Part shown: positions 1-32,000 of the stretch, one piece after another | Layout: each line of letters opens with the position of its first letter | Numbering within the stretch: the stretch's first letter is position 1 | Translations under genes and position numbers: made by a program | From: Spiroplasma endosymbiont of Antitype chi | Lineage (GTDB): Bacteria; Bacillota_I; Bacilli_A; Mycoplasmatales; Mycoplasmataceae | Assembly: GCA_964019725.1 (NCBI GenBank) | Contig: OZ026467.1 | Location: 2,100,347 to 2,132,346 of the forward strand | Reading direction: 5' to 3' | Length of the DNA: 32,000 nt | Notes under the pieces: model-generated | Database searches by the model: none | What the model was told of the DNA's origin: nothing | What the model saw: only the letters and a program-made list of their open reading frames with translations

Positions 1-1057
1 TAATAGTATCTCCGTCATTTTCATTAATACCAATTCATAATTTGTATTTATATTTTGTAGAATCATAATTTCTAATTTGATATTTTTTGTCAGAAAAAGA
101 TACAAAATCACTAGTATCAACAATTTCTTAATCATTACCAGTATTAATAGATATATCGTCATTACCTAATAATAAACTACCATTAATAGTTTTAATATTT
201 GCTCCACTTATTAATTTATCTTGTTTAAGATTAATATCTTGTGATGTTTTAACAATATATTTACTATCAACTTTTTCAATATAATTTTTATTTAAATCAC
301 TATCTTTAATAACATCTGAAGGAATATAACCACTTTGTTTTGCTTTTCAAACACCATTTTCTTCATAAATAGTATCATTATCAAACGGAACAATAAGTTT
401 AATATATTCGTTATAATCAATTTTAGAAAAGTCATTAATAGTTGGATAAGTAATATTTATTGAATTATCTGTTTGTAGTCGTTCTTTTAATCAAAATAAT
501 AATGTTGGATAAAAAGTTTTTTTACTAATATGTTTATATTCTTCTTCTCATGAATGAGCATAATTATCTAAACTATAATTATATGGTCTAGATACTGTTT
601 TACTAAATATAATATCAATTATTTCACCTGCTAATTTTAAAGCATTTTTAACATCTCTGGTAATATTTTCATTTGCTTCTCGGTCATTAGTTTGTGAATA
701 TGCTACACCACCTTGGGAAAATGATGCACTACCAGTTAAATCATTAACTCCTTTTGGTAAATATCAATTTATAATTGCTAATAAACAAGCAGATTGAATA
801 TAACTTAATCATTTTTCATATTCAATTAAACCTGTATTATCTTTTTTTACTCAAGGAAACAAATCTTTTTTATTTATTTTATCTGAAATTGTCCCACCTG
901 ATAATCTATCCATTCATAAACTAGTTTTTAAAATAGCATTATAAATTAAATTATCATTATAAGCAGATTGTTTTCTATCATTAATAGGTTGTCAAAGTTT
1001 ACTTTCTTTAACATCTTCAACTTTTATAAATAATAAATTACTTAAATTATTTTCCAT
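1..1057 (-). pseudogene. Phage structural protein, possibly fibre/receptor-binding type; runs off left edge; one in-frame TAA
   Basis: ATG at 1057 overlaps the stop of the upstream gene (ATGGAAAATAA). The frame is open under table 4 to position 1 except for TAA at 128-130, after which 42 more codons stay open. The C-terminal part reads ...KLISGANIKTINGSLLLGNDDISINTGND..., which resembles repeat motifs I associate with phage fibre proteins (memory only). It is the last visible gene of the capsid operon. Confidence 0.45.
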
Positions 1058-1985
1058 ATAAAACACCTCTTAATTGATTACAATATTTATTTTTTAAATT
1101 ACTTGGCTTATAACTATTAACTCTTGTTTTTATTTTCTTAATTGTTTTGATAGTTTGATTAGTTTTGTAAAACATATTTTTAACTGGTGTTTTATATAAA
1201 TTCTTAATATTTTTAACATCACTTCGGCGTTCACGATACCATTTTTTATTATTAATTTCACCAGCAAAATTAAAATTAAAATGTCCAATCTTTAAATTAT
1301 TAATAAACTTTTTAATTTGTTGTAATTTTTGAACTGTTGTTAATGTTAATTTAGTAGTCCCTTTGGGATATTTTTCTTTTAATTCTTTTGGTAACCGTTT
1401 TTTAATATAATTTCTTAAATGACTAGGTAATCATTTTCTTAATCAATAACGCCAAAATAAAGTCCCTGCATTAGATACAGCATTACTTAATAATTTTCAA
1501 ATTTCAACTGTAACACTAGGGTAAACATATGGACCATAAAACTTCGGATGTTTTGCTGTTTTTGTATATATTAAAATAGTTAAATTACCTGTTAAAGTTA
1601 ACTTATTTGTAATATTAAACATACCACTATCAAGTCAACTACTATTTAAAGGTTGCCAATTAGTATTTAGATAATTTTCATTTTTAAATTGTTCTCTATT
1701 TTTAATATTATTATCTTTTTCTAATTGACTTAATATTTGTTGAATTTCTTTTTTATGACCTTTTTTAATTAAATCTAAATAAGTAAATGGATTTAACCAC
1801 CGATAAATATCTCCAACTTTACTTGTAATTTTATTATATTTATAAGTAATATAATTAATTGGTTTTAATACTTTATTTTGAACTTGATTAACTCTATTAA
1901 TTAAATTTACAAATTTACTTATTAAAGGTTTATTTTCTAAATTATTTACTAATAAAGTTAAAACTCGTAATATTAGTAAATTCAT
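1047..1985 (-). CDS. Hypothetical phage protein, 312 aa, Lys/Arg-rich
   Basis: ATG 1985, TAA 1047-1049, 939 nt in frame. ORF-track fragment 1635-1985 continues across TGA (1635-1637) and further TGA codons without TAA/TAG. Same strand as the capsid-like gene and directly downstream of it. Confidence 0.55.
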
Positions 1986-2057
1986 TGTTTATTAATAATT
2001 TTTAATTACTACATCAATCGGATTTGTTTGACCACTAGCGTTATTTTTACCTCGAAT

Positions 2058-3362
2058 TTAAACGTCAACAGTTTTATCATTTGTAATATTTATTGGTCAT
2101 TCTTCACCTTTGCTTTCAATAAAGTAATCAAAATAACTTTCAGTTAAAGAACTGTTTACGGCTTTTATTACTTTTAAAACAACATCTTTAAATTGTAGTT
2201 TTAACTGTTCTGGTGTTGCTTTTGTTGGGTCTGCAACATGAATAGTTGGTTTATCTAATTTATTAATTTTACTAATATCTATTTTACTTGGTGTTGGTGC
2301 AGTGATTACATAATCAACTGGCACTCTAAAAGTTTTATTTAGATTACTTTTGGCAGTATTAATTTCATCTTGTGTTGGTTGTTTTTCTAAAATAATTTTA
2401 CATGTTTTTGGATATAAAATAGTTGGTGTTGCATATTGTACTTTACCAATTCATTTCGGGTTAGCAGTATCATTATCTAAAACTTGTTGAATAGTATCCA
2501 TATTAATTGGATATGCTCATACTTGTTTATTAATAATTAAACCATTTACATTAGTAAAATTATAACCTTTACCTCGGTTAACTTGTCCTTTTGTATATGT
2601 TTTTTCTAAATGAAAACTTTTAGATACTGGAATACCCATTGCGGTATTTTCATATAATTCACCATTAACCATAGCTTTTAATTGAGCTTGTGAACCAATT
2701 ACTTTTAAATAAGCAGGTGTTAATCCTAAATATGCTCTTCGTCCTAAAACTATAAACATTTTATCGGTTGGTAAACCAAAATATAAATCACTAATTTGAT
2801 TTGTTAATTCAATCAAAGTTTCATTTAATGTAAAGAATGCTTTATTTGCATCATCTGCATTTTCTGCTGTATAACTACGAAATGTAATTACCTCATATTG
2901 ACCATCTGATAAACAATAATCATAAATAAACTGAATTAATTCACATTCTAAATTAACAAATTTATTTTGTACAACACTAGAAATAGCATCGGCAATAACA
3001 CCATTTTTAATATTTTGTTCTATTAATGCTAAGTCAAAAGCCTCATTCATTAATTTTAAATTAAATCTTTTATCAATAGGAACTGGGATTATTGTTAATC
3101 CAATTGTTTGAGTTGTTCCACCATTTGGTAATGAATAATCATATTGTCATACTACACGATGAGTTAAATTATATACTGATTGTCCTGCATTAGGTAATCA
3201 AGCAACTTGTTCCGCTGTTGCTGTTGCATACTGCATAATACTTGCATATTCATTATATAAAGGTCCGCGCAATAATGCATTAACCATATCAACATACGCT
3301 TTTTGGTTTGTTGTATTACCCTCTAATGTAAAAGGCACTTGTGGTAAATTAATTGTTGCCAT
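2058..3362 (-). CDS. Putative phage major capsid protein (434 aa), intact
   Basis: RBS TAAGGAGTG precedes ATG 3362. Track fragments 2517-3050 and 2097-2324 are in the same frame and joined by TGA; the stop is TAA 2058-2060. It lies immediately after a scaffold-like gene in a terS-terL-portal context. The size is typical of a capsid protein, but no diagnostic motif was recognised. Confidence 0.5.
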
Positions 3363-3378
3363 AATATTTCACTCCTTA

Positions 3379-3840
3379 TTATCTAAGGTTTTTAAGTGTA
3401 TAATCAGTTAATTTTTTAATTTCTTCCGGAGTATATGCTCCTTTTTCTTTAATAGTTTCAATTTCATCATTTTTATTTTCAGTTGATTTTTCAATCATAT
3501 CTTTAATAAAATTAGTTGGCGAAATTGATTATTGTTCTTCAACAAACAAATCAGGTTTTAATTATTTTAAAGTTTGCATTTTTTCAGATAAAGAACTACC
3601 ACTAACTTTATTTAAATTAGTTTTAATATCTTCAATTTTAGTAGATGGAACATCTTTAAAAGCCTTTAATTCATCTAATTCATTAGATAATTTAATAAAG
3701 TCTTCTTTTGATATAACATCTTCGCGTTTTTGCACACTTTCTCTAATTTGTTTTGCTTCATTATTAAACTGATTTAAGATATTTTCTGCAATCTCTTCAC
3801 TTAAACCTTGTTCGATTAATTGTTCTTTTGTAAGTGCCAT
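3379..3840 (-). pseudogene. Phage scaffolding-like protein with two in-frame TAA
   Basis: RBS AAGAGGAG precedes ATG 3840. The sequence is acidic and helical-looking (MALTKEQLIEQGLSEEIAENILNQFNNEAKQIRE...), typical of scaffold proteins. TAA at 3562-3564 and 3529-3531 both lie in a frame that stays open to TAATAA at 3376-3381, just before the capsid RBS. Confidence 0.55.
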
Positions 3841-4089
3841 TTTATAAACTCCTCTTTTTTTATTCTTGTTCGATTAACAAGTCGGCATAAACTCTTTTTT
3901 ACGGTAAAAGATTAAACCTATGGTTTAATTATATGCCAATAGTTCACAAATACAATACTTTTTCAATATAATATATATAAATAAAAATTTATAAACTTAA
4001 TATATTTTATTGCTAATTTAGCCCTTAAAACACGTAATAATGGGTATTTAACAAGATAAAATTTTTAAAATAAGTCATGATTTTATTTG

Positions 4090-4105
4090 TATATATATAT
4101 ATATA
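4090..4105. repeat. (TA)8 dinucleotide microsatellite in divergent promoter region
   Basis: tatatatatatatata read directly. Its 3' end merges into a TATAAT-like hexamer (4102-4107), about 55 nt upstream of ATG 4161. Confidence 0.9.
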
Positions 4106-4160
4106 ATAAAAATAGATCTTGATGTAAGGTTTCAAGATTAAGAAAGGGAGAAAAACAAGC

Positions 4161-4961
4161 ATGAAAAAGTTACTTAGTTTATTAAGTGTATTAATTATTA
4201 GTGGGACTGCTGTACCAACAACAATTGCCGCTAGTGCTTATCAAAAAGAAGAAAAATTAAATAGAAATAAAATAGAAAATAATAAACAAAACAATAATTT
4301 AAAAAATTTTAATACAAAAACAAGAACAAAAAGAGCTGTACATAAGTGTAATAAAATTGAAATTAGTGAAAATAAAGATTTTATTAAACAAAACAATAAT
4401 ATAATAAATGAAAGCACGAATTCAAATTTAAATTGAACTGGAGAAATTTGACTTAATTTTAATCACAAAGACATGGAATTTACTTCACAATATTATTTCG
4501 ATAAAGATGGGTCATGCTACTATATGATTGATATAAATGTTGAAAAAATGAATCCCAGTGATTATAACAGAATTTTTTTTGGTGGTCGCGAAGGTATGAG
4601 CTCAAAAAATCAGTTTACATATGCTACTTGAGGAAATAATCGACTTTGAGGAACTAATATTAATGACGTATTACAAGGCCGTGATTTAAAATAAATTATG
4701 CCGAGAATTAAAGTAGAAAATAATGATAATGATATTTCAAGGTTTTTACCTCTATCACTACAATATGTAAAAGATCATAAAGAAGGTTGGTCATATGTAA
4801 GTGTTTTTCAAAAATTTGGATTAACATATTATTATGATTCAAAAGAAGAGTCATATCATATCCAAGTATTAATAGGGCAATATGCTGGAGCTATATCGTC
4901 TTTTAGTGGCGGTATGTTGCATCTTGGTATAGGGGCATATCTTGAGTTAGGTAAAATATAA
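4161..4961 (+). pseudogene. Secreted protein (signal peptide, no lipobox Cys), interrupted by one in-frame TAA
   Basis: RBS AAAGGGAG precedes ATG 4161. The N-terminus MKKLLSLLSVLIISGTAVPTTIAASAYQ is a signal peptide. Reading continues across TGA at 4434 and beyond. TAA 4692-4694 is followed 3 nt later, in the same frame, by ORF 4698-4961, which has no RBS of its own. Confidence 0.5.
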
Positions 4962-4975
4962 TTTTAATTTAAAAT

Positions 4976-5497
4976 ATGAAAAAAATATTAAGTCTTTTTG
5001 GAACAATCACTTTAACTGGAACAAGTACAACAAGTTTAGTTGCTTGTAATACACAACAAGAATATACAGCAGAAGAATTAGAATATTTAAAAAAAGAAAA
5101 CCAAATAAATACAACTGATGAAACTATTAAAAACAATTTAGAATGAATAGCACCACAAGAAAAACCATTCAATAAAGTTGATAATAAATAATATTATGTA
5201 GTATGGCGCGGGGACACAAATCATAATTGATGTATTGTTAAATTTAACAATGATAAAATTTATAAAGAACATAGAAAAATGTTAGATAATAAAAATAATA
5301 TAGAACTTTATATTGGTGTTGAAATTTATTGAGGTTATGAAACTGTTATTTTGTTCATTGTTAATAATTATAATGATAGAGATGTTAAATGAAATAAAGA
5401 TAATGGAAAATATTTTAAAGCAATTTATCGTTGAAATTTAGATAATAATAAACCCAATTTAGGTATTGATACAAATGGTAATGTAAAGGTTAAGTAA
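4976..5497 (+). pseudogene. Lipoprotein of a YRW-motif family, in-frame TAA
   Basis: MKKILSLFGTITLTGTSTTSLVAC is a lipoprotein signal peptide with a lipobox Cys. TAA 5189-5191 is followed by 101 more open codons to TAA 5495-5497. The tail ...KYFKAIYRWNLDNNKPNLGIDTNGNVKVK and the segment YYVVWRGDTNHNW align with the 30807-31198 lipoprotein (KYYFVIWKQLYSNEW ... KGIYRWDGNDEP). The TAA aligns with a Tyr of the paralogue. Confidence 0.6.
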
Positions 5498-5514
5498 AAA
5501 TAGAAAAAAAGGCT

Positions 5515-6757
5515 TGCAAGAGTGCACCTAATTTAGTAAGTACTAATAAAAAGTATTTACTATTTTTTAATTACATCTTTTTCTTTACGATTGGAATATC
5601 ATGTATTTCATTTTATAACATCTTGAATATATTCTTCGTGTGGATTATATATTTTATTATGGATTGTAGCTTTCTTAAGTAATGAATGAAAACTTTCTAT
5701 AACAATATTATCTGCACAGTGGTAATTTTTCCCCATTGAAATTATAATACCGTTGTTAGATACACATTTATCGAGATAAATAGCGGATGTGTATTGATAT
5801 CCGTGGTCTGAATGAATTATTATTACATTCAGATCTTTTTTTTATTAATTTTATTTTATTAATTGCATCATTTAAATTATCTATTACTAATTTATTGTCA
5901 TTATATTTAGATCACTTTACATCAACTATTTCTTTAGTATATCCATCAATAATTGTTGATTGATAATATTTCTCTCCTTTTCAAATTAAATATGTTACAT
6001 CAGTATATAGCACTGAAAACCTTGTTTTTATATCATTGAATTTACGATTAATTAAATCAGGATATTGCAATAAACTTTTTTTTCTTTATTCTGTTTATAT
6101 TTCATTTTTCTTCTCATTTTTATTACATATTCAGTTTGTATTTGATTATTATGCATAATCCTTAAAACTTTTTTTGAATTATATTTTATATCATAATCTT
6201 CCTTCGAATATTTAGTAATTCTTCGATATCCAAATTGTTTTAAATTTTCTTCATAGACTTTTACAATATCATTTATTGCTTTTTTATCTTTTTTGCTACT
6301 GTCATAATTTTTATATTTATCTCAATAACTACGTTTTAACCCCGTTACTTCTAATAATAATTTTATTGAATATTAATGACAATTTTTTTTAATAAAAGAG
6401 ACGATTCTTAATTTGCTTAATTGTAAAAGTCATGGAGCTTTTTTAATAATTTATACCTTGTTTTATAATATTATAAATCTCTTTTGGTAAAAGAGATTTT
6501 AGATCCTTTAGGATTGTTTAATTTTTCTTTTTTATGATTTGCTCATCAAGATTATAATGTATTTGTATTTAGATTATATTTTTTTGCTACTATTTAACAA
6601 CTTTTTTGTTTAATTTCCTCAATGATTTTTGTTATAAATTATGATTTATATTTTTTATATTTTTGACCTTTTCTTGCAACATAAAAATTCACCATGTTTA
6701 AAAGTTTAGCAAAGTTTTTTTTACTTAACTTACTTTTTGGGGCACACTCTTTTGACA
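5515..6757 (-). mobile_element. IS3-family insertion sequence, transposase decayed
   Basis: Imperfect ~40-bp terminal inverted repeats: TGCAAGAGTGCACCTAATTTAGTAAGTAC at 5515, versus the reverse complement of the right end, TGTCAAAAGAGTGTGCCCCAAAAAGTAAGTT, ending at 6757. The minus strand encodes IS3-type OrfB motifs (...VLYTDVTYLIWKGEKYYQSTIIDGYTKEIV..., ...IIIHSDHGYQYTS..., ...NYHCADNIVIESFHSLLKK...) scattered over several frames with many stops. Confidence 0.75.
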
Positions 6758-6773
6758 TCTCTTTTTCTATTTT

Positions 6774-7100
6774 TTATCTTAGTTTAAATGTAATTTTAAC
6801 CGTATTGTTGCTTTTATTAGTAAAATTTAATTTATCAGAATTATTTGAAAAAGTTAAATTATTAAAATTTCCAAATTTTTTATAGTAAGGATAATAAGTA
6901 CCAATAATTTTTGGTCATATTACTTTTGAAAATCTAATTTTTAATTTCATATCATTTGTATAATATATTTGTAAATATACATTTTTAACATTATTATTAT
7001 TTTCTATATTTTTAATTGATGATATCTGCATCAAAAATATTAATGATAATTGACTTCTGCCTTCAATTTTATATTGTGTATGATATTTTTCTTCTATCAA
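6774..7100 (-). CDS. Hypothetical phage protein (~108 aa)
   Basis: Track ORF 6915-7100 (TTG start) continues across TGA 6915-6917 to TAA 6774-6776. It overlaps the end of the upstream gene. There is no ATG and only a weak RBS, so the start is uncertain. Confidence 0.4.
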
Positions 7101-8269
7101 ATCATCCGCTTTACTTTTATAACAAGTGATTTAATTTTTGTTGAAATTTCATATGTTTTAATGATTTTATTTTGAGGAAAATTAGCGTTTGTTATTTGTT
7201 GTTTTCCATCGTATTTAACAACAAGATCAGATAATTTTTCCAAAACGACACCACACACTTCAGTTCCCGCCAATAATTCTGTTGTTTTACTATAATCATA
7301 ATTAGCTATTTTAGTTGCACTATTGATAATAGAAAAATTATTAAGATTACTTATTTCTATTGTTTTATAAACATCTTGAAATTTACTAATACTTTGAATT
7401 GTTGGGTCAATTTGTCTTAAATCAATTTCAGTTTCATAATAACCTGTATATTCTTCTGTATCATCAAATAAATTAACCACAGTATTTAAAGTATTCTTAC
7501 ACTGGGGTTGTGCTGTAAAATTAAAGTTAATAGGTAATTTTGCATCAGAAGGAATAATATCTTTTGTATAAGGTTGATAGTTATATGGCATTGGCGGAAG
7601 AACATATTGTGGGTAATTAAATGTTGGTATTTCATAATCGTGTGGTAATAAGGAACTAGTTTGATAATTAGTTGTCATATCACGTAAATAATTATTTAAT
7701 ACACTTTTTGTTTTACCACGAAAACTTCATACTGATAAGCGTAAATAATCTTCTTCGTTATTTGTATATGGATTATCAGCATAAAAGATAATTTCAAAAT
7801 TACCTTTATATAATGCTTGTATTGAAGACATATCAATTATATAACTACAATTTGTCCCATCTATTGTTTGTAAGAATTAGCAATTATTATCTTTTTCACC
7901 ATCACTAACTGGTGTTTGTGCATCTACTGCTTTGGTTTTTTCATTAATTAAGTAAAATCGGTTAGTTTTAAGGTTTAATTGTTTTAAATTATAAGTTGAA
8001 TAAACTAATTCACTTGTTTTTTTACCATCTTTAGTTAAAACTGTACCTTTTAATTTATCAATTAATAAAGTAGTAAATCCTAAACTAGTAGCATTTGCTC
8101 CAAAAATAGCACCGACTTTATCATTCCCTTGTTCTCTAAATATTTCAAATGGTAAATAACCTTTTCCAGCAGCTTTATCACCTCAAAAGGCATCATTATA
8201 AAAACTATAAACATTAGCACACTCATAAAGCCCCAGTAAGTCATTGAAAATTAGGTCAAGTTTTTTCAT
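7094..8269 (-). pseudogene. Phage protein of unknown function (391 codons) with one in-frame TAA
   Basis: ATG 8269 (MKKLDLIFNDLLGLYECANVYSFYNDAFWGDKAAGKGY...). It is in frame with track ORF 7097-7678 and stops at TAG 7094-7096 after TGA. In-frame TAA at 7877-7879. Confidence 0.45.
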
Positions 8270-9986
8270 CTTGGTTAATTACTCAACCTCATGGAATACC
8301 AAATGAAATAAAGTTTAAGAACTTACCAACTCCACCCGGTATAGTAAAAGGGTTAAAAACTAATTTTTGCGTATATTTTAAAGGTAATACCGTAATTTGG
8401 CGATTAATAAAATTATTCATATTTAAAATATCTCAAACATTACATGCACCCATTTTATTATATTCAATTTGAACTTGACCAACAGTATTACCAAATTCAT
8501 CTTTTCTTATGAAATAAGATGAGGCTTGTGTACTAATGATATTATTAATATCTTCATTATTTATTCTTATTTCGCTCGGCGGTGTTATTTTTCAATCTTT
8601 AGACCAGTAAAATTTAGAATCCCTATCTTCTTTATAAACATATCTACCAACAGTAGAATTAGATGCTTATGTAGTGGTGGGGTCAGTTATAACAATACAT
8701 TCACTATTTTTTTGTTTTCAAAAGTCATATCTACTTTCCATATCTTTTTTTCAATCTTCATAACCTGTTATCATAGTTGGTTGAATACCTTGAATATTAT
8801 ATCAACTTACTTCGGGTGATGCATAAGTATTAACTTTGTCAGGTGGACACGGATACATGTTATACATTAATAAATCACGAGAATTCATTACTTTTTTATT
8901 AAATTGACCTTTAATTATTGGTCGGCCAATAACGAGCATATCAAAAAATATTGGATTACCATAAAATTTAACTGCCATCGCTCTAACCCCTGGGTCTTTT
9001 AATAAAATATCATCTAACTCAATAGTTGATGTGTTTGTCTTTTCATCATAAGTTATTTTAGGAAAACAATAACCTTCACCAGGTGCACTTGTTTGTATAA
9101 ATTGTCTTACTGATAAACCACTATTACTAATTTTGTCATTAATACTTGAAAGGGTAATTTCTTGTCATAAAAAACTACCATCATATGGTGAATAATAATT
9201 AATAACATTTGATGGATATAATCATTGTCTATCTTGGGGAGAAGAATTAATATCACCACCACCAATATTTAAACCACGGTCATTAAATACAGTATAAAAA
9301 TTATAATAATCATTAATATTTAATTTATTTACATCTTCATCTAAAATTAATAAAGTATATTGTCTTTCAGTTGATTGCTGTGTAAATACTTGCTCAAATT
9401 TTGCTTCACCAAATTGAATTGAACTTCTATCATCAATCATATAAGCATCTCAATATTTACCAACTTTAACTTCTTTTGTATAAAAATTATCGGCTTTATT
9501 ATCATTATTCATAAAATAACTTAATTTATATTGCTTTAAGTATTCTAACATTTTATTAATATCATAAATATTTTCACCATCAATTAATTTTCAATAAACA
9601 TTATTATTTTCATCTTTTAATTTTATCGCAAAAGGTGTTTCATTATTGGCTCATATTGTTGAGTTAACTGGTTCATTTTTAAAGTCATCAATAGTTAAGA
9701 TATTAATTTCTTCACCTTTATATTTTTGAACTATTTTTAAACTACCTTGTCATTGAACAATAGTACTTTCCATATTATCAAATATGCGTGAATAACTACC
9801 ATAATCACTTGGTTTTGCATTATTAGGTTTTCATCCTGTTTCGGTATCAGTTATATATGAACTATAAACATTAAAAGTAAATACCATTCAATGTCTATTA
9901 TCTATTATATTTTCTCTAATATCTATTAAAGTATCATGGGCTTGTTTTCTTAATTCTTCCATAACACCCGGGTTAATTCTACTCAT
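8223..9986 (-). pseudogene. Large phage protein of unknown function (587 codons) downstream of portal-like gene, one in-frame TAA
   Basis: ATG 9986 follows the portal TAATAA. It is in frame with track ORF 9222-9440; TAA 8667-8669 is in frame; the terminal TAA is 8223-8225. By position it could be a minor head or tail protein, but no motif was recognised. Confidence 0.45.
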
Positions 9987-9989
9987 TTA

Positions 9990-11381
9990 TTAATTCTCCT
10001 TAATTTCTGTTCTACCTTGTAAGGAATTTTGATTATTACCAGTTTCATCATATTCCATTAATTTATTATTATGTTCTATTTCTTTGACTTGTATTTTATC
10101 TTGTCATTTTTCTATTTTTTCAAAATATTTGGCTGCTTATAATTCATCAATATTTTCATATTCAGTAATTGCTCTTATTGGTTCCATTGTGCCATTATCT
10201 AATCTAGCAGTAATTAATTCATTTTGTCGTATTTGATCTACTAAACTAGCACTAACAAAATCAAACCCATAAGGGCGTTCACAAATACCATCTCATAAAC
10301 CATAATATTTTAAAACTGTATCAAACATCTTAGTATAATATTTTTTACGATATGCTTGTAAATATGCTTGTTTCTCTAAATCTTTTGTTTTAGTTAATAA
10401 TGATTGTGTTTTATTTTGGTCATTATCTGACTTATCACCAAAAGGACTAGAAAAATGACATGCTCAATATAATTGTTCAATAATTGATTTTTGGTCTTCG
10501 GTATATGTTTCTAAGGTTGGTGTTCCTTGTATTACTTGTAAAGATTGGGATAATTGACCATCTACTGTTGATGAACTTGATTGAACAAAAATATCATCAA
10601 ATACATCTTGTAGTACTTTTTTATTACCTTTGTTATAAGCAGTCATTAAATCATCACTTAGTATTCCATATCAGTGCGTACGATTTGCATATCTTTCTTT
10701 TGATTTAATATTAAAACTATCTTCTAAATCAAATTGTAATTTATAACAATTTGCCATTGTAGGTCATGGATTTAAAGTAGTTGATGTTGATAAGAATAAT
10801 GGATTAAGTTCATTAATCATTTCTCAAAAAGGTACGATACCTAATTTATTTTTAAATTCTTGTACTAAAACAGGTCTAACATCATCTTTAATTTGTGTTT
10901 TACTTTGTCCAACAACTATTTCATTATTTTTAGGTCAACCTTTAATAACTATTTTATCTTTGGTACAAATTAAATTTAAAATAAAACCACTATCTGATTG
11001 ATGATAATTTAATCAAATATTAGCACCTTGTTCAATTTCGTTTATTTTACTTACACGAGATGTAAAGTTAAAAGGATTAATTCATAAATCAATATTACCA
11101 TCACTAGTTTCTAATAAACCAAAGATAGTTTTACCAATTAAACTCGCTGTTAATTCATTTTTATCTAATTTTTCTTTTATTTTATAAGTTTCATATCATC
11201 AATTTAATTTTTCTAAAATGTCTTTACGATGCGACTTAAATAAAATATCTTTACCATTTACTAATCGCATTTGATGGTGAGCAATAATATTTGCTAAATT
11301 AATAGTTCAATCATAATTATAAAATTTTAAAACAATATTAATATCATTTAAGTTTGGTAAAGATTGATATGTATTATTCAT
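9990..11381 (-). pseudogene. Putative portal protein (463 codons), one in-frame TAA near C-terminus
   Basis: Strong RBS AAAGGAG precedes ATG 11381. It is in frame with track ORF 10464-10646. The size and the position after terL fit a portal. TAA at 10137-10139 is followed by 48 open codons to TAATAA (9987-9992). Confidence 0.5.
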
Positions 11382-11652
11382 GGTTATTTTTCTCCTTTAA
11401 ATTTAAGATAAGTGCATAATTAATAATATTTACTGTTAATAAACTAGGTTCATTTGCTAAAACTTGTACACATACTTTAACTTTTTGATATTTTTTAATA
11501 TATTCGTTATATAAATTTAATTTACATATTGCGATATTATCCTTTTTTAATTCTTGACAAAGTCTTTTTTTAACTTGTCCACAAACAGACATATATGGTC
11601 TTTTTGCATTTATTACACGCTCATCATGTATTACATAAATATCTTTTTTCAT
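11374..11652 (-). CDS. Small hypothetical phage protein (92 aa)
   Basis: An internal ATG at 11652 with RBS AAAGGGAGTGAA, inside track ORF 11374-11679. It is coupled to the terL stop (TAATG) and overlaps the portal start by 8 nt. Confidence 0.4.
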   Translation of the reverse strand: MKKDIYVIHDERVINAKRPYMSVCGQVKKRLCQELKKDNIAICKLNLYNEYIKKYQKVKVCVQVLANEPSLLTVNIINYALILNLKEKNNHE

Positions 11653-13121
11653 TAAGTTATTCACTCCCTTTGTTGTCATAATTTATAATCTGCTGAATTA
11701 TTATGTTTAACCATTGGTAATAATTCAAAGTGTAAAGCATAAAAATCACTATCAAATGTATCATCATATAAGTCTAACATTTGTTCTTCTCTGGCATCTG
11801 GTTTATCTTCTCATTGAATTAATTCATATTGGGTTTTACTTACAGGACATTTTTCTCATAATCATTTTAATTGATTAGTATTTATTAACATTGTAAATGC
11901 TTCTACACGATGTTTTATTTTAAACTTATGCTTTTGTGACGGTTTAAAATGCATGTATTGACCAAAAGTATAATTATATTTTTCTTTATTTAAACTTTCT
12001 AATGTTGCATAAGCACTATCATCAACATTTATTGATATAGCTTGCTATATTAAATTAAAATATTGATTTAATTGATTGTTGTAAAACTCTAAAATATCTT
12101 TTACTTGTTCTAATGGTCCTTTAAATTGTTGTGTAGCATTTGAGTGTGTATATTCAGCAACTTTATATGCTTTTTTATCAAATGAATTATATAGTCAAAA
12201 ACTCGCTGCTGTTGTATGTCCCTTGGGACTAGTAGAGTTTGCTAAGTCAACACCACCTAATAATTTTGTTGGTTGAATAATATTTGTTGCTTGCATAATA
12301 TCAATATATCTTGCAAAGATTTAACCACCAGTATTACCGGGCAAACCTCAACTCCATACTCTTGCTCTTTCAATATCTAATTGTTCTAATCTTAATTGTT
12401 CATTAACTTTATCTTGTGGTAATTCATAATTAAGTCTTCAACTAGAATAATGAATAATAATTTTCATATTTCATTTTTCAATATATTTAATTTGTTCATA
12501 TTTACTAATCATTATTTCTTCATCAAAAGGCACTAATTCATTACAATAACCAACAATATATCTTTTTAAACTTTCAGGATTACATGTATTAATTGTTATT
12601 TTATTTTGATAACCACGAATAGCAAACTCTAAATCACTTAAATCTTTTTGTTGAAATTGGTCACATTCTTCTCTTTAATCAATAACTAATTTATATTTAT
12701 TCAAATCAGCAAAGGCTTTTAATTTTTCTTTACGACTTGGTGAATGTAAACCTTTACAATATATTTTGCTACCATTTGATAAAGTAAAAGTAAAATTTGA
12801 TAAATTAATAGTATAAGGAATATGATTTTCATCTAGCATATTTCATATATTTTGAAATACACTATCTTTTAAATCTTTACTCCAATACATACTAGCAATT
12901 ATACAAATTGGTTCTTTAATTAATAAACTAATTTTTAATAATTCACCAAACATTTTAATATTTGAAATAGTCTTACCACTATATCGTGTCCCAATTTGAT
13001 TAATTTCATTTACTAATTCATATTTCTTAGCAAATGGATATTTATTACCAATACTACTATTTTGTAATAACCAATAAGGAGTTTCTAACAAATAAGTAAA
13101 ATGATTAAGAATTATTATCAC
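11652..13121 (-). pseudogene. terL: Terminase large subunit with three in-frame stops
   Basis: GTG 13121 begins a 490-codon frame. A Walker-A-like GTRYSGKT lies near the N-terminus. The gene follows a terS-like gene. In-frame TAA at 12675-12677 and 12321-12323, and TAG at 12045-12047; the frame is otherwise open under table 4. Confidence 0.7.
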
Positions 13122-13503
13122 TTTCTTTTTTAATATCTCTAATATCCGTTTGTAAATTAACTATTATTGGTTGTTGATTATTTAAGTTTAATTCTTTTTC
13201 AAGTTCTTTTTCTTGCAGTGAATATTTATAATTAAATGCTCGTTGTCAATATAATTTAGCACCATCTGGTGATTTCATCATAAAATTAATTATTTCACTT
13301 TCAATTCTATCAACTTGTTTTTCAAGCAAAGGAACTATCTTTTCGCTCGCATAAGTATCATATCTTCATTTGCGAGAAAGATTGAATCCATTGGTTAAAT
13401 CATTCAAAGTATATGGTTTATTAGGTGATTTATTTTGCCAAAATTCATCTATTTTACGATAAAATGTTCGTAAAATTGCTGTTTTTGGATTAAATTCTTT
13501 CAT
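13105..13503 (-). CDS. terS: Terminase small subunit-like protein (132 aa), intact
   Basis: RBS AAAAGGAG precedes ATG 13503. The pattern ...PYTLNDLTNGFNLSRKWRYDTY...IESEIINFMMKSPDGAKLYWQRAFNYKY resembles the Terminase_2-type small subunit pattern (HTH, then a ...GAIF.LKN.FGW-like tail), recalled from memory. It overlaps the terL start by 17 nt. Confidence 0.55.
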
Positions 13504-13589
13504 TTTTTACTCCTTTTTACATATTAAAATTGCTATTATTTCAACAATATGATTAAATAAAAGAGCAATAAATAACTGTAAAAATGTAT

Positions 13590-13615
13590 AAAAGAACTTT
13601 CACAAGTTCTTTTTA
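13590..13615. terminator. Hairpin with flanking A/T runs at edge of phage module
   Basis: AAAGAACTT-tcac-AAGTTCTTT followed by TTT. The stem is 9-10 bp. No gene can be clearly assigned to it. Confidence 0.3.
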
Positions 13616-13791
13616 TTATCTATATTTTACATCAAAATAAAAAAAAGTAAAGTAATTTACTTTTTTCAGTTAAATTAATTTGCTAATAATTAACAATTAA
13701 ATTATAACACAATAAATAAAAAATAATATTTTTTTTTGCATTTTTATTATTTTTGTGTTAATGTGTAGAACTGAGGAAGGAGGGTAAAAAA

Positions 13792-15132
13792 ATGATAAAT
13801 ATTGATAACAGCTTTTTTAATAATTTTAATAATTTGTTATATATACAAAGTATTCAAATTATTCAAAAAAATTTAGAAGATTGTGATGAATGAATTTTTA
13901 AAAATTATAAAATTAATGAAACTTTAAAAGAATTTAAAGATTATAAAGTAAAAGAAATAAAACCAAGAACATTAACTATTTTAAATGGGAAAATAACTTT
14001 TAAAAGAAGAAAATATTATAAAATTAATCCAGAAACATGTAAAGAATAATATATTTTTCTTTTGGATAAACTTTTAGGAATTGAAAAATGACAAAGAATA
14101 GATAATTCTGTTAAAGAAAAAATATTATCATTTATTGGCAAGAAAAAAACATATCAAGATATTTTAGATACTATGGAAAATGTAAAAATTTGTATAAAAA
14201 CAATTTCAAATATTATGAAAAATGCAAAAACTGATAAAGAATATTACCTTAATAAAACTGATAAAAAAATAAAGGTACCTCATACTTTATATATTCAAAT
14301 TGATGGAACTTATTTGAAAATGTGAAATGAAAAGAAAACAGAAAAAAAGAAAATAAAAAAACATAGTATATTTTCAAATGTTCATACTGGTTTTGATAAA
14401 ACAAAATCAACGAAAAAAAGACCTGTAATTCAAGATAAATTAGGTGTTATAGAGCTAGACAATATTCCGGAATATATTAAAAAAAATAGTAAATTAACTA
14501 ATTTTGTTAATAAATTACTTACATTAATTACAAGTTATTATGATGTTAATGACAATATTGAATTTATGGTATTAGGAGATGGCGCACCTTGAATTAAAAA
14601 TATTGTAAAATTTATTCAAGAATATTTTCCTAAAAATAAAGTACATTACACGATAGATAAATTCCACCTTACAAGTAGATTTAAAAAATTATATCCTTAT
14701 CAAAGTAAAAACAAAGAAAACAGAGAAACATACCATAAAGCAGTCGATTACTTTTTTAAAGCTAAATATGAAAAATTATTATAATGTTTAGAAAACAGTG
14801 TTTCTTTTATAAAAAAATCAAAAATTAAATTCTTAAAAGAGACAATTAGATTAATTAAAAATAATGAAGAAGGTGTCAGAAATCAAACATTATGAAATAA
14901 TATTGGTTGTCATATTGAGGGTGATATATCACATTACTGTAAAGGTATTTTGGTTAAAAAAGCAACTTATCATGAAAAAACCCTTAAAAATAAATTAAAT
15001 ACTAGTATGATAAATTTTAAAAATAAAATTAGTTTATTTAATACTAATGAACCATTAGAAGAAAATAGAATTAATTATTCAGTTAATAATTTTGTAAATA
15101 ATAATTTACAACTAAACTTATATTTTTATTAG
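13792..15132 (+). pseudogene. ISLre2/UPF0236-type transposase, two in-frame TAA
   Basis: RBS GAAGGAGGG precedes ATG 13792; 446 codons run to TAG 15130-15132. Motifs ...LYIQIDGTYLKMW..., ...MVLGDGAPWIKN... and ...TIDKFHL... match my recollection of UPF0236/ISLre2 proteins. TAA at 14047-14049 and 14782-14784. Confidence 0.65.
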
Positions 15133-15210
15133 TTTTATCTAAGAAATTAAATAATTTTAATAAAAATGTATTTTTGTCGTGGAAAAATTTAAAAATAATG
15201 AAAAAATATA

Positions 15211-15238
15211 TTGACAATAAAATTAAAAGTAATATAAT
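15211..15238 (+). promoter_or_regulatory. Consensus sigma-70-type promoter-like element without obvious downstream gene
   Basis: TTGACA (15211-15216), a 16-nt spacer, then TATAAT (15233-15238), read directly. Confidence 0.3.
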
Positions 15239-15552
15239 TTAATTAAGTAAGTAGTATATTATTCCACAATTTATAAGATATTAATTAAAACCCCTAAACA
15301 ATACATACAACCTAAAATATTTATATTAAAATAAATATTTTAATTAATTTATATAAATTTAATATAACATCTTAAACTTAATACCATATTTTTATTCTTT
15401 TTTAACCTTTGTTAAAATTTAATAATTATTATTCCCGATTGTTAACTTTTATTTGAAAACTGTTTTAATTTTTTGCGATAAAAAAATCCTGACATTGCTT
15501 TTTCATAATCTATTATAACAACTTATGAAAAAAGACTTTTTTCAAAGCAAAG

Positions 15553-15657
15553 TGGTAGTAAAAAAATAGGTTTTGGTATAAAAATTATTCTTTATTTTAA
15601 ATATATTTCTAAAAAAAATGATAAATCAACCCTTTGAAAAGTTATCTAATTATTTTA
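15553..15657 (+). repeat. ~105-nt repeat, copy D (inverted partner at 18704-18814)
   Basis: TGGTAGTAAAAAAATAGGTTTTGGTATAAAAATTATTCTTTATTTTAAATATATTT...AAGTTATCTAATTATTTTA aligns by eye at roughly 85-90 percent with the reverse complement of 18704-18814. Confidence 0.85.
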
Positions 15658-15980
15658 TTTATATTTTTTATAAAAAATAATCTTTTGTAATACTATCTTA
15701 TATTATTTATGAATGGGAAATTTTGTACAAGAAAAAATGAAAGAAAATTTAAATATTGTTAAAACTCGTTTAATTAAATATCATAAATTAATTAATTTAA
15801 AAATATTATTAATTTATTTAAATAATTTAGAATTATATTTTATTAAAAATCAGATTTCGCTTGTTCAAAATTTTGTTTGTAGTGTTTCGTAACGAATGGT
15901 AATTATGGCTAATTTTCCTAAATTAAAATTAATAACAATTAATCGACATTATGGTTTATTAGTTTAAAGAAATGATTTTT

Positions 15981-17148
15981 GCGAGGTACCATATACATTT
16001 TAGACCAGTTAGTCTTTTAAAAAATTTTAACACAGCTTCCGATGGTGTTAAAAAATTTATTATTTTATGTCGTCTAACATTGTTGTAATAATCTAAAAAG
16101 ATAGTAATTAATTTTCGTAATTGATTAATATTTTCAGGATAACGAGAAAGATATTCAAAAAAAATATTTATTTTGATGAAATCTTTCAATTTTCCCGTTT
16201 GATTACGGAGAACGAATTGGTGTTGTTTGATGAATAACACATTTTTGATGTAATAATTTTGTAAACTAACTTTTATGATATTTATACCCCGGATTATAAC
16301 TATAAAAATATTTGTGACCATTATCGGTTCTAATTCTTTTTATTCTAATTTTATATTATTTAAAAAATCATCATAAGACTGATTAAAAATACCAATTGCT
16401 GATTAATTTGATTTATTTTCAGATAAATAAGCAAGACCAAAGCGTGATTTTTCATAAATAAAAGCATAAAAATATAAATTACGTTTAAAACCAGTTCAGT
16501 TATATTTGGTGTAATAATTTTAATATCATGTTGTAAATGTCCTAATTCAGACATTTCATAACGTTTATAAGTCTTAATTTTCTTTTTTTAGGACAAAAAT
16601 TATTAAATTATTTATTCCATTTAATTAAAGTTTTAATTTTATGTTTAATTACTTTCTTTTTATATTCAAAAAACCCAGATAGTGTTAAATTATAAAAATC
16701 ATAAATACCAGTTCAGTATTTTTGTCGATATTTTTTCACCATTTTTGCAATAGAAATCTTGTAAGTTTTTTAATAATGGTTATTAATATTAATTGTTCTG
16801 GTTTATTTTTTAGCTAAAACAATAAAATTTAATTTTTCTTTAAGACAAAGTTGAATCTTTTTAGCTTAATTATATAAATTTTGTTTTGATTTATAAAATA
16901 ATTTAATTAAATTATTTAATGAGTTTTTATATAAATAGTATTTTTGACATAAATTAAAATAATTAATGACATTTTGATAAATATAATTTGTTTGTTTTGA
17001 AGGTTCTTATTGTTAATATCATTTTTTGATTTTTCTTTGTAATGAATATAATTATTTTTCATTAGAAATACTTGTTACCATATACTTTTAATCTCCATTC
17101 TAATTTAAAGACTAAATTAGTGGTCTAAAATATATATGGTTTTCACAC
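15981..17148 (-). mobile_element. IS481-like (rve integrase-core) insertion sequence, transposase heavily decayed
   Basis: A perfect 15-bp direct repeat AAAGAAATGATTTTT lies at 15966-15980 and 17149-17163. It flanks imperfect inverted ends (GCGAGGTACCATATACATTTTAGACCAG versus the reverse-complemented right end GTGTGAAAACCATATATATTTTAGACCAC). The minus strand from ATG 17081 gives ...ELGHLQHDIKII..., ...RIRTDNGHKYF..., ...TTPIRSP*SNGKIERFHQ..., ...FLDYYNNVRRHKIINFLTPSEA..., spread over several frames. Confidence 0.65.
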
Positions 17149-17367
17149 AAAGAAATGATTTTTATGTTGATGTTAAAAGCAAAACAACGATAATTCGCGA
17201 GCGTAGTAAAAAAGACCTTTTTAAATTAAATTATGGTTGGGTTAATTCCAAAAATATCTTTCAACAATATATTAATCATAATTTTAATGTTTGGATGAGT
17301 TAAGATAAATTGGGCAACAATAATGTAGAGTAAATATTTATAATTAAATTACAATGGAGGTGTAATT

Positions 17368-17644
17368 ATGGCAAAGAATAATTATACCGATTGAATTTAA
17401 GCAACAAATTGTTGGTCTTTACAAAATTGGTCAAACTCCTGAACAATTAGCCAATGATTACCAAATTGGTAAATCTACTGTTTAGAAATGAGCTCAACAA
17501 TTTAGCAACTCGGGCTCATTTAAAGCCAAAGACAATAGAACACCAGAAGAAAAAGAATTAATTCAATTACGTAAAAAAGTTAAACAATTAGAAATGGAAA
17601 ATGACATTTTAAAGCAAGCAACACTGATAATCGGCAAAAAATAA
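17368..17644 (+). pseudogene. IS3 OrfA (HTH + leucine-zipper part), frameshift near start and in-frame TAG
   Basis: ATG 17368 with RBS TGGAGG. After about 6 codons the conserved frame (...PIEFKQQIVGLYKIGQTPEQLANDYQIGKSTV*KWAQQ...[18 protein letters not shown]...) is offset by 1 nt. The TAG sits where IS3 OrfA proteins usually have Tyr. Confidence 0.7.
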
Positions 17645-18477
17645 CAACCATTAAAAATAACAAGGCAAAATATCCAATTATTAATTTATGTAAAACATTG
17701 AAATTGGCTAGATCAACATATTACTATCAATTAAAGGCAAATAATCCCAAGAATAATCAAAACATTGATAATGCTGTTATCAGTATTTTTCTAAAAAGTC
17801 GTAAAAATTATGGAACAAGAAAAATTAAAATCATGCTAGCTCAGCAAAATATTATATTATCTCGTGTAAAGATTAGTAAAATAATGAGAAAATATAACTT
17901 AATTTCAAATTATACAAAAATCAAATACAAACATTCAAATACAACCAATTTTACATATAAATATAATAATTTATTAAATCAAGAATTTAATAATTATAAA
18001 CTATATGAAGTTGTTGTCAGTGATTTAACATATGTTTTTATTAAAAATAAATGATATTATGTTTGCTTTCTAATTGATTTATTTAATCGTGAAATTATTA
18101 GTTATGATGTTAGTTTACACAAAGATGCAAAATTAGTTAAAAATACCTTTAATAAAATTAACATTACATTAAATAATATTAAAATATTTCACACTGATCA
18201 AGGTAGTGAATTTAACAACAATCTTATTTATAACTTTTTAACTAAAAATAACATTCAAAAATCTTACAGTAAACCAGGTTGTCCTTATGACAATGCTGTT
18301 GCGGAATCAACATACAAAATTTTTAAAACTGAATTTATTAAAAATAATAAATTTAAAAACATTGGGCAGTTTAAATTAAAATTATTTGATTACATTAATT
18401 GGTACAATAATATTCGAATTCATAGCAAACTAAATTATTTAACACCAGTACAATACAGAAATTATTACTCTACATAA
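17632..18477 (+). CDS. IS3 OrfB (DDE transposase core), frame intact
   Basis: This is the -1 frame relative to orfA, entered at GGCAAAAAATAA (A6 at 17636-17641). Motifs seen: ...VVVSDLTYV...[16 protein letters not shown]..., [53 protein letters not shown] at 18475-18477. Only TGA codons interrupt the track ORF. Confidence 0.75.
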
Positions 18478-18623
18478 AATTTGTCCAAAAAACCCTTGCC
18501 ATTCCAAACAACTTAAAGAGGGCATCAAAAATTTTCTATAAGTGTTTTTATTATTAAAATTAATAAGATGCCGCCCTTTCTCTGTTTCAATTAAATTAAT
18601 ATATAAATTATGGTTTTATAAAT

Positions 18624-18654
18624 AAAAAAACCATTTACTAAAATGGTTTTTTTT
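18624..18654. terminator. Bidirectional rho-independent terminator-like hairpin
   Basis: AAAAAAACCATTT-acta-AAATGGTTTTTTTT, with a perfect stem and A and T runs on either side. Confidence 0.5.
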
Positions 18655-18703
18655 CTTATTAAATTTCTTTGGATATTTTCATACCCCAATCTTTTTTATA
18701 CGA

Positions 18704-18814
18704 CTTAAAATAATTAGATAACTTTTTAAAAGGTTGATTTATCAGTGTTTTATAAATATATTTAAAATAAAGAATAATTTTTATACCAAAACCTAAACTT
18801 TTTTCTTACTACCA
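18704..18814 (-). repeat. ~105-nt repeat, copy C (inverted partner of 15553-15657)
   Basis: The reverse complement reads TGGTAGTAAGAAAAAAGTTTAGGTTTTGGTATAAAAATTATTCTTTATTTTAAATATATTT...AAGTTATCTAATTATTTTAAG. Confidence 0.85.
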
Positions 18815-19000
18815 AAATTTTTCTAGTTCTTAGGTATTTTAATCCAATTTACAGTTTACCAGAAGATTAAATTAAAAATGGATATGCGACAATTACGCAT
18901 ATTTTTTTAAATTATGCTCATTTATAAAAAATTAATGAACAAATTAAAATTGGAATTTTATTACGCCCATTAAATGAAGTGTTTTTACGATAAATTTGAT

Positions 19001-19026
19001 AGAATTACAAAAGTTAAGGTTTTATA
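19001..19026 (+). repeat. 26-nt inverted-repeat arm (partner 19289-19314)
   Basis: AGAATTACAAAAGTTAAGGTTTTATA versus the reverse complement of 19289-19314, AGAATTACAAAAGTTGAGGTTTTATA (1 mismatch). Confidence 0.85.
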
Positions 19027-19115
19027 ATTATTGTTCGTAACAACAGTGTGCTAATTAAATTATATAATTTAATTATTAAATAAAAAATCTAAAGTTATAA
19101 AATTTTAAAAAATTA

Positions 19116-19150
19116 AAAAATCTTATTAATTAAAAATTAATAAGATTTTT
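19116..19150. terminator. Perfect 15-bp stem hairpin, candidate terminator downstream of the E2-like gene
   Basis: AAAAATCTTATTAAT-taaaa-ATTAATAAGATTTTT. On the minus strand it is followed by a T-rich stretch. It lies about 175 nt beyond the E2-like stop and abuts repeat copy A. Confidence 0.45.
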
Positions 19151-19252
19151 GGTAGTAAGAAAAAGGTTGAGGTTTGTAGGTATAAAAAAATCAATTCGCT
19201 TATTAATTAAGTAATACAAAAAGGGATTAATAATTAGACTTTTTAAAAAAAA
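19150..19252 (+). repeat. ~105-nt repeat, copy A (direct partner at 24403-24508)
   Basis: TGGTAGTAAGAAAAAGGTTGAGGTTTGTAGGTATAAAAAAATCAATTCGCTTATTAATTAAGTAATACAAAAAGGGATTAATAATTAGACTTTTTAAAAAAAATG aligns with 24403-24508 with a few substitutions and indels. Confidence 0.85.
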
Positions 19253-19288
19253 TGTTTAATTTATTTAATTGTTTTTATTTATAATTTT

Positions 19289-19314
19289 TATAAAACCTCA
19301 ACTTTTGTAATTCT
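19289..19314 (-). repeat. 26-nt inverted-repeat arm (partner 19001-19026)
   Basis: See 19001-19026. It ends 9 nt before the stop codon of the E2-like gene. Confidence 0.85.
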
Positions 19315-19322
19315 ATAAGCAT

Positions 19323-22283
19323 TTATGATAACGTAATTAATTCTGGTGATTCTAATATTTCTTTTAATCGTGTTAAGAAAATCCCTGCTTCTGCAGCATC
19401 AATAATTCTTTGGTCAATTGTTAAAGCAAGATTCATTATTGAACGAATTACTAGTTTATCACCTTTTATGACAATTGGTTTACGAACAATACGTCCAACA
19501 CCAATTACTGCCGAATTAGGATAAAAAATTGTTGGTGTTGCATTAACTGCTCCAATCATCCCATAGTTTGCAATAGTAATGGTGCTTCCTTTTAATTCAT
19601 AATCATATAATTCACCTTGACGCAAACGTTCAATTGTTTCTTGAATGTTAATTGCAATTTGTTTTAAACTCATTCGCTCAGCAAATTTAATAACTGGAAT
19701 AACTAATCCTTCACTAGTTTCTGTTGCTAACCCAATGTGTTGTGAATTTTTAATTACAATTTGATTTGTTTTTGAATCATAATATGAATTTAATTTTGGA
19801 TATTCACTTAAAGCTAACGAAACTACTTTTACTAAAAAACTCATTGTTGAAAATCGAACACCATGGTCAATATTAGCATTTTTAAATTTTCGTTGTTGAT
19901 CAATAATTGATGACATATCAATTTCAGTATTAATTGTTAATGGCGGTACATGTGCTTGAGACATAATCATTGATTGAATCGCGGGATATCTTGTTGATTT
20001 AATTTCTTCTCTTGTTTCTAATCCTTGTGGCTCAATTTGACTATTGGTATTAATAATATTTAAATTGTTATTTAATGGTTGTACCAAGTTTCCATAAGTA
20101 TTAGGAATTTTATTTTCTGCAGAATTAAATTTTTTAACTTGTAAATTATGTGTTTCACAATTATGTTCAGTTCTTAATTCGGGTCCTTGTTTATTATTAA
20201 ATTTAAATTCTTTTAACATCTCTTTTAAAACGGGATCTGATTCGTTCATTGTTTTTAACATTTGTTGCATTAACATATATTGCATCATTTTTTCGATATT
20301 CGTTCCATCTGTATTATTATTATTTACTTGACGCAAACTTTGAATTTCTCGCAATAATTCATTTTGACGATTATTTTGTTCTTGATTAGCTAAACGATCT
20401 TTTAAAATTGCTAATTCAATCATTATATTATTATCAATTGTACCTTTTAAACTACAGTTACTTTCATCACTGTTTTCAAGTTGAGTTAATTGCTTAGATG
20501 ATTCTTGTTTTTCATATGATAAAGATGGTTCAACTACTATATCATCATTTGTTTTTTTCTGATGCGAATTATTATCATAATATTCATTATTTAATATTTT
20601 ATATTGTGATTCAACTTCCTCAAAAGAAGGGCGCTGATAATTACTAATTCCTCCCAAAACAGAATCAACTTCAACATTCCCTTTTGCAATTTGTTCCATT
20701 CTTTTCTTAATTAACTCTCGTTGATTTCTTGTTTTTAAAATTTTTTCTCGTTGCCTATTATCATTTAATTTTTCATATAAACGATCACGATAAGATTTTA
20801 ATGGAGAAAAATATCCTTGTTTTTTTTCTTTCGATTCATTTGACTCATTCGGATCAATTGTGTAACCATCAGCAGAAATATAAGCTTCGTCAGATAATTT
20901 TTTGTCATTTGTTTTAAAAACATTAACGTTGTCATTATAATTAGAAGAAGAACTACTATAACCAGTTTGTACTTCTGATGATACATTTCTTTTAATTAAA
21001 TCATTCATTCTTCCTTGGACAATATTACGTAAAATTTTAGGACGTCCATCTTTATCTAAAAAATCCATTGAATTTTTGGAATTATCACTTTCTAATGATA
21101 AATAATGAAAATCATTATTATTATGCAATTGCTCACGACGTTGATTTACAATATTACGAAAACTAATATTTTCATTTTGACTACCAAAAAATGCTGCCGC
21201 ATTAATTGGTGCTTCATATTGATGCTTTGTTGTATTAACTAAATATTTTGCATATTCTTTTGCTTGATTTTCTTCTTTTAATTTTGTTTTTCCAATTGGA
21301 ATAGTATTAGTTATAATATTTTGGTTGGGAATAGACGGCGGTTTATTCAAGCTATTTTTTTGTGATTCAAAGTTACCTTCTTGAAAAATATTACTATTCA
21401 AATTAGGAATATTAACCATTGTTGTCTTTGCCTCACTTTTTATTTCTTTATTCATTGGGTTTTTTATTGTATCAATTGAAGGAATTTTTTTTCGATTATT
21501 AATAATATCATTATCATCAATTTTTAAATTTTTAAATGATAATCTTCGTGTTTTCTTGGGACCAAAAGATAACGCTGTTTCATCCCGTCGTTTGTTTTCT
21601 TCTTGTTTTATTTTAGTGGATTGTTCAAAAATTTTTTTTTGTGATGATAGATTGATTTGTTGCTGAAAATTAATGGATTGATTTTGTTCAATATTTGTTG
21701 AAAAATAAGAACTATTATTAATAATATTATCTTCAGAAAAGGGAGTCACACCATTTTGGTTAAAATTTTGTGATAATATCGAATCATCATATGGCTGTTG
21801 TTCATTAATTAATGCAGCCCTTGAATTAATAATGTTTTCATTATTGTAAACTTGTTGTTGATTCAATCAAGGCGGCGCAAAAGTTGGATGTAAAGTATTT
21901 TTGTTTCCAATACTAATTCCTGAATAATCATCTTCTTCAACGTCATTTCATTTTGTTCCAAATTGACCATTTTTTGTTGTCGAAAATTTTACACCTTTTT
22001 TATTTAAACGAGTAAATTCGTTATCTTCAAGACGTTTAAAATAATACTTTTCAATTTCGTTTTCAGTTGTTAACAAATTAGCAATAACAGCATTGGGTTT
22101 AATTTTGGTACCTTCTTTAATTGGCTTAACAATAATTCCGTCCATTGGGGCTATAATAATAGATTCGCTATTTTCAGTTTCAATTAAAGCAATTTTATCA
22201 CCTAATTTAACTTCTTCATTCTGATACAAGAATTTTTTTAAAATTCCTTTTTTTTCTAATGTTATTAATCTAATTTTTTTCAT
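19323..22283 (-). CDS. E2 (2-oxoacid dehydrogenase acyltransferase)-like protein, 986 aa: lipoyl-like domain without Lys, ~600-aa low-complexity insert, E2 core domain with DQR instead of DHR
   Basis: Track ORFs 21948-22283 and 19323-21866 are in one frame, joined by TGA at 21948-21950 and 21867-21869. The N-terminus reads ...VKLGDKIALIETENSESIIIAPMDGIIVKPIKEGTKIKPNAVIANL (lipoyl fold). The C-terminus reads ...GLVIPVIKFAERMSLKQIAINIQETIERLRQGEL...GSTITIANYGMIGAVNATPTIFYPNSAVIGVGRI...MNLALTIDQRIIDAAEAGIFLTRLKEILESPELI (E2 catalytic core). There are no TAA/TAG codons in 986 codons. Confidence 0.85.
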
Positions 22284-22529
22284 TGTTTCTTATTACCCTA
22301 TTCAAAAAAAATTAATATGTTTTATTAAATTTATTTTAGCTACTTTTATACCGATTTTATTACAAATTAATTATATCATATATTCAATATTTTTTATTAT
22401 TAAAATTAAAAATAATATTATACACAAAAAATAAAAAAATGCAAAATTTTTAAATTTATTTCACATTTATTTTTATCCTTTTTAATTTATTATAAAATTA
22501 TGTAATATACTTAGTTTCTGTTAAATTTT

Positions 22530-24133
22530 TTACCCATTTTTTTGTTTTAAAATAATCAATGCTAAAATTGTTTTTAAACTGTCAAATGATCGCATAATTA
22601 ATACAATATAAATAATATCTAAATTTGAAGTAAAAATTAAAATTGCTAATAATTGCACCGGCACTAATCGTGTTAATAAAGCATCTAAAACAAAGGCATT
22701 CATCACAGCACCACCTGTTATAATAATGGCATAACTTGTTGCAACAATCATTAAACAATTATATAATAATCCATAAGCAAAAAGCATCCAATGTGCAATT
22801 ATAAATGTTTCTGGCGTATTATTTACAAACAATAATTCTGGTAAAAATAATCCTCCGGCAACTAAAATTAATCCCGCAATAATTCCAAATATAAAAGACA
22901 AAATAACTAAATGTTTACCATTATATTCTGACTCTTCTAAATTATTAGAGCCCAACCGTCTGCCAAATAAAACCGAAGTCCCTGCAGCAAATCCATGATA
23001 CAGCGATGTATATAAAGCAGCAATAATTGTTGAAAAAATCGCATTTGCTTTTAAAGCATCTAAACTATAGTATGTTCGTAATTTAACTTGCACCACCATT
23101 CCGACTGATCAAAAAATTTCATTTAAAACAATTGGTCAAGCTTTTTGAAATGCTCGTTTTGTAACATAACCATCAAAGTGCCATCAATTTCGAGGAATAA
23201 ATTTATAAAGTTTATATTAAAACAAAAATATTATAAAAATAAGTTGAAAAATACGTGAAGCTGACGTAGCAATTGCGGCCCCTTCCCTTGTACACCAATT
23301 CCATTGAAATTTGCAATAAAATTTGGTTCAATTAAAAATTGATTCATAAAAAAAATTCGTGCTTAAAGAAATAACTGAAATTAATATTGCCAAACCCTTT
23401 CGGCCATTTTCTCGTAAAGCCGTAATAAAAGCAATGTTAATTGCTAACAACGGATATGACAAAGAAACTATTTTAAAATACTCTGTTTCTTCTAGTGTTG
23501 AAATTGAAGCTGATCTATATTGAAAATATTTAAACCAATGAATTGCTAAATATTTATCCTCATGTTTTAATTTTGAAACTATCTCAGGACGAGGAGTATA
23601 TTTTGGTGTTGTAGTAAAAATAATCATTTCATAACCACAAACATGCGATAAAATTAATACAATAAGGCAAATGATTAAACAAACATAAATTTTTAATAAT
23701 GTTACTTGTTGTAATTATTTATATTTTTCAACACCATAATATTGTGCATTAAAAACTCCAAAACCATAACAAACTCCGCTTAAAATTGCAAACATAATAA
23801 AATAAAGTCGGTTAGAGGCAGAAATTCCATTAATTGCCAATTGTACTGCTGTATAATGATAATATCCAACATAATTTTCTAAGCTCAAACTATCTCAAAC
23901 TGCTTTTACATTATAAACATTATCTGCTCCAAAAATATATTTAATCTCATTAAATAGTTCTTGATAACCGTGGACATTTTTTTGAATTAAACTTGCAAAA
24001 AATTATCAACTAAGTCTGTTGATTCCATAATAATTTCTTGTAATGTTACTAATAAAATTAGCGTTAATGCAGTCGCATATCATTTTTTTGAGGCAAAAAA
24101 TTTCGGATGTTTTTTTCTTTGTGCTTTTATCAT
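22530..24133 (-). pseudogene. MATE-family efflux transporter, one homopolymer frameshift and two in-frame TAA
   Basis: ATG 24133. It encodes a multi-helix hydrophobic protein (...GAAIATSASRIFQLIFIIF..., ...YHGFAAGTSVLFGRRLGSNNLEE..., ...ITGGAVMNAFVLDALLTR...). There is a frameshift at the A6/T6 run 23996-24001, and TAA at 23715-17 and 23217-19. Track ORFs 23328-23627 and 22530-23099 are in one frame. Confidence 0.75.
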
Positions 24134-24402
24134 TGCATACCCATTTGCATAATGAACCTAAAATATCATTGAAATATTATAATATAAAAAAATAAAAATT
24201 ATGATTTTTATTTTAAGTTATCTTTATCTTGATTTTTATTCTTATTCTTATTTACTGCTTTTTGCTTTTTGTGTTTTTTTATTGACTTAACAATTTTTTT
24301 GCCATAAACTTTCTAATTTTTTATTTTAACTATAATTTGCAACTTTATAATTTTTTTGTTTGAAAAAAATAACTAATCCAATTATAAACATTAAAATTAT
24401 TA

Positions 24403-24508
24403 TGGTAATAAGAAAGGGGTTGATGTTTGTATGTATAAAAACAAAATTCAATTCGCTTATTAATTAAGTAATACAAAAAAATGACTAATAATTAGACTTT
24501 TTAGCAAA
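24403..24508 (+). repeat. ~105-nt repeat, copy B (direct partner of 19150-19252); left edge of plectrovirus-like block
   Basis: TGGTAATAAGAAAGGGGTTGATGTTTGTATGTATAAAAACAAAATTCAATTCGCTTATTAATTAAGTAATACAAAAAAATGACTAATAATTAGACTTTTTAGCAAAATTG. Confidence 0.85.
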
Positions 24509-24611
24509 ATTGTGTAGAAACCACATACATTTTGTATTTTTGGTTTTTACTCTTTGTATAAAAATATTTATGAATTTGTTAATTTTTTAAAAATTTTAAG
24601 GGGTTGAAATT

Positions 24612-24722
24612 ATGCAAACAAAGCAATATTTTATTTTGCGGTCGTTAGTGAAAAAGTATGGTAAAGATAATGTTATTAATATTGTCAATAAGATTACAAA
24701 AGGTATTGAAATTAAAAAGTAA
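24612..24722 (+). CDS. Plectrovirus-like small ORF (36 aa, basic), intact
   Basis: RBS AAGGGG precedes ATG 24612. MQTKQYFILRSLVKKYGKDNVINIVNKITKGIEIKK, TAA 24720-24722. Confidence 0.4.
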   Translation: MQTKQYFILRSLVKKYGKDNVINIVNKITKGIEIKK

Positions 24723-24854
24723 AAGAATAAATTATTCCGCGTAATTTATTATCGGATAATTTATTCAACAATGTTTTTTAAGTGGGGCAAAGCAACAACG
24801 AGCAGAGCGAGTTTGAAAATTTCAATTTTTTAATTTATTGAAAGGAGTTATATT

Positions 24855-24995
24855 ATGCCATAATGATTAACATGAATATTTAGTATTTTGATTTTGTTAG
24901 GGATTTTTGCGTGAACTGGTTTATCAATTTATCAAAAAATTCGACAAATTCAAGGTAAAAAAAGAAAAAAAAGAACTTGAAAAAAGGGAGGATAG
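24855..24995 (+). pseudogene. Plectrovirus-like small membrane ORF with TAA at codon 3
   Basis: RBS AAAGGAG precedes ATG 24855. [45 protein letters not shown], TAG 24993-24995. Confidence 0.4.
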
Positions 24996-25001
24996 AAAAT
25001 A

Positions 25002-25280
25002 ATGAATTTTTTAACAGATGTAGTTACAAAAATCGGTTTTGTTGATGGAATGAATTCTATTTTAACTGGTTTAGGTAATGCAATGGGTAAAGTAAAAGAT
25101 ACTGTATATGTTATTTTACCGTAATTAATGACCTTTTTGGGTGATGCGTGAATTATTTTAATTCCATTTGGATTATTTATTATCATTAAGATATTAAACT
25201 TTTCCGTCATATGGTTAAAGGATTTTAAGAGTATATTACTCTATATTCAAAGTATTTTAACAAAAACTAAGGCACACTAG
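25002..25280 (+). pseudogene. Plectrovirus-like membrane ORF with in-frame TAA (possible coat-type protein)
   Basis: RBS GGGAGGA precedes ATG 25002. MNFLTDVVTKIGFVDGMNSILTGLGNAMGKVKDTVYVILP*LMTFLGDAWIILIPFGLFIIIKIL... TAA 25122-25124, TAG 25278-25280. Confidence 0.4.
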
Positions 25281-25371
25281 TTTATTTATTTTTATTAATT
25301 TATTTTATATAGCTATTATTCTAAAACTTAATAGTATTTTTTAGTATGCCAATTTTATTATTTTATATATT

Positions 25372-25508
25372 TAACATTGTTAATAACATTGTTTATTAAA
25401 CATTAAATAAACAATATATTATCATTATGTATAACATTGTTAATAATCAGTGTTTTTATCAATAAATAAGCAATATATAAACATTAAATATAACATTGTT
25501 TATTAAAC
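25372..25508. repeat. Iteron cluster with embedded 10-bp-stem hairpin (candidate phage origin/operator)
   Basis: TAACATTGTT occurs at 25372, 25384, 25432 and 25491, in two subtypes (...AATAA and ...TATTAAAC). Degenerate inverted copies lie at about 25406-25416 and 25461-25476. AAACATTAAATA is repeated at 25398 and 25479. The hairpin is ATTGTTTATT (25388-25397) / AATAAACAAT (25406-25415). Confidence 0.8.
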
Positions 25509-25534
25509 AAATAATTAGTTAGGAGTTGATAAAA

Positions 25535-25972
25535 TTGAGTAATTTTGTTAAGAAAAATCAGAATATAGCAAATTATTTTATTTCTAAGGAACTTATTGCT
25601 TTTGAAACAGATAAAGCAAGTTTTATAAATTTACCCAATCATAATCGCCATATTGGTTTTTGATTGAGTAATAAGTTTATTTATCCTAGTCAAAAACATT
25701 CTGAACAAGTAGCAATCGGTTTGATTTATGATAATTCTTATCGTATTATAAAATATGATGAAAATTTAAAACAACACGATTGAAAATTTTTAACCAGAAC
25801 AGAAATAATTGATTTATATAATCAATATAAACAAAACTATTTTACGCCCATGAATAAAGCATTATTTCAAAATGAACCTAAAAAAGTAAAAATAAATAAC
25901 AATAATAATTTAACAAATTAAAGTGATGAAAAAGTACAACAATTAATTAATGATTTAGAAAGTTTAAATTAA
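25535..25972 (+). pseudogene. Plectrovirus-like ORF (145 codons) directly downstream of iterons, one in-frame TAA
   Basis: RBS TAGGAG precedes TTG 25535. [53 protein letters not shown]... TAA at 25919-25921, then 16 open codons to TAA 25970-25972. Confidence 0.45.
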
Positions 25973-26122
25973 ATGAGTTTATATAATTATTGAGTTCAAT
26001 TTGTTAGTTATATTATTAGTTCAAATGCTCCTGAATTTTTATATGTTATATCGTTTGTATTATTTATTATTTTATTTTTTGGAATGTTTTTTAAACTTAT
26101 TCAAAAAATGTTGAGTTTTTAA
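25973..26122 (+). CDS. Plectrovirus-like small membrane ORF (49 aa), intact
   Basis: ATG 25973 abuts the previous stop. MSLYNYWVQFVSYIISSNAPEFLYVISFVLFIILFFGMFFKLIQKMLSF. Confidence 0.4.
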
Positions 26123-26124
26123 AT

Positions 26125-26323
26125 ATGCAAAATGATTGAGAAAAATTAAAAGAGTTTTTTATTCATGTCTTTTTATTTATAGATAAAAAAATGTTGAAAC
26201 TATTACAACTTGAAATTTAACTCAAAATGAATATTTAATTCTGATGGTTGGTGTTTGAATTGTAATTTTGTTTTTAACTTGGTTCTTATTATGAATGATT
26301 TTTAAAATAGTCGGATATTTTAA
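26125..26323 (+). pseudogene. Plectrovirus-like small membrane ORF, frameshifted at an A7 run
   Basis: ATG 26125 gives MQNDWEKLKEFFIHVFLFIDKK. After A7 (26185-26191) the open frame shifts: ...VETITTWNLTQNEYLILMVGVWIVILFLTWFLLWMIFKIVGYFK, TAA 26321-26323. Confidence 0.4.
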
Positions 26324-26326
26324 ATA

Positions 26327-26551
26327 ATGAAAAAGTTTGCATTTTTTCTAATAAACTTTTGTTATATTAGTGGTTCAATGGTTTTGTTTAGTTTAATTGA
26401 TTTATTACTTTGAATAATTTCATTAAATTATACTGGTTTAGTATTTTGACTATTATTTGCTTTACAATGTGTATATTTTGTTTGGTTAGTTTGAAAAAAT
26501 ATTTTTTTATCATTTAAATGTCTTTCGTTTAGTTTACTTTATTTGAGATAA
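26327..26551 (+). CDS. Plectrovirus-like membrane ORF (74 aa), intact
   Basis: ATG 26327. MKKFAFFLINFCYISGSMVLFSLIDLLLWIISLNYTGLVFWLLFALQCVYFVWLVWKNIF..., TAA 26549-26551. Confidence 0.4.
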
Positions 26552-27315
26552 TCCATTATCCGTAATTATTGGTAAATTAGGAACTGGTAAAACATTACTT
26601 TTAACTTTTTTATCACAAGTTATGAAACTTTTAACCAAGAAAATTTATAGTAATTATCCAATTGAAGATGATGAAATAAAACTTTTAACTTTTAATAATT
26701 TAGATTTTACTGATATAACTAAATTAGTACCACCTGATGATAGTTTAATTTTGTTTGATGAAAGTTTTTTATATATTAATGGAACTAGTCCCAACGAAGT
26801 TAAAAAAGTTCATGGTGGTAAAATTGTGTGGATTGTTTTAGCAAGACATTTTAAAAATAGAGCGATTTTTAACGTACAGCGCGAGGGTATGATGTGAAAT
26901 AATATTCGTCATTTAGCGAGTGGTATTATTATTCCGATTTCATTGAAAAAACCCGTTAAGTCAAAATTAGGTAATATTTTTAATCATAGTTTTGTTATGA
27001 GAATTGGTATTTTCTAAGATATTACGGATTGTGAAATTTGAAAAAAAATAAATATAACGAACGGCCAAAGGTAAACGGGAAAAACATAAGTCAGATGTTG
27101 AATTAGGAATTCAATTTTTTAAGATAATTATTCCGCCTTAATTTGCTAATAAATACGATAGTCATTGATTATCATTTGTTCGTGATTTGAAAAACGATGA
27201 GGTTGTTAATAAAAAAGAATACTTTTGAAAAGATATATCAAAATTAAACAATAAACAACGCTTAGAATTATTTGATATTGATATTTTGAAAGAAAATTTA
27301 AAAGCAAAAAGGTAA
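26541..27315 (+). pseudogene. Zot/pI-like filamentous-phage assembly ATPase, no ATG start, in-frame stops and frameshifts
   Basis: Walker A IIGKLGTGKT (26565-26594) lies near the N-terminus, followed by ...LILFDESFLY... (Walker-B-like). TAA at 27015-27017. There is a frame change around the A8 run 27041-27048 and again before ...EKHKSDVELGIQFFKIIIPP*FANKYDSHW...DIDILKENLKAKR, ending at TAA 27313-27315. The start is ATT or unclear. Confidence 0.5.
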
Positions 27316-27329
27316 AGGAAAAATAAAAA

Positions 27330-27719
27330 ATGAGTAATTTATTAATTGAAAACGTGAATAATGATAATTGAAATAAGATTTTTAGTTTTATTTTTGATAC
27401 TTTTTTATTTGTTTTTGATGTGATTTGAAATACTAAATTGCCAATGACAAATATAACTATTGCTTATTTTTTAATCTTTTTTATGGTTATTAAATTATCA
27501 ATTTATGAAATTCACGGAACATCAACTAGTTATAATGATTTAGGTTCAACAATTAAAAGTGGTGTTATCAATAGTTCTAAACTATATGGTGCTACTTTTC
27601 GGGGTTTTTTTAGTACTAAACAAGATTTACAAAAACACATTAAAGAACGAAAACAATTTAAAGTTAGTCGCAATAAACAACAGTTATCAATTTTAGCAAA
27701 ACAAGCAAAAACAAGATAA
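27330..27719 (+). CDS. Plectrovirus-like ORF (129 aa; N-terminal helix, basic tail), intact
   Basis: ATG 27330 is in frame with track ORF 27438-27719 across TGA codons. MSNLLIENVNNDNWNKIFSFIFDTFLFVFDVIWNTKLPMTNITIAYFLIFFMVIKL...KQQLSILAKQAKTR. Confidence 0.45.
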
Positions 27720-27780
27720 CAAGGATTTAAAAGAATTAATAGTACTAAAAGAATAAAAGAATAAGCGGGGAGTTGTAAAT

Positions 27781-27984
27781 ATGAAAAATAAAATTTTGAT
27801 ATTTTTAAAAAAATGATGATGTAAAACATTAATTTTTATTTTATGTAATTTTTTAGGAATTGTTTTGTTTTATTTTAATTATGATTTTGAAAAACTTAGA
27901 TTTCTTTTTAAAAGTTTTGGTGTTGTTGGACTTTTAATGTTTTTTGGATATTTCTTAATTTGAATTTGTTTAGCGTTTTTTTAA
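27781..27984 (+). CDS. Plectrovirus-like small membrane ORF (67 aa), intact
   Basis: RBS GGGGAG precedes ATG 27781. MKNKILIFLKKWWCKTLIFILCNFLGIVLFYFNYDFEKLRFLFKSFGVVGLLMFFGYFLIWICLAFF. Confidence 0.4.
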
Positions 27985-28053
27985 TTATTATTATTGAGTT
28001 TTGAAAACGGTTCAATAATGTTATTAAAAATCAAAAGAAAGGTGAAATAAGCA

Positions 28054-28303
28054 ATGATTAAGTTAGTTTTATTGGTGAGGAGGGGTAGAGGCAGCAATCG
28101 CTATATTTGGTAATGGTTTTATTACAGTTATTATTAATCAGTTGACATCAGCAAAAAATATTATTATGGATTTATATAATTCTGATACTTGATTATTATC
28201 TATTTTTGGAAAAATGGCAATTTTGTTTTCTCATCCGTTAATGTTAACAATATCAAGTTTGTATATTATTGGTTTTATTATTTCAAAAACATTATATAGT
28301 TAG
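28054..28303 (+). pseudogene. Plectrovirus-like membrane ORF, frameshifted after about 8 codons
   Basis: ATG 28054 gives MIKLVLLV, then the open frame moves: ...[77 protein letters not shown] 28301-28303. Confidence 0.4.
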
Positions 28304-28314
28304 GAGTTAAATTT

Positions 28315-28587
28315 ATGAAAGTAATGTAGAAAATAAAAAAAGAAAAGAAACAAAATGGTTTGTTTATTTTTTGATTTGATTTAATTTTATATTTTATTAT
28401 TAGTTATTTATTAGCTTTTGCGTGTATTTTAGATACAGTTTCAACGATTGGCAAATTAAAAGAAAAATATAATGGTGTAAATGGTTATATGTTTTATGGT
28501 TTATGATTTATTATATTATGAGATATTTTAATAATTCATTATTTTTATGGTTATTTATTTAATGAAATTATCAAATTAATAAAATAA
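28315..28587 (+). pseudogene. Plectrovirus-like membrane ORF with TAG at codon 5
   Basis: RBS TAGGAG precedes ATG 28315. MKVM*KIKKEKKQNGLFIFWFDLILYFIISYLLAFACILDTVSTIGKLKEKYNG..., TAA 28585-28587. Confidence 0.4.
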
Positions 28588-28615
28588 AATCTTAAAAATA
28601 AGTTGGTAGAGAATA

Positions 28616-30787
28616 ATACGTAAGTTTTTAGCATTATTTTCATTTGTACCAATTTTATTGATTTATTTTTTCTCGTTAGGGGCAATTAAATTACAACAAA
28701 ACCACCAATCACAACAAACAGCAGAAAAAGTAAGAACAAAGCAAAGTGTAGAAACGGGTATTAATGAAACTGATTTTATTAATACGATGTTTTTACGCAG
28801 TACTTTTTTTGAAAATTGAAGTGATAACAATTATTTTATTAATCCTACTTTAAAAACATCAAAATCATTAACTTATAACGATAAATGATACTTAGATTTT
28901 TTAAGGGGTAGTTATTCAACTGGTGTTTATTACTATAAACCTAGTGATAAATTTATGGATTTATATAAAAATTGACATAATTATTTTAAAGAATATAACA
29001 TTAATAAATTTTATGATGTTGATAAAAAACAATTTTTAAAATAATTGACAAATTTTATTTATTCTTTTACAACTAAATATAATTTAACCCAAATATTAAA
29101 TAAATTAAAAACAAATATCAATGATTTACAATCAGTTAATTTAATTGAAGATAATTGAAAAGTAGTTAATGACTATGATTGACTTAAAAATAATTTTGAT
29201 AATAAATATTATTTTGTTATTTAAAAACAATTATATAGTAATGAATGAGAACTAAAAAAATTTAAACATGATAGTAGATATGATATGCGAATAGAAAATT
29301 ATATTAAAGATGATAGATTTAAAGGTCTTTATCGTTGAGATGGGAATGATGAACCATAAACACGAACAATTAATATCAATAATGGTAAAATTACAAATTG
29401 AAATGTTGAAAATCAAAATAAAGTTAAAGATTTTTTAAATAGGTATTTAGATGTTATTTTCCAAGAAAACATTAGAATTCAGCGGGGTGGTAATCCTGAT
29501 TATGAGAGTTCTATTGTTGGTATACAACGAATAATTTTTGATTTTGAAATTATTGATGAAAGTGAAAGATATACTGCTATGTATTTTATTAAAAAATCAA
29601 TTTATCGGGTGATTTTAACAATTGATAAAAATCAATAACATTATTGCTGACAGTTTAGAATTAACACATACTAAGACAGCAAGTAATTATGCATCTCATC
29701 CTTATAAAGAAACTAAATTAGGTTTTTTGTTTACTTTTATGAAAGAAAAAGATAATATCTTTAATTTTGATGAAAATACTAATTCATATTTAGAAAATGG
29801 AAATATTAAATATTATGAAAAAATGAAAGGACAAATTGATATTAATAAATTTTTAAAAGCCTTTTTGCATATGCTTTGGTACCTGTGTTTCAAAATCGTA
29901 TTAATTTTATTGAAAGTGGTTATATTGATAATTTAAAGTATAACACTGTGTTAATTAATTTTTTGGGTTTAAAATTAGTTAATTTTAGAGATGTTTTAAT
30001 TTATGAAAATAATATAAATAAAAATCAATTTGAAAAATTATTAAATGGTATGTTTACAGTTTCGCAAAATTTTTATAAGGATTATTTACGAACAATTTTT
30101 GATTTAGAAAATAATAATTATACACAGGGATATAATAAAAATTATGGTTTATTAACAAATAATGGTTTTAAAATTTATCCGCGTTATTTTTATTTTTCTG
30201 ATAAATATAAATCATTATATTTTAAGATGTATTCTGCTTATAAAAATCGGTTTTACAACAAATTATAGAGAAAAGATGTATTGAACTATGATTTTTCAGT
30301 CTCAAATTATTATAATATTAATCAAAATGAGGGTTATGTTTTTGATGGTGCTTTAAAAGATAAATATGGTTTAAAATATAAAAAAATGTAAGAACAAAAA
30401 ATCGGTTATAGTGTTTTTGAATTAAAAGCCCAAAAATAAAATGATATGTATCGTTATTATGATTTTAATTTTGGTATTTATAATTGACAATAAATAAATA
30501 ATGGCGGATTATTTCCCGATAGTCAATGATGAAAGGCACAATATGAAAGTTGTAGTTGATATAATTTAGCGTGTCATATCAGAAATGCTGCAATTTGAAT
30601 TGTTAATAATATCCATGGTATAAAACAAGTAAAATAACTAGCGGGCAGAATTGGTAGGATTTTTTAAATAATTTATAGTTTTTTCAGTCAAACATTCGGA
30701 GTATGAAAATTTAGTCCTGCATTTTATAGGGCAATAACTAACTTCTTTTTATTAATTATATTCATGAAATTTGTAAGATTAATATAA
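28616..30787 (+). pseudogene. Largest plectrovirus ORF (~720 codons; candidate pIII-like adsorption protein), severely decayed
   Basis: An N-terminal hydrophobic leader (I)RKFLALFSFVPILLIYFFSLGA begins with ATA, not ATG. In-frame TAA at 29042, 29222 and 29357. Frame changes occur near 29620-29636 and about 29850-29870. There is then a TAG at 30266 and five more TAA before the terminal TAA 30785-30787. The C-terminal hydrophobic segment is ...FYRAITNFFLLIIFMKF. Confidence 0.55.
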
Positions 30788-30806
30788 AAAAGGCTAAAAA
30801 GTCCTT

Positions 30807-31198
30807 TTATTCTTTTCAATCTGTAATTTTACCATTATTGATATTAATTGTTGGTGTTTGTGGTTCATCATTTCCATCTCAACGATAAATACCTTTAAAT
30901 CTATTATCTTTAATATAATTTTCTATTTGCATATCATATTTACTATCATGTTTAAATTTTTTTAGTTCTCATTCATTACTATATAATTGTTTTCAAATAA
31001 CAAAATAATATTTATTATCAAAATTATTTTTAAGTCAATCATAGTCATTAACTACTTTTAAATTACTATTTTCTGGTGGTTGTTCTGTTTTATTACCCCC
31101 CCGTTTTCATTATTATTTGGTTTTTCACAACTAATTAATGATGTTGTACTTGTTGATGTTATTCTGATTGATCCTAAAATAATAAGTATCTTTTTTAT
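30807..31198 (-). pseudogene. Lipoprotein (YRW-motif family) frameshifted at a G7 tract; start codon reads ATA
   Basis: The minus strand reads (I)KKILIILGSIRITSTSTTSLISCEKPNNNENGG, a lipoprotein signal with a lipobox Cys, then G7 (C7 on the plus strand, 31096-31102). With 7 G the frame stops after 47 codons. With 8 G it continues ...GNKTEQPPENSNLKVVNDYDWLKNNFDNKYYFVIWKQ...KGIYRWDGNDEPQTPTININNGKITDWKE to TAA 30807-30809. Confidence 0.65.
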
Positions 31199-31270
31199 AT
31201 CTGTTCCCTTTTTTAAAATTATCTTCAATGCTATAATTATACTATATATTTTTAAGGTAAACGTAAATTA

Positions 31271-32000
31271 ATGAAATATATTATTAATAACTCTAATTTA
31301 AGCGATTTACAAGCAAAATCGCGAGATTTTTTAAGTAAAAACTATCAAAATAAATATTATAAAAGAATAAAAAAGAAAATATTTGCATATATTAATTTAT
31401 GCAAGGAGTTTTTTCTTGAAACTAAGTTGTTATTAAAGGATTTAATTAAAAAATATTTTAAAAATAAATTTTAAACTTTTTATTACTGATCAAATAAAAT
31501 TTTAATTACATATGCAAATAATAATTTTGAGGATTTATTATTAAAATCAACAGTCCCTAATAATATTGATTATCAATATGGCGAAAATACTCGAAAAAAT
31601 ATCTGTGATTTATATTTTGAATATTCTGATAAACGTGCTGGTGGTGTTTTATCATTGTTTTATAATTTAAAAAAAGGAATTCGTGGCGAAGAATTAAAAA
31701 ATAAAGCACCTAAAAATTTAAAAACATTTTTTCGTTGACTTAAAAAAGATAAGCGTTGATTAAAAATAAAAAATAAAATTGAAGAAATTAAAAGACAACA
31801 TCCAAGATATTAAGTTAAAGAATTGGGATTATTACAAATTGATGAAAAATATTTTATACCAAGTAAATTTCCAGTTGATAAAAAATATTATGTTTATGAT
31901 TTTATTGATGAAAGAATAAGAGGGGTATTCGGTTATATTTATGATAAATTATGTACCAAAAATGCTATTGATGCTGTTAAAAGAGCGATCAGTGATTTTA
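31271..32000 (+). pseudogene. IS481-like transposase (same family as 15981-17148), 5' part, two in-frame TAA, runs off window
   Basis: ATG 31271. ...INLCKEFF..., ...VKELGLLQIDEKYFIP... parallels ...FNLCQKYY... and ...ELGHLQHDIKII... of the other copy. TAA at 31472-31474 and 31811-31813, in a frame that is otherwise open to the window edge. Confidence 0.55.

What the first reader, a model, noticed from the sequence alone, without database searches (positions are those of the whole stretch)
1..13503. Decayed tailed-phage (Caudoviricetes-type) packaging/head module in a genome otherwise dominated by filamentous plectrovirus DNA
The minus-strand gene order is terS-like, terL (Walker A GTRYSGKT), a small ORF, a portal-sized gene, two large unknowns and a small ORF. 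After an insertion come a scaffold-like gene, a capsid-sized gene and two more structural-looking genes. Starts and stops are translationally coupled (TAATG, ATGA). This is a canonical dsDNA tailed-phage morphogenesis layout. From memory, spiroplasma prophage sequence in the literature is overwhelmingly SpV1-type, and the tailed spiroplasma viruses (SpV2/SpV3 morphotypes) are poorly characterised at sequence level. If so, this could be a rare sequence trace of such a virus. It is clearly defective: terL has 3 stops, scaffold 2, and portal, X, Y and the last gene 1 each.
Basis: partly seen in the sequence, partly recalled or inferred. Interest (0 to 1): 0.6.

Follow-up and report, generated by a model that had tools for sequence, protein, structure and literature searches.

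The report
Decayed transposon-like tailed prophage of Spiroplasma
The block is a dead copy of an already sequenced short-tailed Spiroplasma phage, common rather than rare, and its ends and an intact empty site in related genomes show that the whole 20-kb phage inserted like a transposon.

Summary
Window 1-15312 carries terS, terL, portal, a large virion gene, scaffold, capsid and two more late genes on the minus strand.

It is not a rare trace. The DNA is collinear and about 90% identical to Spiroplasma phage MaM-2019a (NSRO-P1/P2), sequenced from particles of S. poulsonii. The full prophage is 20,359 bp and starts 5,046 bp left of the window. Such DNA covers 15-16% of this 2.43-Mb genome, against 7.8% for plectrovirus. 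No copy keeps an intact terL, portal or large virion gene. Intact sets exist in relatives.

One thing appears unreported in the papers I could search. The prophage ends in 28-bp imperfect inverted repeats and carries a Mutator-superfamily DDE transposase of the mycoplasma-ICE type at its right end. It is flanked by an 8-bp duplication (TAAAATAT). Seven related genomes place the two flanks 8 bp overlapping; five read by sequence show one TAAAATAT. Particle DNA and tandem copies join the two ends across a variable 5-bp spacer. A long-tailed prophage and a 110-bp MITE share these ends.

The parts
1..1057 (-). Head-tail-connector-like late gene. It runs off the left edge of the window and has one in-frame TAA at 128-130.
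   Evidence: tblastn to the NSRO-P1/P2 'head-tail connector' gives 76-96% identity. Stop position. The function rests only on the depositors' HHpred note. I found no family hit.
1050..1949 (-). Intact late gene of about 300 aa with unknown function.
   Evidence: 85-87% identical to the NSRO-P1/P2 305-aa protein, with no stops. No Pfam or PHROG hit.
1998..3362 (-). Major capsid protein gene (HK97 fold). A premature TAA at 2058-2060 leaves a 434-aa ORF.
   Evidence: 84-90% identical to the NSRO capsid proteins. The AlphaFold2 model has a core pLDDT of 70-90. Foldseek against PDB gives 288 matches at E<0.001, and every row printed (30) is a phage capsid entry, among them 8i4l, 8e16, phi29 and T7.
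3382..3840 (-). Scaffold-like coiled-coil gene with two in-frame TAA codons (3562-3564 and 3529-3531).
   Evidence: 91-93% identical to the NSRO 153-aa protein that lies upstream of the capsid gene. Stops. The scaffold role is inferred from position and size only.
4161..5500 (+). Plus-strand accessory module of signal-peptide and lipoprotein ORFs. It is native to the phage and partly decayed.
   Evidence: 4161-4268 and 4976-5482 match the NSRO-P2 plus-strand ORFs at the same position, at 89% and 58%. The ORF at 4976 has a mollicute lipoprotein signal, NF038029 at 35 bits.
5768..6070 (-). Fragment of an IS3-family transposase. This is the real secondary insertion inside the prophage.
   Evidence: NF033516 at E 2e-10 and Pfam rve at E 4e-7. 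This stretch has no match in NSRO-P1/P2.
6777..9986 (-). Single large virion gene of about 1070 codons, the P123 homologue, now a pseudogene. It has TAA at 8667 and 7877 and frame changes near 8230 and 7100. The C-terminal third is divergent.
   Evidence: tblastn to the NSRO P123-like protein gives residues 1-587 at 90-91%, 582-962 at 65-67% and the C-terminus at 44%, in three frames. Stops. No family or PDB sequence hit.
9993..11381 (-). Portal protein gene with one in-frame TAA at 10137-10139.
   Evidence: 93-94% identical to the NSRO portal. Eight of 22 distant relatives match Pfam PF05133 SPP1_portal, best E 4e-7. The depositors' HHpred notes give 98-99% to SPP1 portal 2JES. My own fold failed at pLDDT 34.
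11377..11652 (-). Intact 92-codon ORF between terL and portal.
   Evidence: 93-95% identical to the NSRO small ORF, with no stops.
11655..13112 (-). Terminase large subunit gene with three in-frame stops (TAA 12675, TAA 12321, TAG 12045) and no frameshift.
   Evidence: 94-95% identical over all 486 residues to NSRO terL. The N-terminal fragment hits phrog_3717 terL at E 6e-4. The intact homologue L005:1321-2778 scores 264.8 bits on TIGR01547 (cut-off 105) and 40.9 bits on Pfam Terminase_3 (cut-off 23.2).
13108..13503 (-). Small terminase-like gene, intact.
   Evidence: 92-93% identical to NSRO terS. The only profile hit is weak, Pfam GP3_package at E 0.011 and below cut-off. The role is inferred from position and from the depositors' note.
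13792..15132 (+). DDE transposase gene of the Mutator superfamily (mycoplasma-ICE CDS22 / UPF0236 type), with two in-frame TAA codons (14047 and 14782).
   Evidence: 88% identical to the NSRO-P1 transposase. That protein scores 293.6 bits on NF046004, the Mbov_0401 family ICE transposase-like model (cut-off 162), and 75.9 bits on Pfam UPF0236. The window's own fragment 14062-14784 hits UPF0236 at E 4e-12.
15285..15312 (.). Right terminal inverted repeat of 28 bp. It matches the left repeat at 20 of 28 positions in this copy and 22 of 28 between the consensus ends. The left repeat lies outside the window at genome 2095300-2095327.
   Evidence: Many copies end sharply here. A pattern search finds GGTTGTATGTA at 15302-15312 on the minus strand.
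15313..15320 (.). Right copy of the 8-bp target-site duplication TAAAATAT. The left copy directly precedes the left repeat.
   Evidence: In seven related genomes the matches to the two flanks overlap by exactly 8 bp. The five I read by sequence carry a single TAAAATAT there.

Best explanation
Window 1-15312 is the right three quarters of one complete but dead prophage. The whole element spans genome 2095300-2115658 and is 20,359 bp long. It belongs to the short-tailed Spiroplasma phage family that was sequenced from S. poulsonii particles as MaM-2019a NSRO-P1/P2.

Shown here:
- The late operon is terS, terL, a small ORF, portal, a P123-like large virion gene, a plus-strand lipoprotein module, scaffold, an HK97-fold capsid gene and two late genes.
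- The early recombination genes lie left of the window.
- A DDE transposase gene sits at the right end.
- Within the window the element carries 14 in-frame stops and 2 frame changes in one gene.
- The whole element is bounded by 28-bp imperfect inverted repeats and an 8-bp duplication of a target that related genomes carry once, uninterrupted, about 320 bp downstream of guaC.

Inferred life cycle: the phage uses its Mutator-superfamily transposase in place of an integrase. The transposase is of the type that moves mycoplasma conjugative elements. It excises the phage, or copies it out, as a circle in which the two ends abut across a 5-bp spacer. The circle is replicated into concatemers and packaged by the headful by terS/terL. 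A new copy then inserts at AT-rich sites with no evident sequence preference, duplicating 8 bp. In this genome the lineage has multiplied and then decayed by stop-codon mutations. It can no longer make particles.
For: Family identity. blastn shows the window collinear with NSRO-P1/P2 at 89-92%. All 20-odd genes match in order, and the phage records are annotated.

Phage nature. terL passes TIGR01547 and Terminase_3. The capsid ORF has the HK97 fold. The portal links to SPP1_portal through distant relatives.

Decay. No intact terL, portal or P123 exists anywhere in the genome.

Transposition.
- Many copies share sharp ends, and the ends are inverted repeats.
- The window's copy has the TSD TAAAATAT, and four more left/right end pairs have perfect 8-bp TSDs.
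- In seven related genomes the two flanks overlap by exactly 8 bp, and the five read by sequence carry one TAAAATAT.
- The transposase scores 293.6 bits on NF046004.
- A junction of right repeat, 5 nt and left repeat occurs in both NSRO particle contigs and in tandem copies in three relatives. The spacer differs in all five.
- A 110-bp MITE with the same left repeat has perfect 8-bp TSDs in 63 of 112 copies, against 0 of 112 in the control.
- A 30-kb long-tailed prophage carries the same ends and an 84%-identical intact transposase.

Literature. Mycoplasma ICEs have the same layout: inverted repeats juxtaposed in the circle, the DDE gene next to one repeat, and 8-9 bp direct repeats (PMC7466169, PMC3942029). 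Ramirez et al. report circular permutation and terminal redundancy and state that an integrase is missing.
Against: No experiment shows that this transposase moves the phage, so the life cycle is inferred from footprints.

One fully intact copy in a relative (L005, with upstream DNA L115) has no transposase next to terS and no recognisable left repeat in the DNA I fetched. A second (L027, L116) showed no transposase match and no repeat either. The module is therefore not universal.

The spacer is 5 bp, whereas the literature gives 6-10 bp for related elements.

The portal could not be confirmed by fold or by direct profile match.

No tail or lysis genes are identified. The P123, connector and scaffold roles rest on position or on the depositors' notes.

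The multiplication within this genome could be intragenomic transposition of already dead copies rather than infection.
Confidence: 0.85

Rival explanations
1. The block is a rare surviving sequence trace of a tailed Spiroplasma virus (SpV2/SpV3 morphotype) that is otherwise uncharacterised, sitting in a genome otherwise filled with plectrovirus DNA.
For: The module is a tailed-phage module. A plectrovirus prophage does lie at about 24.5-32 kb of the same window.
Against: Three deposited phage genomes match at 84-89% protein identity and about 90% DNA identity, and they are described in a paper. The capsid gene gave 114 confirmed matches in nine other Spiroplasma genomes. In this genome tailed-phage DNA covers 15-16% against 7.8% for plectrovirus.
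Confidence: 0.03
2. The transposase and inverted repeats belong to an ordinary insertion sequence that happens to lie beside the phage. On this view the phage integrates by another, unseen mechanism, and the 20-kb unit moved passively, perhaps once, as a composite.
For: The transposase gene with the right repeat also occurs away from this phage type. The fully intact copy L005 in a relative lacks it, and L027 showed none in the DNA fetched. No integrase is annotated, so absence of evidence cuts both ways.
Against: The 8-bp duplication and the empty sites bracket the entire prophage, not the transposase gene. No left repeat lies upstream of the transposase gene in the window. Particle DNA and tandem copies join the right and left repeats across a variable 5-bp spacer. 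At least one of the 'solo' transposase copies, at 1690483, lies inside the second, complete 30-kb prophage, which has the same two ends and a TSD. The others share its upstream sequence.
Confidence: 0.08
3. The cluster is not viral but a domesticated particle or adhesin system. This covers the historical P58/P54/P123 'adhesin' reading in S. citri and a gene-transfer-agent-like device.
For: UniRef still names homologues 'Adhesin P54' and 'P123'. Ramirez et al. found a host toxin gene contig and an IS in particle DNA.
Against: The genes are a terminase, a portal and an HK97 capsid protein. Every copy in this genome is broken, which is decay and not domestication. The copies are mobile, with TSDs.
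Confidence: 0.03

Closest known systems
Spiroplasma phage MaM-2019a, clones NSRO-P1/P2 (OL689227, OL689226; Ramirez, Leavitt, Gill and Mateos; bioRxiv 10.1101/2021.12.09.471767)
   Same: The gene order is the same from the early genes to the transposase. DNA identity is about 90% and protein identity 84-95% for terS, terL, portal, scaffold and capsid. The inverted-repeat ends are the same.
   Different: This copy is integrated and flanked by a TSD. It carries 14 in-frame stops and 2 frame changes within the window, an IS3 fragment, and a divergent C-terminal third of the large virion gene. The paper did not describe repeats, TSDs or an integration mechanism, and called the integrase missing.
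Mycoplasma integrative conjugative elements (ICEA and other MICEs) with the CDS22 DDE recombinase, p-MULT 5 family (PMC7466169, PMC3942029)
   Same: The transposase family is the same (NF046004 at 293.6 bits). The gene lies next to one of two terminal inverted repeats. Direct repeats of 8 bp form on insertion. The free form has the repeats juxtaposed across a few base pairs. Insertion shows no evident site preference.
   Different: The cargo is a tailed-phage genome with terminase, portal and capsid, not a type IV secretion and conjugation module. The spacer is 5 bp rather than 6-10 bp. Transfer would be by virions.
IScream phages and Faecalibacterium phage Lagaffe, which use IS30-family transposases instead of an integrase (PMC12823448)
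   Same: These are tailed phages that lack a tyrosine or serine integrase and are thought to be mobilised by an IS-type DDE transposase. They are detected as circles and in particles.
   Different: The transposase superfamily differs (Mutator / p-MULT 5, not IS30). Here there is one transposase gene at one end rather than IS30 copies at both ends. The host group is different (Mollicutes).
Mu-like transposable phages
   Same: The whole phage genome is bounded by transposase-binding ends and inserts with a short target duplication at many sites.
   Different: Mu uses an rve-type MuA with MuB, makes a 5-bp duplication, replicates by transposition and packages with host DNA at the ends (from general knowledge, not tested here). 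Here the enzyme is Mutator-type, the duplication is 8 bp, and particle DNA is reported as circularly permuted with abutted ends.
Plectroviruses SpV1 / SkV1 (Vespertiliovirus)
   Same: They are also Spiroplasma prophages, multi-copy in this genome, and also integrate with a DDE (IS30-like) transposase.
   Different: They are filamentous ssDNA phages of 7-8 kb with no sequence similarity to window 1-15312. One occupies about 24.5-32 kb of the window.

Membership tests
NSRO-type short-tailed Spiroplasma phage (MaM-2019a) | Collinear DNA similarity over the whole genome | tested here: met
   Window 35-15182 aligns to NSRO-P2 5266-19148 at about 90%. The upstream genome aligns to positions 127-5266.
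NSRO-type short-tailed Spiroplasma phage (MaM-2019a) | Same gene set and order (early recombination genes, two membrane proteins, late operon, transposase) | tested here: met
   tblastn of all annotated NSRO-P1/P2 proteins against the region.
Caudoviricetes head and packaging module | Terminase large subunit | tested here: met
   TIGR01547 at 264.8 bits (cut-off 105) and Terminase_3 at 40.9 bits (cut-off 23.2), both on an intact homologue 95% identical to the window's gene. The window fragment hits phrog_3717 at E 6e-4.
Caudoviricetes head and packaging module | HK97-fold major capsid protein | tested here: met
   The AlphaFold2 model of window ORF 2058-3362 gives 288 PDB matches at E<0.001 by Foldseek. 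The best is 8i4l at E 3e-11, and all 30 rows printed are phage capsid entries. No sequence-profile hit.
Caudoviricetes head and packaging module | Portal protein | tested here: inconclusive
   There is no direct Pfam, PHROG or PDB hit, and the fold failed at pLDDT 34. The link is indirect: 8 of 22 distant relatives hit PF05133, best E 4e-7. The depositors' HHpred notes give 98-99%.
Caudoviricetes head and packaging module | Small terminase | tested here: inconclusive
   The only hit is GP3_package at E 0.011 and 16.3 bits, below the 29.4-bit cut-off. The position upstream of terL fits.
Mutator-superfamily (p-MULT 5 / MICE-type) DDE transposable element | Transposase of the family, placed next to one terminal repeat | tested here: met
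   NF046004 at 293.6 bits (cut-off 162) on the NSRO-P1 protein, which is 88% identical to the window's broken gene. The gene ends 153 bp before the right repeat.
Mutator-superfamily (p-MULT 5 / MICE-type) DDE transposable element | Terminal inverted repeats | tested here: met
   The 28-bp ends match at 20 of 28 positions in this copy and 22 of 28 between the consensus ends, and they recur in many copies.
Mutator-superfamily (p-MULT 5 / MICE-type) DDE transposable element | Direct repeats of 8-9 bp at the insertion, with an empty site elsewhere | tested here: met
   TAAAATAT lies on both sides. In seven relatives the flanks overlap by exactly 8 bp, and the five read by sequence carry a single copy. 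Of 112 MITE copies, 63 have perfect 8-bp TSDs.
Mutator-superfamily (p-MULT 5 / MICE-type) DDE transposable element | Free form with the two repeats abutted across a few base pairs from a flank | tested here: met
   The junction of right repeat, 5 nt and left repeat occurs in two particle-derived contigs and three tandem junctions, with five different spacers. That it is a circle was not tested.
Mycoplasma ICE (MICE) | Conjugation genes (TraE/TraG-type type IV secretion) | tested here: not met
   The annotated genes of NSRO-P1/P2 and the ORFs I scanned in this copy are phage-type or unknown. It is therefore not an ICE.
Mu-like transposable phage | MuA-type (rve) transposase with MuB and a 5-bp duplication | tested here: not met
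   The transposase is UPF0236 / Mbov_0401 type and the duplication is 8 bp.
IScream phage | IS30 transposase genes at both ends | tested here: not met
   None of the element's ORFs that I scanned hit IS30. It has a single Mutator-type gene at one end.
Plectroviridae | Similarity to SpV1/SkV1 genomes | tested here: not met
   Plectrovirus matches in the window begin at about 24.5 kb. The overlap of the two coverages genome-wide is 638 bp.

The most novel reading that the evidence does not exclude
Spiroplasma tailed phages may form an undescribed class of transposable phage. At least two kinds are involved: the 20-kb short-tailed NSRO type and a 30-kb long-tailed type. Their integrase would be a Mutator-superfamily (p-MULT 5) DDE transposase shared with mycoplasma conjugative elements. 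The same enzyme would also drive a 110-bp MITE family and the expansion of symbiont genomes. On this reading one transposition module has been exchanged between ICEs, two phage morphotypes and MITEs within the Mollicutes.
Probability: 0.6. Interest if true: 0.6.

Novelty: new variant of a known kind. Interest (0 to 1): 0.45.

Why it matters
As first stated, the finding is ordinary. It is one more dead copy of a phage family that is already in GenBank and is abundant in Citri-Poulsonii-group Spiroplasma.

The ends are what add something. The authors who sequenced this phage wrote that it lacks an integrase and could not say whether it is lysogenic. The inverted repeats, the 8-bp duplication, the empty sites and the end-to-end junctions give a concrete and testable answer. 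The phage appears to integrate with a Mutator-type DDE transposase of the kind known from mycoplasma ICEs.

This would extend the recently recognised idea of phages that borrow IS transposases (IS30 'IScream' phages) to a second transposase superfamily and to the Mollicutes. It would also help explain how prophage DNA can come to fill 15% or more of a vertically inherited symbiont's genome, because such an element needs no attachment site.

Tried and rejected
- Direct Pfam and PHROG scans of the window's ORFs gave almost nothing. The families became visible only through intact homologues, NCBIfam and a fold.
- The portal resisted direct confirmation. A PDB profile search, hhalign against SPP1 gp6, relaxed Pfam scans and an AlphaFold2 run on a shallow alignment (pLDDT 34) all failed. 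Only the link through distant relatives worked.
- The P123-like protein has no hit in Pfam, PHROGs, NCBIfam or PDB sequences. Its role as a tail or receptor-binding protein is only a guess, based on size, position and its variable C-terminus.
- I looked for an internal left repeat upstream of the transposase gene, which would make it a self-contained IS. There is none in the window.
- The 'solo' transposase copies share a different upstream sequence. At least one lies inside the 30-kb prophage, so it is that prophage's end and not a separate IS.
- I expected the repeats at two intact copies in relatives (L005/L115 and L027/L116). They were not found there.
- I did not establish which named organism the genome is.

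Full report
**What is in the window**

The DNA has 20-29% G+C and reads open only with TGA as Trp. The Walker A motif GTRYSGKT lies in the 148-aa N-terminal terL fragment.

fixes the stop positions.

| Gene | In-frame stops |
|---|---|
| terL | TAA 12675, TAA 12321, TAG 12045 |
| portal | TAA 10137 |
| scaffold-like gene | TAA 3562, TAA 3529 |
| last gene | TAA 128 |

**What it is**

A tblastn search of the phage collection with the capsid-sized ORF found three records of Spiroplasma phage MaM-2019a from S. poulsonii NSRO, at 84-89% identity over the full length. The annotated records NSRO-P1 and NSRO-P2 are collinear with the window at 89-92% DNA identity, from window 35 to 15182. The genome to the left of the window continues the alignment back to phage position about 130.

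Mapping every annotated phage protein onto the region shows three things.
- 'X', 'Y' and the small ORF are pieces of one gene of about 1070 codons. It is the homologue of S. citri P123. It is 90% identical in its first 587 residues, then 65%, then 44% at the C-terminus, and the pieces lie in three frames.
- The supposed insertion between this gene and the scaffold gene is mainly the phage's own plus-strand accessory module of signal-peptide and lipoprotein ORFs. An IS3 fragment has been added at 5768-6070.
- Beyond terS lies the phage's transposase gene.

The element is therefore a whole prophage of 20,359 bp (genome 2095300-2115658). Its early genes (RecT-like, RuvC-like and small ORFs) and two membrane-protein genes lie left of the window.

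**My own tests of the phage assignment**

Direct scans of the window's ORFs gave only a weak terL hit.

An intact homologue from a fly symbiont (L005), 95% identical to the broken terL, passes NCBIfam TIGR01547 (PBSX-family terL, 264.8 bits against a cut-off of 105). It also passes Pfam Terminase_3.

The capsid ORF has distant relatives at 20-32% identity. With them as the alignment, AlphaFold2 gave a model whose core has pLDDT 70-90. Foldseek against PDB returned 288 matches at E<0.001. All 30 rows printed are phage capsid entries, among them cyanophage P-SCSP1u, Che8, phi29 and T7.

The portal could not be folded or matched directly. Distant relatives from other Spiroplasma lineages, found and aligned, do match Pfam SPP1_portal. 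Eight of 22 do so, best E 4e-7. This agrees with the depositors' HHpred notes.

The scaffold, connector and P123 roles remain inferences.

**How common it is**

Ramirez et al. isolated short-tailed particles from S. poulsonii and sequenced three contigs of about 19 kb. They reported circular permutation and terminal redundancy. They also noted homology to the old S. citri P58/P12/P54/P123 fragment U44405.

A scan of one genome per species found 114 confirmed capsid homologues. The 77 loci kept come from nine other Spiroplasma genomes: S. phoeniceum (two assemblies) and symbionts of bees, flies, weevils, a bug and tsetse.

In the window's own genome, blastn similarity to NSRO-P1/P2 covers 360-391 kb, or 15-16%. 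It falls in 143 blocks, 15 of them 10 kb or longer. Plectrovirus similarity covers 189 kb, or 7.8%. The premise of a plectrovirus-dominated genome came from the plectrovirus prophage at about 24.5-32 kb of this window.

None of the copies in this genome has an uninterrupted terL, portal or P123 gene. Complete intact core sets exist in the symbionts of Sarcophaga carnaria and Polydrusus pterygomalis.

**The ends**

Many copies stop at the same base on the left (genome about 2095300) and at window about 15312 on the right.

The terminal 28 bp are imperfect inverted repeats. The left end is GGTCGCATGTAAAAAATAAGGATTTTAA. The right end read inward is GGTTGTATGTATTGTTTAGGGGTTTTAA. Both are flanked by TAAAATAT.

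The left flank is unique DNA about 320 bp downstream of an intact GMP reductase gene. I searched both flanks in 20 congeners. In seven of them the matches to the two flanks overlap by exactly 8 bp. The five I read by sequence carry a single TAAAATAT at that point. This is an empty site, so the whole prophage arrived by an insertion that duplicates 8 bp.

**The transposase**

The NSRO-P1 transposase is 88% identical to the window's broken copy. It scores 293.6 bits on NF046004, 'Mbov_0401 family ICE element transposase-like protein' (cut-off 162). Its hits to ISLre2 and ISKra4 are weaker, and it also matches Pfam UPF0236.

This is the CDS22 / p-MULT 5 group of Mutator-superfamily DDE transposases. 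According to PMC7466169 and PMC3942029, this group has the following properties.
- It moves mycoplasma ICEs.
- The gene lies next to one of two inverted repeats.
- Insertion makes 8-9 bp direct repeats.
- Insertion sites show no evident preference.
- It passes through a circle in which the repeats are separated by a few base pairs of flanking DNA.

Such a junction exists here. Both particle-derived NSRO contigs contain right repeat, 5 nt and left repeat. So do tandem prophage copies in three bee-symbiont loci. The five spacers all differ: ATAAT, ATTTT, TATAT, AAAAG and TTATT.

**Other elements with the same ends**

A 110-bp MITE bounded by the left-type repeat is present in 112 paired copies. 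Of these, 63 have perfect 8-bp duplications, against 0 of 112 in a shifted control.

A second prophage lies at genome 1661926-1692010. It is 30,085 bp long with TSD AATTAAAA. It has the same left end, an intact 443-aa transposase 84% identical to that of NSRO-P1, and the same right end. Its structural genes are of a different, long-tailed type: terL phrog_9, portal phrog_12, a protease-capsid fusion phrog_10, a major tail protein and a tape measure protein.

The transposition module therefore travels between phage types. This argues that it is the phages' integration device and not a chance IS neighbour.

**Limits**

Nothing here shows enzymatic activity. One fully intact copy in a relative (L005) lacks the transposase and recognisable repeats in the DNA I fetched, and a second (L027) showed neither. 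The 5-bp spacer is shorter than the 6-10 bp reported for related elements.

Ramirez et al. annotate the gene as a transposase but describe no repeats or duplications, and they state that an integrase is missing. I found no paper in the held library that describes this mechanism for Spiroplasma phages. That is a search of one library and not proof of novelty.

The general idea has recent precedent in the IS30-using 'IScream' phages (PMC12823448).

**Verdict**

The element is a decayed member of a known phage family. Its mode of integration appears to be a new variant of known kinds: it combines a phage with the transposition module of mycoplasma ICEs.

Noticed in passing
window:24500-32000: A plectrovirus (SpV1/SkV1-type) prophage, 83-85% identical to SkV1_CR2-3x, SpV1-C74 and R8A2B.
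   Followed up: partly
G000:C1:1661926-1692010 (L117, L118): A 30,085-bp long-tailed prophage with terL, portal, protease-capsid fusion, major tail and tape measure genes. It has the same left repeat, an intact 443-aa transposase (84% identical to that of NSRO-P1), the same right repeat, and a perfect 8-bp TSD (AATTAAAA).
   Followed up: partly
genome-wide, e.g. G000:C1:2144624-2144733: A 110-bp MITE bounded on both sides by the prophage's left-type repeat. There are 112 paired copies, and 63 have perfect 8-bp target duplications.
   Followed up: yes
L045:18359-18365, L047:18852-18858, L064:18347-18353: In two bee symbionts (Lasioglossum calceatum and Seladonia tumulorum hosts), prophage copies lie head to tail with left and right repeats separated by 5 bp. 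These are either integrated concatemers or episomal phage DNA assembled into the chromosome.
   Followed up: partly
window:15553-15697: A repeat of about 150 bp with more than 130 copies in the genome at 84-93% identity. It lies just right of the prophage and is probably another MITE or an IS end.
   Followed up: no
window:15959-18477: IS3-family transposase remains. A 259-aa ORF at 17698-18477 scores 241.7 bits on NF033516, and there is a fragment at 15959-16321. The fragment at 5768-6070 inside the prophage matches the same IS3 model.
   Followed up: no
window:4161-4694: A plus-strand accessory ORF with a signal peptide gives a weak, below-threshold hit to the 'SAR2788 family putative toxin' model (E 5e-4, 19.9 bits, cut-off 50). 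It is a hint only. The slot is where related phages carry secreted proteins.
   Followed up: no
window:2058-2400 (capsid C-terminal ~100 residues): The last 100 or so residues of the capsid protein form a separate module. It recurs at 43-85% identity in other proteins, including a 3184-aa protein with 25 matched stretches (P0061), and is replaced in many copies in relatives. It is likely a swappable surface decoration domain.
   Followed up: no
window:22530-23627: Two adjacent minus-strand ORFs both match the MATE efflux transporter model in successive parts. This looks like a host gene split by decay.
   Followed up: no
window:1-32000: Nearly all disabling mutations in the prophage are single TAA codons: 12 of 14 in-frame stops. 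This fits the AT-biased decay noted elsewhere in this genome.
   Followed up: partly
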